Assembly: GCA_963732855.1 (NCBI GenBank)
Contig: CAVTBB010000003.1
Span: 7,019 to 71,018, forward strand
DNA from: an uncultured Methanomassiliicoccales archaeon
Lineage (GTDB): Archaea > Thermoplasmatota > Thermoplasmata > Methanomassiliicoccales > UBA472
Direction: 5' to 3'
DNA length: 64,000 nt
The translations under genes and the position numbers were made by a program. Positions 1 to 64,000 of the stretch are shown piece by piece (the first letter of the stretch is position 1; each line of letters begins with the position of its first letter). The notes under the pieces were generated by a model. It did no database searches, was not told the DNA's origin, and saw only the letters and a program-made list of their open reading frames with translations.

Positions 1-2
1 TG

Positions 3-380
3 GTGGACGAGCCTGTGCTCTTCCGGCAGCTGAAGGGAGGCGAGGCTTACAATGATGCTTTCCACAAGCGAGTGGACGTGCGCCTGGCAAAGGAGTTCGG
101 CAAAGACCCTGGAACGTTGATCAGGGCGGGGGTGCGGCTCAGGGGCTCGATCAGGTCGAAAGGAAGCGCCTCGGTCGAGCTACTGCTATTCCCAAAGGTC
201 CCGGTCACGGTGATCGTGTGGCAGGGTGATGACGAGATCCCGGCATCATCCACGGTCCTGTTCGACCGCAGCATCGGCGATATCTTACCAACAGAGGACG
301 TAGCCGTGGCTGGCTCGTTCATCGTCGAGAAGCTCATCATAGCGAAGGCGGAGACATCGGTCGTTAATACAGACCAGTGA
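3..380 (+). CDS. DUF3786-like protein, C-terminal part (5' end lies outside the window)
   Basis: The ORF is open from the window edge. Its C-terminal pattern (LLLFPKVPVTVIVWQGDDEIPASSTVLFD ... LPTEDVAV) resembles DUF3786 proteins from anaerobic C1 gene clusters. The family assignment is from memory and has not been searched. Confidence 0.45.
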   Translation: MDEPVLFRQLKGGEAYNDAFHKRVDVRLAKEFGKDPGTLIRAGVRLRGSIRSKGSASVELLLFPKVPVTVIVWQGDDEIPASSTVLFDRSIGDILPTEDVAVAGSFIVEKLIIAKAETSVVNTDQ

Positions 381-2037
381 TGTAACCCTCGTCGCTTATG
401 TCGATGCCTAACGCCGAAGGGTCGGACGATAATCCAGGCATGAGCATGATGGGACCACACACCACCACAATGAACCCTGCACCGGCAGACACGAACACTT
501 CCCTGACGTTCAATACCCAGCCGGTCGGAGCGCCCTTGAGCTTCGGATTGTCGGAAAGAGACAATTGTGTTTTGGCCATGCAGACCGGCAGACGGTTCGT
601 CCCGGAGGTCTCGATCAGATGGATCGCCTTCTCCGCTCCACTCTCGTATTGGACGTCCAATGCGCCGTACATCTCGGAGGCAACGATACGGATCTTCTCC
701 TTAAGGGGTAGTTTCGTATCGTAAAGGAAACGGAAATTCGGGCGCTCGTTCTCCAGGACATCCAGCACCTGCTTCGCCAGATCCGCCCCGCCCTCACCGC
801 CCCTGGAGAACACATCGGACAGTGCGCAGCGGACCCCTTTGCTCTTACAGTGATCCAATACGATCTGGATCTCCTCATCGGTGTCAGCGGCGAAATGGTT
901 CAACGCCACCACCATAGGGATGCCGAACTTGCGGATGTTCTCGATGTGCTTGTCCAAGTTGGCGAAGCCCCGCCTTAGCCCGTCGCAATCCTTCTCGCAC
1001 ACCCTGTCCACCGGGACGTTCCCATGCATCTTTAGTGCACGGATCGAGGCAACGATGACAGCGCAGTCCGCGTGGATGCCTTCGTTGCGGCATACTATAT
1101 CGAAGAACTTCTCCGCACCCAGGTCGGCGGCGAAACCCGCCTCGGTGACGACGATGTCGGCCATCTTGAGGGCGTATTTTGTTGCGGTTATCGATGAATT
1201 GCCGTGCGCGATGTTGGCGAAGGGAAAACCATGGATGAAGAAGGGTTCGCCCTCAAGGGTCTGGACCAGGTTCGGGAATATGGCATCCTTCAGTAGAAGG
1301 GCCAATGCGCCAACGCATCCGAACTGAGCGACGGTGACCGGTTCTCCATCATATGTGTAGGCCACGATCATCCTTCCCAGGCGTTCCTTCAGGTCCGCCA
1401 TCGAGGTGGCGAGTGCAAGTATGGCGCTGATCTCCGTCGCCACCGTGATTATGAAACCGCTCTCATGTGGGGTCCCGCCCTCGGTTCGGCCCCCCAATCC
1501 GACCACGATATGCCGGAGCTCGCGGCAATTCATGTCCATCGCCTTGCGCAGGACGATCCGGGTGGGATCGACGTTGAGCTGGTTCCTCTTGGTTATGCTA
1601 TTCTCCAGGATCGCCGAGAGCAGATTGTTGGCAGCTCCGACCGCGTGTATGTCGCCGGTGAAATGCAGGTCGATGTCCCACATCGGGTAGACCTGCGAAT
1701 ACCCTCCGCCGGTGGCGCCCCCCTTGATACCGAAGGTGGGTCCGAGCGACGGTTCGCGGATCGCTCCCATTACCCGCTTATTGAGCCTGCCTAATGCCTG
1801 CACCAGACCTATGGTGGTGACGGTCTTGCCTTCTCCAGCCGGCGTGGCGGTGATCGCGGTCATAAGGACCAGCTTTCCGACCGGGTAGCCGTCGAACTTC
1901 CTTAGGACGCTCAAAGGCACCTTGGCCATGTACTTACCGTATAGGACGATGTCATCCTTGTCCAGGCCGATCGATGATGCGATCTCCTCAATAGGCTTGG
2001 CTTTGACTTCTTGAGCGATCTCGATGTTGGTCTTCAT
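364..2037 (-). CDS. fhs: formate--tetrahydrofolate ligase
   Basis: The 592-aa ORF is full-length FTHFS-like from its internal Met (MKTNIEIAQEV...). It carries TPAGEGKTVTTIGL, and from the ATG at 2037 it is 557 aa. The 35 upstream codons look non-conserved. Confidence 0.93.
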   Translation of the reverse strand: MKTNIEIAQEVKAKPIEEIASSIGLDKDDIVLYGKYMAKVPLSVLRKFDGYPVGKLVLMTAITATPAGEGKTVTTIGLVQALGRLNKRVMGAIREPSLGPTFGIKGGATGGGYSQVYPMWDIDLHFTGDIHAVGAANNLLSAILENSITKRNQLNVDPTRIVLRKAMDMNCRELRHIVVGLGGRTEGGTPHESGFIITVATEISAILALATSMADLKERLGRMIVAYTYDGEPVTVAQFGCVGALALLLKDAIFPNLVQTLEGEPFFIHGFPFANIAHGNSSITATKYALKMADIVVTEAGFAADLGAEKFFDIVCRNEGIHADCAVIVASIRALKMHGNVPVDRVCEKDCDGLRRGFANLDKHIENIRKFGIPMVVALNHFAADTDEEIQIVLDHCKSKGVRCALSDVFSRGGEGGADLAKQVLDVLENERPNFRFLYDTKLPLKEKIRIVASEMYGALDVQYESGAEKAIHLIETSGTNRLPVCMAKTQLSLSDNPKLKGAPTGWVLNVREVFVSAGAGFIVVVCGPIMLMPGLSSDPSALGIDISDEGYITGLY

Positions 2038-2181
2038 TGGCTCCACCCTGCGGATGGACAGGTATACGGAACTGCGTCTTAATAGTTGGACATCGACCTT
2101 TCGTGAACCTGACCAGCAGTCCCGATAGGGGGCATCGAACATTTATTATTTAGCGGGTGGATAAGGTGGCGCCGTGAACTC

Positions 2182-3072
2182 ATGACCGCCAGCATGATCC
2201 AAGGAAAGCCCATCGCCGACGAAATCAGGAAGGAACTGAGGGAAAGGATCGCGATCTTGAGGGATAAGGGCGTGGTCCCGGGATTGGCGGTCGTTCTGGT
2301 CGGGGACGATGCCGCCTCGCAGACATACGTCCGTATGAAAGGCAAATCCAGCGAGGAACTGGGCATGTATTCACAGACGATCATTAGGCCCAGGGACCTT
2401 TCCGAAGAGAACCTGCTCCGGCTGATCGACGAGCTCAACGCCGATCCCCGGGTCCATGGCATCCTGGTCCAATTGCCGTTGCCGCCCCATATCGATGAGC
2501 GGAAAGTGCTCATCCGCATCGACCCGGGGAAGGACGTGGACGCGTTCCATCCGTTCAATGTGGGAAAGATCCTGATCGGTGACCAAACCGGTTTTCTGCC
2601 TGCCACGCCCTATGGGATCCAGGAATTGCTCATCCGCAGCGGGAACGCGCCGTCCGGCAAACACGTGGTCATCCTGGGAAGGAGCAACATCGTGGGGAAG
2701 CCTTTGGCGGCGATGCTGATGCAGAAGGACGAGCGGGCCAACGCCACGGTCACGGTCTGCCATTCCAAGACCGAGGGCCTAGCAGATATCACCCGCAGCG
2801 CTGACATATTGATCTCTGCGATGGGGGCGGGGGCCTCGTATGTGACGGCGGACATGGTCAAACCCGGTGTGGTCGTCATCGACGTCGGTTCGAACCGGGT
2901 TCCAGATGACAGCTCTCCCCGGGGCTATCGCCTTGTTGGGGACGTAGATTTCGATTCGGTCAAGATGACGGCCGCTGCCATAACGCCCGTCCCGGGAGGG
3001 GTGGGTCCGATGACCATAGTCATGCTCATGCGCAACACCGTCAAGGCGGCGGAGATGATGCTGGAACGATAA
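2182..3072 (+). CDS. folD: bifunctional 5,10-methylene-THF dehydrogenase / methenyl-THF cyclohydrolase
   Basis: The 296-aa product has FolD motifs LAVVLVGDDAASQTYV, ILGRSNIVGKP and PVPGGVGPMT. It is divergent from fhs. Confidence 0.93.
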   Translation: MTASMIQGKPIADEIRKELRERIAILRDKGVVPGLAVVLVGDDAASQTYVRMKGKSSEELGMYSQTIIRPRDLSEENLLRLIDELNADPRVHGILVQLPLPPHIDERKVLIRIDPGKDVDAFHPFNVGKILIGDQTGFLPATPYGIQELLIRSGNAPSGKHVVILGRSNIVGKPLAAMLMQKDERANATVTVCHSKTEGLADITRSADILISAMGAGASYVTADMVKPGVVVIDVGSNRVPDDSSPRGYRLVGDVDFDSVKMTAAAITPVPGGVGPMTIVMLMRNTVKAAEMMLER

Positions 3073-3141
3073 CGCTTTCAACATTTTATATCGCCGCCCG
3101 AAAAAGTATAAGTGCGGTAACCCAATTCCACCCCTGCTGAA

Positions 3142-3804
3142 ATGTTGCGCGAATGTGGTGAGCATGGATATTTCCGGGGTGACGTCTGCCCGGTCTGCGG
3201 TGAAGAGGGCAAGTTCCTGATGAACGAACAGGAACTGGAACAGATCGGAAGGACCATGGCCGGAGTGCTCCGCCACTTCCCGGAGAAGTTCGGGTTGGAG
3301 ATGGACGACCAAGGTTTCATCAACCTGAGGGAGTTCGTCAACGCTCTTAAGAACCAGAGCAAAAGGTATCACTGGCTCAGGCCTCATCACATCATCGCTA
3401 TAATCGAGACCGATCCCAAAGGCCGCTACCAGATCAGCAATGACATGATCCGTGCCACCTACGGGCATTCGATCGACCTGAACCTGAGGCTCCCGACGGA
3501 AAACATCCCAGACAGCCTGTTCTATCCCACAACACCGGAAGAGGCCGACATCCTGCTGGAGACCGGACTTAAGCCCTCCGATCGGAAGATGGTGCACCTA
3601 TCCAAGACCTACAACGATGCGTTGTCTGCCGGAAAGGTCAGGACCGTAGAGCCGGTCATCTTGGAGATCGATGCGAAGAGGGCCATAGATGAGGGAATCG
3701 TCATCGGACAGGCAGGAAGGACCGTGTTCCTCGCGCCGGAGATCCCGTCCGAATGCTTGAGAAAGGCCGAGGCACCGGTAGAAGAAGAAGTCATTACCGA
3801 CTGA
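3142..3804 (+). CDS. kptA: RNA 2'-phosphotransferase (Tpt1/KptA family) with N-terminal Cys motif
   Basis: The 220-aa product has an N-terminal C..H..C..C segment. The KptA/Tpt1-like core follows (GVLRHFPEKFGL, GFINL, YHIIAII, HLSKT). Confidence 0.8.
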   Translation: MLRECGEHGYFRGDVCPVCGEEGKFLMNEQELEQIGRTMAGVLRHFPEKFGLEMDDQGFINLREFVNALKNQSKRYHWLRPHHIIAIIETDPKGRYQISNDMIRATYGHSIDLNLRLPTENIPDSLFYPTTPEEADILLETGLKPSDRKMVHLSKTYNDALSAGKVRTVEPVILEIDAKRAIDEGIVIGQAGRTVFLAPEIPSECLRKAEAPVEEEVITD

Positions 3805-3820
3805 GACCTAACGGACCAGT

Positions 3821-3831
3821 TCTTTTCTTTC
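3821..3831 (+). terminator. oligo-T tract downstream of kptA
   Basis: The tract tcttttctttc starts 17 nt after the kptA stop. Archaeal termination typically uses T-runs. Confidence 0.3.
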
Positions 3832-3916
3832 TAGTCCTCATCCGACATGCAATGTTATTCCACCCAGACAGAAAACTGGAGAATAGGATTTGCTATATCG
3901 GATAATCCGTCAAAAA

Positions 3917-4186
3917 TCAGTTCAATGGGTGAACGATCTCTAGGACTTGGAAAACGACCGTTGCCGCGAAAACCAACAATAACGGTACGACTACCGCATC
4001 CAACGTCGCCAAGATCTTCTTCGACCTCAAGGATGATGCGGTGATGAGCTCTCTAGATGACAGAAGCATGACCAGAAGGATAGCGATAAGTGCCCCTCCG
4101 ACACCGCCACTGATGACAGCCGTCATGGATACAGCGCTCGACGCTGCGCTTGACGTTAGAGTTGATGCCGCCATTACTAAGCTCAT
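3917..4186 (-). CDS. hypothetical small membrane protein (two predicted hydrophobic helices)
   Basis: The 89-aa ORF has two hydrophobic stretches (GGVGGALIAILLVMLL and VVVPLLLVFAATVVF). I recognise no family. Confidence 0.3.
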   Translation of the reverse strand: MSLVMAASTLTSSAASSAVSMTAVISGGVGGALIAILLVMLLSSRELITASSLRSKKILATLDAVVVPLLLVFAATVVFQVLEIVHPLN

Positions 4187-4350
4187 TTCATCACTCTGTA
4201 GGAAATCAAGCCTATTTAAGACTATCCGGCTAAATCACCTATGTGAAAACTATGCTGCTGGATTGCTTTGAGGCCGATATATTGGAACACATTGCATTTT
4301 CGATGGACCGTCCGACAATTTGATATTCCTGTGCAGGCCTAGGTAAGAAC

Positions 4351-5208
4351 GTGTTCGTGCGTGCCGATCGATTGCTCCTGGGTTCAAACCCGGAGTCGTA
4401 TCCGCAGCATGCCATTTCTTTTGGATGGGATGATTACAAGCCCCTACTGGAAGCGTTTGACGAAAGGACCGAAAAGGTCGTGGAGATCGCCCTTGAGGAG
4501 ATCGACTGGCATATATCCGAGGAGCGGAGATGTGTAGGGCGATATAATCCAGACGGCTACCGACCCTGTCCGTCCAAGAAGAAGGTCGAAAGATTTGATC
4601 AGTGCACGAACTGTGCCTCGGTGTGGATCGGACACCAGGAATGCATTTTCGAACCCCGGTGCAATGGTACCCTGTGCGATTCCGAGATATGCAGAAGGAA
4701 GCATGTGGTCTATGTTGCGTTCCACGGGGACATGATCAAGATCGGGATGACATCGAGCTCCAGGCTGAAAGAGCGGGGCATCGAGCAGGGCGCAGATGCT
4801 ATCGCCCCTATAGTCGATTGCTGCAATCGGATGGAGGCCAGAGCAGTTGAGAATCAGGTATCTCGGCTCCTGAAGGCACGCCAAACGGTATCAAAGAAGG
4901 AATCATTAAGGACCATTCTCAGGGAGACCGATGCCGGGTTATACGAATCCAGATATGAGGGTGTTCTGGCCCAGGTCTCCAAGGTCCTTCCCACGAAGAA
5001 TGCCCCGCTGGAAGTGCTTGACTCTTACCCGGTGGTTTTCTCCAACCGAGGACATGTAGAGGTCACCAGGCTGGAGGGGAGGCACGTCGGGAATAAGGTC
5101 GCAATAAAAGGGAAGTTCCTGGTTTATAGGTCGAGGACCAGCAAGGAATTGAAGGCGCTGCATCTCTCCAACTTGCCCTCTCACTTTATCAGAACGCAAG
5201 GGACATGA
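4351..5208 (+). CDS. Cys-rich hypothetical protein, DUF2797-like
   Basis: The 285-aa product has Cys clusters (CPSKKK..C.NC, C..PRCNGTLCDSEIC). A HVVYVAFHGDMIKIGMTSSSRLKERGIEQGADAI block follows, resembling my recollection of DUF2797. The family assignment is unverified. Confidence 0.55.
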   Translation: MFVRADRLLLGSNPESYPQHAISFGWDDYKPLLEAFDERTEKVVEIALEEIDWHISEERRCVGRYNPDGYRPCPSKKKVERFDQCTNCASVWIGHQECIFEPRCNGTLCDSEICRRKHVVYVAFHGDMIKIGMTSSSRLKERGIEQGADAIAPIVDCCNRMEARAVENQVSRLLKARQTVSKKESLRTILRETDAGLYESRYEGVLAQVSKVLPTKNAPLEVLDSYPVVFSNRGHVEVTRLEGRHVGNKVAIKGKFLVYRSRTSKELKALHLSNLPSHFIRTQGT

Positions 5209-5555
5209 TAATATCGCGAATGGAAATTGTATACCAATGATCATCCGACAAGAATGCGGGTAGGTTGTTGTATCCTGCTTGCCCTTCCAATCCCTGTTTA
5301 TTTGGGTGAAATCACCGCGTCCGTTCATTATGGCGAGGTTGGCACCTTCAAGGCGACAGCTGGTAGTCGAACCGCATTCCTATAATGGTCGCCGCCCGCC
5401 CCGATCATATCATCTAGCTCAGAAGTAGAGAGCTGCGAGATCTTTCGTTCCATCGACAATTTCGAAAATTTTGTGGTTATAGCGACTTTCCCCCCGGACA
5501 GGTTAACTATATGGACAACGACGTAGGGAAATGGGGATATCCGATGTGACGGTCG

Positions 5556-5930
5556 TCAACTCAGTGGGACATGGGGTGACCCGACGGTCCGACCCCGGTA
5601 CTGCCGGTGTGTGGCCCTCAGAACCTGATCTTGAAATTCGTCCCCGACCGATACGGCCTGACTCGATACCAGTGACGATATCGTGGATGCCCCCGAATTC
5701 GATCGCGGGTTTCTCCCACCACCTAGTGTGGATCGGTAAGATGGGGGTGCATATTGTGAAAGGAACGCCAACTCGTCAACGGGACGGTATCGGTCGCCTG
5801 GGACAACCAGTACCTTGTCGAGGCCTTCTACGAGGATGGGAACATGGTGTATTCGGATCACCTCGATTTCGGTGGACCTATGTTCGAAGGAGATGATGGG
5901 CATGTTCGCAATGAACATCCTGCTCTTCAT
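5556..5930 (-). CDS. hypothetical protein, possibly frame-disrupted
   Basis: The first ~60 aa look protein-like (MKSRMFIANMPIISFEHRSTEIEVIRIHHVPILVEGLDKVLVVPGDRYRPVDELAF). The tail is low-complexity. A second minus frame is open from ~5775 to 5503 with no start codon. Confidence 0.3.
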   Translation of the reverse strand: MKSRMFIANMPIISFEHRSTEIEVIRIHHVPILVEGLDKVLVVPGDRYRPVDELAFLSQYAPPSYRSTLGGGRNPRSNSGASTISSLVSSQAVSVGDEFQDQVLRATHRQYRGRTVGSPHVPLS

Positions 5931-6121
5931 TTCGGTCGAACTGATCGCCTTGGCCCTGGTCTGTCGTGGTCCTGACGATCCGCTGGCATCATCGAAAGAA
6001 GCACCGTCATGAGTGAACCGAACCGAAGCGCAGACGATGGCTCCAGCATCCGCTCCCTAGAAATGTAAATAAGGAATCAAGCTATCTTTGCCACCAGCTA
6101 GGTCACTAGAAGGTAAATCAG

Positions 6122-7075
6122 ATGACCAAGATCCTCAATCCAGAAGAGATCAGACAAAAGTTCGGTCAATATTTCTGCCGCGGCATTTACACGCTAGTAG
6201 ATGAGAAGAACGGTGTCGCCCAGATCATCGAAGAATGCAGCGCCAGAGGACCAGTGGAATGGGATGCGGTGAACCGCAAGAGGGCCCAGGGCGCCTTGAC
6301 CAAGATCAGGGTGGAAGGGATTACGCTGATCATGGACGCGATCATAGGCGAAGGAGAGCTGAAGTTCGGCGCCGCCTCGAAGGAACTGGGAGGTCAGGGA
6401 CTGAGATCGGTCAAGATCGACGGTGACAGAGTAAGGACCACCTGGGTAGGACTGGCCGGGGCGAGCGTGGGAATTGGGGCCTGCATGCCGCAAGGTCCGG
6501 GGACCATCTGCGCCGAGTATCCGGATGATATCAAGATCGGTGGGGCTCACCGGATCGAGGTAACGGTGGTCACGCCGAAACTGGTCCGCGTGGTCATCGG
6601 TGTCGACGATACCGACACGAGGGAAAAAGGAGCGACCTGGGCTTCAGTCCTCAAGATAGCCAGGGCTTGCACGATCGGGCATTTCCTGGAACACAAGATC
6701 ATCCAGCTGAACCCGGAAGCGCCGGAGAAGACGACCAACTGTACTTCATCCGCAGTATCATTTGCTGTCGCTGAGAAGGATGTAGAAGAACTGATCCAGT
6801 ATTTCGTCGATAGCGTCCGTAAGGAGACTTTATCCGACCACACGGTGGTCGCGGCATTTATCGGCTTGAAGATACCGGACCCATTGGTCAAATATGGCTG
6901 GGAGGCAAAGAGCATCCTTTATCATGTCGATTCCGCCTTCCGAGTCGCTGAACAGAACGGAGTCCGAATTACAGTGATAACCGGCAGAGGAGGGGCGATC
7001 GGCGCCGTTTCCGCTATCGGATGCTTCGACCTTGGGTTGAAAGCAGCAGGCCTGCCCGAGGATTTCGAAAACTAG
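6122..7075 (+). CDS. methanogenesis-marker-11-like / TiaS-N-terminal-like protein
   Basis: The 317-aa product has a central VVIGVDDTDTREKGATW motif, like the IGIDDTDS motif of TiaS-type domains. A Gly-rich WVGLAGASVGIGAC segment precedes it. The assignment to methanogenesis marker 11 is from memory. Confidence 0.45.
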   Translation: MTKILNPEEIRQKFGQYFCRGIYTLVDEKNGVAQIIEECSARGPVEWDAVNRKRAQGALTKIRVEGITLIMDAIIGEGELKFGAASKELGGQGLRSVKIDGDRVRTTWVGLAGASVGIGACMPQGPGTICAEYPDDIKIGGAHRIEVTVVTPKLVRVVIGVDDTDTREKGATWASVLKIARACTIGHFLEHKIIQLNPEAPEKTTNCTSSAVSFAVAEKDVEELIQYFVDSVRKETLSDHTVVAAFIGLKIPDPLVKYGWEAKSILYHVDSAFRVAEQNGVRITVITGRGGAIGAVSAIGCFDLGLKAAGLPEDFEN

Positions 7076-7204
7076 ATGTGCCTGAAAGTAATGGTAAGAG
7101 AGTAAGGAGGGAATCCCATCAAGAACGAGATCTCCAGGGTCATCGCCAATACGGCGTACCAGACCTATGAGCGAAAGCTTCAGAAAGAGGTCGAGGAAGG
7201 TCAG

Positions 7205-7900
7205 GTGCCAAGGCACGTGGCCATCATCATGGATGGTAACCGCCGTTTCGCCAAGGAGTTTGGCCTCAGCACCACAGAGGGCCACATCAAGGGCAAGGAC
7301 AAGCTGGAGGAGGTCATGGAATGGTGCCGGGAACTGGGAATCAAGATCCTGACGGTTTATGCCTTCAGCACCGAGAACCTCAACCGGGATTCGGACGAGA
7401 TCGAGTACCTGATGAAGCTGTTCGAAGACAACTTCAGGCGGCTGGCTACAGATGAGCGGATCCATAAGTACCATATTCGGATTACCGTGATCGGCCAGAG
7501 GGAGCTGCTCCCGAAAAGGGTACAGAAGGTCATCGAGGAGGCAGAGGAAGCCACCAAGGAGTATGACTCATACTTCTACAACATCGCCATCGCCTATGGC
7601 AGCAGACAGGAGATCATTCAGGCCATCAAGCAGATTGCCGAGGCGGTGAAGGACGGAAGGATGGAAGTGCAGGATATCGACGAAGAGGTCTTTTCCAAGT
7701 ACCTCTACACCGCCGATTTCCCCGACCCAGACCTGATCCTGCGTACCTCCGGGGAAGAACGCATATCGAACTTCCTGCTCTGGCAACTGGCATATGCCGA
7801 GCTGTACTTCACCGACGTTTACTGGCCCGGATTCCGAAAAGTGGATTTCATGCGGGCTATCCGTTCATACCAACTGAGACAACGTCGCTTCGGCAAGTGA
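7205..7900 (+). CDS. uppS: cis-prenyltransferase (undecaprenyl/di-trans,poly-cis-prenyl diphosphate synthase)
   Basis: Motifs HVAIIMDGNRRFA and RTSGEERISNFLLWQLAYAELYF are present. The coordinates use the first canonical start (GTG 7205). UppS-like sequence continues in frame upstream to 7106; see findings. Confidence 0.88.
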   Translation: MPRHVAIIMDGNRRFAKEFGLSTTEGHIKGKDKLEEVMEWCRELGIKILTVYAFSTENLNRDSDEIEYLMKLFEDNFRRLATDERIHKYHIRITVIGQRELLPKRVQKVIEEAEEATKEYDSYFYNIAIAYGSRQEIIQAIKQIAEAVKDGRMEVQDIDEEVFSKYLYTADFPDPDLILRTSGEERISNFLLWQLAYAELYFTDVYWPGFRKVDFMRAIRSYQLRQRRFGK

Positions 7901-9663
7901 GTTTTAATACCCACAACATTTTCTCTGGCACCGAGGGACATCGATTGCGGGAAGATCTAATATTCATCCACGCCCCGAGCGTTTACGATTTCAGAAAGGA
8001 ATTCCTGTTCTACGGTCCGGTCAGCGATCTGGTCCCCTCGACACCGGTCTTCGAGATGTACCCCATAGGGTTCACGACGATGGCCACGGCATTACATGAG
8101 TCCGGATTCCGGGTCCGGATCATAAATTTGGCCAGCATGATGCTGAACAACCGTCAGCTCGACGTAGAGAAGGTCATAGCCAAGCTGGATTCGGCGGTGT
8201 TCGGCATCGATCTGCATTGGCTGCCCCACGCGCACGGCGCTTTAGAAGTGGCCAAGCTGGTAAGGAAGCTGCACCCTGACTCGAAGATCCTCATGGGCGG
8301 GTTCTCGTCCACTTACTATCACAGAGAGCTGATCCGATATCCCCAGGTGGACCTGGTGCTCAGAGGAGACTCCACCGAGGTCCCGGTGACCGAGCTGATG
8401 CATGCGCTGGAGAAGGGCACGCCCCTGGACAAGGTCCAGAACCTTACCTGGAAGGACGGATCGGGTAATGTGCATTTCAACGGTCTGACCTACATACCGA
8501 AAGACCTGGACCACTTGGACGTGGACTATGGGTGGATCGTCAAGTCGGTCATCAGGCATCGGGACCTGGAAGGTTTCAAGCCGTTCAAGGACTGGGACCG
8601 GTACCCGCTGACCGCGGTGTTCACCGTGAGGGGCTGTTCCGTCCAATGCGCTGTCTGCGGGGGTTCCTGCTCGGCCATGAAAGGCTTCCTGGGAAGGGAA
8701 CGTCCAGCCTACCGCTCCCCCGAGAAGGTGGCGGAAGACATACTGAACATCCAACAGTACCTGAAAGCACCCACCTTCGTGGTTGGTGACCTACGTCAGA
8801 ATGGCAAGGGATATGCCGAACGCTTCTTCAAGGAAGCGAAGGCGCTGGGCATCAAGAACCAGCTCATTCTGGAAACGTTCACACCGGCGAACGATGAGTT
8901 CTTCTCCATGGCGCAGAGATCGCTGGAATCGTACTCGGTGGAGTTCTCTCCCGATTCACATGATGAACGGGTGAGGAACGCCCTTGGTCGGCGGTTCGAC
9001 ACCCCTAGCATGGAACGTTCGGTGAAGAGCGCCCTGGACCATGGGGCGGAGAGGTTCGATCTGTTCTTTATGATCGGCCTGCCCCAGCAGACCAAGGAAT
9101 CCGCCTTGGCCAGTGCCGAGTATTCACGCAAGATGTATGAGATCGTGGGCAATGATCAGAGGCTGTTCGTGTTCATCTCCCCGTTAGCACCGTTCCTAGA
9201 TCCAGGCAGCATCATTTTCGAGAACCCCTCCAAGTATGGATATAGAACGCTGGCCCGGACATTGGAGGAGCACCGTGTCAGGCTTCTCTCACCGTCATGG
9301 AAGTACGTCCTCTCATACGAAACGGAATGGATGGACAGAGACCAGATTGCGGATGCCAGCTATGATGCGGCAGACATCCTGAACAGCGTCCGGTACGAGT
9401 GCGATCAGATCGGCAAGGATGAACTGGACCTCCGCCTGGCGCGGTCGGAGAACGCCAGGAAGATGATGGCCCGCATCGATGGCATCGTCAAAATGAAGGA
9501 CAAAAATGAGCGCAATGACGCGTTTCGATCGCTGAAGGCCGAGTCCGAGGAGCTCATGGAATCGACCATATGTCAAAAGGCCGACCTGGAATGGACATCC
9601 AAGGGCGTGGTGCGCAGCTTGCCCCGGGCTGTCTTCGGCCTCATAAAGGGAAAGAGAAAATGA
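7897..9663 (+). CDS. B12-binding-domain / radical SAM domain protein (class B-like)
   Basis: The 588-aa product has an N-terminal Rossmann-like B12-type domain (LIFIHAPSVYDF..YPIGFTTMATAL..RVRIINL). The radical SAM motif is CSVQCAVC (CxxxCxxC). Its GTG start overlaps the uppS stop (GTGA). Confidence 0.85.
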   Translation: MSFNTHNIFSGTEGHRLREDLIFIHAPSVYDFRKEFLFYGPVSDLVPSTPVFEMYPIGFTTMATALHESGFRVRIINLASMMLNNRQLDVEKVIAKLDSAVFGIDLHWLPHAHGALEVAKLVRKLHPDSKILMGGFSSTYYHRELIRYPQVDLVLRGDSTEVPVTELMHALEKGTPLDKVQNLTWKDGSGNVHFNGLTYIPKDLDHLDVDYGWIVKSVIRHRDLEGFKPFKDWDRYPLTAVFTVRGCSVQCAVCGGSCSAMKGFLGRERPAYRSPEKVAEDILNIQQYLKAPTFVVGDLRQNGKGYAERFFKEAKALGIKNQLILETFTPANDEFFSMAQRSLESYSVEFSPDSHDERVRNALGRRFDTPSMERSVKSALDHGAERFDLFFMIGLPQQTKESALASAEYSRKMYEIVGNDQRLFVFISPLAPFLDPGSIIFENPSKYGYRTLARTLEEHRVRLLSPSWKYVLSYETEWMDRDQIADASYDAADILNSVRYECDQIGKDELDLRLARSENARKMMARIDGIVKMKDKNERNDAFRSLKAESEELMESTICQKADLEWTSKGVVRSLPRAVFGLIKGKRK

Positions 9664-9678
9664 AGTTCCGGTCCAGCT

Positions 9679-10164
9679 TTATCTCTTGACCGCGGCCTTG
9701 GCCTTTCCTGAAACGGCTATGATTAGCTCCTTGGCTCCTAACGGATCCTCAATTCCGTTCTCTTCCAGGGACGCGCTGTCCACCCTTATCGGCAGCCTGA
9801 ACTCCACGAAGGAATAGGGACCCCATTCGCCCTTGATCCGGATATCCGTGCCATAGGGGCCGACCGTCTCCACCTGGCTTATCTTATTCAAGGGAGCTGA
9901 TTCAGAAAGAACATACTTCCTCTTGAAGATCCCTTTATGATCCAGCACCAGTAACCTCTTGTCTGTTAGGATCAATAGTGCCGGGTCCGGGGCTCCGACG
10001 TTCCTTTCGCCCCGGAACATCCTGGAACCTCCGGAGGTCTGCATGGATTCATGAGGAGGATGGTAGCCTTTCCATATCTGGACCACCGATTCACCCGAGA
10101 CCAGAAGTAACGCTACGCTAGCATTGACGATATGAAGATCAGCGTCTGCTTTTGCTTTCTCCAT
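9679..10164 (-). CDS. hypothetical protein with bacterial-PH-like signature
   Basis: The 161-aa product contains LILTDKRLLVLD, typical of bPH/GRAM-like domains. The assignment is weak. Confidence 0.45.
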   Translation of the reverse strand: MEKAKADADLHIVNASVALLLVSGESVVQIWKGYHPPHESMQTSGGSRMFRGERNVGAPDPALLILTDKRLLVLDHKGIFKRKYVLSESAPLNKISQVETVGPYGTDIRIKGEWGPYSFVEFRLPIRVDSASLEENGIEDPLGAKELIIAVSGKAKAAVKR

Positions 10165-10274
10165 CAGAACGCACCTAGGGAAGTACCGGTTTGCACCGTA
10201 TCAGCTTATTGATGCGCCGCTGACCCAAAAGGCGCATGGCCATTTCCAAGCGCCATTGGCTACCGAAGCATGTG

Positions 10275-11267
10275 TTAGCCAGCCATTTGGTGTGAACGGA
10301 GGTGCGCAGCGGTTTGAAGATCTCTGCGTTTCCAAGTCTCCTCATAGGCCATTAATGGAAGGCCCTTCAGGGCCGTGTCGGCGGCAGCCTGGCCGGCGAT
10401 ACGCCCGCAGATCATCGAGATCGGGATGCCTCCGCCGTTCACCGCCATGACCTGGCCGGCCGCATCACCGACCACGAGCGAATCGCCGATGACCGTCCGT
10501 TTGATCGGACCAGACATGGGGATCAGCTTGCCCATCGGCTTTTCCGTGCTCTTGATATTCTTGAGCTCCAGGAACCGATCGAAATATTCACCTACTGGCA
10601 TCCGGGAGAACCTCCGGGCCACACCTAGTCCAACGTTCGCGCCACCCTTCTTTGGCAATATCCATGCATAGCCACCGGGCGCGACGGTACCGAAATACAT
10701 CTCCGGGATCGGCTCGAACTCCCCTTTCACCTGGATCGAGACTCCCGGACAGAGGTCGGTAGAACGACCATATCCCAGGCTCTTACCTACCAAGGACAGT
10801 GGGCCGTCAGCGCCAACGATCACCTTCGCCTCTATGTCCATCTCAGGCGTGGATACCACTTTGCCAGCTACCTTGGTGCATTGCAGGCCGGTCCGTAATT
10901 CGGCCCCTGCTTTCACCGCTCTTGAGGCAAGATATTGGTCGAACCGGGCTCGGTCCGTCGTGTAACCGGCAAAGGGGACCTCCCAGGGTCTCAATTTCGG
11001 TGAGTAGATGCGAATAATATCGGTGGTAAGTGAATGAAGGTCCGCGGGTATGTCAAACAGGCTGTCCAGATCGGTCGCTCTTGGGAATATGTCCTTCATT
11101 TCCTCGACCGCCGGCATGAACTCGCCGCATCGAACCGGGATCCCGACCTGGGGCCTCTTCTCCAATATCAAAACGCTTGCGCCTTTTAGCGCTGCATGCT
11201 CGGCAGTAGTGCTCCCTGCCGGACCGGCCCCGACGACCACCACATCCACCTTGACAATTTTGGCCAT
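10275..11267 (-). CDS. geranylgeranyl reductase family FAD-dependent oxidoreductase (C-terminus apparently frame-disrupted)
   Basis: The N-terminus has the FAD fold motif VVVVGAGPAGS, followed by GGR-like core motifs. The ORF ends early at 330 aa. A +1 frame continues for ~55 codons to a TAG at 10175. Confidence 0.85.
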   Translation of the reverse strand: MAKIVKVDVVVVGAGPAGSTTAEHAALKGASVLILEKRPQVGIPVRCGEFMPAVEEMKDIFPRATDLDSLFDIPADLHSLTTDIIRIYSPKLRPWEVPFAGYTTDRARFDQYLASRAVKAGAELRTGLQCTKVAGKVVSTPEMDIEAKVIVGADGPLSLVGKSLGYGRSTDLCPGVSIQVKGEFEPIPEMYFGTVAPGGYAWILPKKGGANVGLGVARRFSRMPVGEYFDRFLELKNIKSTEKPMGKLIPMSGPIKRTVIGDSLVVGDAAGQVMAVNGGGIPISMICGRIAGQAAADTALKGLPLMAYEETWKRRDLQTAAHLRSHQMAG

Positions 11268-11312
11268 TCGAACGCCACCTCCTTCAATTGGACCAGAACC
11301 TCGATGACCCGC

Positions 11313-12278
11313 TCAGGACTTCCTTTCTAGGATCGCCTTGGTGAGCTCTTTCAGGGCCTCTTTGTACTCCGAAGGTCTTAGGACCTCCAGATCAAGGAGA
11401 GCCCTGTTGGCGTATTCCTCGGCCATGTCCGATGATGCGCTCAGGGCATCAGTCCTCTTAATCAGAGCTATCGCCTCGGCGACCTCGGCAGGACTTTTCT
11501 TATCCTTTCTGAAGATCTCCTTAATGCGATCGCCATGGGTCCTGTCCTTCATAGCGATGATGAGCGGGAGAGTGGGCTTGCCGTCTATGATGTCGATCCC
11601 GTGAGGCTTTCCCAACGTTACCTCATCGCCGGTGACGTCCAGGATGTCATCGACGATCTGGAAGGCGATGCCGACGTTGAGGCCATAGCTGCCCATGGCC
11701 TCCATGACCGCAGGGGATGCGTCCGCCAGATAGCTACCTACCCGAGCCCCTGCCTCGAACGGTCTTGCCGTCTTCCCTTCGATGATGCTAATGTAGACAT
11801 CGATGTTGGTGTCCTGGTCATGCTCGTAGTCGCTCTGAAGTATCTCCGATTCGGCGAGCGCTGTGCACGCATCGGCCACCACACCGATGACCTTCTCATC
11901 AAATGCTCCACCTAGTGCAAAACTTTTTACAAATAGGAAATCGCCTGCGATAAGCGCCTTCTGCGTGCCATACTTCTTGTATGCCGCCTGCCTGCCTCGC
12001 CGCATCTCTCCGCGATCATTGATGTCATCATGAATGAGAGTGGCGCTGTGAATCAGTTCGAAGGCGGATGCGACCTTGATGACCTTCTCTGGGTCCATGC
12101 CACCGGTCGCCTTGAAAATCAGTAATGCCACAGCCGGACGCATTCTCTTGCCGCCTGAGGTGATGATGTAGTTGCTGATCTCGGTGAGCAATGGTTGTTC
12201 AGAATGAACACTTTCGCGGAGTTGCTCCTCGACCATCCTGAGTTCATTCTGGACGGGAGCATCCCAGGTTGAAACCAT
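11313..12278 (-). CDS. trans-polyprenyl diphosphate synthase (IdsA family)
   Basis: The 321-aa product has the first Asp-rich motif LIHDDINDRGEMRRGR and the second FQIVDDILD. Confidence 0.88.
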   Translation of the reverse strand: MVSTWDAPVQNELRMVEEQLRESVHSEQPLLTEISNYIITSGGKRMRPAVALLIFKATGGMDPEKVIKVASAFELIHSATLIHDDINDRGEMRRGRQAAYKKYGTQKALIAGDFLFVKSFALGGAFDEKVIGVVADACTALAESEILQSDYEHDQDTNIDVYISIIEGKTARPFEAGARVGSYLADASPAVMEAMGSYGLNVGIAFQIVDDILDVTGDEVTLGKPHGIDIIDGKPTLPLIIAMKDRTHGDRIKEIFRKDKKSPAEVAEAIALIKRTDALSASSDMAEEYANRALLDLEVLRPSEYKEALKELTKAILERKS

Positions 12279-12492
12279 CGGGTCTCGATAATGACCAATC
12301 TATACTTAAGATTACTGGCATAGGAAAAACTATCGGTTTGTATAGAGCGCTGGGTGGATAATTTCCGATGATTTCGAAAATTATAGGAGCGATAGGCTGA
12401 GACATCGAAGTTGAAAATGGGAATGGGATGGTATGCTTAAATGTGGCCTCTCGCCAATATGTTAGTGCTAACAAACACGAGGCGAGTAGACC

Positions 12493-13155
12493 ATGCTATA
12501 CGTAGGACTGGACGTACATAAAGAATTTTGTCAGGCAATCAAGAACAAGGTCCATGCCGAACTGACCAGGAGAGGCATCCGAAGGCCGGATTCGTTCTCA
12601 AAACCGTTCACGAAAAAATCGGTCGAGTGGATGAGATCGCTCAACATTGTCACGATCACCGCCAACCTGGATTGCATCCAGGCAATCCAGGGACAGATAG
12701 AATCGATGAACGAGAAGTTGTATGTGGAGTATCAAAAGAGACCTGAGGCGCAACTGATCTCGTCATTCCCTGGCATCGGATATTACGGAGCTTTGCTGAT
12801 CTGGGCGGAGATCGCCGACATCCACCGTTTCCCGGACCCGGAGCATCTCAGCTCCTACGCCGGGCTGACCCCGACGGTCAGCCAGTCGGCGTCGACCGTG
12901 CATTACGGGGCGATAAGCAAGGAGGGTTCGAAGCACCTGCGATGGATCCTGACCGAATCGATCTACACTCACAAACGATACAATCCGGACAGCCAGCTAT
13001 CGAAGTTCCACTCCAAGGTCGAGAAGAAAAGAGGAAAACAGAAGGCCACGATGGCAGCAGCTCGGAAGCTGCTGCACGTCCTGTTCTGGATGCTCCAGAA
13101 CAACGAGCCCTATCACAGTCATGGATTCAACCCCGTGCACAAACCTGCGGCCTAG
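12493..13155 (+). mobile_element. IS110-family transposase remnant with internal deletion of the catalytic DEDD domain
   Basis: The N-terminal MLYVGLDVHKEFCQA (start of the DEDD domain) joins directly to the KNKVHAELTRRGI linker and the Transposase_20 part (SFPGIGYYGALLIWAEIADIHRF, YAGLTPTVSQS). It is 220 aa against roughly 350-400 aa for intact family members. Confidence 0.8.
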
Positions 13156-13356
13156 ACCGCGTGAATGGGATTGGGGCACATCCAAAGACAATGGACGGAG
13201 CGGCCATAGTGCGGGAGAACCGCGGATAGAGGTTTGTCCGCTCATCGAACCAAAACGGCAGCAAATATGCGAAAAAATCAAGAGGTGAGAAAAAGAATAA
13301 AGTAGAGGCCGAGTAGGCCCCATTTTAACATAGAGGTTTGTTGGGGTTTGAGCTTC

Positions 13357-14838
13357 CTACGCGAAGAATGCCGCGGCCGCCTGCTGAGCAGCATTGAAGA
13401 ACGGGTCTGGCCAAATACCGATCAGGACCACAGCGAACACGCATATGGCGACTGCCGCTGCCATCGAGATCGGAATCTTGACCTTCTCGGTTGGGGTGCC
13501 CTCTTCCGCATCGTCCACGTACATGTACTTCACGATCCTTGCATAATAGTACAAGGAGATAGCGCTGTTGATGATGGCGGCAACAGCCAGCCACAGCATC
13601 CACTCGCTTCCCGGTACCACCGATTGTTGGATCGGGGATGAGAACAGGACGAATTTCGAGAAGAAACCAGCCAATGGCGGTATCCCTGCCAACGAGAATA
13701 GCATCACGGCCATGCCGAGGGCCATGAAAGGAGCCCGTTTGGCTAGTCCCTTGTAGTTGCTGATCGTCTCACCGATCGCCACCGTCGCCAGCGTGGCCAC
13801 GATGATGAACGCCCCTCCCTTCATGAAGGCGTGGGTCATTATCTGCATTATGCCTGCCGACAAAGCATACTCAGTCCCTACCGAGACCGCGATCAGGATG
13901 TAACCCGCCTGTGCGATGGACGAATACGCGAGCATCCTCTTGATGTTGGTCTGGCTTATTGCCGCCAGGTTGCCGACGGTCATCGTCGCAATTGCCACGA
14001 TGCCGATCATGATCTCCCAGTTGGACTTTATCGCGAACAATCCGATGAGGAGCACTTTGAACAGCGCGATGAACCCCATCTTCTTGCTGCCTGCGGCCAG
14101 CATTGCCGTGACCGTCGTTGGTGCGCCCTCGTATACATCGGGGGCCCACATATGGAAGGGGACGATCGCAACTTTGAAACCAAAGCCCGCGACGATCATG
14201 ACCAGCGCCAAGAATATCACCGACTGCATCGGCGAGTTCATGGTAACCGCCTGAGCCACACCGGCGAACGAGGTCGTGCCGGCCACTCCATACAGTAAGG
14301 ATATGCCGAACAGGGCTAGGCCGGACGACATACCGCCGATTATGAAGTACTTGACCGCCGATTCCGCTCCCTTTTCATCTTTCTTCCTGAAAGCCACCAG
14401 GGCGTACGAGGATATGCTGGTCAGTTCGATACCGACGAACAGCGTGATCAGGTCGGTGGAACTTGCCACGATCATCATTCCGACGGTGGCGATCATGATC
14501 AGGGAGTAGAACTCCGGCTGGTGTTTATCCTCCTGGATGAAGCGCGCAGAAGCCAGAATGACATAGAACGCCACTGCTAGGAAGATCATCATGAACAGCG
14601 CAGAGAACTGGTCTAGCTTGAGCAGGTTCCCGACGAAATATATCCCGGCGTTGTTGTTGTAGACGAACCAGAAGGCATCGGCGAAAGCCAAGCCCACACC
14701 CACGAGCGAGAACGCCGCGCATACCTTGCTGCTGCTCTTGGACAGCAGGCCGACCGCCGGCACCAGTATGGCGAACAGCGCCAAAAGGACCTCTGGACGG
14801 ATTGCTTCAATGTCGATCATCTTAAGCGCCCCCCACAA
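13357..14838 (-). CDS. nuoN: Fpo/Nuo complex subunit N
   Basis: The 493-aa polytopic antiporter-like subunit is the last gene of the operon. Confidence 0.9.
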   Translation of the reverse strand: MWGALKMIDIEAIRPEVLLALFAILVPAVGLLSKSSSKVCAAFSLVGVGLAFADAFWFVYNNNAGIYFVGNLLKLDQFSALFMMIFLAVAFYVILASARFIQEDKHQPEFYSLIMIATVGMMIVASSTDLITLFVGIELTSISSYALVAFRKKDEKGAESAVKYFIIGGMSSGLALFGISLLYGVAGTTSFAGVAQAVTMNSPMQSVIFLALVMIVAGFGFKVAIVPFHMWAPDVYEGAPTTVTAMLAAGSKKMGFIALFKVLLIGLFAIKSNWEIMIGIVAIATMTVGNLAAISQTNIKRMLAYSSIAQAGYILIAVSVGTEYALSAGIMQIMTHAFMKGGAFIIVATLATVAIGETISNYKGLAKRAPFMALGMAVMLFSLAGIPPLAGFFSKFVLFSSPIQQSVVPGSEWMLWLAVAAIINSAISLYYYARIVKYMYVDDAEEGTPTEKVKIPISMAAAVAICVFAVVLIGIWPDPFFNAAQQAAAAFFA

Positions 14839-16318
14839 CGATGGTTGTCAGTATTTTGACCGACGGCGTGATGTAGTCGAACATCAGCGCCGGCAGCATA
14901 CCGAAAAGAACGATCAATGCTGATAGAACGGCCAACGGTGCAGCCTCGAACCAGGAGAGATCATGTATGTGTTCCGTATCGACCTCTTTGGTCAACGGAC
15001 CGAACAAAGTCTTCTGCATCGCCCAGATGTAATAAGCAGCGGTGATGGCGACGCTTATTATGGGCAAGAGCAGGAGCCATCCGAACGAGTCGAACGTCGC
15101 CGTGAACACCGCGAACTCAGCCAGGAACCCGACCATGCCAGGCAGACCTAGCGAGGCCATGAAGCCGATCATCATGAAGACGGCCGCGAAAGGCATCTTG
15201 GCTGCCAGTCCACCGAGCCTCGGCATGTTCCTGGTTCCAACATGGTGCCCGACGATTCCGGCCATCATGAACAGGACGGCGGCGATCAGGCCATGCGCGA
15301 ACATCTGGAACACTGCGGCGGCGATGCCAAGTTCACCCAGTGTGGCGATTCCCAGCATCACTATGCCCATGTGGCTGATGGACGAGTAGGCTATCATCTT
15401 TTTCAAATCCTTCTGTGCCAGGCACATTATCGCCCCGTAGAGGATCGAGACGATGGCGATTATCACCATCACGATCTGGTACTGGTTGGCCCCATAAGGC
15501 AACGTTGGCAGGCAGATCCTTATGATACCGTAGGAACCCATCTTAAGCAACAGGCCCGCCAGCAGAACCGACCCTGCGGTCGGGGCCTCGACGTGCGCGT
15601 CCGGAAGCCAAGTGTGGAAAGGCACCATCGGCATCTTGACGATGAATCCGAAGAACAACGCCCCGAACACCACCAATTGGAAGAACTGACCGAACTGTCC
15701 GGACACCGACGCGATTGCCTGCATGTCGAACGTGGCATGCGCCAAGTGCGGCGCCGCCTCGAAGTAGAGCGCCAGTATGCCCAGCAGCATCACCAATGAT
15801 GCGATATGGGTATAGATGAAGAACTTGATCGAAGCATATGCACGCCTCGGACCTCCCCATATAGCTATGAGGAAATACATCGGAATCAGCACGACCTCCC
15901 AGAAGACGTAGAAAAGGAAGTAGTCCATCGATGTGAACACCCCCATCACTCCGACCTCCAGGATGAGCATCAGGCCCATGTACTGGTGTGTGCGCTCTTC
16001 CACATCCCAGGAGAACAGGATGGCGAGGAAAGAGAGCAGCGTGGTCAGGAAGACCATCGCTATGCTGATGCCGTCCAAACCAACCGAGTAGGATATGCCC
16101 AGAGTCGATATCCAGGTGAAGCTCTCAACGTACTGGAACGCTCCTATTGTCAGGGTGAACTCGGTCAGCAACAGGACGGACAATGCCAGCGGTACCGCGG
16201 AGAATACCAGGGCAACGATCTTCGATGCTTTCGGATACTTGCCCAGCATGAAAGAGACTATCGCACCGATCAACGGGATCAGTATGAGCAGCGTGATTAT
16301 GGGTATGTTTTGCAGCAT
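14822..16318 (-). CDS. nuoM: Fpo/Nuo complex subunit M
   Basis: The 498-aa antiporter-like subunit has HVEAPTAGSVLLAGLLLKMG. It overlaps nuoN by 17 nt. Confidence 0.92.
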   Translation of the reverse strand: MLQNIPIITLLILIPLIGAIVSFMLGKYPKASKIVALVFSAVPLALSVLLLTEFTLTIGAFQYVESFTWISTLGISYSVGLDGISIAMVFLTTLLSFLAILFSWDVEERTHQYMGLMLILEVGVMGVFTSMDYFLFYVFWEVVLIPMYFLIAIWGGPRRAYASIKFFIYTHIASLVMLLGILALYFEAAPHLAHATFDMQAIASVSGQFGQFFQLVVFGALFFGFIVKMPMVPFHTWLPDAHVEAPTAGSVLLAGLLLKMGSYGIIRICLPTLPYGANQYQIVMVIIAIVSILYGAIMCLAQKDLKKMIAYSSISHMGIVMLGIATLGELGIAAAVFQMFAHGLIAAVLFMMAGIVGHHVGTRNMPRLGGLAAKMPFAAVFMMIGFMASLGLPGMVGFLAEFAVFTATFDSFGWLLLLPIISVAITAAYYIWAMQKTLFGPLTKEVDTEHIHDLSWFEAAPLAVLSALIVLFGMLPALMFDYITPSVKILTTIVVGGA

Positions 16319-16324
16319 TTCAGA

Positions 16325-18382
16325 TCACCCCAGTACCTTCAAGACGAACCCAAGCACGTATAGCAGCACGATCAGGCCGACGATGCCGCCGATGACCACT
16401 GCGCTGTAGCTCTGTACCAGTCCGGTCTGCATTTTTCTCATCAACTTTCCGCCTCCGACGAGACCGCGGCTTATCAGGTTTACCAGGCCATCGATCACAT
16501 TTCGGTCGAACCAGTCGAGTACGAGCGAGAACCCGTACACGACCTTCTCGCCGAAGTAATCGTAGCCCTTGGTGAATCCGTACCTCTTCAACAGCATGTT
16601 GTACAGAGGCCTAACGAATGGCTTGCTGGCGATCGCACCGGCATCGATCTTCTTCTTGTAGAAGGTGAAGTACGCTAGTGCAATGCCCGCAATGGCCACC
16701 AATATTGAGACGTAGGTGAGCCAGTTTCCTAGGACCTTGTCCAGACTGAAGGCTTCGGGGAACTCACCGGCGAAGATCGTAGCCGAGAACCCTGCTCCGA
16801 TGAACACGACCAGACCGGAGCCGAAGGCAAGTATCGCCAGTATGACCAGCGGGCCAAGCATGACCCAGGGTGCCTCGCGGTGCGCGTGGACATCGGCCTC
16901 GTGGCCGTGCTCATCAGCGTGCGCCCCAACATGTTCGCCCTTGATTTCGGTGGCGTGTTTGGTCGCCTCTCCCTCTTCACCCGCGAAGGTCATGAACCAC
17001 ATGCGGAACATGTAGAACGCCGTCATGAAGGCTGTAGCAACGCCCATCAGCCAGAGCAGCATGAACACCCAGTGATCCGTCGACGCTTCGAATACGCTCG
17101 CCAATATCTCGTCCTTGGACCAGAAACCGCTTAGTATCGGTATACCGGCTATTGAGAGCGAACCGATGAGCATCACCACCGAGGTGACCTTCATGTGCTT
17201 TCGCAACCCTCCCATGAGCTTCAGCTCTTCGGTGTGGACGAAGTGAATGACCGCACCCGCTGAAAGGAAGAGCAGAGCTTTGAAGAAGGCATGGTTCATC
17301 AGATGGAACATGCCGGCGGCGAATGCGATGCTTCCTGCCGCCATCAAGGCCTCGTCACCATGCTTGAAGCCGATCCCGAACAGATATGCGCCTGTACCGA
17401 GCGACAGGAACATGTAGCCCAGTTGGCTGATGGTCGAGTACGCGAGGACGCGCTTGATCAACGGCGAGTTGAGCGCCATCGTGGAGGCCATCAATGCCGT
17501 GACACCGCCGATTATGGCGATGAACAATCCCATGTCAGGGACGAAGATCAGCAGTGGGAACATCCTAGCTACGAGATAGACGCCTGCCTTGACCATGGTC
17601 GCCGCATGAATAAGTGCGGACACCGTGGTCGGGCCTTCCATGGCATCTGGCAACCAGTCATGCAGCGGGAACTGTGCCGACTTACCGATCGAGCCGCCGA
17701 ACATGAAGAACAGGCCGAGGGCCAGCATTCCCTGGTCAACGCTCGCTATGATCTCCTGGTTGAACAGCGTGTGGAAATCGAGGGTCTTGAAGGTGGTCAA
17801 CAGCACGATCAGGCCGACCATGAACATGACGTCCCCGATCCTGGTGACGAGGAACGCCTTCTTAGCTGCCGATGCGGCCGACGGTCTCTCGAACCAGAAG
17901 CCGATGAGCAAGTAAGAACAAAGACCCACCAGCTCCCAGAATATGAACAGCTGCAGGAAGTTGTTCGCCAGTACCAGCCCGAGCATGACGCCTACGAACA
18001 GGCATATCTCGGTGTAGTAGCGGCGCCTCCTATCCCCCTGATCGTGCATGTACCCGATAGAGTAGATGACGACCAGAGCAGCGACGAACGAGACCACTAT
18101 GAGCATCAGGGCGGTTACGGTGTCGATATAGATACCGAGATCAAGGTTGTAACCCCCGATCGATACCCAGGTCATGCTCTGCTCAAAGTAATTTAGATGA
18201 CCTTCGAAGCCGACTGTGAGCGCCTCAAAGGCGACCAGCAGGGACAGCACCATCGCGCTTCCGACGCCGGCGATCGCGACGACCCCGCCCTTGTCCTTCA
18301 TCTTGCCGCCGAGGAACCCGACGATCAGGAACGCGACGAGCGGCAATAATGGGATGATCCACGCAAGTTCATATATCTGCAT
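16325..18382 (-). CDS. nuoL: Fpo/Nuo complex subunit L
   Basis: The 685-aa subunit has WLPDAMEGPTTVSALIHAATMVKAGVYL and a long C-terminal extension typical of NuoL. Confidence 0.92.
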   Translation of the reverse strand: MQIYELAWIIPLLPLVAFLIVGFLGGKMKDKGGVVAIAGVGSAMVLSLLVAFEALTVGFEGHLNYFEQSMTWVSIGGYNLDLGIYIDTVTALMLIVVSFVAALVVIYSIGYMHDQGDRRRRYYTEICLFVGVMLGLVLANNFLQLFIFWELVGLCSYLLIGFWFERPSAASAAKKAFLVTRIGDVMFMVGLIVLLTTFKTLDFHTLFNQEIIASVDQGMLALGLFFMFGGSIGKSAQFPLHDWLPDAMEGPTTVSALIHAATMVKAGVYLVARMFPLLIFVPDMGLFIAIIGGVTALMASTMALNSPLIKRVLAYSTISQLGYMFLSLGTGAYLFGIGFKHGDEALMAAGSIAFAAGMFHLMNHAFFKALLFLSAGAVIHFVHTEELKLMGGLRKHMKVTSVVMLIGSLSIAGIPILSGFWSKDEILASVFEASTDHWVFMLLWLMGVATAFMTAFYMFRMWFMTFAGEEGEATKHATEIKGEHVGAHADEHGHEADVHAHREAPWVMLGPLVILAILAFGSGLVVFIGAGFSATIFAGEFPEAFSLDKVLGNWLTYVSILVAIAGIALAYFTFYKKKIDAGAIASKPFVRPLYNMLLKRYGFTKGYDYFGEKVVYGFSLVLDWFDRNVIDGLVNLISRGLVGGGKLMRKMQTGLVQSYSAVVIGGIVGLIVLLYVLGFVLKVLG

Positions 18383-18383
18383 C

Positions 18384-18686
18384 TTACCACCTCATGGAGT
18401 TGAGGTCCTCTACGTGGACCGTGTCCTTCAACCGGTTCAGGTTCAGCAATATTGCCAGACCCACAGCGACCTCGGCCGCCGCAATGCCGATCGAGAACAG
18501 CGCGAACATGTAACCGGACGGGTCATTGTTGTACGCGGCGAACGCGACGAAGTTGATGTTCGCGGCGTTCAGCATTATCTCTATCGACATGAGCACGATG
18601 ATGGCGTTCTTCTTGGTGAGCACACCTATGATCCCGATGACGAACAGGATCGACGACAATATCAGGAAGTATTCCAGGGGGATCAT
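18384..18686 (-). CDS. nuoK: Fpo/Nuo complex subunit K
   Basis: The 100-aa, 3-TM product has the AAAEVAVGLAILL motif. Confidence 0.9.
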   Translation of the reverse strand: MIPLEYFLILSSILFVIGIIGVLTKKNAIIVLMSIEIMLNAANINFVAFAAYNNDPSGYMFALFSIGIAAAEVAVGLAILLNLNRLKDTVHVEDLNSMRW

Positions 18687-18937
18687 TGTTCTTCCTCCTG
18701 CGCGATGAAGACACCTGCGATCATGGCGGAGAAGAGCAGCAGCCCCAGTACCAAGACCACGATGCCGTATTGACCGAACAGTATCGTTCCGAATTGAGCG
18801 GTAGTGAACTGCGCTATCGGTCCGCTCGGCCAGGTGACCGTGAGGAGGGACGCGCCCATGAACACCAGCAGCACTGCCGCGAGGATCGTTTTACCGATCG
18901 CGTTGCCTATGCCTTGACTCTTACTCACAGGCACCAC
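18683..18937 (-). CDS. nuoJ: Fpo/Nuo complex subunit J, C-terminal half (J2)
   Basis: The 84-aa membrane protein continues NuoJ. A GGAGG sequence sits just upstream of its GTG codons. Confidence 0.7.
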   Translation of the reverse strand: MVPVSKSQGIGNAIGKTILAAVLLVFMGASLLTVTWPSGPIAQFTTAQFGTILFGQYGIVVLVLGLLLFSAMIAGVFIAQEEEQ

Positions 18938-19187
18938 CTCCGGTCAGGCGTCTCTTGGTCAGCATGACCCCGAACAGGATCAGCACGTTAATCGCTCCCA
19001 CGTAGACAAGTACCTGGATGAGTCCAATGTACTCCGCGTTCAGGAAAAAGAACGTGACCGCAACCCCGATGAACGAGATGGCTAGGTAGAAGACGCTACG
19101 GACGATCTCCTTGGTGATCAGGACGGATATGGCGGCGCCGACGGTTATACCGGCAACGGCCAGGAATACGATCTCAGACAGATCCAT
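18921..19187 (-). CDS. nuoJ: Fpo/Nuo complex subunit J, N-terminal half (J1)
   Basis: The 88-aa product has AEYIGLIQVLVYVGAINVLILFGVML, the conserved NuoJ core. Confidence 0.8.
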   Translation of the reverse strand: MDLSEIVFLAVAGITVGAAISVLITKEIVRSVFYLAISFIGVAVTFFFLNAEYIGLIQVLVYVGAINVLILFGVMLTKRRLTGGGACE

Positions 19188-19931
19188 TTACTTCGCCTCC
19201 TTCATGGACAGGCAGTCCTTCGGACAGACATCTACGCACATCTCGCATGATACGCATTTGGAGTTGTCGAAGACCGGCCTCTTTATCGGCTTCTTGGTCT
19301 TCTCATTGACCTCGCCTGTATCGGTCATCTTGACCGCACCGGCCGGACAGGTCTTCTCACAGCGGCTGCAGGAGATGCACCTCTTGGCATCCAGGATCAC
19401 AGTGTCCTTGAGCGTCATGGAGCCCTTCTTGGACGGGACTGCGTCCCGCCCTGATGGCAGGACCTCCTCGTAGTTCACCTCATATCCCGGCCTGGATTCG
19501 AATTGCAGTTTCATAGGGTCATAGACCAGTTCTTCCCTGGTGTAGGAAGCGAGCTCGAACTCGGGCGTCACGATCATGGCGTTGGTGGGACAGACCTCGG
19601 CGCAGTAGCCGCACATCATGCACCTTCCTACGTTGATCTGGGGCCTCTTGACCTTGCCCAAGGTCTCATGCTCGATCTGTACCATGGTGATGCAGGTGGT
19701 CGGGCACAGCTTGACGCATTTCTGGCAAGCGATGCACTTTTCCAGCACGATGCCTGGGCGTCCCCGGAAGCACTCGGGAAGGACGTTCTTCTCCCAGGGG
19801 TACATGACCGTGTTCGGCCTGCGCCCCGGGAGGGAGGTCTTGACCATTGTCTTGAAAGTCAACCACAGGGGCTTGATAATGTATCCAGTGGCCCTCAGCT
19901 TCTTCCGTTCGGGATTTTGTGTGGCGTCCAT
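19188..19931 (-). CDS. nuoI: Fpo/Nuo complex subunit I fused to an extra C-terminal 2x[4Fe-4S] ferredoxin domain
   Basis: The 247-aa product has four CxxCxxCxxxCP motifs: CIACQKCVKLCP, CMMCGYCAEVCP, CISCSRCEKTCP and CVSCEMCVDVCP. Canonical NuoI has two. Confidence 0.9.
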   Translation of the reverse strand: MDATQNPERKKLRATGYIIKPLWLTFKTMVKTSLPGRRPNTVMYPWEKNVLPECFRGRPGIVLEKCIACQKCVKLCPTTCITMVQIEHETLGKVKRPQINVGRCMMCGYCAEVCPTNAMIVTPEFELASYTREELVYDPMKLQFESRPGYEVNYEEVLPSGRDAVPSKKGSMTLKDTVILDAKRCISCSRCEKTCPAGAVKMTDTGEVNEKTKKPIKRPVFDNSKCVSCEMCVDVCPKDCLSMKEAK

Positions 19932-19932
19932 C

Positions 19933-21030
19933 TTAGAACCACCCCATTGCCTTCAATGACACGGCCACGACCAGGTTTATGACCGCCAGCGGGAGCAGCC
20001 TCTTCCAGCCGATCTTTAGGATCTGGTCGGTCCTGATACGGACCATCGCTGCCCTGACCCAGATCATAATGAAGAAGACGAAGAACGTCTTCAGCAGGAA
20101 CCACACCTCTGGCCACAGGAACGGACCATCCCAGCCCCCCAGGAACAGGATTGCGATGAGAGCACTGGCGATATACGCCCTTAGATAGTCGCTGAGCATG
20201 ATCAGGCCCCAGCGGAACCCACCGTACTCGGTCTGCCAACCTTCCACCAATTCTGCCTCAGCTTCGGGCAGGTCGAACGGAACCCTTTCGGATTCGGCTA
20301 TGCCGCAGGTAAAGAAGGTCACGAATCCTATGAACAGCGGGATGAACAGCCAAAGATGGGCCTGTTGGTATCCCACTATCTCATTGAAGTTCAGGCTCCC
20401 GGTCATTATGACTACGCTGACGACGACCAGGAGCAGAGGCACCTCATAGGCTATGAGCTGTGCCGCCGCACGCATACCGCCGATGACAGTGTACTTGTTG
20501 TTGGATGCCCAACCGCCGATCAGGATGAAGAACGGGGCGAGCGAGAACACGGCCAACCCGATCAGGAGGCCCAAGGGAACGTTGGCGACGAAGAACCGGT
20601 CGCTCCACGGGACCAACCCGAGGAGCAGTGCGGAAGTGGCTATGATACCAACCACAGAGTATGTGTAAAGCCTTTCGTCGGCCTCTTTCGGGATGATGAT
20701 CTCCTTGACCATCGTCTTAATTCCGTCTGCGAAGTTCTGGAACAGGCCAAGCATACCGACCTGTGTGCCGCGCCGGTCCATGATACGCCCGAGGGTCTTC
20801 CTCTCTTGCCAGATGACGGTCAGACCAACCAGGAACGCAGCGACGAAGAATATGACGCAGGTGAGCACGATGGACAGGAAGTTGACCGGACCTCCGGTCA
20901 CTGCCCAATCACCGATGAATTGGATCTCATTTATTCCGGTGAGGCGGATGATCCATTGAGCGACCTCTCCGATCCAAAAGGACAGGCCGTGCATCAATGA
21001 GAATAACGTGGTGTCTGCCATGTGGATCAC
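19933..21030 (-). CDS. nuoH: Fpo/Nuo complex subunit H
   Basis: The 365-aa polytopic product has ERKTLGRIMDRRG and PFDLPEAEAELV motifs. Confidence 0.92.
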   Translation of the reverse strand: MIHMADTTLFSLMHGLSFWIGEVAQWIIRLTGINEIQFIGDWAVTGGPVNFLSIVLTCVIFFVAAFLVGLTVIWQERKTLGRIMDRRGTQVGMLGLFQNFADGIKTMVKEIIIPKEADERLYTYSVVGIIATSALLLGLVPWSDRFFVANVPLGLLIGLAVFSLAPFFILIGGWASNNKYTVIGGMRAAAQLIAYEVPLLLVVVSVVIMTGSLNFNEIVGYQQAHLWLFIPLFIGFVTFFTCGIAESERVPFDLPEAEAELVEGWQTEYGGFRWGLIMLSDYLRAYIASALIAILFLGGWDGPFLWPEVWFLLKTFFVFFIMIWVRAAMVRIRTDQILKIGWKRLLPLAVINLVVAVSLKAMGWF

Positions 21031-22109
21031 CTATCCGTCTCGCCGAGGCACATGTCCACTGAACCCATGATCGCAGGGACATCTGCCATTTTCTCCCCGC
21101 GCAATGCAACGGGCATCGCGGAGACGGTCACGAATATGGGAGACCGTACCTTTAGCCTGTATGGCTTGCCGCTCCCGTCACTTATGATGTACATGAGACC
21201 CTCGCCTCGTGGGTCCTCAACGTGTGCGAACGCCCTTCCCGCGGGTGCGGTCTTCGGGGTCTTGACCCGGACCGGCCCTGGTTTCATCTTGGTGAACGCT
21301 TGCCTGACGATCCTGCAGGACTGGCGCATCTCCTCGATCCTTACCCGGTACCGGGCGTATGAATCGCAGTCGGGATGCGTGCAGACATCGAAGTCCACCT
21401 CCGCATACTTCTCGTACGGGTCATCCCGGCGAAGATCGAAGTCGACGTTGCTGCCCCTCATGTTCGGACCAGTGACACCAAGGTTCATGGCTTGGGCGGC
21501 GGTCAGCTTGCCGACGCCCTGCATCCTCATCAGGAATGATTCGCACTCATCGCAGAGAATCTCGTAATCGTGTATGCGCTTCTCCATGAGCGTCACCACG
21601 CGAAGCGTATCCCTCTCCCAGTTGGCCGGGATATCGTTCCTTACACCGCCAATCCTGGTGTAGTTGTAGGTCATCCTGGCGCCGCAAAGATCGTTCATGA
21701 GGTCCATTATGAGCTCTCTTTCCCTCATGCAGTAAAGGAAAATAGTGTACGAGCCGAGATCGGTCCCAACTGCTGCCAGCCACATTAGGTGCGAAGAGAT
21801 CCTCTGCAGTTCGATGGTTATGACCCGGATCCATTGTGCCCGGTCCGGGACCTCGAGCTCCATGACCTCCTCGACCGCCCTACAATACAGATGGGACCAA
21901 GTGAGCGATGCACCGTAACATAGACGGTCCGCCATCGGGATGATCTGCTGGAAGTCACGGCTCTCGACCATCTTTTCCCAGCCGCGGTGCAGGTAACCGA
22001 TGATCGGTTCCGCCTCGGTGATGATCTCTCCGTCCAGCTTGACCCGGAGGTTCCACAATCCATGAGTCATCGGGTGCTGCGGACCCATGTTTACCCACAT
22101 TTCTGTCAT
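21027..22109 (-). CDS. nuoD: Fpo/Nuo complex subunit D
   Basis: The 360-aa product has NMGPQHPMTHG, GYLHRGWEKM and a C-terminal GETDR. Confidence 0.93.
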   Translation of the reverse strand: MTEMWVNMGPQHPMTHGLWNLRVKLDGEIITEAEPIIGYLHRGWEKMVESRDFQQIIPMADRLCYGASLTWSHLYCRAVEEVMELEVPDRAQWIRVITIELQRISSHLMWLAAVGTDLGSYTIFLYCMRERELIMDLMNDLCGARMTYNYTRIGGVRNDIPANWERDTLRVVTLMEKRIHDYEILCDECESFLMRMQGVGKLTAAQAMNLGVTGPNMRGSNVDFDLRRDDPYEKYAEVDFDVCTHPDCDSYARYRVRIEEMRQSCRIVRQAFTKMKPGPVRVKTPKTAPAGRAFAHVEDPRGEGLMYIISDGSGKPYRLKVRSPIFVTVSAMPVALRGEKMADVPAIMGSVDMCLGETDR

Positions 22110-22595
22110 TTAAATCCGCCTCCCGACCTCGTAGTCCTTCCGGAGTGGGAAGAACGTGTAATCCTGCGGAAGGAGAATCCTCTCCAGGCGCGGGTGTCCT
22201 TTGAAGATGATACCGAACATATCGTAGGTCTCGCGCTCATGCCAGTCCGCCCCACCATAGAGAGGTGTAATGGAATCGATCTCGGGAACGTCCCTCGGGA
22301 CGTCCACGGTGATCTGGGCTACGATCTTGTTCGCGTATGATGACATGTGGTAGACGACCTGGAAAGTAGTCTTCATGTCGACGCCGGACACGCTGGAGCA
22401 ATGCTCGAACTCCATCTCGTCCTTCATCTTCATGATCAGCTCCAGGAATACTGACCGGTCGACGTTGAAGAAGACCCGCCTGGGTTTCGTCTGCAGGTCG
22501 GTCATTTTGTCCTTGAACTGCTCGGTCAACGCCTTTGCGACCATCTCCTCTGTCATGGTCTTTGCCTTCGGGGTAGTCTCGGTCAAATTTCCCAC
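22110..22595 (-). CDS. nuoC: Fpo/Nuo complex subunit C
   Basis: The 161-aa product has ADWHERETYDMFGIIFKGHP. Confidence 0.9.
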   Translation of the reverse strand: MGNLTETTPKAKTMTEEMVAKALTEQFKDKMTDLQTKPRRVFFNVDRSVFLELIMKMKDEMEFEHCSSVSGVDMKTTFQVVYHMSSYANKIVAQITVDVPRDVPEIDSITPLYGGADWHERETYDMFGIIFKGHPRLERILLPQDYTFFPLRKDYEVGRRI

Positions 22596-22596
22596 C

Positions 22597-23125
22597 TCAG
22601 TCCAGGAATGTTCCTTTCTGTTCCGCCGTTATCTTACGGTTCAGTTTCATGAAGCCATCGATCATGGCCTCAGGCCTTGGCGGGCAACCGGGGATGTATA
22701 TGTCCACTGGGATGAATGTATCAAGTCCCTGGATGACGTTGTACCCGTCATACCATGGTCCGCCGGAGATCGCGCACTCGCCCATCGCGACGACCCACTT
22801 CGGCTCAGGCATCTGCTCATATAACCTCCTCAGGGAGGGCCGGAGCTTGGCGGATATCCAACCATTTACGAGAAGAACATCGCTCTGTCTCGGGGATGAC
22901 CGATCGAATCATTCCCAACCTTTCAGCGTCCCATCGGCATGCGGAAGCGGCGGCCATCTCAAGCGCGCAGCAGGCGATTCCGAAGTGGAGCGGGTAAATG
23001 GCATTCCTCTGACCCCAGGCCCAGATCGGTCCGGTCAACCTGTCGATGGCCGGCTTGATGGGGGGAGTTCTCAGGGTTTCCACGACAAAATTGCTGGACC
23101 ACTGTTGGAATTCCTTGGCGGTCAT
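22597..23125 (-). pseudogene. nuoB: Fpo/Nuo complex subunit B, interrupted by a single-base frame shift (a sequencing error is possible)
   Basis: The N-terminal half (MTAKEF...LHFGIACCALEMAAASACRWDAERLGM) is in one frame. The C-terminal half ([46 protein letters not shown]...PGCPPRPE) is in another, and they join near 22909. The span is 529 nt, which is 3n+1. Confidence 0.88.
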
Positions 23126-23148
23126 GGCGATTGCTTGCGGGGCATGGC

Positions 23149-23526
23149 TTAGATCCAAAGTATGACCTCCTTCTTGAGGGCGTAATAGACACCGACCAAC
23201 AGTATTGCCAGGAAGGCGACCGCGGACACCATGGACATGCCGAGCATGTCGATGGTCGAGAACAATGACGAATAGGTCAAAGCCCATACAAGCAAGAAAA
23301 CAGTGACGATATCAAAAACAACGAAGATGATAGCATAGACGTAGAATTGTACATGAAACTGGATTTGCGCTTGTCCTATGGGCACTTCACCGCACTCGTA
23401 GGTGGTCTCCCTAAGAGTACTGTACTTCGTTGGTCTGAAAAACCGTGACACGTAGAAGGCCAGTACTGGGAACAATATCGCTACCAGTGCGAATATGGCA
23501 ATGGGATAATATTGGTCTATGAGCAT
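23149..23526 (-). CDS. nuoA: Fpo/Nuo complex subunit A
   Basis: The 125-aa, 3-TM product has YECGE and is the first gene of the operon. Confidence 0.88.
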   Translation of the reverse strand: MLIDQYYPIAIFALVAILFPVLAFYVSRFFRPTKYSTLRETTYECGEVPIGQAQIQFHVQFYVYAIIFVVFDIVTVFLLVWALTYSSLFSTIDMLGMSMVSAVAFLAILLVGVYYALKKEVILWI

Positions 23527-23560
23527 TGAGAGGGGAATATTCTCCCCGTATTTAAACGTG
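23527..23560 (-). promoter_or_regulatory. candidate archaeal promoter of the fpo/nuo operon (TATA box plus near-palindrome)
   Basis: The minus strand reads GTTTAAATACggggagaatattcccctctcaATG. The TTTAAATA element ends 22 nt before the nuoA ATG, which suggests a leaderless or very short-leader mRNA. The imperfect inverted repeat GGGGAGAATATTCCCC lies between the TATA box and the start. Confidence 0.45.
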
Positions 23561-23814
23561 TCACAGGGATGCTGGCTAGCCTTAGAAACTTGTTTTTTAG
23601 AGTCCTATATGATTCAGCAAGGAGCGACTGACCTTAGAGCCGTTACATAGTCCAGGAATCATTATTTTAACCTTGGCCTGTGAGCTTCTGTGTTTGATAA
23701 CCAAACGGAGATTCGTTAACCCGCGTTAAACTATCGGAAAAGGGCGGAGCCTATTACCGTGAATTCCGGTAAGATTAAAGAACTTGGCGTCCAAGTCTAT
23801 TCAACGGTGTAATC

Positions 23815-24330
23815 ATGGATGAAAAGGTCGCGGTATTGGTAGAGGACATGTACGAGGACCTGGAACTTTGGTATCCGGTGATCAGGCTAAAAGAGGCAGG
23901 GTATAAGCCGGTGATCATTGGCAGCGGTACCAAGGACGTCTTCCTAAGCAAGCACGGTTACCCGGCCAAGGCTGGAATGTCCGCGGATAAGGCAAACCCT
24001 GACGATTACGTCGCCGTCATCATTCCCGGGGGATTCGCGCCGGACCACATGCGCAGGCACCCGCAGATGGTCGATTTCGTCAAGAAGATGTATTCTAAGC
24101 AGAAATTGGTGGCGTCGATCTGCCACGCCGGTTCGATGCTTGTGTCGGCCAATGTCCTCAAAGGCAAGAAGGCCACGTCGTTCTACTCGATCAAGGACGA
24201 TATGATGAACGCCGGGGCACGCTGGTTCGACGAAGAAGTCGTTGTGGACGGGAATCTGATCTCCTCAAGAAACCCGGACGACCTGCCCGCGTTCATGAAA
24301 GCGATCTTGGAATACTTGGGGGCCAGGTGA
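23815..24330 (+). CDS. pfpI: DJ-1/PfpI family protein (type 1 glutamine amidotransferase-like)
   Basis: The 171-aa product has the nucleophile elbow SICHAGSML and PGGFAPD. Confidence 0.88.
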   Translation: MDEKVAVLVEDMYEDLELWYPVIRLKEAGYKPVIIGSGTKDVFLSKHGYPAKAGMSADKANPDDYVAVIIPGGFAPDHMRRHPQMVDFVKKMYSKQKLVASICHAGSMLVSANVLKGKKATSFYSIKDDMMNAGARWFDEEVVVDGNLISSRNPDDLPAFMKAILEYLGAR

Positions 24331-24444
24331 ATAAGCGGAGACCTCATCAATTAATATGCCAGCTAGAAAACGACACTCTTTTTAATATCATCGACTCCAT
24401 ATCGCCATCGCACTGACGGTTACGTCAATGGAGTGTTGATTCAG

Positions 24445-25248
24445 ATGAAGATTGGATTCGTCGGGGCGGGCATGATGGCTGAAGCCCTTATGAAGGGGAT
24501 CATTGCGGCAGGGGTCACGGTAGCGGAAGATATCGTCGCGAGCGAGATCGTACCGGCTCGCAGGGATTATATCACAAAAACGCTCAAGATCCGCACCACG
24601 GTGGATAACGCGGATGTGGCAAGATCGTCCGACGTGATCATCCTGGCGGTCAAGCCGCAGCAGATGGGAGCGGTATTGGACGAGCTGAAACCAATCCTCA
24701 CCGGTGAGCACCTGCTCATCTCGATCGCCGCTGGCATCAAGTTAGACTTTATAGAGAAGCACATCAACTGGGGAGTGCGGGTTGTTAGGGTCATGCCGAA
24801 CCAGCCCTGTCAGGTCGGGGCGTCCGCCTCGGCATTCGCGCTGGGCAAGAGCGCCAAGGCAGAGGACAAAGAGACCGTGCAGAAGATCCTCAACTCGGTT
24901 GGCATCGCATTCTCGCTGGAAGAGAAGTACCTGGACGCGGTGACCGGGCTGAGCGGCTCGGGACCGGCCTACATGTACATGGTCATCGAGGCGATGGCGG
25001 ACGGCGGCGTCATGGCAGGACTGCCCAGGGACGTGGCAATCGCCCTTGCGGCGCAGACGATGCTCGGCTCGGCCAAGACCGTCCTGGAGACCAGGAAGCA
25101 CCCGGGCGAACTGAAAGATATGGTTGCCTCGCCGGCCGGAACGACGATCGAAGGGATACGCGTCCTCGAACAGTACAGCATCAGGGCGGCGTTCATCGAC
25201 GCGGTCGAAGCCGGGGCGCTGAAGTCCGCAGAGCTCGGCAATAAGTAA
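24445..25248 (+). CDS. proC: pyrroline-5-carboxylate reductase
   Basis: The product has [15 protein letters not shown] and C-terminal [10 protein letters not shown] prefer the ATG at 24445 over the upstream GTG at 24433. Confidence 0.9.
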
Positions 25249-25566
25249 TGGGGCGTGCAAGCGCCCAATCAATCTCTTTCCCTTCTAATTTTCATCATTT
25301 AGATCGGTCCTGAACCCGAGATACTTCCAATAGTTGCATCGTGATCGGTCCGTTTGTGAAGAGGCAGGCTGATTGTCAGTGAGGATATCCGTTCCTGATT
25401 GCCTTAGCCTTATGATCATACCAACCCGTCAGGAATGCCACGAATGACCCTTGATCGAGGATAGCCTTGATGACTGATCGGCCTTAACCGCTTGCCACAC
25501 TAGAGGATAACAGTATCAACGGAGCGGGACCTTACACTGGAACCTTGATTGGTACCATAGCTGATA

Positions 25567-25983
25567 ATGAAGCTGGTGGTTTTTACTGGGGATTTTGAAC
25601 CAATAGGGAGTGGGAGCTGGATGGGTGCCAATAGGGGTCAATGGACAGTTGCCTCGATATCGATGAATCACCGTGGGATCGCGGCTGATGGAAATACAGG
25701 TCTCGACTTCACTGGATCTGCATCCGGAACACGGACCACCACAGCATACGCTGCCACTCAAACATTGGCATCATCGGTAGGCGGAGCGGCCTGGACCGCC
25801 GGCAACCACGTCGTTCAGCAGGGCGACATGATATCAATATCGATCTGCAACGACGCCGGCAATCTGAACCTCGGGTTCGCCCAGTCAGCGACGATCAAGA
25901 TAGCTCCTGCCTACGGTACGGCTGCCACGATCAATTTCATGACCCCGTCCTATTATAATTCGGACTACGTCGATCTGAAGTGA
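25567..25983 (+). CDS. hypothetical protein, Thr/Ala/Gly-rich
   Basis: The 138-aa ORF has beta-rich composition and resembles C-terminal parts of archaeal pilin-like proteins. It has no N-terminal signal or hydrophobic segment. Confidence 0.35.
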   Translation: MKLVVFTGDFEPIGSGSWMGANRGQWTVASISMNHRGIAADGNTGLDFTGSASGTRTTTAYAATQTLASSVGGAAWTAGNHVVQQGDMISISICNDAGNLNLGFAQSATIKIAPAYGTAATINFMTPSYYNSDYVDLK

Positions 25984-26102
25984 TGTGATCGAAACACCTA
26001 CGATGAAGTGCTGGAATCCAGCGCCTTCTTTCATTCATTTTCTTATTCTTTGTCCGTTCCAGCCACTACCATCGATCTCGTTCCTGAGATAGTGGCGTGA
26101 CT

Positions 26103-26570
26103 TCAACGGCTTGCCCTAGTCGTCCTCAGCTTGGAGCCGCACACCGGGCAGTCCGGCATCTCCTTGTCGAAGACCTTGCCGCAGCCCAGGCACTTGTATT
26201 TCCACTTGACCAGTTGCTTGATGGCCTTCATTCCGACCGCCTTGTATTTCAGACCGAGGAACTTGGCGGTGTTCTGGATCGAATAGTCGTCGGTCAGGAT
26301 CGTCGCCTCCATGTCCTTGGCGAGCGCTAGCAGCTCTGTGTCCACCGGGGAAAGCCGCTTCGAATCACCAGTGGCCTGCGAGGCTTGCAATATTGCCTTC
26401 CTTGACTGGGGGGAAGGGTCCATGACCGTCACCTGGTGCTCCCAGTACATCCATCTGGTGTCGTTGTACTTCTTCAGTTCGTCGACGACGCCGGGGGTGG
26501 TGTAGGCCCTGTAGTCCCCGGGAATGGACTCCATCGAGAACAGCGCTGACGTGTCCAGAACGACGATCAC
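26103..26570 (-). CDS. nob1: Nob1-like PIN-domain endonuclease with C-terminal zinc ribbon
   Basis: The 155-aa product has a PIN N-terminus (MIVVLDTSALF, TDDYSIQN). The zinc ribbon is C-terminal (CLGCGKVF..CPVCGSKL). Confidence 0.82.
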   Translation of the reverse strand: MIVVLDTSALFSMESIPGDYRAYTTPGVVDELKKYNDTRWMYWEHQVTVMDPSPQSRKAILQASQATGDSKRLSPVDTELLALAKDMEATILTDDYSIQNTAKFLGLKYKAVGMKAIKQLVKWKYKCLGCGKVFDKEMPDCPVCGSKLRTTRASR

Positions 26571-26649
26571 GTTCGGTCAATGTCCCCGCCCCCGTAATAC
26601 TTTTTCCACACAATCTTAAATACCGATTATCCTTTTTTGCTGTTCGGAC

Positions 26650-26913
26650 ATGATCGAGATAGAAGTGGACCAAGCGGTCAAGGATTATATTTTGAAAACT
26701 GGAAGGGATTTCCGCGTGAGCACGACATGTTCTGGTCCGGTCATAATGCCTCTAGAGGTCAAACCATCCAAGGAGAGTGACATTAAGGTCAAGATCGGAA
26801 AGAGCACGCTCTTCATTTCCAGGGTACAGGCCAGGTACATCGACCGGGTGACCATGGAAATGATGTATGACGCCGATGTAGGGCTTAATTGCTCTCTTTA
26901 TCCAGGTCTTTGA
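26650..26913 (+). CDS. small conserved-looking hypothetical protein
   Basis: The 87-aa ORF (MIEIEVDQAVKDYILKTG...) overlaps the 3' end of the convergent thiI-like gene by 29 nt. Confidence 0.35.
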   Translation: MIEIEVDQAVKDYILKTGRDFRVSTTCSGPVIMPLEVKPSKESDIKVKIGKSTLFISRVQARYIDRVTMEMMYDADVGLNCSLYPGL

Positions 26914-27538
26914 GCGACCTGATGTTGTCCAGGGCGTATTTCAATTGCTCTGAGACATCGATCTTCATTTCCTCCTCCAGGACGCGTTCTGGCCGAGCCA
27001 TGGTGATAGGCCTTTCCGGGACGATCGTGCACGCCGGCGCCTTCCCATGCGAGATCGATACCTCATAGGTGCCTATCTGCTTCCCGATGAACTCGATCTC
27101 GATCTTGTCCAGACCGATCAAAGGGCGTAGGACTGGGAAGTCGAGACCATATGTCTCCGCCCTCAGATTCTGAAGTGTCTGGGAGGCTACCTGTCCGAGC
27201 GATTCCCCGGTAACGATGGCATCAGCACTGATCCTCTGCGCGAATCCTTTGGCCGTCCGCAGCATCTGCCGTTTGCACAGGACGCATTGGAATGTCGCCC
27301 TGCATTTCTCGGCGTTGATCTGGTTGTTCCGGCCGTGCGGAGCGTAGTAGAAATCGAAATGCTTACCGGTGGCCTTCTCCAACGGCGCGATCATCTGGGA
27401 AGTCTTCTGGACACTGCCTGGAGCCCCATAAGGGCGGTTGTCCATGTGGAGAAGGGTCAGGTCGACGCCCCTCATTGCCATCATGTAGACGGCCACTGGT
27501 GAGTCGATACCTCCGGAGATAAGCGCCACTGCCTTCAT
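26885..27538 (-). CDS. ThiI-like PP-loop ATP pyrophosphatase (sulfurtransferase) lacking a THUMP domain
   Basis: The product has the PP-loop ALISGGIDSPVA, a VTGESLGQVASQT motif and CVLCKR. I prefer the ATG at 27538 (MKAVALISGG). Confidence 0.78.
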   Translation of the reverse strand: MKAVALISGGIDSPVAVYMMAMRGVDLTLLHMDNRPYGAPGSVQKTSQMIAPLEKATGKHFDFYYAPHGRNNQINAEKCRATFQCVLCKRQMLRTAKGFAQRISADAIVTGESLGQVASQTLQNLRAETYGLDFPVLRPLIGLDKIEIEFIGKQIGTYEVSISHGKAPACTIVPERPITMARPERVLEEEMKIDVSEQLKYALDNIRSLKDLDKESN

Positions 27539-27597
27539 ATCAGGACAAGGGGAAGTTCTCCCCAATTATAACGTTGCCGGGAAAAGCGAACACCGCA

Positions 27598-27783
27598 TCA
27601 ATTGTTGGACTTGAAGTCGCTCATGGTAGCCATTCCTGGGTATGTCGCAAAATCCTCTCCCTCTCCGTCTTCATCTTGTTCGGCGACCATGTTCAGCAGG
27701 AGTGACATTATCTCCTTCATCTGCTGGACCTCTTCCTTGAGCTCCTTGATCTCTCGGGCCAGGTCATCGTTGCTCTTAGCCAT
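27598..27783 (-). CDS. small acidic coiled-coil protein
   Basis: The 61-aa product has a heptad-like N-terminus (LAREIKELKEEVQQMKEIMSLL) and an acidic tail. Confidence 0.35.
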   Translation of the reverse strand: MAKSNDDLAREIKELKEEVQQMKEIMSLLLNMVAEQDEDGEGEDFATYPGMATMSDFKSNN

Positions 27784-27896
27784 GCAACCTCACTTTTTCT
27801 CAAACCAGGTCCTTAGCATTTATGCTTTTCGAGCAGATTGCCATGTTTGCGATAGGAGAATTATGAAAAATAGGATACCAGGATCCGCGATCCTGT

Positions 27897-28460
27897 TCAG
27901 ACGCTTTCGACGTCGCCGTAGTCGTCGGCCAACTTCCTCATGTCGCTCCTCTCGCAGGTGTTGCAGTACAAGCCTTTCTCGACCTTCAGCAACGGTTGCC
28001 TGCATTTGCGGCACAGAGCCTTGACGACCCCATAATGGGCACCGGCGGTGGTGAGTTGGATGGACGGCTTCACCTGGGTCACCTTAGCCCGGATAATGTC
28101 GCTGGGCCTAACCTCGCGGCCTACGTCCTGGACGTATTCTTGCGACAGCTTTGAGACGTGGATCGTTCCGTTCGTGTCGCCAGTGATGTTTCGGCTCTTG
28201 CCGTTGACTATGACGACCTCGGCGATCGCCATGGAGGCGCGCACGTCTGTGATCTCAGCGAAGACCTCATCGCCGATGTTTAATGTAACCATCGGGTTCT
28301 CGGCGACGACCTTAGCCACCTTCTCCTTGTCGTCGAGCTCCAAAATACCTTTGAGGGCAGAAATTACCTTGCCGTTCTCCTCATATGTGCCCTCTGCCGG
28401 CAAGTACTCCTCAGCCTCGGCCACTTCGTCGCCAGGCAAAACCTTTTTCTTATCGTTCAT
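27897..28460 (-). CDS. csl4: exosome complex RNA-binding protein Csl4
   Basis: The 187-aa product has an S1-like centre and a C-terminal zinc ribbon (CRKCRQPL...CNTCER). Confidence 0.85.
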   Translation of the reverse strand: MNDKKKVLPGDEVAEAEEYLPAEGTYEENGKVISALKGILELDDKEKVAKVVAENPMVTLNIGDEVFAEITDVRASMAIAEVVIVNGKSRNITGDTNGTIHVSKLSQEYVQDVGREVRPSDIIRAKVTQVKPSIQLTTAGAHYGVVKALCRKCRQPLLKVEKGLYCNTCERSDMRKLADDYGDVESV

Positions 28461-29068
28461 TTTGCATCACCCATTCTGCGCAAGCAGAGAAGCGAAACGT
28501 CGAAACACTTCTTAGCCTTCGTATGGAACGAAAACATATGAGGAATCTCGAATTTATACCTTTTCTGGTGGTCCATATAGAAACCGCGGTCAGAAACATA
28601 CTTGGCCAGGAAGTCGACGGTATCGCTCATGTGAATCGAATAAACGACGTCCGCAACCTTCATTGCGGTGTCAAGGAACGGTCGGTCCGCATTCCTTTTC
28701 TGGGATCCGAAGGGGGGGTTCATAACGACGGTGTCCACCCTTTCCTCGAACTCCGTGACATCAAAGTTAAAGAGGTCGATTCCCACTCCGATGAACTTTG
28801 CATTCGCGGCCGCCTGGGTGATGGCGTTCTCGTCGAGGTCGACGCCGATGACACGCTTCGCGCCGAGTTTGGCCGCTCCGATGGCCAGTATCCCTGTCCC
28901 ACATCCTAGGTCCGCGACCACCTTATCTGCGATGTCCCCCTCAGCATAGGCCATGAAGATTACGTCTGAGGCGATCACCGAGGGCGTAGAGTATTGTTCC
29001 AAAGAAGGCTTCGGCCTATCGAAAGGTGGAATGGTCTGCAGGAGCATCTCCAGGTCTTTTTTCTTCAT
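28457..29068 (-). CDS. METTL5-like class I SAM-dependent (N6-adenine) methyltransferase
   Basis: The product has DLGCGTGILAIGA and NPPFG motifs. I prefer the ATG at 29068 (MKKKDLEML). It overlaps csl4 by 4 nt. Confidence 0.8.
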   Translation of the reverse strand: MKKKDLEMLLQTIPPFDRPKPSLEQYSTPSVIASDVIFMAYAEGDIADKVVADLGCGTGILAIGAAKLGAKRVIGVDLDENAITQAAANAKFIGVGIDLFNFDVTEFEERVDTVVMNPPFGSQKRNADRPFLDTAMKVADVVYSIHMSDTVDFLAKYVSDRGFYMDHQKRYKFEIPHMFSFHTKAKKCFDVSLLCLRRMGDAK

Positions 29069-29093
29069 AGCATACCGGGATGGACCTCGAGGA

Positions 29094-29396
29094 TTAATAC
29101 TCGTAGTCGACGACCGCTCGGGCCTCTCTGACCCTGAGGATGAAATCGCCCACTTTGATGTGCTCTGGATGTGCCTGATAGGCTTGCATGTCAAGCAAAT
29201 TCGCGAAGTCCACTAAAAGGACCAGGTCATAAGATGACGGAGTATTCAACGTGTTGAAGCCGACCTCGAGCCTTTTTATCTCTTTGATCTTGTATGGAAG
29301 AAGGTCCAGCATCTCCTTCATACGGATGGCGTTTTCTGCCTTAGTCCTGCCCTCAGCTGATTCCTTCAGCCTCCACATCACGATATGTTTTAACAT
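29094..29396 (-). CDS. Dabb (stress-responsive alpha/beta barrel) family protein
   Basis: The 100-aa product starts MLKHIVMWRLKE and contains AYQAHPEHIKV. Confidence 0.8.
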   Translation of the reverse strand: MLKHIVMWRLKESAEGRTKAENAIRMKEMLDLLPYKIKEIKRLEVGFNTLNTPSSYDLVLLVDFANLLDMQAYQAHPEHIKVGDFILRVREARAVVDYEY

Positions 29397-29410
29397 ATTG
29401 ACCTTCTGCT

Positions 29411-30055
29411 CTATTGGTTTAGTCCAAGATTGAGGAAGTCGGCACTGGTGAGAATCCCGACTATCTGACCCTTACGGGAGATAAGAATGGCCTCTTCTCG
29501 CTGAAGGTGGAATGAAGCAAGATCGATCGGGGTGTCCTCAGAGAGAATGGGGAACGGTTCATCCATGATCTCCTCGATCTTGGTCCTCATGACCTCATCA
29601 TACGTCTTCCTGCCCGATTTTGTTTCCTCTATCGTATAATCGCGTATACGGTCATCGGTAATCCCGCCGACCACTCTCTCACCCACAATGACAGGAAGTT
29701 GGGTGAACCTGCCCTTCATCATCTTCTCGGTCGCTTCGCCGATCGACTGATCCGGGGTGACATGGATAACTCCGCGAGTCGCCAGGTCCCCGACCGTGAG
29801 CTGATTGCCAGTCTTCATGCCCTCCACCTTGCGTCTGCGGAGCACTTCTTCGAATGCGACGAGGATCTTGCGCACGTTACTGTAGGATGGGTCAATGCTA
29901 CCGCGTTCGATCTTCGCGATGAGGGATTGACTTACTCCCGCCAAATTTGCCAATTCTCGCTGTGATAGGTTCAGCCTCTTTCTCATCTGGCGTATCTTGT
30001 CGAGATCTGGGAGCTGGGGCACCAATGCAATCCTGGCTGACGACATGGAATTCAA
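29411..30055 (-). CDS. XRE-type HTH plus CBS-pair transcriptional regulator
   Basis: The HTH is LNLSQRELANLAGVSQSLIAKIERG. A tandem CBS-like region follows. Confidence 0.8.
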   Translation of the reverse strand: MNSMSSARIALVPQLPDLDKIRQMRKRLNLSQRELANLAGVSQSLIAKIERGSIDPSYSNVRKILVAFEEVLRRRKVEGMKTGNQLTVGDLATRGVIHVTPDQSIGEATEKMMKGRFTQLPVIVGERVVGGITDDRIRDYTIEETKSGRKTYDEVMRTKIEEIMDEPFPILSEDTPIDLASFHLQREEAILISRKGQIVGILTSADFLNLGLNQ

Positions 30056-30218
30056 CCTTCACATTCTGACTCGCTGTTAGCTTCATTGTTAACGGGAAAT
30101 ATAAGCTTTGCCAGAATCATATGAACAAACCCTGTGAGGAATCATTGTTCGAGTTATGATTTCAGCGTACAGCAATTAGACAAATAGCTAGATATTATAA
30201 AAAATATAGCTTAAATGA

Positions 30219-30584
30219 CTACAATATTGGAGTTTCATTTCCAAATTCTAGACAATTGTACAGTCGATTCGAATCGGTATTCTCATACGAATCAAAAAAC
30301 AATAACGCATATATATGTCCGATAAATAGCATCTGATGATGATCCCACTCACCGAGGTAAGCAATGGGCCTCTCCAAAATGAGAATTGCGTCGCCGATGA
30401 ACCAGTATCTTTCGGCTATACGGCAGGTTACTCTGCAAAGTATAATAGGCCACAGGATGACAAGTATCGGGCTCGATGTGAGGGCTAATCTGATGGACAG
30501 TACATACAGGAATGAGCTCGTTGTGATCAGGAGTAAGTAATATGGAATATTTCGGTGATCAAATTCACCATAAATGTGCGTCAC
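30219..30584 (-). CDS. hypothetical membrane protein in AT-rich island
   Basis: The 121-aa ORF lies in a visibly AT-rich stretch, where stop codons are frequent, so an open frame is unlikely by chance. It has hydrophobic segments and no recognisable family. Confidence 0.35.
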   Translation of the reverse strand: MTHIYGEFDHRNIPYYLLLITTSSFLYVLSIRLALTSSPILVILWPIILCRVTCRIAERYWFIGDAILILERPIAYLGEWDHHQMLFIGHIYALLFFDSYENTDSNRLYNCLEFGNETPIL

Positions 30585-30655
30585 AGGCTATCAACCCCCT
30601 CCCCAAGCCAGAGTATGCATACGGGGCGGCACGACCACCAGGATTGAAGTACCTA

Positions 30656-31780
30656 ATGGGAGGCTGCGGAATAGCCGGTTGTATGGCCTTAGACGGAAGC
30701 ACGATATCAGGCGATCGGATCGCCTCTATGTTGGCTGCCATGGGAGAGAGGGAGAATGGGCTTGGAGCGGGGTATGCGTGCTATGGTTTGTTCCCCCAGC
30801 ATCTCGAGGAGTACTGCTTCCAGATATTCTTCGATGATGAAGAGATCAAGAAACGCGTGGAGGAGTTCCTCAAGGACTATGTGGAGATACATCACGCTGA
30901 GAAGGTTTATCACCGACAGGTCTTGACCATGACCCCTCCATTCCCTGATATTTGGAGGTACTTTGTCACTCCAAAACCAGGTAAGGATTGGCATGGCAAT
31001 ACACAGATGGCACCAGACGATTTCATCATTCAAGTGGTCATGCAAGTCAATTCGACGATGAACGGAGCCCAGATCGTCTCCTCCGGGAAGAACATGGCAG
31101 TCTTCAAGGGGAACGGTTTCTCCTACGAGATATCCGATTTCTATGATATCTCGCGTTACAAGGGCAATCTCTGGATATCCCATTCCAGGTTCCCGACCAA
31201 TTCACCTGCGTGGTGGGCTGGTGCCCATCCCATGAGCGTTCTAGATTGGGGTGTCTGCCACAATGGAGAGATCACCTCATATGGGGTGAACAAGAAGTTG
31301 GTGGAGATGAATGGCTATAAATGCACAGTGCAGACCGATACCGAGGTCATATCCTACATCTGGGATCTGCTGGTGCGCAGGCACAAACTGCCCATTCAGG
31401 CTGCCGCCTTCGCGATGGCCCCATGGACCTACGAGGAGATTGCCACACTGGATCCTGACAGCAGGAAACTTGCCACCTGGCTCCGCATAGCCTACAAGGA
31501 GGCGTTCCTGAACGGGCCCTTCTCTATCCTGGTCGGGCGTTCCCAGCCGGAGATTACCCTGATCGCTCTGGCCGACCGCAAGAAACTGCGTCCGATGCTC
31601 GTGGGCAAATCACCGGATGAGAAGATGGCGTTCTGCGCCTCGGAGGAGTGTGCAGTACGAACAGTGCAGCCAGATGCGATAACATGGACGTGCAACGCAG
31701 GGAGCCCGTTCATAGCCCAGGTGGGTAAGGGCATCATAAGGAAAGGTATCGAACATCCATTCGAGGGGGCTAGGAAATGA
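30656..31780 (+). CDS. archaeal glutamate synthase, class II glutamine amidotransferase subunit
   Basis: Starting from the internal Met gives MGGCGIAG..., an Ntn-type Cys nucleophile motif. SHSRFPTNS and HNGEI are also present. Confidence 0.82.
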   Translation: MGGCGIAGCMALDGSTISGDRIASMLAAMGERENGLGAGYACYGLFPQHLEEYCFQIFFDDEEIKKRVEEFLKDYVEIHHAEKVYHRQVLTMTPPFPDIWRYFVTPKPGKDWHGNTQMAPDDFIIQVVMQVNSTMNGAQIVSSGKNMAVFKGNGFSYEISDFYDISRYKGNLWISHSRFPTNSPAWWAGAHPMSVLDWGVCHNGEITSYGVNKKLVEMNGYKCTVQTDTEVISYIWDLLVRRHKLPIQAAAFAMAPWTYEEIATLDPDSRKLATWLRIAYKEAFLNGPFSILVGRSQPEITLIALADRKKLRPMLVGKSPDEKMAFCASEECAVRTVQPDAITWTCNAGSPFIAQVGKGIIRKGIEHPFEGARK

Positions 31781-33315
31781 GCGAAAAGACGGATCGGCCT
31801 AAGCGCATGGAAACCAGGCTGCCTGAGAAGTTTATGCCGACTATCAACTACGACACCTGCGTGATGTGCAAACGTTGCGTCAACGAGTGCTCGTTCCAGG
31901 CTATCGATGTCAGGGACAACAAGGTCGTGCCGAAGGGCGGCTGCGTGGCCTGTGGCAGGTGCATAGCAGTATGCCCGACCAGGGCAATCGAGATCCGGCC
32001 ACTCCCATCGCAGTTCCCCCCACATGGCAACTGGACCGAGAGGATGAGGCGGGGCATCTATGCCCAGGCGAACAGCGGAGGAGTCCTGCTGTCATCCTGC
32101 GGCACTGACGAACCATACGATGTGATATTCGAGGATATATTGCTGGATGCAGCCCAAGTGACGAACCCTTCAATCGACCCGCTACGTGAGCCGGTGGAGA
32201 CCAGGACCTACCTGGGAGGGCGCCCGGGCAAGATCGAGGTGTGCGAAGGCGAGCGCATGAAACTTTGCGGGGGGGAAGGCCCCATCATCGAGATGGACAT
32301 GCCGATAATGTTCGGGCATGTATCTCTGGGCTCGGTGTCATATAATACGCAGAAGGCGCTGTTTATGGCGGCCAAGGAGCTCAATATCATTGCCGGTTCC
32401 GGAGAAGGTGGGCTTCATGAGGATTTCTATGTCTATGCCGACCATATCTGCTCGGAAGTGGCTTCAGGCCGCTTCGGGGTGAACGCCGAATACCTGAAGA
32501 ACACTGCGGCAGTCGAGATTAAGGTCGGCCAGGGTGCCAAACCGGGCTTGGGCGGACATCTGCCTGGGGAGAAAGTTACCCAGCTGATCTCACAAACAAG
32601 GATGATACCGTTGGGGACGGATGCGCTGTCCCCTTACCCGCATCACGACATCTACTCGATAGAGGACCTGCAACAGCTAATCTCGGTGCTCAAAGAAGCG
32701 ACCGAATATGGCCGCCCAATCGGGGTCAAGATCGCCGCTGTTCATAATGTCGGCGCTATTGCGTCTGGCATAGTTCGGGCTGGAGCTGATTTCATCACCA
32801 TAGACGGGTTCAAGGGCGGGACTGGATCTGCACCAAGGGTGATCCGAGACAACGCTGGCCTCCCCATAGAGGTGGCCATAGCGGTCGTCGATAAGAGATT
32901 GACCGATGAAGGGTTGCGTAACCGTGTGACCATCGCAGCGGGCGGAGGCATACGTTGCAGCGCCGACATGATCAAAGCGATAGCTCTAGGGGCGGACATA
33001 GCTATGGTCTCGACCGCGGCCATGATAGCCATGGGTTGCCGTGTCTGCCAACAATGCCACCGTGGATTGTGCCCTTGGGGCATCGCCACGCAAAGGGAGG
33101 ACCTCATGGCCCGCCTGGACCCGGAAATCGCCGCAGCCCGCGTGGTCAGGCTGTTCAGGGCGTGGAACGAGGAGCTGAGGGAGGTCATCGGCGGCATGGG
33201 CATTGATTCGGTAGAATCGCTGGTGGGAAACCGGGACCGGCTCAGATACTTTGGCCCGAACCCGAAGATAGCGGAAGTTATGGGCCTCAAGACCGTAGGA
33301 GAGGGGTGGGGCTGA
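31777..33315 (+). CDS. archaeal glutamate synthase, FMN/central subunit with N-terminal 2x[4Fe-4S] domain
   Basis: The ferredoxin motifs are CVMCKRCVNEC and CVACGRCIAVCP. The GltS FMN-domain motifs are GAKPGLGGHLPG and DGFKGGTGSAP. It overlaps the upstream gene by 4 nt. Confidence 0.9.
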   Translation: MSEKTDRPKRMETRLPEKFMPTINYDTCVMCKRCVNECSFQAIDVRDNKVVPKGGCVACGRCIAVCPTRAIEIRPLPSQFPPHGNWTERMRRGIYAQANSGGVLLSSCGTDEPYDVIFEDILLDAAQVTNPSIDPLREPVETRTYLGGRPGKIEVCEGERMKLCGGEGPIIEMDMPIMFGHVSLGSVSYNTQKALFMAAKELNIIAGSGEGGLHEDFYVYADHICSEVASGRFGVNAEYLKNTAAVEIKVGQGAKPGLGGHLPGEKVTQLISQTRMIPLGTDALSPYPHHDIYSIEDLQQLISVLKEATEYGRPIGVKIAAVHNVGAIASGIVRAGADFITIDGFKGGTGSAPRVIRDNAGLPIEVAIAVVDKRLTDEGLRNRVTIAAGGGIRCSADMIKAIALGADIAMVSTAAMIAMGCRVCQQCHRGLCPWGIATQREDLMARLDPEIAAARVVRLFRAWNEELREVIGGMGIDSVESLVGNRDRLRYFGPNPKIAEVMGLKTVGEGWG

Positions 33316-34154
33316 TGTCTAACATCGACTATGATTATCACGCGGAGGAGTGCGACTGCGGCAAGGACTGTACCTTCGCCAAGGAAGGCGTGGCTACGAT
33401 ACGTGCAGACGGAAGGGACACAGGTAAGGGTCCGCTGCACTACAAGACGCTCAACTGCGCCATCCGAAAGGCGATTGGTTCCGATTGCCGTACCGTGATC
33501 CTCGAAGGTGTCATGGGCCAGAGGTACATCGGCGCGACCGCGACCGGCTCAGAACTTCTAATCGTGATACATGGAACGCCGGGCAACAGCCTTGGTGCCT
33601 TCTTGAACGGACCGACCATCGAGGTCCTGGGGAATGCCCAGGATATGACCGGGAACACCATGAACTCGGGCAAGATAATCATCCATGGGAATGCCTGGGA
33701 TGTGACCGGTCTGTCCGCCCGTGGCGGTACCATCATGATCAAGGGCTCATCCGGATACCGGGTCGGCATCCACATGAAGGAATTCGGTGAGATGCGCCCT
33801 TCGCTGGTCATCGGAGGGACTGTAAAGGACTACCTGGGTGAGTATATGGCCGGCGGAACGATACTGGTGCTAGGCCTTCGTAGCGACGTGGAATCACCGG
33901 TCGGGCATAACATCGGGGCCGGGATGCACGGAGGACGCATCTACGTGAGGGGCCATGTCGATATCGGCCAGCTAGGGCCGGGTGCGGTGGTCTCCCAACT
34001 GACGGCTGAGGATACCGCCGAAATAGACTCCCTGGTCGAGGAGTTCGAAGAACACTTCGGGGAGAAGGTCGGAAGGGACTATTCCAGTTTCGTGAAGATC
34101 AATCCTTCATCATCCAGGCCGTTCAGCGGATACTACGACAAGACGAACATCTGA
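33315..34154 (+). CDS. glutamate synthase GXGXG-repeat (alpha-subunit C-terminal domain-like) subunit
   Basis: The repeats are GNAQDMTGNTMNSGKIIIHGNAWD..GLSARGGTIMIKGSSG. The ATG at 33315 overlaps the upstream TGA by 1 nt. Confidence 0.85.
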   Translation: MSNIDYDYHAEECDCGKDCTFAKEGVATIRADGRDTGKGPLHYKTLNCAIRKAIGSDCRTVILEGVMGQRYIGATATGSELLIVIHGTPGNSLGAFLNGPTIEVLGNAQDMTGNTMNSGKIIIHGNAWDVTGLSARGGTIMIKGSSGYRVGIHMKEFGEMRPSLVIGGTVKDYLGEYMAGGTILVLGLRSDVESPVGHNIGAGMHGGRIYVRGHVDIGQLGPGAVVSQLTAEDTAEIDSLVEEFEEHFGEKVGRDYSSFVKINPSSSRPFSGYYDKTNI

Positions 34155-34158
34155 GCGA

Positions 34159-34602
34159 TCAAAGACCAGGTGGCCGCGAAACAGAGTCGAGGACCACCCT
34201 AAGCTCGATGTCCCTCAAACCCATGGGGATCAGCTCGCGCGTGACGATGTCCTCGAGGGAGTGATTGTCTGGAGCGGAGATGCGGATGAGTATCCTCTTC
34301 TGTCCTGATATCTGGAGAACCTCCCTGACCCCTTCGATCTTGGTCAGCTTCTTGAGGTCTGCGGCACTCGTTTCATGCGTCAGGTTCCCCAGGACGATGG
34401 CATCAGCGTTCATGCCCATCCGCTCAGCGTTGACAATCGCATAGTAGCCGAGGATCACCTTGTCATCCTCAAGACGGCGGATCCTATCACGCACTGTCGA
34501 CGACGAACGCCTTAGCTTCACCGATACGTCATTGTACGTCATACGCCCGTCCGCTAGAAGAAGGCCGATGATCTTCCTATTCATCTGGTCGACTGTAACC
34601 AA
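34159..34602 (-). CDS. Lrp/AsnC family transcriptional regulator
   Basis: The 147-aa product has an HTH_AsnC N-terminus (MNRKIIGLLLADGRMTYNDVSVKL) and a RAM-like C-terminus. Confidence 0.85.
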   Translation of the reverse strand: MVTVDQMNRKIIGLLLADGRMTYNDVSVKLRRSSSTVRDRIRRLEDDKVILGYYAIVNAERMGMNADAIVLGNLTHETSAADLKKLTKIEGVREVLQISGQKRILIRISAPDNHSLEDIVTRELIPMGLRDIELRVVLDSVSRPPGL

Positions 34603-34772
34603 ATCGTCTCCCGCCCAACATTTCCACTTCTTCTTAGCTACCCCGGTGATATATAACTAACGGGTCACTACGCCCCACCGGCGGACTGCGGCGGCATTGA
34701 AGATGTTGAAAGCGAACTATCAAACGACCACCACCTTTGGATAAACTCGGATCCGAGGGGCCGGGCTGACAT

Positions 34773-35393
34773 TCAGTTCTTTATTGAGATCGGCTGCCGC
34801 ATGAAGGCACATCCTTCACACGGAATCTCGAGAACGCATTTATCACCCTGCGGTATGCCCTTAATCGCGCACAATATTGCATGGTCCATCGGCCGGAAGG
34901 GCATCTTGCGCCCGTTGGAGAATAACATGCCCTTTTCTGCTTCGTTCGGGACCATTGCACAGGAGCAGCTAGAGCTTACTGATGTCATGCACTTTACTGC
35001 GTCGCTAGGTGAACAGGAGTCGCATCTGGTGCCACACTTGGAAAGCGGGCCGAAAAGATTCGCTACCGGGTCCACCATGAATATGCCATTGTCCTTTCCG
35101 AAGGTTATGTACACGGTCGAAGGTTTCGCGGGCTCGATGAGCTCCATACGAGTTCCCCTCACCTTGCGCTCCTCTCGCACCGCCCAGAAATCCTTTAGAT
35201 GATTGTTGAGCTGGTAGACCAGTTGGTGATATCCGACGCCGAGCTTGTCCGCCAAGTCCTGTTTAGATATTGGTGAGTCCTTGGTAGAACCATAAAGGGT
35301 GCGCAAAATGCGCTTCCTCATATCGTGATTTACAATGGACGAGTAGGTCTCAGGGTCGATGTACGCTATCTCAATCCTGCAATTCGATGACAC
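34773..35393 (-). CDS. winged-helix (ArsR-like) protein with Cys-rich C-terminal domain
   Basis: The N-terminal wHTH-like segment is RKRILRTLYGS..PISKQDLADKLGVGYHQLVYQLNNHL. The C-terminal half has about 12 Cys (CGTRCDSCS, CMTSVSSSCSC, CVLEIPCEGC). Confidence 0.55.
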   Translation of the reverse strand: MSSNCRIEIAYIDPETYSSIVNHDMRKRILRTLYGSTKDSPISKQDLADKLGVGYHQLVYQLNNHLKDFWAVREERKVRGTRMELIEPAKPSTVYITFGKDNGIFMVDPVANLFGPLSKCGTRCDSCSPSDAVKCMTSVSSSCSCAMVPNEAEKGMLFSNGRKMPFRPMDHAILCAIKGIPQGDKCVLEIPCEGCAFMRQPISIKN

Positions 35394-35464
35394 TATGTTC
35401 CTATCAAACCGGCTGATATTTAATTATTGAGTCCGTGGTCCAAAATCGGAGCCCCAATAGGGCA

Positions 35465-36556
35465 TCATTTGCCGACTTGGGTGGTATTCATCATACGGTG
35501 GGTGGGATTCGGTCTCGAGGGAGAGAAGCACTCATCCTTGAAACCGTTGGACTGGTTGCCTATTGATTCCATCGCATCGAAAACGGATTTCCGGATGTTG
35601 ATCTGCAGCTTGTCCGGAGCCGATACGATCCGGGCGTTGATGGTGACCAAGACCTTTCCTTCGGCGTATCTCGAGCCCTTGATCCCATCGACCGAAATGT
35701 TATCGAACACGGCCGACATCTTAAGGGAATTGGTATCTGAGGTCAGCATCAGCTTGGCATGGGCAATGTCGCTCGGATCATAGCTCAGCGATATCGCTCG
35801 GATGATCTTGGTCGCCAGTTCATATGAGTCCACCTTCTCCATGGTCTGGAATCCGAAGGTGCCGTTGTACCAGCCAAGCTCCGCCTCGGCCTTGGCGTAT
35901 GTGTCATAATCGATGTCCACCGGTTGACGGTCGCTGCGCTTCCCGGAGCGGATGATGCTCATGATCCTGTCCAGACCATGACCAGTGATGGCCGAGTAGG
36001 GTATCACCTCCGCTTGCGGATTAGCCAATTTGACGGCATCCACCAGCTGCATGAGCGCATCCCGGGTGACCATGTCGACCTTCGAGATGACGATGTGCTC
36101 GGCCTCCTCGATCTGATGCTTCCTCAGGTACCCGCTGAGGGTGATGGTTTCCAGCCCTTCCTGCACCAGCCTGGGCGCATCCACCACGATGATCAGCGGA
36201 GCCACCTCGAACTCGCTCGGATATATCATCTTCAGTGGGGCAATGACCGTGGCGAGGAGATCGGTGCACGAACCCACCGGTTCCGCGATTATGAAGTCTG
36301 GACGGGACCGTGACACGAGACCTCTAGCGGATGACATCAGGTCATTGAATCGGCAGCAGAAACAGCCACGTAGGACCTCCGAGGTCTCAAAGCCCATCGC
36401 CTTCGAGTATTGCGTGTCGACCAATGCCTCTCCCTGGTCGTTCATGATCAGGCCGATGGTCTTACCGTCATCGCTCAGACCCTTGGCGATCCTATTGATG
36501 AGAGTGGTCTTGCCTGCCCCGAGGAAACCGCCGATGATCGATATGCGCGTAGACAT
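35465..36556 (-). CDS. G3E-family P-loop GTPase (CobW/COG0523-like metallochaperone candidate)
   Basis: The Walker A motif is IIGGFLGAGKTTL. A GCFCC motif (CxCC-type) and IIAEPVGSCTD are present. The ~200-aa C-terminal region is not recognisably CobW_C. Confidence 0.6.
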   Translation of the reverse strand: MSTRISIIGGFLGAGKTTLINRIAKGLSDDGKTIGLIMNDQGEALVDTQYSKAMGFETSEVLRGCFCCRFNDLMSSARGLVSRSRPDFIIAEPVGSCTDLLATVIAPLKMIYPSEFEVAPLIIVVDAPRLVQEGLETITLSGYLRKHQIEEAEHIVISKVDMVTRDALMQLVDAVKLANPQAEVIPYSAITGHGLDRIMSIIRSGKRSDRQPVDIDYDTYAKAEAELGWYNGTFGFQTMEKVDSYELATKIIRAISLSYDPSDIAHAKLMLTSDTNSLKMSAVFDNISVDGIKGSRYAEGKVLVTINARIVSAPDKLQINIRKSVFDAMESIGNQSNGFKDECFSPSRPNPTHRMMNTTQVGK

Positions 36557-36635
36557 TTCTTGAATCCCCTACGGACGTACAATAGACATGAGGATAAACG
36601 TTTTACTCCAGAGTAAAATATTAAAAACCAATGGT

Positions 36636-37090
36636 TCAGACAATTATCGCATCACCAGGCCTCATCACCACGGCGGTCCCTATGCCCTGATCGCCGATGC
36701 GGTCGCGGAACTCGTAGGGATCCGCCTCGGACCATTTGCCATAATGCATCGGGATGACCTTCTTGGCCTTGAGCAACTTCTCCGCTCTGACCGAATCCTC
36801 GCCTTCCATTGTGTATAGTCCACCAATCGGCAGCATGGCGACGTCGATGTTGTATTTGCTACGAGATCAGCACCATGTCGCCGAACAAAGCGGTGTCGCC
36901 GGTATGGTAGAGGTTCTTCCCCCGATGCGGACCATGAAAGAAATGTCAGTTCCTAATGGATGCACATCTTCGAGTGAGGATGAGTGAAGCGCAGGGAACA
37001 ATATTACCGAACCGAAAATGAACTTGAACTTCACCCCCTCCATCAAATATTGTGAATGCTTGAATGTCCGAGATAACGAAGCTTGACCAT
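36636..37090 (-). pseudogene. decayed MBL-fold hydrolase (UPF0173-like) gene
   Basis: Fragments lie in three frames. They are MVKLRYLGHSSIHNI, then IFDGGG / VKFKFIFGSVILFPALHSSS...FMVRIGG, then KNLYHTGDTALFGDMVLI, then SKYNIDVAMLPIGGLYTM...VIPMHYGKW. The HxHxDH region is missing and two shifts fall in C5/G5 runs. Confidence 0.75.
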
Positions 37091-37231
37091 GAGCTCGATT
37101 GCGTGAAAGTGCGCGGAACCGATATATGTTGCGGGTTTTTCCAATCTATGAAAACAATGGTAAGATTGATACAATGGCGGCTTCTTACCTTCAAGGTTAT
37201 TGGAGGGGAGTTGGTGGATTGATCGAAAAAG

Positions 37232-37693
37232 GTGACTTCAATCATCATAGTGGGTGTTTTCATTATTGTTTTGACCTTGGGGGCCTTGCTGCTCCAATTA
37301 TCACTGAATGGGACACCTGCCAGCAACGCTCGCCTCAGGATTTCGCGGACCGCGGAACATATGAAGTCGTTAAGACTATTGTCGCGGTGGATATCGATAC
37401 AGCGGTCCATTTCGAAGTGGATGAGAGCTGGGAATAACGTTCAATTCTGGTTCTATCCGATTTTTAAGAATACTGACTGGTCATGCGATTATACCGTGTC
37501 GTCGCAAAGTACTTTGATTATTTTAGGCGATTCCGGGATCTCCTCGGACGCAACGGACCATGCAGTAGGAGGGAGGGTGTCCGCAAACCGAACCCAGGCT
37601 ACCGGGCAGACAGGTTTTGGCAACTGGACGCTAGAATGTCAGGTGTCGGGCGGGCCGGTGGTCGTAGAGATCTCCAAGGTCTCAACTTACTGA
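37232..37693 (+). CDS. hypothetical protein with N-terminal hydrophobic anchor (possibly degraded)
   Basis: It has a GTG start and a pilin-like hydrophobic N-terminus (TSIIIVGVFIIVLTLGALLL). The middle is Arg-rich and looks out of frame, and overlapping ORFs suggest frame disruptions. Confidence 0.2.
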   Translation: MTSIIIVGVFIIVLTLGALLLQLSLNGTPASNARLRISRTAEHMKSLRLLSRWISIQRSISKWMRAGNNVQFWFYPIFKNTDWSCDYTVSSQSTLIILGDSGISSDATDHAVGGRVSANRTQATGQTGFGNWTLECQVSGGPVVVEISKVSTY

Positions 37694-37780
37694 GTCGATG
37701 TTTGACCTCACTACCATTTCCTGTTCTTTCCTATTCGACCGAAGGAACGTTCAAATGCGACCCGCCAATTACCTTGGCAG

Positions 37781-38698
37781 ATGGACGGAACCGATCTGCA
37801 ATTGATCAGGATGCTGATGTTCGAGCCTAGGCTTCACTACCGAGAGCTGGCTGATCGTCTGAATATATCCGTACAAGCGGTCCATCGACGTATCCAGACC
37901 CTCATGGAAGAGAGGATAATCCTCGGTTTTGGCACGAACATTTCGCTCCGTCATCTCAAAGCGGTTGAGGTGATGATACAAGGAACATCAGGCTTCGAGT
38001 CCCGGGACGATATGATCGCTAGCCTTCATTCCAGCGACCGGATCTCCCAGGTGCTCTTCGGCAGCGGTAATGTGACCTTTGTTACCGCGCTTCTGAAGGA
38101 TATTATTGAACTGGAGACATTCGTCGCGTTCGTCAGCAGGGTCGCATCCATGCCTGAACCTCGAGTGGCCATTGTCTCCCATGGATTGGTGGGAAAGGAC
38201 GTAAAGGCAGAGAATCCAACCGCTAGATCGGATCTCTCTCCTTTGGACAAGAGGATAATCGCGTCGATGAATAAGGACGCGCGTAAAGCGGTGGCGGAAG
38301 TGGCCAACGAACTGAACGTGACCGCGACAACCGTGAAGCGGCGACTGGAGAGGATGATCGAGGAGGGTTCGATAGAATTCGCGCTCGGACTTCATCCCGG
38401 ACTATCGGGTGACATTATCACCATTATGAACGTGATCCTGAGGGATGGCTCAGACAAGGTGGCGGTCGGGAACGAATTCGTCCAGAGGTTCAATCCGACG
38501 GTCGGTTATTACCGAACGTTCAGCAACATACCTGAAATGATCGTGATGCTGGCATGGACCAAGACCCTCAAAGACCTGGAGATCCTCCTGATGGAGGTAG
38601 AGAAGAATCCCAAGGTGCGCTCGGCGGTCCCTCACATCATCTATGCCGGACGTTATTTCGAAACATGGCGTGAGCGCTTATTGGAAAATCTGAAATAG
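37781..38698 (+). CDS. tandem-duplicated Lrp/AsnC-type regulator (two HTH plus two RAM-like modules)
   Basis: The 305-aa product has a first HTH (DLQLIRMLMFEPRLHYRELADRLNISVQAVHRRIQTL). The second is LDKRIIASMNKDARKAVAEVANELNVTATTVKRRLERM. Confidence 0.75.
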   Translation: MDGTDLQLIRMLMFEPRLHYRELADRLNISVQAVHRRIQTLMEERIILGFGTNISLRHLKAVEVMIQGTSGFESRDDMIASLHSSDRISQVLFGSGNVTFVTALLKDIIELETFVAFVSRVASMPEPRVAIVSHGLVGKDVKAENPTARSDLSPLDKRIIASMNKDARKAVAEVANELNVTATTVKRRLERMIEEGSIEFALGLHPGLSGDIITIMNVILRDGSDKVAVGNEFVQRFNPTVGYYRTFSNIPEMIVMLAWTKTLKDLEILLMEVEKNPKVRSAVPHIIYAGRYFETWRERLLENLK

Positions 38699-38837
38699 CC
38701 AGTCAACTAGGATGAGGCATCTTTCAACGGGTTTGTTGAAAAACAGATTCTTTTTTGACATGAATATGTGTATCTTTCATCCGGACCGTGAACATGGGAA
38801 TATCACCCCGGCAGGCATCCTTGTCCCTGTGACAAAC

Positions 38838-39293
38838 ATGAAGTTCACACAGAATGTAAATGGCAAGGTTAAGGCGGGTTGGATGATGGGACTGTTCTTG
38901 GTCGTTCACGGGTTGATACATTACGGTGTCGCCGCAGCTCCGAACCCTGAAGGATCAACTGGCGCCTGGATGCTGAACCCATCGACATCGGTGTTCTCGA
39001 TGCTGGGTCTCGGGACCGACCTCATCACCGGGATTGGCATCGCGCTGGTTGGGGTGGCGACGATTGGTTTCATCCTGTCCGGAATCGGCATCCTGACCCG
39101 AAGATGGGAAAAGGTAAGGAACGACATGATCGTGATATCGTCACTTATTTCCCTCGCCGCGCTATTGGGATTCTTCAACATCTATTGGGTGGCAGCCATA
39201 GGGATCGACGTGGTGTTGATCGCGCTATTCGCCTCCGACCCAGTGGCGAGGACATCCCCCCAAAACAGCGATCGCGGAGTAGGATCAACATGA
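38838..39293 (+). CDS. hypothetical integral membrane protein
   Basis: It has about four hydrophobic helices downstream of the internal Met (MKFTQNVNGKVKAGWMMGLFLVV...). The start is uncertain because the ORF is open from 38712. Confidence 0.45.
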   Translation: MKFTQNVNGKVKAGWMMGLFLVVHGLIHYGVAAAPNPEGSTGAWMLNPSTSVFSMLGLGTDLITGIGIALVGVATIGFILSGIGILTRRWEKVRNDMIVISSLISLAALLGFFNIYWVAAIGIDVVLIALFASDPVARTSPQNSDRGVGST

Positions 39294-40054
39294 AGGTACT
39301 GGCAATAATGGGCAGCCCGAAAGGCAAGGGTTATGGGCTTGAGATCGCCCAGGCAATCGAAAAGCGAATGAATGCCCATGGTCAGGTAGAATTCGACTAC
39401 CTCATGCTGAAGGATGCGAACCTGGGCCTTTGCCGGGGCTGTTTCATCTGCGTCTCCCGGGGCGAGGACAAGTGCCCGATGAAGGAGGACCGGATCGCCA
39501 TCGAGAAGCGAATGGAGGCGGCTGATGGCATGCTCCTGGTCTCCCCCGGGTACGTGCAGGACGTGTCCTGGCTGATGAAGAACTTCATGGACCGGTTCGC
39601 TTACACCCACCATAGGCCCAAACTCTTCGGGAAGAAGATCATGCTGGTGGCCAACGGCGGTGCGGGGTTGAAGAGGACCATCAAGACGCTACGCATGGCG
39701 ATTGGCGGACCGGAGATAGTCTCCGAGCTCCAGGCTCTGAAGCTCCCTTGGCCCATGAATGACCGGGCCATCGAGAAGAATCAGGCCAGAATGGAGAAGG
39801 CGACAGACCGATTCTACACCGAACTGCAGAGGAGGGAGCCCAAGGTCACGTTCGGATCTTACATGGGATTTCGATTCTTCAAGTCGGTGGCAGACTCGAC
39901 AAAGGAGTACCTTCCGGCGGACTATGAGTACTACAAGGACATGGACCAATACTACTACCCCACCAAGATCGGATTGGGCAAGAGGATTGGCTCCTCGATC
40001 ATGATCGGTATTCTGAAGAGAGTCATGAAGGACATGGCACCCAGAGAGGATTGA
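39290..40054 (+). CDS. flavodoxin-like NAD(P)H-dependent FMN reductase / iron-sulfur flavoprotein-like
   Basis: The product has MKVLAIMGSPKGKG and the compact Cys motif CRGCFICVSRGEDKC (Cx2Cx2Cx7C), as in iron-sulfur flavoproteins. Its ATG overlaps the upstream TGA (ATGA). Confidence 0.7.
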   Translation: MKVLAIMGSPKGKGYGLEIAQAIEKRMNAHGQVEFDYLMLKDANLGLCRGCFICVSRGEDKCPMKEDRIAIEKRMEAADGMLLVSPGYVQDVSWLMKNFMDRFAYTHHRPKLFGKKIMLVANGGAGLKRTIKTLRMAIGGPEIVSELQALKLPWPMNDRAIEKNQARMEKATDRFYTELQRREPKVTFGSYMGFRFFKSVADSTKEYLPADYEYYKDMDQYYYPTKIGLGKRIGSSIMIGILKRVMKDMAPRED

Positions 40055-40060
40055 TAGCGA

Positions 40061-40411
40061 ATGGCACTGAATCATCTGGATCTTGGAGACATCATAGCCA
40101 AGGCCAGAGACTCTGAGGGAGGGGAAACCTATCTCAATCTGCACACGAGCGGAAGCGGCAGGCTGGGTTTGTGCGTAAGCACTTCGGAAGAAAAATCGGA
40201 CTTTGTCCTAGAGTTGTTGGTCCGCATCCTCGGGAGCGGTTCCCGGGTCGATCTGGACAAGATCTATCACGGACTCGAGATTGCCCAAGCGGCCGAACGA
40301 CAGGGGTTCGAACTATCCAGTCAGGGCGATGGCTGGATATATTGCCATAAAAAAGTAGTGCTGGAGGATATCGAAGGCCAGTGCGACGCCATCAGTCGAC
40401 TGATCGAATGA
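40061..40411 (+). CDS. hypothetical protein
   Basis: The 116-aa ORF sits 6 nt after the flavoprotein gene. I recognise no family. Confidence 0.4.
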   Translation: MALNHLDLGDIIAKARDSEGGETYLNLHTSGSGRLGLCVSTSEEKSDFVLELLVRILGSGSRVDLDKIYHGLEIAQAAERQGFELSSQGDGWIYCHKKVVLEDIEGQCDAISRLIE

Positions 40412-40451
40412 TCTGGTTTTAGGGTCGACCGGACGGCGCCCTTTATCGGAC

Positions 40452-41897
40452 CTAGCCAGTCACCCCTCCTTGCGTGATCAGCTCGGCCTTGCTGCTCGGT
40501 TCCATGTGGATCGATATGACATCAACCTCCGGATGCTTGGCCCTGATGGCCCCCTCTAGCTTCTCTGCGACATCGTGCGCCTGCTTCACGCTATTAGTGC
40601 TTCCAAAAGAACAGCACATGCCGACCCGGATCTTTTCCTCTGTCTTCTGGACGGAGATTCGGGTCACATCCAGTATCTCTGGGAATGTGCCGACCAGTTG
40701 TTTGATGGAACGGGCGATGCCTTCTTCGCCCACGCGAGTGCTCTTCAGGCCACAGGAATGGCAGTCGGACGGTTCGATGTGGGTGGTGACCGTGGTTATG
40801 CGCTGGTCAAGGGTCTTGATGCGGTTCTCCAGACGGGTTGCGATGGCGTGTGCCTTGTCCAGAGAGAGCTCCCCATCTAGTTCAAGATGGAAATCGACCT
40901 CCAGCTCCTCTCCGAAATCATTGTCGAACTCGGAAACGTTAATGTTGTGAACGGTCTTGACCTCCTCGAAGTCGGCCGCCTCGCTCCGAATCCTGTCGAC
41001 TAGGTCGGTCGGTTCGACACAAAAAGGTTCCGCGTTCACCATTATGACAGCGTTTTCGACCCGCTCTCTGATCCTTTCAGTGAATTCGTCGGTGACCCTG
41101 TGCGCCTGTTCCAAGGGCACCACTTTGTCGATAAAAACGGTACATTCGATGTAGACCTTTGGGCCGGTCTCCCTGACCCGAACATGATCGACCCCCCTGA
41201 TATCCTTAATGCTCATAGCCTCGTTTGCTACCAACTCTGATATCCCCTCAGGGGCACCGTCCATGAGGGTATGGATGGACCGTTTCCAAAGCCGGTAACC
41301 GATTAACGCGGTAATCACTCCGACACCTAGTGCAGATACGGAATCGAACGCGCGGAACTCGATCGGTATCGCTCCAGATGTGGCAGCCATCGTGATCGCG
41401 ATGCCGATAACGACGACAACGGAGGATATCAGGTCGGTGGAGAAGTGGATCGCATCCGCCTCAAGCGCTTGCGACTTGTACCGCTTCGCCATTTTATGGA
41501 GGGCCTTAGATCGGGTATAGTCGACGATGATGGAGAAAACCATTACGCCAATCGCGATATAAGTTACGTCCACCTGGACCGGGGATATGAGGCGATGGAT
41601 CGCCTCGTAAACGATCCACCCACAGGTAACGAATAGAAGAGCGGTCTCGAACAGGCTCGAGAGCGACTCGACCTTCTCATGACCGTAGTTATGGTCCGCG
41701 TCTGCAGGGCGATCTGCCATGCGTACTGCCGCCAAAGTTACAAAGGCGGCGATGAGGTCAATACTCGAGTGTAGAGCCTCCGACAGGATGCCTAAACTGT
41801 TGGTCCAAACGGCCACGACTATCTTCGTGCCCACCAGTCCAATGGCGGCGATGACCGAGAAGAATGCCACATTCTCTTTGGGAGTCAAAACCGGCAC
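40452..41897 (-). CDS. cation diffusion facilitator (CDF) transporter with triplicated cytoplasmic C-terminal domain
   Basis: The 6-TM CDF core has HSSIDLIA, DHNYGHEK and HFSTDLISS. Three tandem alpha/beta domains follow, each with a QAH/KAH motif and ending in ...EP. Confidence 0.85.
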   Translation of the reverse strand: MPVLTPKENVAFFSVIAAIGLVGTKIVVAVWTNSLGILSEALHSSIDLIAAFVTLAAVRMADRPADADHNYGHEKVESLSSLFETALLFVTCGWIVYEAIHRLISPVQVDVTYIAIGVMVFSIIVDYTRSKALHKMAKRYKSQALEADAIHFSTDLISSVVVVIGIAITMAATSGAIPIEFRAFDSVSALGVGVITALIGYRLWKRSIHTLMDGAPEGISELVANEAMSIKDIRGVDHVRVRETGPKVYIECTVFIDKVVPLEQAHRVTDEFTERIRERVENAVIMVNAEPFCVEPTDLVDRIRSEAADFEEVKTVHNINVSEFDNDFGEELEVDFHLELDGELSLDKAHAIATRLENRIKTLDQRITTVTTHIEPSDCHSCGLKSTRVGEEGIARSIKQLVGTFPEILDVTRISVQKTEEKIRVGMCCSFGSTNSVKQAHDVAEKLEGAIRAKHPEVDVISIHMEPSSKAELITQGGVTG

Positions 41898-42546
41898 CCG
41901 CTAGACATTGATATCAGAATCTTTGATAGTAACATAAAGCTTTTCTATTCAACCATCGAGAATAATTTAGGCTGGCCTAATGAAGAACTCAAAGTAATCT
42001 AGTACATCCTTCAGACCAAAAACAATTAGCATATCTGGCACTGGGTCTCTGGAATGAAAAACGAGTGGGATCGAGAACCATCAGCTGTTGATGCCCGACA
42101 CATTTGTCGATTGGTAGATCCAACCGAGATATTGTAGGTCCCCGTCATTGATCGCATACCTACGACCATCGGCAGGTCACTGGGATGGGATTGGAGGTTC
42201 GTCATCTCACGATGTCGAAGTCCGCGGTGGGTATCGTGAAGATTGCCACATACGTCGTTTATCCCTCGATCGTTTCCTTCCACCAATAGATCGGATCCAG
42301 TCGTATCATCTTGACGCGAGCAGCCATTCTAGATTCGATCAATTTCAGAGCCGTTACCTGCGCTGAGTTGATGTCGGACAAGGTTGTCACGACACTGCCG
42401 AAATGCGACTCCAGCAGGCTGAGGCATTTCAGAGACGGAATCAGAATAGACCATCGGTCAAGGAGGGGGTCACGCCCCCGGAAATGATCATGGGAAGAAA
42501 GTAATTAATCCGATCCAAACCATTCCCTCGCCACCCTTGGGGAGTC

Positions 42547-43515
42547 ATGAAGATGAAAGGATCGGGAGAGGCCCAGCAGTTACTGGAGATCAGGTCGGTC
42601 ACGAAACATTACGGAGATTTCGTGGCGCTCAAAGATGTCTCGTTCAGCGTGAGCAGCGGGGAGATCTTCGGATACATCGGACCAAACGGTTCCGGCAAGA
42701 CAACTACGATCAAGATGCTGGTGGGGCTGCTGACCGATTTTGAAGGAGACATACGTTTCCAAGGCAATTCCATTCGAGACAATAAGATGCTGATCAATAA
42801 GGAGCTTGGATATCTGCCACAGAACATCGGATTCCAAGAATGGAGGACGGTGGACCACGCGCTCTCCACCTTCGGACGCCTGTCCGGAATATCGGAGAAC
42901 GAGCTTGATTCCAGCATTAGGACGGCACTTGAACGGGTCGGCATATCTGACCTCAGGCACAAGAAGATCAATCAGCTGTCAGGCGGAACGGTGCAGAAGG
43001 TAGGCATGGCGCAAGCCATATTGCACCAGCCTTCTGTACTGATACTTGACGAACCAATGACGGGCCTGGACCCCACCGCCCGCTTCGAGTTCAAGAAGAT
43101 ATTTCATGACCTCCGGAAGGAAGGGTCGACCATTCTGTTCTCATCGCATATCTTGAGCGATGTTCAGGATCTTGCAGACCGGATCGGCTTCCTTAGCCGC
43201 GGCCACCTTGGTTATGTCGGATCGATGTCGGAGATCGAAGAACGGGTCAACGCTCCCAAGCAGGTCGAGATAATATTGGCTGCCGGCTCTATCCCCTGGT
43301 CAGGATCAGAGCTCAAGGATGGGATCGAGGTCATCGGTCGACCCGAGCCTGGACGCTTCATCATTTGCCTGACACCGGGAGCTGATCTGGATCAGGTGAT
43401 CGACTCGCTGATACGGGACATACTGGCGCATGGTTGCCGGATCCGCAAGATCGCTCCAATCGTTCCTACGCTCGAGGACATCTACGTCAACTATCTGGCA
43501 GGGGTGAAGGCATGA
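42547..43515 (+). CDS. ABC transporter ATP-binding protein
   Basis: The product has Walker A GPNGSGKTT, the signature LSGGTVQK and Walker B LILDEP. Confidence 0.9.
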   Translation: MKMKGSGEAQQLLEIRSVTKHYGDFVALKDVSFSVSSGEIFGYIGPNGSGKTTTIKMLVGLLTDFEGDIRFQGNSIRDNKMLINKELGYLPQNIGFQEWRTVDHALSTFGRLSGISENELDSSIRTALERVGISDLRHKKINQLSGGTVQKVGMAQAILHQPSVLILDEPMTGLDPTARFEFKKIFHDLRKEGSTILFSSHILSDVQDLADRIGFLSRGHLGYVGSMSEIEERVNAPKQVEIILAAGSIPWSGSELKDGIEVIGRPEPGRFIICLTPGADLDQVIDSLIRDILAHGCRIRKIAPIVPTLEDIYVNYLAGVKA

Positions 43516-44168
43516 ACCTTGGTCTGCTATTCCGGGACGAGCTCAAGGGCTTTTACAAATCCAAGGTCATGCTCACGTTATGGGTAGGGCTGCCGCTGCT
43601 CACCCTGATAATCTATTTCGCCTCGCCGACCAGCCAGGGGATGTCGCTCGCTTCGTTCACAGCCATCATCATCGGGTCCATCGGCGGAATGCTGGCGGCG
43701 GCGATGCTCGTATCATCGATAATCACTGAGAAAAGCAGGCACGTTTTCGACCTTTTCGTCATTCGGCCGGTTAAGCGCAGTGACATCGTGCTGTCCAAGT
43801 TCCTGGCCACATATGTGTGCGTGACCGCAGCGGGCATCATTGCGCTTGTGTTCGGCATCGTTTTCGATCTAGTCCGGAATGGCTCACTCCAGACGGATAT
43901 CTTATCGGTCTCGTTCAACGCCCTTATCATGGCCATATCGATGACCGCCATCGCCTGCTCCGCCGGGGTCCTGATCGGGTTCTTGGCCAATACGATGCTC
44001 ACAGGAATCGTCCTGGTCATCTACGGGGCGAACCAGCTTTCGGTAGTCGCTGCACTCCCGGGGTTGTTGTTGCCGAACGAACCGCTCCTGCCATTGATCC
44101 CCGGGATAGCTATCTCGGTTGTCCTACTGGCCCTTACAATAAGAATGTTCAATCGCAAGCAGCTCTGA
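43512..44168 (+). CDS. ABC-2 type transporter permease
   Basis: It has six hydrophobic segments. Its ATG overlaps the ATPase TGA (ATGA). Confidence 0.75.
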   Translation: MNLGLLFRDELKGFYKSKVMLTLWVGLPLLTLIIYFASPTSQGMSLASFTAIIIGSIGGMLAAAMLVSSIITEKSRHVFDLFVIRPVKRSDIVLSKFLATYVCVTAAGIIALVFGIVFDLVRNGSLQTDILSVSFNALIMAISMTAIACSAGVLIGFLANTMLTGIVLVIYGANQLSVVAALPGLLLPNEPLLPLIPGIAISVVLLALTIRMFNRKQL

Positions 44169-44356
44169 CATGAGGGACGTAAGGGCTCCATTGATCTTGT
44201 GCGCAGTCCCGACCAACAGGTCTGGCCGTTTCGGAAGAATGGGAATCCTCCCGATGGTTCGCCTTGGTGTGAGAGTAAGTTGGGATCTGAGAATCATTGC
44301 AAAAGTTTGATTACTCTATCACCCCTGTTCCATCAAGAGAAATATTGAAAATTTAA

Positions 44357-46747
44357 ATGGGGTGCACAATGAAACCATTGTACAAGGTCATCATCGTCCT
44401 TGTTGCAGCGATAGTTCTGGTCTCTGCCCTGGCCAGTGCATTCAATCAGATCGCCACATCGCCGATCCTGACCAAAAACCTGAATACGCAGGACAGAGAC
44501 CAGGATCTGCCCATCCCTCGTGAAATACCGGATTTAAACATCACCGATCCGAAGCAGAACCACCGACTGCCCGATCTAAACGATACGGTCGTACCGCCTA
44601 AGATCGATAACGGCATGGTGCCGAACGCCACCGGTTCCCAAAACCTCACCGGCAAAACGAACGTCAGCGGTACCGTTTTCGTTGATCAGAACGGGGACGG
44701 GATCGCGGACCCGGGAGAAGTACAACCGAACGTAGGGGTGGAGCTGTTCGATCAGAACGGGACCTTGATAGCAACCACCCAGACCGATGAGAATGGCAAC
44801 TACACGTTCACTGGGATCGATCCCGGAAAGTATAATGTCAGCACATTCCCCGGAACCAACGGGAATGTTACCGGGGGCGGCAATCAGACCATAGAAGTGG
44901 TGGATGGACCGATACAGGACGTCGACCTCAACCCGTCCCCCCAAGAGGCCGCCAACCCGACGATCGACACCGTGACCGACATCGTCACATCAATGGACCT
45001 GGTGAAGAAGGGGGTCCTATTCCCTGTCGGTGGGACTGTGGCGACTTCTTCTGGTACACCGATCACGGGGATTCCGGTCATGGTCTTCGTTTCCGAGAAC
45101 AAGACCGCCTCTGAACGTTATTTCATCGGGGCGGGCATCGTTCAGAATGGACAATTCATCGCAAGCTGCATGATCCCCGACGAACTGAAACTGGGCAACT
45201 ACCAGCTGATCGCTCGTTCCCTGGGAAATGACACCTACAAGCCGTCCGAGAGCGATCCACCGGTGAAGGTCACTGACGAGTCCAGGCTCACCATCGAGGC
45301 CGCTGATAGGATGATATTGGGATCGTATCTCGATCTGGTCATCACGCTCAAGGAGAACAGTTCATCGAAACCGGTCATGGGGGCGGAGGTCTCCTATTCG
45401 ATAAGTCATGCCGAAGCAAATCTGATCGGAGGAACGGGCACCACCGACGAAAACGGCATTGTGACCTCGAGCTGGCTCATGATCATTCCTGGCAATTACA
45501 CCATCTCCGTCGCTTTCAAAGGAAACTCCGATCTGTATGATACAAAAGAGAACAAGACCGTTACCGTGCTCGATATCGAGGTCGATACCTCACCCGAGTA
45601 CATGGTCAGAGGCTATGACAACAGACTATACGTCCTGGTCCATGCGTCGGAACTGCCAGTCCCGAACAAGACCGTGATCGTGTATCTCGAGGAATACGCT
45701 GTTGGGATCTATGAGACGGATGCTGATGGACGCTTAAATGCCACCGTCCCAGTGCCGTATTATCAGCCGCTGGGCACCTGTCACATGACATTCGCGATAA
45801 ACTCTGTTAAAAGCTGCCAGAATATTTTGACGGTCATGTCCATGACCACGATGCTGGTCAATGTCGATGGGAACAATGTCAATGCCACGCTGCTTGACGA
45901 TCACAACCGGACCATGCTCGAAATGCCGTTAGTACTGAAAAAATCAGATCAAACCGCCGTGGACATCGCGACCAGCAGGGTCGGTGCAGAATTTTCTCTG
46001 AAAGAAGACGTGGAGGCGGACTACACCGTTCTGTTCAACGGGACATCGATCTATGTGGCCTCTTCGGCGATCGTGCACTACTCTCCGACGGGATTGGGAC
46101 AAGGCATAGACTGGTTAATTATTGGAGCGCTGGGCGTGATCACCGCGGCGGTAGTGGTGGGATTCCTGATATTCCGCCGGCGAAAAGATGTGGCACCGGT
46201 CGCGCAAGAAGCAGCGCCATTTCTGCCATCGCAGATGACGAGGCTACCGACGTCCCCGTACGGCCTTACCTTCCCTCAGATTGACGATGGGATGCCCCCG
46301 GTCTGGGGGGAGAATGAACCATTGCTCTTCCATATCTCGGGGGGATTGGGGGAAGTACAACTGGAATTGGACGGGAACGGTTCCAAGGTGGACCTGGATT
46401 CTGGTTCAGGATCATATATAGTGACGTTCCAGAAGGGAGAGCACCTCATCTCTGTGACCGGCCCCCTGGGGACGACCGCGGTAATGGTCCGGGTGGTGAA
46501 CTACCGGGAAGAGACCGTCCGTTTGTACCGTTCGGCATTCGATACCTGGAATACCGAAGGCAACGGTATATCCGATTCAATGACCCCGAGAGAACTGCAG
46601 TCAGCAATCGAGAGGCGGCTGGACTGTTCAATGCACGGACAATTAGATGTGGTAATATCCCTATTCGAGATCGCCCAGTTCAGCCAACGGCCCATCGGTC
46701 GGCCGGAGTATGAAAGCATGTTCCGAGCATCGGACAAGGTGAGCTGA
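44357..46747 (+). CDS. large membrane-anchored surface protein with SdrD-B/Cna-B-like fold region and cytoplasmic DUF4129-like tail
   Basis: The 796-aa product has an N-terminal anchor (LYKVIIVLVAAIVLVSALA). An SdrD-B-like block (GTVFVDQNGDGIADPGE..ELFDQNGTLIATTQTDENGNYTF) and many N-x-S/T sequons follow. A second TM (WLIIGALGVITAAVVVGFLIF) and a tail with MTPRELQSAIERRL...LFEIAQFSQRP complete it. Confidence 0.75.
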   Translation: MGCTMKPLYKVIIVLVAAIVLVSALASAFNQIATSPILTKNLNTQDRDQDLPIPREIPDLNITDPKQNHRLPDLNDTVVPPKIDNGMVPNATGSQNLTGKTNVSGTVFVDQNGDGIADPGEVQPNVGVELFDQNGTLIATTQTDENGNYTFTGIDPGKYNVSTFPGTNGNVTGGGNQTIEVVDGPIQDVDLNPSPQEAANPTIDTVTDIVTSMDLVKKGVLFPVGGTVATSSGTPITGIPVMVFVSENKTASERYFIGAGIVQNGQFIASCMIPDELKLGNYQLIARSLGNDTYKPSESDPPVKVTDESRLTIEAADRMILGSYLDLVITLKENSSSKPVMGAEVSYSISHAEANLIGGTGTTDENGIVTSSWLMIIPGNYTISVAFKGNSDLYDTKENKTVTVLDIEVDTSPEYMVRGYDNRLYVLVHASELPVPNKTVIVYLEEYAVGIYETDADGRLNATVPVPYYQPLGTCHMTFAINSVKSCQNILTVMSMTTMLVNVDGNNVNATLLDDHNRTMLEMPLVLKKSDQTAVDIATSRVGAEFSLKEDVEADYTVLFNGTSIYVASSAIVHYSPTGLGQGIDWLIIGALGVITAAVVVGFLIFRRRKDVAPVAQEAAPFLPSQMTRLPTSPYGLTFPQIDDGMPPVWGENEPLLFHISGGLGEVQLELDGNGSKVDLDSGSGSYIVTFQKGEHLISVTGPLGTTAVMVRVVNYREETVRLYRSAFDTWNTEGNGISDSMTPRELQSAIERRLDCSMHGQLDVVISLFEIAQFSQRPIGRPEYESMFRASDKVS

Positions 46748-46752
46748 GCCCA

Positions 46753-47922
46753 ATGGAATTCTGGAGCAAAGCGGCAGGCGATGCTGACGGAGGGACGGCG
46801 GTCCGCAGGAAGGTCCTGTTGGTGGTGTTCATCACCGCCGCGATCGTGCTCATGGCGGCCGGGGTATTGATGGTCCTGAGCCCGTCAGGAAGCCGGTTCA
46901 ACCTCTGGTTCGTGTTTCCAGGTGTTTGCACAATGGCAGGATGCTATCTCGCATCCGGACTGATAGGCGCAATGGCAAAGGGCAAATTGGCTGATTCTTT
47001 GCACTCAGGCATCCAGGTTCTGACCCTGGCTCTCCTGCTGGGGTTGCTCGCCATCTTCTTTCCAAACGCGCCGAAAGGGGCACTCGGTTTCGGTCTGATG
47101 CTGATGTTGACCGGGGGCTTGAACTTGGTCGCCTTCGTTGCCAAAGCATACTCGGATCATTATTGGCTAGTAGGGAGGGCTATCGTGATCATGATGCTGG
47201 GCCTTACCCTTGAGATGGGTGTCGCCCTGACGACCGTCTCTGATATCCTGAGAGGTATACCGCTAATGGTGGCGATCATCATAGCGATGCTGTCATTGAC
47301 GGGGATACTGCAACACCACAGCAACTCGACCGCGCGGTTGATCGGCCGTTTCTTCCGAAATGCCTCCAACATGATCACAGTGACGGTGGTCCTGACCCTG
47401 GTTTTCGTTTATGCCCTGAAGTTGAGAAGTGAGATCGCCCAGAAGGCACCCGAGCAGACCCTGCTAGCAGAGTGGATCGTTCTGGCCGTTGTGATCATCG
47501 TGGTGGGATACAAGTTCTTCTCCTTCTTCCGTTCCAGGGAAAAACCTCAGGATTTCTGTGACACACGCAAACTGGTCCAGTCGATATATCATGACAGGGG
47601 CGATACCGGCTACGCCCAGAGCGTGGTGGACCAGTTCATCGTCGAGGGCAAGAGGGAACCTCTTGTGGTTCTACTAACGACGGTTCTGGTACAAGGCCGA
47701 CTGAACCCTTTTGAGGTAGAGAGGATCATTGGAGGCGTGGTCCGTTACAATTCCAAAGAACAAAGGTTCGCCTTCCGGTGGGCCTTGGGCAACGAATTGG
47801 CGACGATCAGAGAAGAGAGGACAAGGATAGCGTTCGATGCGCTCGATCAGACGGCACAGATCCTAGGCGCTGGCTATCTTATGTCCAATCGTGCCGACCC
47901 GACCAGGATCGGAGAGGGATAG
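46753..47922 (+). CDS. polytopic membrane protein with C-terminal soluble domain
   Basis: The 389-aa product has about 8 hydrophobic helices followed by a ~130-aa hydrophilic region. It starts 5 nt after the preceding gene. Confidence 0.6.
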   Translation: MEFWSKAAGDADGGTAVRRKVLLVVFITAAIVLMAAGVLMVLSPSGSRFNLWFVFPGVCTMAGCYLASGLIGAMAKGKLADSLHSGIQVLTLALLLGLLAIFFPNAPKGALGFGLMLMLTGGLNLVAFVAKAYSDHYWLVGRAIVIMMLGLTLEMGVALTTVSDILRGIPLMVAIIIAMLSLTGILQHHSNSTARLIGRFFRNASNMITVTVVLTLVFVYALKLRSEIAQKAPEQTLLAEWIVLAVVIIVVGYKFFSFFRSREKPQDFCDTRKLVQSIYHDRGDTGYAQSVVDQFIVEGKREPLVVLLTTVLVQGRLNPFEVERIIGGVVRYNSKEQRFAFRWALGNELATIREERTRIAFDALDQTAQILGAGYLMSNRADPTRIGEG

Positions 47923-47923
47923 A

Positions 47924-48898
47924 ATGGAGATCTCAGAATTCAGGCAACGTTCTAAGAACATAATCGATGCGACCGGCGGGGTGTTCGTGGGGGACGAGCT
48001 CATCCTTAGAAAGCTCCTATGCGCGGCGCTTGCGAATGGCCATGTGCTTTTCGAAGACAAACCGGGACTGGGCAAGACCCTGCTGGCCAAAGTGTTTGCG
48101 AAGGTCACCGGATGTAATTGGGGCAGGGTCCAGTTCACGCCCGACCTGATGCCCATGGACATCCTCGGTACGAGGATCTGGAGGGCGAAGACCTCGGAAT
48201 TCGTGCTGGAGAAGGGACCGGTCTTCACCAACATCCTCCTGGCGGACGAGATCAACCGTTCCCCGCCCAAGACCCAGTCGGCCTTGCTGGAGGCCATGGA
48301 GGAACGTCAGGTAACGATCGAGGGAACCACCCATCAACTGACCAAACCGTTCTTCGTGATCGCCACCCAAAACCCCATCGAGCAGGAGGGGACGTTCCCG
48401 TTGCCAGAGGCGCAGATGGACCGGTTCCTGCTCAAGATGGCGACCGGCTACGTCAAGACCACGCAATTGGAGAGCGAGATCCTACGCCGCCGCATAAGGT
48501 GGCAGGCCGACGATCCGGTGGACCGGTTGGTCCCCGCCATGGACCAGGCCAAGTTCGTAGAGATGCAGGAACTAGTGGAGAAGGGAGTCTATGCAGATGA
48601 CCAGATCCTCGATTATGTGAGCACGATCGTGCGCGCGACAAGGGAGCACGCGGCGGTGGAGGTGGGTGCCAGCCCAAGGGGTTCCCTTTCACTCTTGAAG
48701 GTCTCTAGGGCCCATGCGGCGATGATGGGGCGGGATTTCGTTACGCCAGACGACGTGAAGCTCTTCGTCCATGAGGCGCTATGCCACCGCATTATCATGA
48801 AAATGGAGTACGAGATCGACAACCGTGTCACGCCCCAATCGGTGGTCGACACGATAGTCGCCCAGACACCGGTGCCCAAGGACTTCGACCGGAAGTGA
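47924..48898 (+). CDS. moxR: MoxR-family AAA+ ATPase
   Basis: The product has Walker A EDKPGLGKT, Walker B ILLADEINRSPPKTQSALLEAMEERQVT and FFVIATQNP. Confidence 0.92.
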   Translation: MEISEFRQRSKNIIDATGGVFVGDELILRKLLCAALANGHVLFEDKPGLGKTLLAKVFAKVTGCNWGRVQFTPDLMPMDILGTRIWRAKTSEFVLEKGPVFTNILLADEINRSPPKTQSALLEAMEERQVTIEGTTHQLTKPFFVIATQNPIEQEGTFPLPEAQMDRFLLKMATGYVKTTQLESEILRRRIRWQADDPVDRLVPAMDQAKFVEMQELVEKGVYADDQILDYVSTIVRATREHAAVEVGASPRGSLSLLKVSRAHAAMMGRDFVTPDDVKLFVHEALCHRIIMKMEYEIDNRVTPQSVVDTIVAQTPVPKDFDRK

Positions 48899-48902
48899 AT
48901 TG

Positions 48903-50192
48903 ATGCTGCCCCGGGTGTCGGCCGAGTTCAAGACCTTCGCCATACTGCTAGTGGTCGGGATATTCCTGGGCAACGTGCTGATCGTCCTGCTCTCACTCAT
49001 CCCGATGCTGTTCGTGGTATTGTCTTTGCTGTACCACTCCCCGACCCGGATGAGCATGTCCCGTCCGATTCCCCGCCTGAACGCCTACATCAATGAGGAA
49101 GTGACGGTGAGTTCAGAGCTCTCTGTGCATGATGGCATCGGTATCGTTACCGTTGGGGACTATTTACCGGCACATTTCCGGATCGCTGAGGGCAACAACT
49201 TCAGGGTCTTCTGGAAATCGGGAAGATCTCTCAAGGTATCAATGAAATACACCGTTGAGTGCACCAAGCGGGGAGTCTATGCCATCGGCAATTCGAACAT
49301 CGAATCCATCAATTTCGCTGGAATCGAGGAGAACGTCATTGTCCCTGCAAATCTGCCAGTGGAACTGTTGGTCCAGCAGCGCCCCATGGACTTACGGAAG
49401 ATGAGGGACCCCAGACTACTATCCAGAGTTCCCATGCCGCTCGGTGCGGCGAGCAAGCTTGGATCGATCACCACCGATTTTAAAGAACTCCGAGAATACC
49501 GCCAGGGAGACCCTTTCCGACATATCAACTGGAAGGCCAGTGTCAGGAACGCGGACCTGGACATAAGCAACCCGCTGGTCAATGAGTACGAGAGGGAAGG
49601 ACAGCAGGTAGTATGGATCTTCCTGGACGCATCTGAGACGATGTCTGTCGGTTCCAGCGTCGAGAATGCTTTCGAGCACGGTGTCAGGGCTGCCAACGGC
49701 CTTTCCCAGTTCTACCTGGCTAGAAATTGCCGGGTCGGCCTGAAAGCATTCAACTCAGGGCGTCAGATCCTTCCGGACGTCGGAAGGAGGCAGCGCGCCA
49801 TGATATCGAAGCTGCTGCTTGGAGTGGAGATGACCAAGCTGAGGGGCATGCTTAAGGACGACGTCCGCTCCTGCCGAGGACACCTGGTCGGTTCCAGCCC
49901 TCTTTTCATCGTGATCACCATGGTCAGACCGGATAACGTCGAGGAGCTCAGAACGGGCATCAGGGAGATGCGCCTTTCCTCCGGCCCTCGCTCCAAGGTT
50001 CTGGTGCTCCATATTGACGGCAACGGTCTGATCCCGACGAACGAGGTGGAGGAAGCTGGCACAATGGCCGCGAACCTGCTGTCGCTCTCTTCCCTGCGGT
50101 CCCTTGCCATCGCCGGTACGACCGTTGTTCCCTGGAACCCGCGGCGGCAGACCCTGAACGATATGATGCTCAAAGGCATGCGGAGGAAGTGA
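48903..50192 (+). CDS. DUF58 domain protein (vWA-like, MoxR partner)
   Basis: The product has two N-terminal TM segments and the DUF58 signature ELREYRQGDPFRHINWKASVR. Confidence 0.85.
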   Translation: MLPRVSAEFKTFAILLVVGIFLGNVLIVLLSLIPMLFVVLSLLYHSPTRMSMSRPIPRLNAYINEEVTVSSELSVHDGIGIVTVGDYLPAHFRIAEGNNFRVFWKSGRSLKVSMKYTVECTKRGVYAIGNSNIESINFAGIEENVIVPANLPVELLVQQRPMDLRKMRDPRLLSRVPMPLGAASKLGSITTDFKELREYRQGDPFRHINWKASVRNADLDISNPLVNEYEREGQQVVWIFLDASETMSVGSSVENAFEHGVRAANGLSQFYLARNCRVGLKAFNSGRQILPDVGRRQRAMISKLLLGVEMTKLRGMLKDDVRSCRGHLVGSSPLFIVITMVRPDNVEELRTGIREMRLSSGPRSKVLVLHIDGNGLIPTNEVEEAGTMAANLLSLSSLRSLAIAGTTVVPWNPRRQTLNDMMLKGMRRK

Positions 50193-50193
50193 C

Positions 50194-50916
50194 ATGGTCG
50201 AACCATTTGAGGAGGACCATCCGAATCTCCTGCCCAGGACGATCACGACCCTCGTGGTCCTGTTGGCCTTTGTAATGAGCGTGATCACGCTTATGAACTA
50301 CGGCTTCTACATTTATCTCAGATCAGGAGCTTCGTCCTTCTTCCGAGCATTGGGCATCGGCTTCAACACCGACATCATCCTGATCGGTCTGATGCTCATC
50401 GTGGTGCTGATTGGGGTCATCAGTGAAAAGAGGCTGAAGGCTACCCTGAGATCCGGATGGGCCATGCTCATTCCGGTATTGCTGTTCTATTCAAAGATCG
50501 ACTGGATGTACCTGATGGGGTTGCCCGGCAATTTCAGTCTGTTTGCAAATGACCTTCCCGAGATCTACGTCTTCCTGAACGGGGCGGCGTTGCTCTGCGC
50601 CAGCCTCCTGCTCCGTTCCCACCTCCACCTGACCTGGGTCAGAAAGATACTGGCCTGGCGTGGGGCGTCGACCGAGGACCTCGATCCTGCCATACGGGGC
50701 AATTTCTTCTTCCTGTTGCTACTGGTGGCGATGTCGGCTGGCGCCGCTGCCCTCATAGGCGCCGCGGTCGGTCTGATCACACCAGCATTCAGCATTGCCA
50801 GCGGAGCGACGGCATACGCGTATCTGATAGTGGGCCTGATCGCAAACGCGGCCATCATCATCGTTTTCGCTCTCTATATCTGGAACAGCAAGAGGGCTTC
50901 GCCCGAAGGGGAATGA
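50194..50916 (+). CDS. hypothetical polytopic membrane protein
   Basis: The 240-aa product has about 6 hydrophobic helices. It starts 1 nt after the DUF58 stop. Confidence 0.55.
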   Translation: MVEPFEEDHPNLLPRTITTLVVLLAFVMSVITLMNYGFYIYLRSGASSFFRALGIGFNTDIILIGLMLIVVLIGVISEKRLKATLRSGWAMLIPVLLFYSKIDWMYLMGLPGNFSLFANDLPEIYVFLNGAALLCASLLLRSHLHLTWVRKILAWRGASTEDLDPAIRGNFFFLLLLVAMSAGAAALIGAAVGLITPAFSIASGATAYAYLIVGLIANAAIIIVFALYIWNSKRASPEGE

Positions 50917-50935
50917 GCCCCGACTGCCGGGATCA

Positions 50936-52485
50936 TCACAAGGTCTTAACACAGGCCAGACTTTCTCTCTTCGGCAGGGTGAAGAAGAATGTAGCCCCTT
51001 TGCCGGGTTCCGATTCGAACCATATCTTGCCGCCATGCCGTTCTACTATCTTCTTGCAGATCGCAAGCCCCATTCCGTTCCCCGGATATTCCTCGCGAGT
51101 ATGCAATCTCTTGAATATCTGGAATATCCGTTCGGAGTGTTCAGGGGGATTCCTATTCCGTTGTCCCGCACAGAGATCGTCCAATCCTTTCCTACAGCCT
51201 GAGCGGACAGATGCACCACGGGTGTATGCCCATTTTGGAACTTCAATGCGTTGGAGATCAGATTCTGGAACAACTGGCCTATCTGCCTCCGATCGCCGAT
51301 CACCTGAGGCAGCGGGTCATGGGTCAGGTTCGTGCCGGTGTCATTGATGTAGACCTCAAGATTCGTGGTCACGATTTCTAGCTCTTCTTCCAGATCGACC
51401 GTTTCAGGGGGGGATGTGCTGCGGTCGATACGGGAGTACATCAGTAGTCCGTCGACCATATCATTCATCCTCCTGGCACCATCGACGGCATATCCGATGT
51501 ATTCGGTCGCTTCATCGTCTAACTTATCCCTGTATCTCTTTTCCAATAACAGAAGGTAGTTTGAGACCATGCGCAACGGTTCCTTCAGGTCGTGGGAGGC
51601 GATGTAGGTGAACTGCTCCAGTTCACGGTTAGATGTAGAAAGTTCCTTGGCGTTCTTCTCAATCTCCACCTCGGTGAACCGCTTCTCAACTATCAAGCCT
51701 ATCATCTTGGCCGAAGCCCTCATGTGACTTTTGGCCGCCTCCACCACGAAAGGCGCCCTGGAAATGTAGCTTTGAGCCGCTTTCATAAGCTCTTCCCCAT
51801 CTAGATGGTGCTGGTGGGCGATCTGCAACAGGATCGTCCGATCTTGCGGCGGATCCCCATATCCTATGTTGATGGAACCGATGATCTTACCTCTGGCCAT
51901 GATGGGAACAGCGTAGATGCGAAGCCCACCCGGACATGGCCGGTCCACCGGTCCTTCGGCCTCCTCGATGAGCTGGGTCGATCCACTCCAGCTACGATGA
52001 TGACATAGGAATTCCCCCACTTCCATGTCATTTCCTTCATCATCATTCCTAAAATTATGGTCCATATATCGGCACCAGTTTGATGTAAAGATGCCCATGG
52101 CGCATGTGCCATCATATTCATAGACCGCTGCAGAAGTACCCAGAAGGCTCAATGCATCAAGAATGGTCTCTTCCAGAACAACATTACCGACCGCTTCCAA
52201 GATCAGGTGCCGCTTATTATCTTCCCCGCCCAGGGCCCGGGCCTTCCCTTCTGCGGCCTTCCTACCCTCAAGCTCGCGAGAGGAGTCCGCTGACCTAAGT
52301 TCATTCCGGCACGCACCAATCTGAATTGGATCTTGCTTATCCCCGATCTTCGCCAGACAAGAAGTTACAATATGATGTCCCATGATTCTCTCTCCGACCT
52401 CAAGGTCCCATCGAGTCGCAGTGACCATGATCTGATTTCTATGAAGTATGAAAGAAGGTGATATTTCCTCTTTCCTGGGGCTCAA
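50936..52485 (-). pseudogene. sensor histidine kinase (Cys-containing PocR-like sensor, HisKA, HATPase_c) with a single-base frame shift in the ATPase domain
   Basis: The HisKA motif is FTYIASHDLKEPLR. The HATPase N-box region ends in [11 protein letters not shown] in one frame. [58 protein letters not shown] is in another frame. The join is at a C5 run (plus-strand GGGGG, 51144-51148) and the span is 1550 nt, which is 3n+2. Confidence 0.85.
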
Positions 52486-52580
52486 TGGCCTTCGGAGAAT
52501 GAATGTTAGCCGAACATCCTCTTATTCACCAATTCCATTTCTCAAGAGATTTAAATAATCCGTGCTAAAATAGTCAGTCC

Positions 52581-53384
52581 ATGGCCCCTTCGAGAAAGGA
52601 ACTGAAGGTGTTCACCGCGTCGCCAGAGGCGTTATGGATCGTCTCGACCCTTATTTGCGGTGAGCGGGATGCAATACTCATCGATGCCCAATTCACTCTC
52701 AGTGACGCCAGAAGGCTTGTCGCCATGATCCGGGAAACCGGCAAGAACCTGATGACAGTCTTCGTCACCCACCACCATCCAGATCACTATTTTGGCCTCG
52801 TGGAAATCTCGAAGGCATTCCCGGAGGCCATTATCTTAGCCCCTCCTACGACTGTGGAAAGCATCAAGAAGACATGGAAAAGCAAAGTGGAGCAATGGGC
52901 GCCTGTCTATGGTGACAACATCCCAACCACCCCGGTCATTCCTAAACCGATGAACGGCGTTGTCCTGGAGCTTGAAGGGGAGATGTTCCCAGTCTACATG
53001 AACGCCCAGGGGGACGACCATGGAAATTCGTACGTTTGGATCCCGTCCCTCAGGGCAGCAATCTGTGGAGATATCGTGTACAATGGTGTTTATCCGTGGA
53101 CGGCGGACACGACCACAGCTGAGAGAAAGGAATGGATAAGATCATTGGAAAGGATAGAATCACTGCGGCCAGAGATGGCAATTGCTGGGCACAGGGACCC
53201 GCAGAGGACCGATGACCCTTCATGTCTCCAGTTCACGAAGGACTACCTTAGGTTTTATGACGCCGCGGTGATCATCTCAAAGAGCGCCGAGGAACTGAGT
53301 TCCGCAGTGAAGAAAAGATTCAACGGGCTCGGCATGGATACGATATTGAATATTTCCACTGGGTCCTCATTCCCAATGAAATAA
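52581..53384 (+). CDS. MBL-fold metallo-hydrolase
   Basis: The 267-aa product has the VTHHHPDHYFG (HxHxDH) motif. Confidence 0.85.
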   Translation: MAPSRKELKVFTASPEALWIVSTLICGERDAILIDAQFTLSDARRLVAMIRETGKNLMTVFVTHHHPDHYFGLVEISKAFPEAIILAPPTTVESIKKTWKSKVEQWAPVYGDNIPTTPVIPKPMNGVVLELEGEMFPVYMNAQGDDHGNSYVWIPSLRAAICGDIVYNGVYPWTADTTTAERKEWIRSLERIESLRPEMAIAGHRDPQRTDDPSCLQFTKDYLRFYDAAVIISKSAEELSSAVKKRFNGLGMDTILNISTGSSFPMK

Positions 53385-53417
53385 TGTGCATCCGGGGGGT
53401 TCATTGCGTTCCTTGCG

Positions 53418-53807
53418 TTACTTCACAACGTCGACGAACACGTCATCACCTTCAACGATAACTGGAAAGGACCTCACATCCATCGTCTTGACTTTATCGA
53501 TCAGCTTACTTAGGTAGCCGGGGACGGCCGATGGACCATCGATCTTAGGGGGTGAACGAATGCGAGGCATGGCAGCATTGATCGCTTCCCCTGTAATCAC
53601 GGAGAACTGGGCACTGTGCATGGGGCAGGTCAGGATGTACTTGTTTAGGGTTCCGAGCTCCAAAGGAGCGCTCATGTGCCCGCAGCGCCTTTCCAATGCG
53701 AAGAATGTACCTTGGTAATTGCATAACACCATTTCAATCCCTTGCGCCTGGACCATCATGAGACCCCCAGGCATGATATCGCCCACCGATGCCACCTTGA
53801 TCTTCAT
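53418..53807 (-). CDS. Rieske-type [2Fe-2S] domain protein
   Basis: The 129-aa product has CGHMS...CPMHSAQF (CxH...CxxH). Its ATG shares one nucleotide with the upstream stop (TAATG). Confidence 0.8.
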   Translation of the reverse strand: MKIKVASVGDIMPGGLMMVQAQGIEMVLCNYQGTFFALERRCGHMSAPLELGTLNKYILTCPMHSAQFSVITGEAINAAMPRIRSPPKIDGPSAVPGYLSKLIDKVKTMDVRSFPVIVEGDDVFVDVVK

Positions 53808-54145
53808 TATTTAGCCCCCTCGATCTCTTCCAATGGGATCTGGCGGAGCTTGCTGGGGTCTTCGACATCCTTATGAACGAATAGCCCGCACCAGCAACGT
53901 TTCATGGCATCGAAATGCGCCTTGTGATGAGGTATACAGGGGCAAACGATCATCATGTCCCTCTTTCGGTCGCGGGTACGGCCCTGGCAAGGACAGTATG
54001 GGATCCCGGTTTGATGCATTAGCATCACCTCGGCGTCAAGCAGATCTGAGACCAGCTCATTGTCCGGTGTGAACTTATAGCCCAAAATGTCAACAACGGG
54101 ACCGAACTGGTCCTGAAGCGCCTTTTTCCTCAGTTCATCATTCAT
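53807..54145 (-). CDS. ferredoxin-thioredoxin reductase catalytic-subunit-like protein (FTRc/FDR family) with CWC variant
   Basis: The motifs YCPCQG, VCPCIP and RCWCGLF correspond to the CPC...CPC...CHC pattern of FTR catalytic subunits. I prefer the ATG at 54145 (MNDELRKK). Confidence 0.75.
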   Translation of the reverse strand: MNDELRKKALQDQFGPVVDILGYKFTPDNELVSDLLDAEVMLMHQTGIPYCPCQGRTRDRKRDMMIVCPCIPHHKAHFDAMKRCWCGLFVHKDVEDPSKLRQIPLEEIEGAK

Positions 54146-54150
54146 CTCAG

Positions 54151-54408
54151 TCACTTGTTCTTTTTCAGAAGCTCTTCGTACCGTTCCGGATTCCATCCGA
54201 TGACCACTGTCCCGTCAATGACCACATAGGGGAATGCGATCCCTCCTTTGCTGTACTTTCCCATCTCCTCCTCGATCCGATCCTGTCCAGCCTCATCTTG
54301 CAGATCGTAATCAACGAACTCGAATTCGATCCCGTGCTCCTTGAAGAACTTCTTGGTCTTTTTGCACCAAGGACAGTAGCTCAGCGTATACCCTGTGACC
54401 TTGTGCAT
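54151..54408 (-). CDS. glutaredoxin/NrdH-like small redox protein
   Basis: The active site is YCPWCKKTKKFF (CPWC) in a thioredoxin-fold-sized product. I prefer the ATG at 54408. Confidence 0.78.
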   Translation of the reverse strand: MHKVTGYTLSYCPWCKKTKKFFKEHGIEFEFVDYDLQDEAGQDRIEEEMGKYSKGGIAFPYVVIDGTVVIGWNPERYEELLKKNK

Positions 54409-54410
54409 AT

Positions 54411-54755
54411 TCAATCTCCCCTGACCTTGATCGCTATCTTTCCAGAATCTATCTTCCATTCGTAGGACTTCAGGACTATTCCAGTGTCCTCGGGCCACAT
54501 CCTGCCTGTCCTGATGTCGAACTGCCAGTCATGACATGGACATTTCAGGATGTATCCGTCCATGGACCCTCCACCGAGGGTGCAGCCCATGTGCGGACAG
54601 ATGTTGGAAAGAGCGAATATCTGCCCGTGACGTTTCATCAAAAGAACGGGCAGACCTTTTGGGGCAACGCAAGCTCCCCCATTCTCGTCCAGCACCTTCT
54701 CCTCCAGTACCGAGACCCATTCATCCATGACCATGAGCACACCGTTGTATTCCAT
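54411..54755 (-). CDS. Rieske-type [2Fe-2S] domain protein
   Basis: The 114-aa product has CPHMGCTL...CPCHDWQF (CxH...CxxH). Confidence 0.82.
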   Translation of the reverse strand: MEYNGVLMVMDEWVSVLEEKVLDENGGACVAPKGLPVLLMKRHGQIFALSNICPHMGCTLGGGSMDGYILKCPCHDWQFDIRTGRMWPEDTGIVLKSYEWKIDSGKIAIKVRGD

Positions 54756-54980
54756 TCCAGCAAAGAATCAATGTCAACCTCCGCTATAATATTCTATCAT
54801 GTTCACACTAAATGCGGACAAGAAATAGGTCCTCTTCCTCGGTCGAGCCATTGTGACCGACCGATGATATACCCGCTTGAAATTAAGACCGGCCTTGTTC
54901 CGTCCTAGAGTTGCTCCATGGCTCATTGTCAGTTCTAAAAACAGCACCCTGGAGGTCTATCCATATACGAAGATTACCGA

Positions 54981-54991
54981 TTTTATAAATA
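54981..54991 (+). promoter_or_regulatory. candidate TATA box for the radical SAM gene
   Basis: The element TTTTATAAATA ends 24 nt upstream of the ATG at 55015. This is consistent with a leaderless or short-leader archaeal transcript. Confidence 0.4.
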
Positions 54992-55014
54992 GAGACCTGA
55001 CGTTCTTTCGGACA

Positions 55015-55944
55015 ATGAATATGTCAGAGGCGAGGAAGTACAGCTATTATGCGGGGTGGCTCCTTCGTTCATATATCGGCGATAAAAGGCCATTGGTTAA
55101 TACGATGATCATCCATTATAAGTGCAACCTGAGTTGCCAGCATTGCTCGATCGCGGCCAACCAGGACAAACTGCCCTCCCCCAGATCGATGTCCTTTGAA
55201 ACCATAATCAAAGAGATGCAGACGACATTCGACGAGGGCGCCAGGATATTGTTCTTCGAGGGAGGGGAGCCGACCATTTGGTCGGATGGGGACAAAACAC
55301 TTGACAATCTTATCAAAGAGGGTCGAAGAATTGGATATTTCGTTATCGGCTACACGACGAACGGAATCGGCACATTATTCGAGGAGAGCGATGTGATCTC
55401 CGTGAGCCTTGATGGACCAAGGGAGATACACGACCTTATCCGCGGCCCTGGTGTTTTCGACCAGCTGATGCGGAATCTCGGCAAAACGACCCACCCGAAC
55501 ATCTTCGCCAACATGGTAGTAACGAAAACGAACATCGAATACGTCAGGGCGACAGCGGAAATTGTAGCCAAGACCCCTACAGTAAAGGGGATGATGATCA
55601 ATTTCCTAACTCCCCCTCCATACGATATCTCCCTGACCCTCGAAGAAAAGAAAAAGGTGGTGGAAGAGGTCATTGGACTGAAGAAAGAGGGCCTCCCCAT
55701 CGTCAACTCCAACAAGGCCCTGAAAGAACTGCTCATCGAGAACTACTCTGGAAGATGCCCCTATTGGATATCATCATTCACATTGCCGAATGGCACCAAG
55801 TTCCACGGATGTCCTATGGAAGGGACCGCGTCATGCAAGAACTGTGGGTTCGATGCCGTAAGAGAGTATCGACTCATCCTGAGAGGCGACGTCGGAACGA
55901 TATCTAAAATGTCCAGGTTCGCACAATCAAAACAATCACGATAA
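55015..55944 (+). CDS. radical SAM protein with C-terminal Cys cluster (SPASM/twitch-like)
   Basis: The radical SAM motif is CNLSCQHC (CxxxCxxC), with GGEPT and VSLDGPREIHD. The C-terminal Cys residues are CPYW...HGCPMEGTASCKNCG. The ATG at 55015 is supported by the upstream TATA. Confidence 0.8.
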   Translation: MNMSEARKYSYYAGWLLRSYIGDKRPLVNTMIIHYKCNLSCQHCSIAANQDKLPSPRSMSFETIIKEMQTTFDEGARILFFEGGEPTIWSDGDKTLDNLIKEGRRIGYFVIGYTTNGIGTLFEESDVISVSLDGPREIHDLIRGPGVFDQLMRNLGKTTHPNIFANMVVTKTNIEYVRATAEIVAKTPTVKGMMINFLTPPPYDISLTLEEKKKVVEEVIGLKKEGLPIVNSNKALKELLIENYSGRCPYWISSFTLPNGTKFHGCPMEGTASCKNCGFDAVREYRLILRGDVGTISKMSRFAQSKQSR

Positions 55945-56911
55945 GTAATTCATTCGCTATGGCCAGCTTTAGGAACTGAGGTATAGGGCGCCAATACTGA
56001 AGATCATCTTTCTTGTTCAGCAGTCTTACGGCACCGATCGCAATGGGCACAGTGAGGAACAACACGACAAACCAGGGATCGAGCACGACGGCGCATGCCA
56101 CAAAGACATAGTAGGAAATGAGAAGTGCCGATTCAAACTTCTTCAGGTTACCAAGCCCGAACCGGACTACCAGATTCCTTTCCCCCATCTTAAGATGGGC
56201 AGGGATTCCAGGGGCTTCATCGGATATCCTCATCAACATCACCGTGGTGCCGACCGTCAATGATAGGAACAGGATCGTCCAATTGAATTGCTGGACAATC
56301 ACATAGTATGAGAAAAAGGAGATCATCATGAATGACAGGAACACGTCGATCTCCCCCAGTCCCTTAGCCCCAAGGTTCAATGGCGGGGCAGTATAGAAGA
56401 AGGCTAGAGCAAGAGATATCAGGCCAAGCACTATGACCAGTAACCCGCCAAAGATGACAATCGGTATGGCAATCAACACCGCTATGGCGCCAAGGAAGAG
56501 CATTAACATCCTACCCTGCCTGTCGGAGATGATGCCACGATCCAGAGAATTACCGGACCAGAAGACCTTCTGATTGAAGAGTTTCGCAATCCGGGCCTTC
56601 AGATCGGGGTCGTCGGTATATGAAAAACGCAATTTATCCACACCGCTCTTGTGGTCGAAGTAGTCATTGGAAAAGTTGACAAATAGGGCCAAAAAGAAGA
56701 CGTCCAGTGGTATTAACAAGGCGATGAGCCACTCCTGCTTCAGAGTTAGGGCGAACACCACCCCCACAACCGATGAGAGCACGAAAGGCAGCGTGTAGGC
56801 TATTCGAAGGACATCCTTAGTTTTCTCCCATCCAGTCACTTTCGTCTCAGAATCCATCAGATCACTTGCGTCGGGACGGCCAATGGCGCGAACGGTATTA
56901 TAGATTGCCAT
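55904..56911 (-). CDS. UbiA-superfamily prenyltransferase, MenA-like first motif
   Basis: The polytopic product has NFSNDYFDHKSGVD (NxxxDxxxxxD) as its first Asp-rich motif. The second motif region is atypical (RISDEAPGIPAHLKMGERNLVVRFG). The start is uncertain: the ORF is open to 57163 and 56911 or 56857 are plausible. Confidence 0.7.
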   Translation of the reverse strand: MAIYNTVRAIGRPDASDLMDSETKVTGWEKTKDVLRIAYTLPFVLSSVVGVVFALTLKQEWLIALLIPLDVFFLALFVNFSNDYFDHKSGVDKLRFSYTDDPDLKARIAKLFNQKVFWSGNSLDRGIISDRQGRMLMLFLGAIAVLIAIPIVIFGGLLVIVLGLISLALAFFYTAPPLNLGAKGLGEIDVFLSFMMISFFSYYVIVQQFNWTILFLSLTVGTTVMLMRISDEAPGIPAHLKMGERNLVVRFGLGNLKKFESALLISYYVFVACAVVLDPWFVVLFLTVPIAIGAVRLLNKKDDLQYWRPIPQFLKLAIANELLIVIVLIVRTWTF

Positions 56912-57255
56912 ATTCGTTGATGCCGCGGAAAGGAGTCCGTTTTTCCCAGTTCGGGTTGAGGAATTGAACCCAAATCGACGTTCTGTTCCTTTTTCATCGC
57001 TATCTTTTGACGAGGGGGGATGACCCATCCTGAACATCGGTGAATCAGTTGCCGATCTTGGAACCACTGGAAAGAAAAATGACAATGGCTCGCCGGAGCA
57101 ACTCCCCCCCTTGCATATGAACGGAAGTATAACGATCCTCTGTAACATCATATTGATCGCCATCGACCTCTGCTAACTGTAGCCTATAGAAAAATGATTC
57201 CGGAAAAAGTCATGAGGAAATGGTTTCTGGTAAATCGTTGGATAGGCTAGCCCAT

Positions 57256-57612
57256 TTAACCGCTGTTCGCGGTCAAGCAAGAGCAGTCCCTCGACCGGAC
57301 CTGATCCATGGTCCTTGTCTGGTCAGCGGAACCGTTACAGGCACGCAGGGCGCTGTTCGTGCAGTCCTGTGCTTGGGTATGGTTGCAGAGCGCCGTCCCA
57401 TTCATCTGACATGAGCCGTCCTGTAGTCGGTCCTGCGACTGTACCCTGTCCATATGACCGTTTCCGGCCCCCATCTTCTCACAAGTTGTCTGATCGCCTA
57501 TCATGTTCGATGTGCTCGCGCCGACCCCGTTCGCAAGCACCGCTCCGGTGGCCGCGAGAAGGACTAGCACACCAATCACACCAAAGGCCGCTATCATCTT
57601 TGCATTCTTCAT
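57256..57612 (-). CDS. small secreted/anchored Cys-rich protein with internal repeat
   Basis: The signal-like N-terminus is MKNAKMIAAFGVIGVLVLLAATGAVLA. The mature part has 8 Cys and the repeated motifs MDRVQSQDRLQDGSC and MDQVRSRDCSC. Confidence 0.5.
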   Translation of the reverse strand: MKNAKMIAAFGVIGVLVLLAATGAVLANGVGASTSNMIGDQTTCEKMGAGNGHMDRVQSQDRLQDGSCQMNGTALCNHTQAQDCTNSALRACNGSADQTRTMDQVRSRDCSCLTANSG

Positions 57613-57937
57613 TTCTGTACACTCCACCCGAACTGATCCGTTCAAGGCAACTGTTACTACAACTGAAAAAGCAGTTGAGCTTTCGCATTGGAAAGGGTGG
57701 AAAAGGTGAAAAGGCCCATATACTGGCCGGACAAAACCAGAAAACATCCTAAAATCTATCATCACCCTTGCCTCATTTTATGTGCTCCCGAGGGATGACC
57801 ACTATCTTCCCAAATTCGGGTGTGAACGAGGATGTCGAAGCTCGTGGAACGCAATACAGCTTCGATAGCAAATCAATATAAAGTGCGGGGTACGTTGAAA
57901 ACGCATCGGTTATTCAGTGAATACTGGTGGAATTAAA

Positions 57938-59875
57938 ATGGACAACGACCTGCCTGAGATTATTAACGTAGAGTGCCTGAGAGTCCCGGTCAAGAAGTTC
58001 AAACCCGACGAGATCGAGGAAAAGGTCAAGGAGCGGGCATTGGACAAATCGACGCAGGATGTCCTGAGAAAGACGATGAAGGAGGGCACCGACACCGTCT
58101 GGGACAGATTCGAAAGGCAGCAGCCGCAATGCAAGTTCTGTACTGAAGGGATATCCTGTCAGAGATGCGCCATGGGGCCATGCCGGCTGATGGGCGGAGA
58201 TCGCACTAGGGGCGTGTGCGGAGCCGATGCCGATCTGATGGTGGCAAGGAACCTGCTCGATACCATTGCGACAGGCGCGGCCTCCCATTCAGACCATGGA
58301 CGGGAAGTGGTGGAGACATTGCTGAAGACGGCCAGGGGGAAAGCCCCTGGATATGTCGTCAAGGATGAGGAAAAACTAAAGCTGTTGGCAGCTGAGTATG
58401 GCCTGCCTGCAGACGATTCCATTAACCAGATGGCGGAGAAGCTGGCTTTGGCAATGCTCGATGAGTTCGGTACGATCAAGGGGGAAATGCAGATGCCAAA
58501 GAGGGCTCCGGAGGCCTGTGTGGAGCTTTGGAAGGCTATCGGGATTCTGCCAAGGAGCATAGACAGAGAGATCGTGGAGGCGATGCACCGAGTGCACATG
58601 GGAGTAGGGGCGGACTACTCGGGTTTCTTGATGCAGGGCATGAGGGCCTCGATGGGAGACGGTTGGGGCGGTTCGATGATGGGAACGGAGATATCCGACG
58701 TACTGTTCGGCACTCCGACGATCAAGAGTTCCAAGGTCAATCTAGGCGTGCTCAAGCCTGATCAAGTGAACGTGTCCCTTCACGGTCACAATCCAGTGCT
58801 TTCCGAGATGATAGTCAGGGTCGCGAGCATGCCGGAAATGATCGCCCGAGCGAAAAACGTGGGGGCTAATGGCATCAACCTGGTCGGACTGTGCTGTACG
58901 GGCAACGAACTACTGATGCGTAAGGGGATACCTCAGGCCGGGAATCACCTGGACCAGGAACTGGTCATCACCACGGGGGCGCTCGAGGCCATGGTCGTCG
59001 ATTATCAATGCATATTCCCAACCCTGGCGAACACGTCCTCCTGCTACCACACAATGCTGTTCACGACCTCTCCTAAGGCGGTCATTCAGGGCAGCTACTA
59101 TGTTGAGATCACTCCCGAGAATGCGTTCGAGCAGTCGAAGAAGATCATTGGTGCCGCCATCGACAACTATCCTAACCGGGTAAAGGAAAGGATGCTCATA
59201 CCGGATGCACCAGTCGATGCCATGGTGGGCTTCTCCGTCGAATCGATAAGGAAGGCATTGGGTGGAAGCCTGAAGCCATTGCTGGACGTGGTGGTATCGG
59301 GAAAGATCCGAGGGTGCGTTGGGATCGTCGGCTGCAATAACCCACGGATCAAGCACGACTATGGCCATGTGACGCTGGCCAAGGAACTCATCAAGCGCGA
59401 CATTCTGTGCGTTGAGACGGGATGCTCGTCCATCGCGTGCGCCAAGGCCGGGTTGCTACAGCCGAGCTCGATAGACCAGGCGGGAAAGGGCCTGCAAGAG
59501 GTCTGCGGTTCCCTAGGCATACCGCCAGTCCTGCACATGGGTTCGTGCGTGGACAACAGCCGAATACTGGCATTGGTTGCTGAACTGGCCAGAACGGCAG
59601 GGGTGAGGATCGACCAATTGCCCGTGGCGGGTGCAGCTCCTGAATGGTATTCGCCAAAGGCGGTGGCGATCGGCAGCTATTTCGTCGGCAGCGGGGTAAG
59701 CGTGTGTCTAGGCGTGATGCCACACATAGGCGGAAGCCAGAACGTGATCAAGACACTGACCGACGACCTTGACGATCTGGTTCATGCTAAGTTCTGGGTA
59801 GAGCCGAACCCAAAGAGCGCAGCCGCCCTCCTGTCCGATCACATCGAAATTAAGAGGAAAGCGCTGGGGATGTGA
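57938..59875 (+). CDS. cooS: anaerobic Ni,Fe carbon monoxide dehydrogenase catalytic subunit
   Basis: The C-cluster ligand contexts are present: HGHNP, GLCCTGNE, DYQCIF, VGCNNP, ETGCSS and HMGSCVDNSR. The N-terminal motif is CKFCTEGISCQRCAMGPCR. The ATG at 57938 is preceded by GGTGG. Confidence 0.92.
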   Translation: MDNDLPEIINVECLRVPVKKFKPDEIEEKVKERALDKSTQDVLRKTMKEGTDTVWDRFERQQPQCKFCTEGISCQRCAMGPCRLMGGDRTRGVCGADADLMVARNLLDTIATGAASHSDHGREVVETLLKTARGKAPGYVVKDEEKLKLLAAEYGLPADDSINQMAEKLALAMLDEFGTIKGEMQMPKRAPEACVELWKAIGILPRSIDREIVEAMHRVHMGVGADYSGFLMQGMRASMGDGWGGSMMGTEISDVLFGTPTIKSSKVNLGVLKPDQVNVSLHGHNPVLSEMIVRVASMPEMIARAKNVGANGINLVGLCCTGNELLMRKGIPQAGNHLDQELVITTGALEAMVVDYQCIFPTLANTSSCYHTMLFTTSPKAVIQGSYYVEITPENAFEQSKKIIGAAIDNYPNRVKERMLIPDAPVDAMVGFSVESIRKALGGSLKPLLDVVVSGKIRGCVGIVGCNNPRIKHDYGHVTLAKELIKRDILCVETGCSSIACAKAGLLQPSSIDQAGKGLQEVCGSLGIPPVLHMGSCVDNSRILALVAELARTAGVRIDQLPVAGAAPEWYSPKAVAIGSYFVGSGVSVCLGVMPHIGGSQNVIKTLTDDLDDLVHAKFWVEPNPKSAAALLSDHIEIKRKALGM

Positions 59876-59900
59876 GGAAGAAAACAAAAAAACGAGAATC

Positions 59901-59920
59901 GGAGGGCACGAACCCTCTTT
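59901..59920 (+). terminator. short hairpin plus T-tract after cooS
   Basis: The sequence GAGGGcacgaaCCCTCtttc lies 26 nt after the cooS stop. It is a weak candidate. Confidence 0.25.
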
Positions 59921-59955
59921 CCTGATCGTGTCCATTGAAGGTCTGGGATTAGGAT

Positions 59956-60552
59956 TCAGCGTTGCAACTCGCTCATAGGGCTCGTTGCCCGGTCCGACCA
60001 TTCTTCCTTCAATAGTCCAAAGTACATCTGGTCCAGGAAACGGCCTCGGAAGAGATATCGTTCGCGCAAAGTACCTTCCGACTTGAAACGGAGCTTAATG
60101 AGGAGATTCTTGGATCGAATATTGCCCGCGAAAGGACTGGCTTCGATCCTGTGGAGACCCATCTCTTGAAATCCGTATGCCAGGACCTCTCTCAATGCTT
60201 CGGCCATCAGGCCTCTGTGCCAATATCTCGGATGCAATTCGTAACCTATCTCGGCGCACTGAAAACTAGGATCGAAATTCCATAGACAACACTCGCCGAT
60301 TACCACATCGTCCTCCTTTAGGGTAAGGACCCAGAAAATCGAATCTCGGATCGCATAATCGTCCACCCTACGTTGAAGCCAGGCTCTGGATTCCTCAATG
60401 GTCCGATGAGGTTCTTGACCATAGCACGCGGTCACTGATGGATCGGATTTGAAGGCATAGACGGCCTCGGTATCATCCATCCTCATCTGACGCATATATA
60501 GTCGGTCCGTTCTGAGCGTCGCCAGGTGGGTAAACGCACCATCCAGCGTCAT
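59956..60552 (-). CDS. GNAT family N-acetyltransferase (RimJ/RimL-like)
   Basis: The 198-aa product has LHPRYWHRGLMAEALREVLAYGF and LHRIEA motifs. Confidence 0.85.
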   Translation of the reverse strand: MTLDGAFTHLATLRTDRLYMRQMRMDDTEAVYAFKSDPSVTACYGQEPHRTIEESRAWLQRRVDDYAIRDSIFWVLTLKEDDVVIGECCLWNFDPSFQCAEIGYELHPRYWHRGLMAEALREVLAYGFQEMGLHRIEASPFAGNIRSKNLLIKLRFKSEGTLRERYLFRGRFLDQMYFGLLKEEWSDRATSPMSELQR

Positions 60553-60616
60553 GATGCTGGATATGGGTGAGGGGGATAAAAAGATTCAGACCCATCAAAG
60601 ACCGATAAATGGTCTA

Positions 60617-62562
60617 TCATGACTTCTGCACTGTCCGGCGCCATCCTCCCGGAGGCACCAATAACTCGAACCGGGCACCGCGCCCAGGTTGACCCGTCTC
60701 CCTGATGGTGGCCCCAGTGATCGCCAGTATCTCACGGGTGAGGAAAAGGCCTAGCCCAGTGTTCTTGCCATGACCTTTCTTGAAGACCTTTTCTTTATCT
60801 TCCAAAGGAATGCCTACGCCGTTGTCCTCATAAACGATCATCATGGCATCGCCAATTTGCTCAGCACTCATCTTGATACGGTTGACATGCTCACCATGGC
60901 GCATGGAATTGTCGATCAGGTTGTAAGGTACTTTCATGGCCAGCGGATCGATCATTATCTCTACACCGCCGGTCTTTTCCTCCAATGCCACGCCTTTCAG
61001 GTGAAGCTGGATGAAGGCTTCTGCAGTCTGTCGCCCGATCAACACCCATATCGGCGACTGGCTTCCTATGTCCTGATAATCCCGGGTGAATGCGATCTGC
61101 TGCTGCACGGTAGTGGCTGCCCGCGACATCTTGTCCAGGTAGGCGTTCAATTCGGATCCTTCTCCCTGAGCTTGGACAGCGCCAGGAATCCGGTGAGGAC
61201 CTGCATCTGATTGAGTATATCGTGCCGAGTAATGCTGTTCAGCATTCCGAGCTTGAGGCCAGCCTGCCGTAGTGCCTCTTCCGCACGCCTGCGTCCGGTA
61301 ATATCTTGAACGCTGGTTCTGAAACCGAGTGTTCTCCCGTTCGAATCCAGGATGGGCCGCCAGGAGATCGAAACCCAGAATTTTGAACCGTCTTTGCGTA
61401 ACGCTCTTAACTCCAAGTTATCACCGCTGCTTCCCTGGGACGCCCCTTGGATCTTTTCCCTTGCCAACTGACGGTCTTCCTCCGCGATGGCCATGGAAAC
61501 GAAATCCTTGGCGGCTATGTATTCTTCTGGCGAGAATCCGGTAAGAGCTATTGAAAATGTGTTCATCCACAGTAATTTTCCATCGGGATCGAACCATGAT
61601 TCCCAGCTTGCCGCATAATTGGCGATAGCCCTGAATTTCTCTTCACTCTCCCTCAAAGCATCCTCCGCCTTCCTACGTATGGAGACGTCAGTGATTATGA
61701 CGGTGAATTGCATTGGCGCATTGCGGCTGACGGAGACCTCATAATGTCGATCCAGCTTTTGTGAATAGTTCTCAAAATGGTCGGGAATGCCTGTCAAAGC
61801 GACTGTCCCATACTTCTCGATCCATATGGGCTCCACTTCCTTCAGTACTTCTCGTACCGTTTTTCCAAGAACATCGTTTCGTCTCAATCCCGTCATGCTC
61901 TCGAATGCAGCGTTCATGTCGAGGAATCGGTAGTCAGTGGGCGTTCCATCCTCGTCGCACAATATCTCGTGTACCGCGGAACCGTTCAGCATGCTCTCAA
62001 AAAGACTGCGGTACCTCGATTCGCTCGCACGCAATTCTTCCTCGGCCGCGGCCATGGCCTCGTTACCGGCACTTATCTCATCCAAACGGGAGCTCAGCTC
62101 CATTTTTGCCGCTGCCAATTCTTTGTTGGTCTTCAGCAATTTTCTGTTCCTCTGTTCCACTTCCTTGTCTGCCTGGCGCTTACACACTGCAGTTCTTATG
62201 CGGTGCTCCAGCTCCACATACATCGGCGCCGGCATCCCGCCCTTTTGAAGATAAGAGTCCGCACCATTGTTCAATGCCTCGATGACGACTTCCTCTCGAC
62301 CTTTGCCGGTGAATAGTATGAACGGGGTTTGATCACCTAATGCGCGCAATGATCTAAGGAACTGGATTCCATCCTCACTTGGCATCTGATAATCGGATAC
62401 TATCGCATCGTATCGTATCTCCAATAAGGCGGTTCTTGCCTCCGCCACGGAGGTGAAAATATCGACCTTTATGTCTCCAGGCCTTTCCAAGAATTCCTTG
62501 GAAAGATAGCCTAACTCTGGCTCGTCATCGACGGCCAAGACCCTGATTAGAAGGGGAGACAT
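60617..62562 (-). pseudogene. hybrid response-regulator / PAS-PAS / histidine kinase with a single-base frame shift between the H-box and the ATPase domain
   Basis: The product has a REC domain (RVLAVDDEP...DAIVSDYQMP), two PAS-like modules and an H-box (ITRHDILNQMQVL). The frame then breaks at ...REKDPN* / LNAYLDKMS...FTRDYQDIG...HATPase (DNGVGIP, GLGLFL). The span is 1946 nt, which is 3n+2. Confidence 0.85.
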
Positions 62563-62956
62563 GTAAGATCATATGAGAAAGGTGACCGTATTTATGGGCT
62601 CGCCCAACAATATCATCTGGCATTCTGATGATTGGGACGGAGAACGTCCAACCTAGATAACCTCAACCTGGCGACCGATAGGAATGCCTAAATTTCCTTA
62701 ACGATCTTAGAGATTGGAACAAACGATGTGGAAGTAAAGCAAAAATCATATTGGAACCTGAGTTTGACACATTTACCGGTCATTTATGACATTTTTTCAT
62801 AGAACATCGATGACTGGGTCGTCGATGCAAATGGCCAATCCGAAAATAATATGAGGTGTCCTCAGCCTTGCTGTAATTGTGCAAAGACAGTCCAGACTGA
62901 GGACAGCTCAGCTTACGCCAAACGAGAATAAATCTTTTCCCATCGGACCGAGTCTG

Positions 62957-64000
62957 ATGGTGGACGATCTCTACGAACGACTGGGCTTGAGCGAGGTCAT
63001 CGGACCGCTCAAGACCAAGGGCATCCCGCTGGATGCCTTGGTACGCGGTTTGCTAGCATACAAGCTCGGTGACAACTTCAGCGTGCTGCAGGCCAGCGAA
63101 TGGCTGAACCAGCCGGAGATGCTGGAGCAGTACGAGCTCAGGTCTTTCGACGAGAAAACGCTCTATCGTGCAGTCGAAACGCTGGGTCACAATCGGGAGA
63201 AGATTATTCAGAAGCTCCAGGATAACGTCCTGGAGCTGTTGGGACATCCTCCGACGGATATTCTGCTGGACTGGACCTCGATCGTGATCTACGGCGACAT
63301 GTCCGACCTAGCCAGGTACGGATATTCACGCGACCATCAACCGGGCGAGCGCCAGCTGACGCTCGGGGCGTCCATGCTGGCACCGCCCTTTGATGTTCCT
63401 ATTGGTCTCACGGTCGAGGCCGGGAACGTCAATGATCAGGTCCACATGAGATCGACCTATGGCCAGGTTCGTCACCTCCTTGGTCCAAGCTCCCTGGTCG
63501 TCTTCGACCGGGGAGCGAACGACAAGGAGAACTTGGAGCGGATCGAGCTGGACGGGAACGACTATCTAACCGCGAAAAAGTTGAACAAGAGCGATGACCA
63601 GTACTTCGAAAAGTTCTCCAAGTCCAGCTGGGAGTGCATAGATGCCGATGCTGGCATCTATGCCCTGAAGAAGATATTCCCGAGCCGGGTCAATTACTAC
63701 TTTTTCTCTGAGAAGCTGAAAAGGGACCATCTGAGGTCCTGCCTCAGGCAGGCGGATCGCCTGCTGGCCGAGGCCAAGGCCATCCAGGACAGCCTGGATA
63801 ACGGTCGAAGATTACCAAAACGCTTCTGCATCAACAATCCGTTGGTGGACGTCAAATATGACTATCAGACCAGGCTGACCGAGTTACCGGAGGCGGAGGC
63901 GCTCCGCCTCCTCCTCCGCGAGGTCATCAACGGCCGGGAAGGTTGCTTCTGCCTCACCTCCAACCGTGACATGCCAGCATCGGAGGCGTTGAGGATCTAT
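62957..64000 (+). mobile_element. IS4/IS1634-like DDE transposase gene, 3' end outside the window
   Basis: An open frame runs from 62855 to the window end and is absent from the ORF track because it has no stop. The translation is MVDDLYERLGLSEVIG...LLDWTSIVIYGD...VVFDRGANDKENLE..., typical of IS1634/IS4 transposases. GTG 62879 is an alternative start. Confidence 0.75.

Follow-up and report, generated by a model that had tools for sequence, protein, structure and literature searches.

What do two different Rieske proteins do on either side of a glutaredoxin (Grx)-like redoxin and an FTR-like protein? The question is raised by four minus-strand genes at positions 53418-54755 of the window, by which I mean the whole 64,000-nucleotide stretch of DNA from an uncultured Methanomassiliicoccales archaeon that was analysed here. 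According to the open reading frame listing and a reading of that strand, they encode Rieske A, the Grx-like redoxin with its CPWC motif, the FTR-like protein and Rieske B, in this order, behind a candidate promoter:

54771..54791, minus strand: candidate archaeal promoter, TATTATA (54791-54785), then a conserved GTTGACAT (54778-54771)
54411..54755, minus strand: Rieske A, ATG start at 54755, 114 aa, with bc1-type cluster loops CPHMGC...CPCHDW
54151..54408, minus strand: Grx-like redoxin, 85 aa, active site CPWC, identical to the public gene model
53807..54145, minus strand: FTR-like protein, 112 aa, CPC-x14-CPC-x13-CWC
53418..53807, minus strand: Rieske B, 129 aa, CGH...CPMH, identical to the public gene model

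The tight packing described in the earlier note is exact in every detail when the listing and the minus strand are read: 2 nt lie between Rieske A and the Grx-like gene (54410-54409) and 5 nt between the Grx-like and FTR-like genes (54150-54146, 'ctgag'), and the FTR-like gene overlaps that of Rieske B by 1 nt in TAATG, where A53807 is common to TAA and ATG. The public gene model of Rieske A has a GTG start at 54740 and 109 aa. For the FTR-like protein, the ATG at 54196, which opens a longer reading frame, was ruled out as the real start because the homologues all start at MNDELRKKAL. The block of TATTATA and GTTGACAT lies about 30-50 nt upstream of the start of Rieske A and is kept in five Methanomassiliicoccales loci in which the flanking sequence has diverged; it could be the promoter of the four genes. 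Relatives of the locus are present in Methanomassiliicoccales metagenome-assembled genomes (MAGs) at 86-89% identity. No tRNAs were found in the window.

The sole domain of the FTR-like protein is PF02943 (FeThRed_B; 78.4 bits versus a cut-off of 22, E = 4.8e-22), the match spanning profile positions 10-105 of 106. In HMMER alignments, its three CxC motifs align with those of the FDR 4tpu (CYC), of 7pwe (CYC) and of the Synechocystis FTRc (CHC), CPC/CPC/CWC falling on CPC/CPC/CYC in 4tpu and 7pwe and on CPC/CPC/CHC in 2puk. The Cys residues of CWC, which had been taken as the equivalents of the catalytic CHC, do align with the CHC of Synechocystis FTRc and with the CYC of M. acetivorans FDR. 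The pattern CPC-14-CPC-13-CWC is identical in 120 of the 120 closest homologues, in all of which the six Cys are present; these six are also invariant in 25 aligned sequences, where the invariant residues include C51, C53, C68, C70, C84, W85, C86, H74 and H77. With Trp85 at the position of the His of plant-type FTR, the protein has neither the plant-type CHC nor the CYC of Methanosarcina-type FDR. The earlier note had set CWC against a canonical CHC, and this view stood only in part: Trp does occupy the FTRc His position, but His is not the family-wide norm, as Y, W, F and H occur there in comparable numbers among the best 150 of 394 representatives of the PF02943 superfamily (50%-identity clusters). 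Since the third motif is that variable, CWC is best regarded as the hallmark of one subgroup and not as a singular substitution; the notion of a unique substitution was rejected. The AF2 model of the protein is moderately confident (pLDDT 76.6), and its only fold matches are two chains of 7pwe, at a weak Foldseek E-value of 0.02. The site presumably consists of a [4Fe-4S] cluster and a disulfide, and from the alignment with FTR and FDR I infer that Cys53 and Cys86 form this active-site disulfide.

The Grx-like protein matches PF00462 (50.9 bits versus a cut-off of 22.9, 2e-13). YruB and NrdH are its closest NCBIfam families, both under the cut-off, and it reaches none of the named subfamilies (YruB 54.2 versus 88.55, NrdH 35.9 versus 85.75, Grx3 38 versus 90). 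Among solved structures, it is most similar to 5cax, 3nzn and 3ic4, which are Grx-like proteins from Methanosarcina and Archaeoglobus. The active site reads C[PL]WC in 77 of 77 orthologues, and the redoxin is presumed to be both the disulfide substrate and the output carrier of the FTR-like protein.

That the central pair is flanked by two distinct Rieske proteins, as first described, is borne out by their motifs, CPH...CPCH in Rieske A versus CGH...CPMH in Rieske B, and both proteins match PF00355 above the cut-off (3e-16 and 8e-14, respectively; Rieske B also matches Rieske_4 at 1.5e-8). The spacing of the ligands is 16 in all sequences scored, 76 of Rieske A and 75 of Rieske B. Rieske A has the Rieske ligands C53/H55/C72/H75, which are invariant in 29 aligned orthologues together with an extra pair of cysteines, C58/C74, and with W77. 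Both extra Cys are also found in the 77 genome orthologues with the motif read and in the 156 family cores with a readable motif, and in an alignment with the actinobacterial bc1 protein QcrA (CSHLGC...CPCH), C58 and C74 fall on the second Cys of CSHLGC and of CPCH, respectively. One Anaerolineae sequence (L019) has Tyr for His as fourth ligand. Box II of Rieske A reads CPCHDWxF, in which the Ser and Tyr that donate hydrogen bonds in high-potential centres (CPCHGSxY) are missing, and the match to the NCBIfam model of sulredoxin is weak (46.6 bits versus a cut-off of 170, 3e-12). Its AF2 model (pLDDT 87) has a small soluble fold, best matched by dioxygenase Rieske ferredoxins (TMq 0.85). Rieske B, whose best PDB matches are likewise dioxygenase ferredoxins, has four ligands that are invariant in 27 aligned orthologues and an insertion of about 25 residues ahead of the last strands. 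It is without the extra Cys pair; a box-I Cys (CGHMCA) occurs in 2 of 75 orthologues, and neither position is conserved. Those of its relatives from a profile search that were sampled again lie within the cassette. The cassette sequences of Rieske A form one group, apart from a sister clade in a different gene context, which is followed downstream by DsrE, TusA and a SelD-like AIRS protein. As these neighbours are Cys-based relay proteins, the context of the sister clade hints at a function for the Cys pair of Rieske A. Both Rieske A, as a soluble Rieske protein that has the Cys pair of the bc1 type, and the FTR-like protein, as a natural His-to-Trp active-site variant with two new invariant His nearby, would be useful for studies of Fe-S mechanisms.

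Synteny of these genes, which the earlier note proposed to look for, is strongly conserved. Of the 80 species-representative genomes fetched, about 70 have the same genes in the same order, and these come from about 20 bacterial and archaeal lineages. In the 72 loci measured, the three gaps have medians of 1, -2.5 and 1 nt and do not exceed 15 nt in 90% of the loci or more; these statistics reject a chance adjacency of the four genes. The FTR-like and Grx-like genes adjoin in every cassette locus without a contig-end break, the flanking genes differ between lineages, and the four families have correlated distance matrices (r = 0.60-0.85). As far as the sequences tell, the cassette is inherited as a unit, and transfer of such a unit between Bacteria and Archaea argues for a self-sufficient functional cassette. 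The lineages that have it include Methanomassiliicoccales, Methanocella, Methanoperedens, Bathyarchaeia, Elusimicrobiota and peat Actinomycetota; Ca. Ferrigenium straubiae KS, whose genome is complete, has it as well, and so does Methanocella sp. CWC-04. The latter is taken to be a cultured isolate, as it has a strain-style NCBI name and is not labelled a MAG, and its cassette would be experimentally accessible.

Besides the four-gene form, I observed a three-gene form without Rieske B (in Chloroflexota, where Rieske A is kept), a form consisting of Grx and an FTR~Rieske fusion, and the order Rieske A - Grx~FTR - Rieske B. None of the variants seen lacks Grx or FTR, and each has one Rieske or more. 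The Grx~FTR fusion, in which Pfam finds both domains, is of the CWC type (P0271), as are two FTR proteins with a C-terminal Rieske domain (P0275 and P0279), each preceded by a Grx gene. With the A profile, the fused Rieske domain scores 57.8 and 56.6 bits, and with the B profile 54.7 and 41.9, figures that assign it clearly to neither type. Lineages with the FTR~Rieske fusion are without Rieske A. Because such fusions exist in nature, the Rieske proteins are best regarded as functionally coupled to the FTR/Grx pair.

No universal fifth gene was found by clustering of the flanking open reading frames and a Pfam scan of 69 downstream neighbours; the neighbours are lineage-limited. A Fe/Mn superoxide dismutase is encoded directly downstream in 13 Actinomycetota and Thermoleophilia loci, a linkage that may be a single ancestral arrangement. 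A selenocysteine peroxiredoxin is located directly upstream in three loci (L182-184) and a ferritin-like gene upstream in another (L013). Directly downstream lie an FMN reductase in two loci (L024, L065) and a flavoprotein with Fer2_4 and Pyr_redox_2 in Elusimicrobia. FDR/NrdH of M. barkeri is linked to class III ribonucleotide reductase; for the cassette such a link is unsupported, as neither the recurrent clusters of flanking genes nor the 25 most frequent downstream Pfams include a ribonucleotide reductase family.

What the four proteins do together may be proposed from domain identities, motif equivalence, the conserved operon, the dedicated partners and the natural fusions, which are all observed. 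I give roughly an even chance to a soluble, self-sufficient electron-transfer chain with a dithiol at its end, in which a Rieske-fed disulfide reductase would reduce the Grx-like redoxin. The CWC-type FTR-like protein would receive single electrons from the Rieske carriers, most likely from Rieske B and perhaps from Rieske A too. At the [4Fe-4S] cluster beside the Cys53/Cys86 disulfide, two single electrons would yield a dithiol, which would reduce the CPWC redoxin, and the redoxin would then reduce client proteins, e.g. peroxiredoxins. The Rieske proteins would stand in for the plant-type ferredoxin of FTR and for the fused rubredoxin domain of Methanosarcina FDR, and in some lineages they probably receive electrons from NAD(P)H flavoproteins encoded next door. 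With neighbours such as the superoxide dismutase, the selenocysteine peroxiredoxin and the ferritin-like protein, the chain probably serves to repair thiols and to defend anaerobes and microaerophiles that meet oxygen against peroxide. Cofactor content, direction of electron flow, clients and stress role are the predicted parts of this model.

Some points tell against it. Characterised Rieske-type ferredoxins lie near -150 mV and bc1-type Rieske proteins far higher. FTR and FDR are driven by ferredoxins that are more reducing than either class, and for this reason disulfide reduction from Rieske donors may be uphill. The model gives no reason for keeping two different Rieske proteins, the Cys pair beside the cluster of Rieske A is left unexplained, and the stress-related neighbours are lineage-limited.

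Rieske A might instead be a client, with Rieske B feeding the FTR-like and Grx-like proteins and these reducing or poising its Cys pair, as a thiol switch on potential, stability or maturation, while its own partner is encoded elsewhere. I consider this possible but unlikely. It would fit with the extra Cys pair being present in Rieske A only, invariant in the 29 orthologues and aligned with the bc1-type disulfide, and with the sister clade adjoining Cys-based relay proteins (DsrE, TusA, SelD-like). It is also in line with the FTR~Rieske fusion lineages, which lack Rieske A, so that Rieske A appears dispensable for the core reaction. However, Chloroflexota have Rieske A and no Rieske B, and there this one protein would need to act both as donor and as client; the homologous disulfide of bc1-type proteins is structural and not regulatory; and no conserved downstream partner for Rieske A was found near the cassette, among the flanking clusters or in the downstream Pfam scan. 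The Cys pair also enters a quite improbable reading, in which the chain runs in reverse or splits electrons: the FTR-like protein would oxidise the dithiol of the Grx-like protein and hand one electron each to Rieske A, as the acceptor of higher potential, and to Rieske B, as that of lower potential, which would result in simple disulfide formation or in a thiol-based electron bifurcation. A disulfide-bearing bc1-type loop, as aligned in Rieske A, is typical of higher-potential Rieske centres, and two Rieske classes have been conserved strictly together, one to each side of a two-electron/one-electron converter. On the other hand, Rieske A has CPCHDWxF, not CPCHGSxY, and thus not the Ser and Tyr donors, the three-gene and fused forms have a single Rieske, no acceptor for a reduced Rieske is conserved nearby, and cytoplasmic disulfide formation would be without obvious use in these anaerobes.

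Of similarly low probability is a sulfur or selenium module that would reduce Cys-borne persulfides, perselenides or polysulfide for cofactor or selenophosphate synthesis. The DsrE, TusA and SelD-like AIRS proteins that follow the sister clade of Rieske A point this way, but that clade forms a separate branch, and neither DsrE nor TusA ever occurs inside the cassette (about 70 cassette genomes). The nearest NCBIfam models for the FTR-like and Grx-like proteins are selenoprotein families (FtrB_double_U and Uxx_star), although with scores far under the cut-offs, and a rhodanese is the next downstream gene, a linkage that is rare, with 3 of 69 loci. More speculative still is a thiol-based device for splitting or merging electrons, in which the [4Fe-4S]/disulfide site of the FTR-like protein would link the two-electron couple of the Grx-like protein to two Rieske centres of different potential, Rieske A with its disulfide-bearing loops of the bc1 type and the ferredoxin-type Rieske B. 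One electron going downhill would pay for the other going uphill, by analogy with the bc1 quinol site, a protein disulfide replacing the quinone. In a milder version, Rieske A would be a second catalytic centre of an Fe-S cluster plus a disulfide, and the sister clade would have the same role for the persulfide carriers DsrE/TusA.

If the Rieske-fed disulfide reductase is true, an FTR-like subgroup tied to dedicated Rieske proteins would be a new way to power protein-thiol reduction. A 2024 paper reportedly recognises only three characterised FTR-like groups, namely plant FTR, Methanosarcina FDR and AFTR. Ferredoxin is the electron source in all three. Rieske centres are comparatively oxygen-tolerant, and a Rieske-fed chain could explain how strict anaerobes and microaerophiles keep thiols reduced under oxygen, when low-potential ferredoxins fail. 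The earlier note knew of no characterised system of such composition, and the literature searched agrees, the specialist FTR-family papers lying beyond its reach: no description of a Rieske-Grx-FTR cassette was found, though those papers may hold an earlier bioinformatic mention, and the cassette is apparently uncharacterised so far.

Among known systems, the dioxygenase Rieske ferredoxins (2qpz, 2i7f, 1fqt) are the best sequence and fold matches to both Rieske proteins, with which they share the role of small soluble one-electron carriers and the motif CxH-x16-CxxH. However, no Rieske oxygenase was found in the neighbourhood of the window locus or in related loci, and all NCBIfam equivalog scores are far below the cut-offs; moreover, the dioxygenase proteins lack the bc1-type Cys pair of Rieske A and the insertion of about 25 residues of Rieske B. 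The CxHxGC...CPCH loops with both disulfide Cys are common to Rieske A, the bc1/b6f Rieske proteins and sulredoxin, the last of which is a soluble archaeal Rieske protein like Rieske A. Rieske A differs from this group in having no membrane anchor or export signal and no Ser/Tyr donors.

Plant-type FTR shares PF02943 with the FTR-like protein, and its six Cys, four cluster ligands and the active-site disulfide, align. In the window, CWC replaces CHC, and the spacer before the third motif is 5 residues longer and holds the invariant H74 and H77. Plant-type FTR is a heterodimer, whereas no gene for its variable subunit, FTRv, is found within the cassette; FTRv has been reported to be exclusive to oxygenic phototrophs (PMC9025218). 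The redoxin partner is Grx-like in the cassette and thioredoxin in plant-type FTR, and the electron donor is presumably a Rieske protein versus a plant-type ferredoxin. The Grx/FDR fusion of Desulfotalea psychrophila (7pwe) is the second-best sequence match to the FTR-like protein, and its Grx and FDR domains work as one unit, like the Grx~FTR fusion described above (P0271). Its third motif is CYC, and it is fused, whereas the genes in the window are separate. I know of no Rieske partner for 7pwe.

The closest parallel drawn in the earlier note, between the central pair and Methanosarcina FDR with its Grx or NrdH, proved apt, the pair consisting of PF02943 and PF00462 with 4tpu, 5cax and 3nzn as best relatives. 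FDR (4tpu) is the best solved sequence match to the FTR-like protein (6e-7) and is, like it, a single-subunit catalytic domain with three CxC motifs and an aromatic residue other than His in the third, although this reads CYC in FDR and CWC in the window, and the spacing is x14/x12 versus x14/x13. FDR is paired with a small Grx-like redoxin, and a gene for such a redoxin, nearest to 5cax and 3nzn, adjoins the FTR-like gene in the window. The substrates of FDR reportedly include a methanoredoxin of the Grx-like kind and an NrdH-like protein (Wei 2015, Prakash 2018). The electron source of FDR is a 2x[4Fe-4S] ferredoxin. FDR 4tpu is a protein of 173 aa with a fused C-terminal rubredoxin domain (molecule name 'Rubredoxin') and an FTR-like part at residues 15-94, whereas the FTR-like protein of the window, with 112 aa, is without a rubredoxin domain and is flanked by two separate Rieske genes instead. 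The extra residues of FDR 4tpu sit C-terminal to the FTR-like domain, as the Rieske domain does in the two FTR~Rieske fusions (P0275 and P0279).

Within the window, the four genes of the cassette were placed from the ORF list and a reading of the minus strand; they are listed here with their Pfam matches, together with two genes nearby.

54755-54411, minus strand: Rieske A (Pfam Rieske, 3e-16)
54408-54151, minus strand: glutaredoxin (Grx)-like protein (Pfam Glutaredoxin, 2e-13)
54145-53807, minus strand: FTR-like protein (Pfam FeThRed_B, 5e-22)
53807-53418, minus strand: Rieske B (Pfam Rieske, 8e-14)
57917-59875, plus strand: prismane/hybrid-cluster (or CODH-family) protein, 652 aa, 3 kb from the cassette
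50936-52485, minus strand: PocR-HisKA-HATPase_c sensor kinase with a frameshift near 51180

The cassette genes are spaced by 2 nt and 5 nt, after which the FTR-like gene and Rieske B overlap by 1 nt (TAATG), exactly the packing described in the earlier note, and the Rieske, glutaredoxin-like, FTR-like and Rieske identities proposed there each find their domain in Pfam; an NCBIfam scan gave no curated equivalog membership for any of the four proteins. Public gene models match the ORF reading for the Grx-like protein and Rieske B, and start Rieske A at a GTG fifteen bases downstream of the ORF-list start. A longer upstream ATG was rejected as start of the FTR-like gene, as homologues do not use it. 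Upstream of Rieske A, a block of TATTATA plus GTTGACAT (54771-54791, minus strand), kept in five Methanomassiliicoccales loci despite diverged surroundings, is a candidate for a promoter and possibly a regulator site. A radical SAM gene lies divergent on one side of the cassette and a metallo-beta-lactamase-fold gene convergent on the other, and because of this arrangement and the conserved upstream box the four genes look like a single transcription unit. The hybrid-cluster gene is separated from the cassette by UbiA prenyltransferase and radical SAM genes, neighbours that are repeated in locus L001. The ATPase-domain end of the sensor kinase runs on in another frame (ORF 50936-51184), which means that the gene is a pseudogene or that the assembly is wrong here; the orthologue in locus L016 is intact (532 aa).

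One genome per species was scanned, which gave 286 genomes with a CWC-type relative, and in about 70 of the best 80, which were inspected, Rieske A, Grx, FTR and Rieske B follow each other on one strand, so that the Rieske-Grx-FTR synteny raised in the earlier note is strongly kept. The rest of these 80 loci either are truncated where a contig ends or come from the Chloroflexota/Anaerolineae, which have a three-gene form without Rieske B. Methanomassiliicoccales MAGs (86-89% identity) are the genomes nearest to the window, which places it in that order. Cassettes were counted in Elusimicrobiota (24), Actinomycetota and Thermoleophilia (15), Bathyarchaeia (7), Methanomassiliicoccales (5) and Methanoperedens (4), and they also occur in Nitrospirota, Acidobacteriota, Deltaproteobacteria, Prolixibacteraceae, Fibrobacterota, Chitinivibrionales, Thermodesulfobacteriota, Methanocellaceae, Promethearchaeota and the complete genome of Ca. 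Ferrigenium straubiae KS. The cassette is likewise present in Methanocella sp. CWC-04, whose NCBI name is of the strain type. Median gaps come to 1, -2.5 and 1 nt over the 72 complete loci, with at least 90% of gaps no longer than 15 nt. Pairwise distances correlate between the matrices of the four families (r = 0.60-0.85), and a sequence often has its nearest neighbour on the other side of the divide between Bacteria and Archaea. The genes flanking the cassette vary between lineages. As a four-protein Fe-S/thiol module, the cassette is self-contained, strictly conserved and shared across domains.

The nearest solved relatives of the FTR-like protein are the ferredoxin:disulfide reductase (FDR) of M. 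acetivorans (4tpu, 6e-7), a Grx/FDR fusion from Desulfotalea (7pwe, 1e-5) and FTRc, the catalytic subunit of ferredoxin:thioredoxin reductase (FTR), from Synechocystis (1e-4). In the printed alignments its CPC/CPC/CWC falls onto CPC/CPC/CYC in 4tpu and 7pwe and onto CPC/CPC/CHC in FTRc, the spacer ahead of the third motif being 5 residues longer than in FTRc. The AF2 model is of moderate quality (pLDDT 76.6), and its sole PDB fold matches are both chains of 7pwe. Judged by its sequence, the window protein belongs to the FTR-like family. The precise pattern CPC-x14-CPC-x13-CWC is found in 120 of the 120 closest database homologues (identity 59-89%), and the invariant positions include the six Cys, W85, and H74 and H77 within the longer spacer. 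The whole superfamily is small, as 1.84 billion representatives yield 394 clusters at 50% identity, and in the best 150 of these clusters the third motif is CYC (about 29), CWC (about 29), CHC (about 21), CFC (19), CLC (6) or CKC (4). The contrast drawn earlier between CWC and a canonical CHC holds in that CWC aligns on the CHC of Synechocystis FTRc; however, these counts argue that Trp is the hallmark of one subgroup, that CWC is not unique, and that His is not the family norm. The representative search (P0269-P0418) also gave a thioredoxin~FTR-like fusion with CFC as third motif (P0308). Two loci, one from Methanoperedens and the other a metagenome contig, hold a further FTR-like gene, only distantly related (28-33 bits to the window protein), about 0.5-1 kb beyond the downstream end of the cassette (L090 5214-5708 and L121 4663-5163).

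Natural fusions join the CWC-type FTR-like domain to a Grx-like domain (P0271) or to a C-terminal Rieske domain (P0275 and P0279, mutual identity below 50%). The Grx~FTR gene is flanked by Rieske A and Rieske B, right after a peroxiredoxin gene, and each FTR~Rieske gene (L179 390-1067, L180 415-1092, L181 3185-3850; Rieske part CRH...CPWH, without extra Cys) follows a Grx gene, with Rieske A absent. Whatever the architecture, Grx and FTR are present, accompanied by one or more Rieske domains. The Grx active site in L179 is SPYC (monothiol).

As claimed earlier, two different Rieske proteins flank the central pair: their motifs are distinct, and the extra Cys pair belongs to Rieske A alone. Rieske A carries CxH[ML][GA]C ... 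C[PSA]CH[DE]W, and its four ligands, two extra Cys and Trp are all invariant in 29 aligned orthologues; in a wider set (n = 77) the Asp/Glu before the Trp is replaced in a few copies. A single case among these 77, an Anaerolineae Rieske A from a three-gene cassette (L019 3361-3735), reads CPCYDW for CPCHDW, the fourth ligand His being Tyr. The extra Cys match the disulfide Cys of the bc1-type Rieske protein (QcrA, CSHLGC ... CPCH) one for one, whereas dioxygenase Rieske ferredoxins have neither; the Ser and Tyr that mark high-potential Rieske centres are missing from Rieske A. Its AF2 model (pLDDT 87) has a small Rieske ferredoxin fold (TMq 0.85 to 2qpz). Rieske B has CGH ... CP[LM]H and an insertion of about 25 residues; the Cys pair is not conserved, with a Cys at the box-I position in 2/75 orthologues.

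A metagenome scan for Rieske A gave 564 relatives, and 43 of the best 80, which were inspected, have the cassette context up to where the contig stops. Another 26 or so of these 80 have the context Rieske - DsrE - TusA - SelD-like; a tree of 157 sequences groups them as a single, pure sister clade, with every cassette Rieske A outside. Rieske B relatives sampled through a profile search again lie in the cassette. The two Rieske proteins differ from each other and are dedicated to the cassette; more generally, Rieske proteins with a Cys pair of the disulfide type seem to be partners of cysteine-based relay proteins. The sister-clade loci lie within the subset L111-L171 (e.g. L152 2879-4881, L116 1676-3667, L120 2983-4710); their Rieske shares the CxHxxC...CPCH[DE]W loops and heads a second conserved cassette, Rieske - DsrE-like - TusA-like - AIRS/SelD-like, to which some loci add MobB, an HGD-D gene or a divergent gene that is LysR-like by sequence.

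Within lineages, certain genes recur immediately downstream of Rieske B: an Fe/Mn superoxide dismutase in 13 Actinomycetota/Thermoleophilia loci (L043 4831-5424 and 12 others), an NADPH-dependent FMN reductase (FMN_red) in Nitrospirota and Ferrigenium (L024 4797-5384, L065 4835-5404), and a SnoaL-like protein whose N-terminus resembles a signal peptide (L038 4758-5360). A Fer2_4 plus Pyr_redox_2 flavoprotein gene adjoins the cassette in Elusimicrobia, and a ferritin-like gene lies upstream of it in one locus (L013). In a 2-Cys peroxiredoxin gene (L182 2056-2667, also L183 and L184) the peroxidatic position is occupied by an in-frame TGA (FYPADFTFV-TGA-ATE, FTFV-U-ATE). The gene presumably encodes a selenocysteine peroxiredoxin split in two by gene callers, and it ends 20 nt ahead of the run Rieske A, Grx~FTR, Rieske B. 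The superoxide dismutase, Sec-peroxiredoxin and ferritin-like neighbours point to oxidant defence, a setting to which the hybrid-cluster/prismane gene 3 kb from the window cassette may be added, and the neighbouring flavoproteins could pass electrons from NAD(P)H to the Rieske proteins.

The cassette family contains a conserved FTR-type Cys constellation, a CxxC redoxin and one or two Rieske proteins, all dedicated partners, and fusions joining FTR to each partner type, and I infer that it functions as a Rieske-fed disulfide reductase. The Rieske centre or centres would hand single electrons to a [4Fe-4S] cluster of the FTR-like protein, which, by analogy with FTR and FDR, would open the disulfide next to it by two successive one-electron transfers; the dithiol so formed would reduce the CPWC redoxin, which would then serve clients. 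This reading has its weak points: the ferredoxins that serve FTR are stronger reductants than the Rieske ferredoxins known so far, and neither the need for two Rieske types nor the Cys pair that Rieske A conserves is explained. These points leave room for Rieske A being a thiol-switched client of the module instead, which I consider unlikely. They could also be accommodated by a chain that runs in reverse or splits electrons, or by a module that serves sulfur or selenium trafficking, but I would give each of these only a slim chance beside the Rieske-fed reductase.

Compared with known systems, the window protein lacks the third-motif His of plant-type FTR, and no variable-subunit gene is present in the cassette; from the Methanosarcina-type FDR it differs in having neither the rubredoxin domain nor the Tyr in the third motif. 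The FDR chain named for its rubredoxin has its extra C-terminal part at the same end as the fused Rieske domain of FTR~Rieske. Reportedly, going by Prakash in 2024, only groups 1, 4 and 6 of the FTR-like family are characterised. The earlier note knew of no characterised system of such composition, and a full-text literature search, with specialist FTR-family papers outside its scope, likewise found no description of a Rieske-Grx-FTR system. The cassette is best classed with the FTR-like disulfide reductase systems, as one that has Rieske proteins for its partners; without a described counterpart, it is built from familiar parts and offers clear experimental handles.
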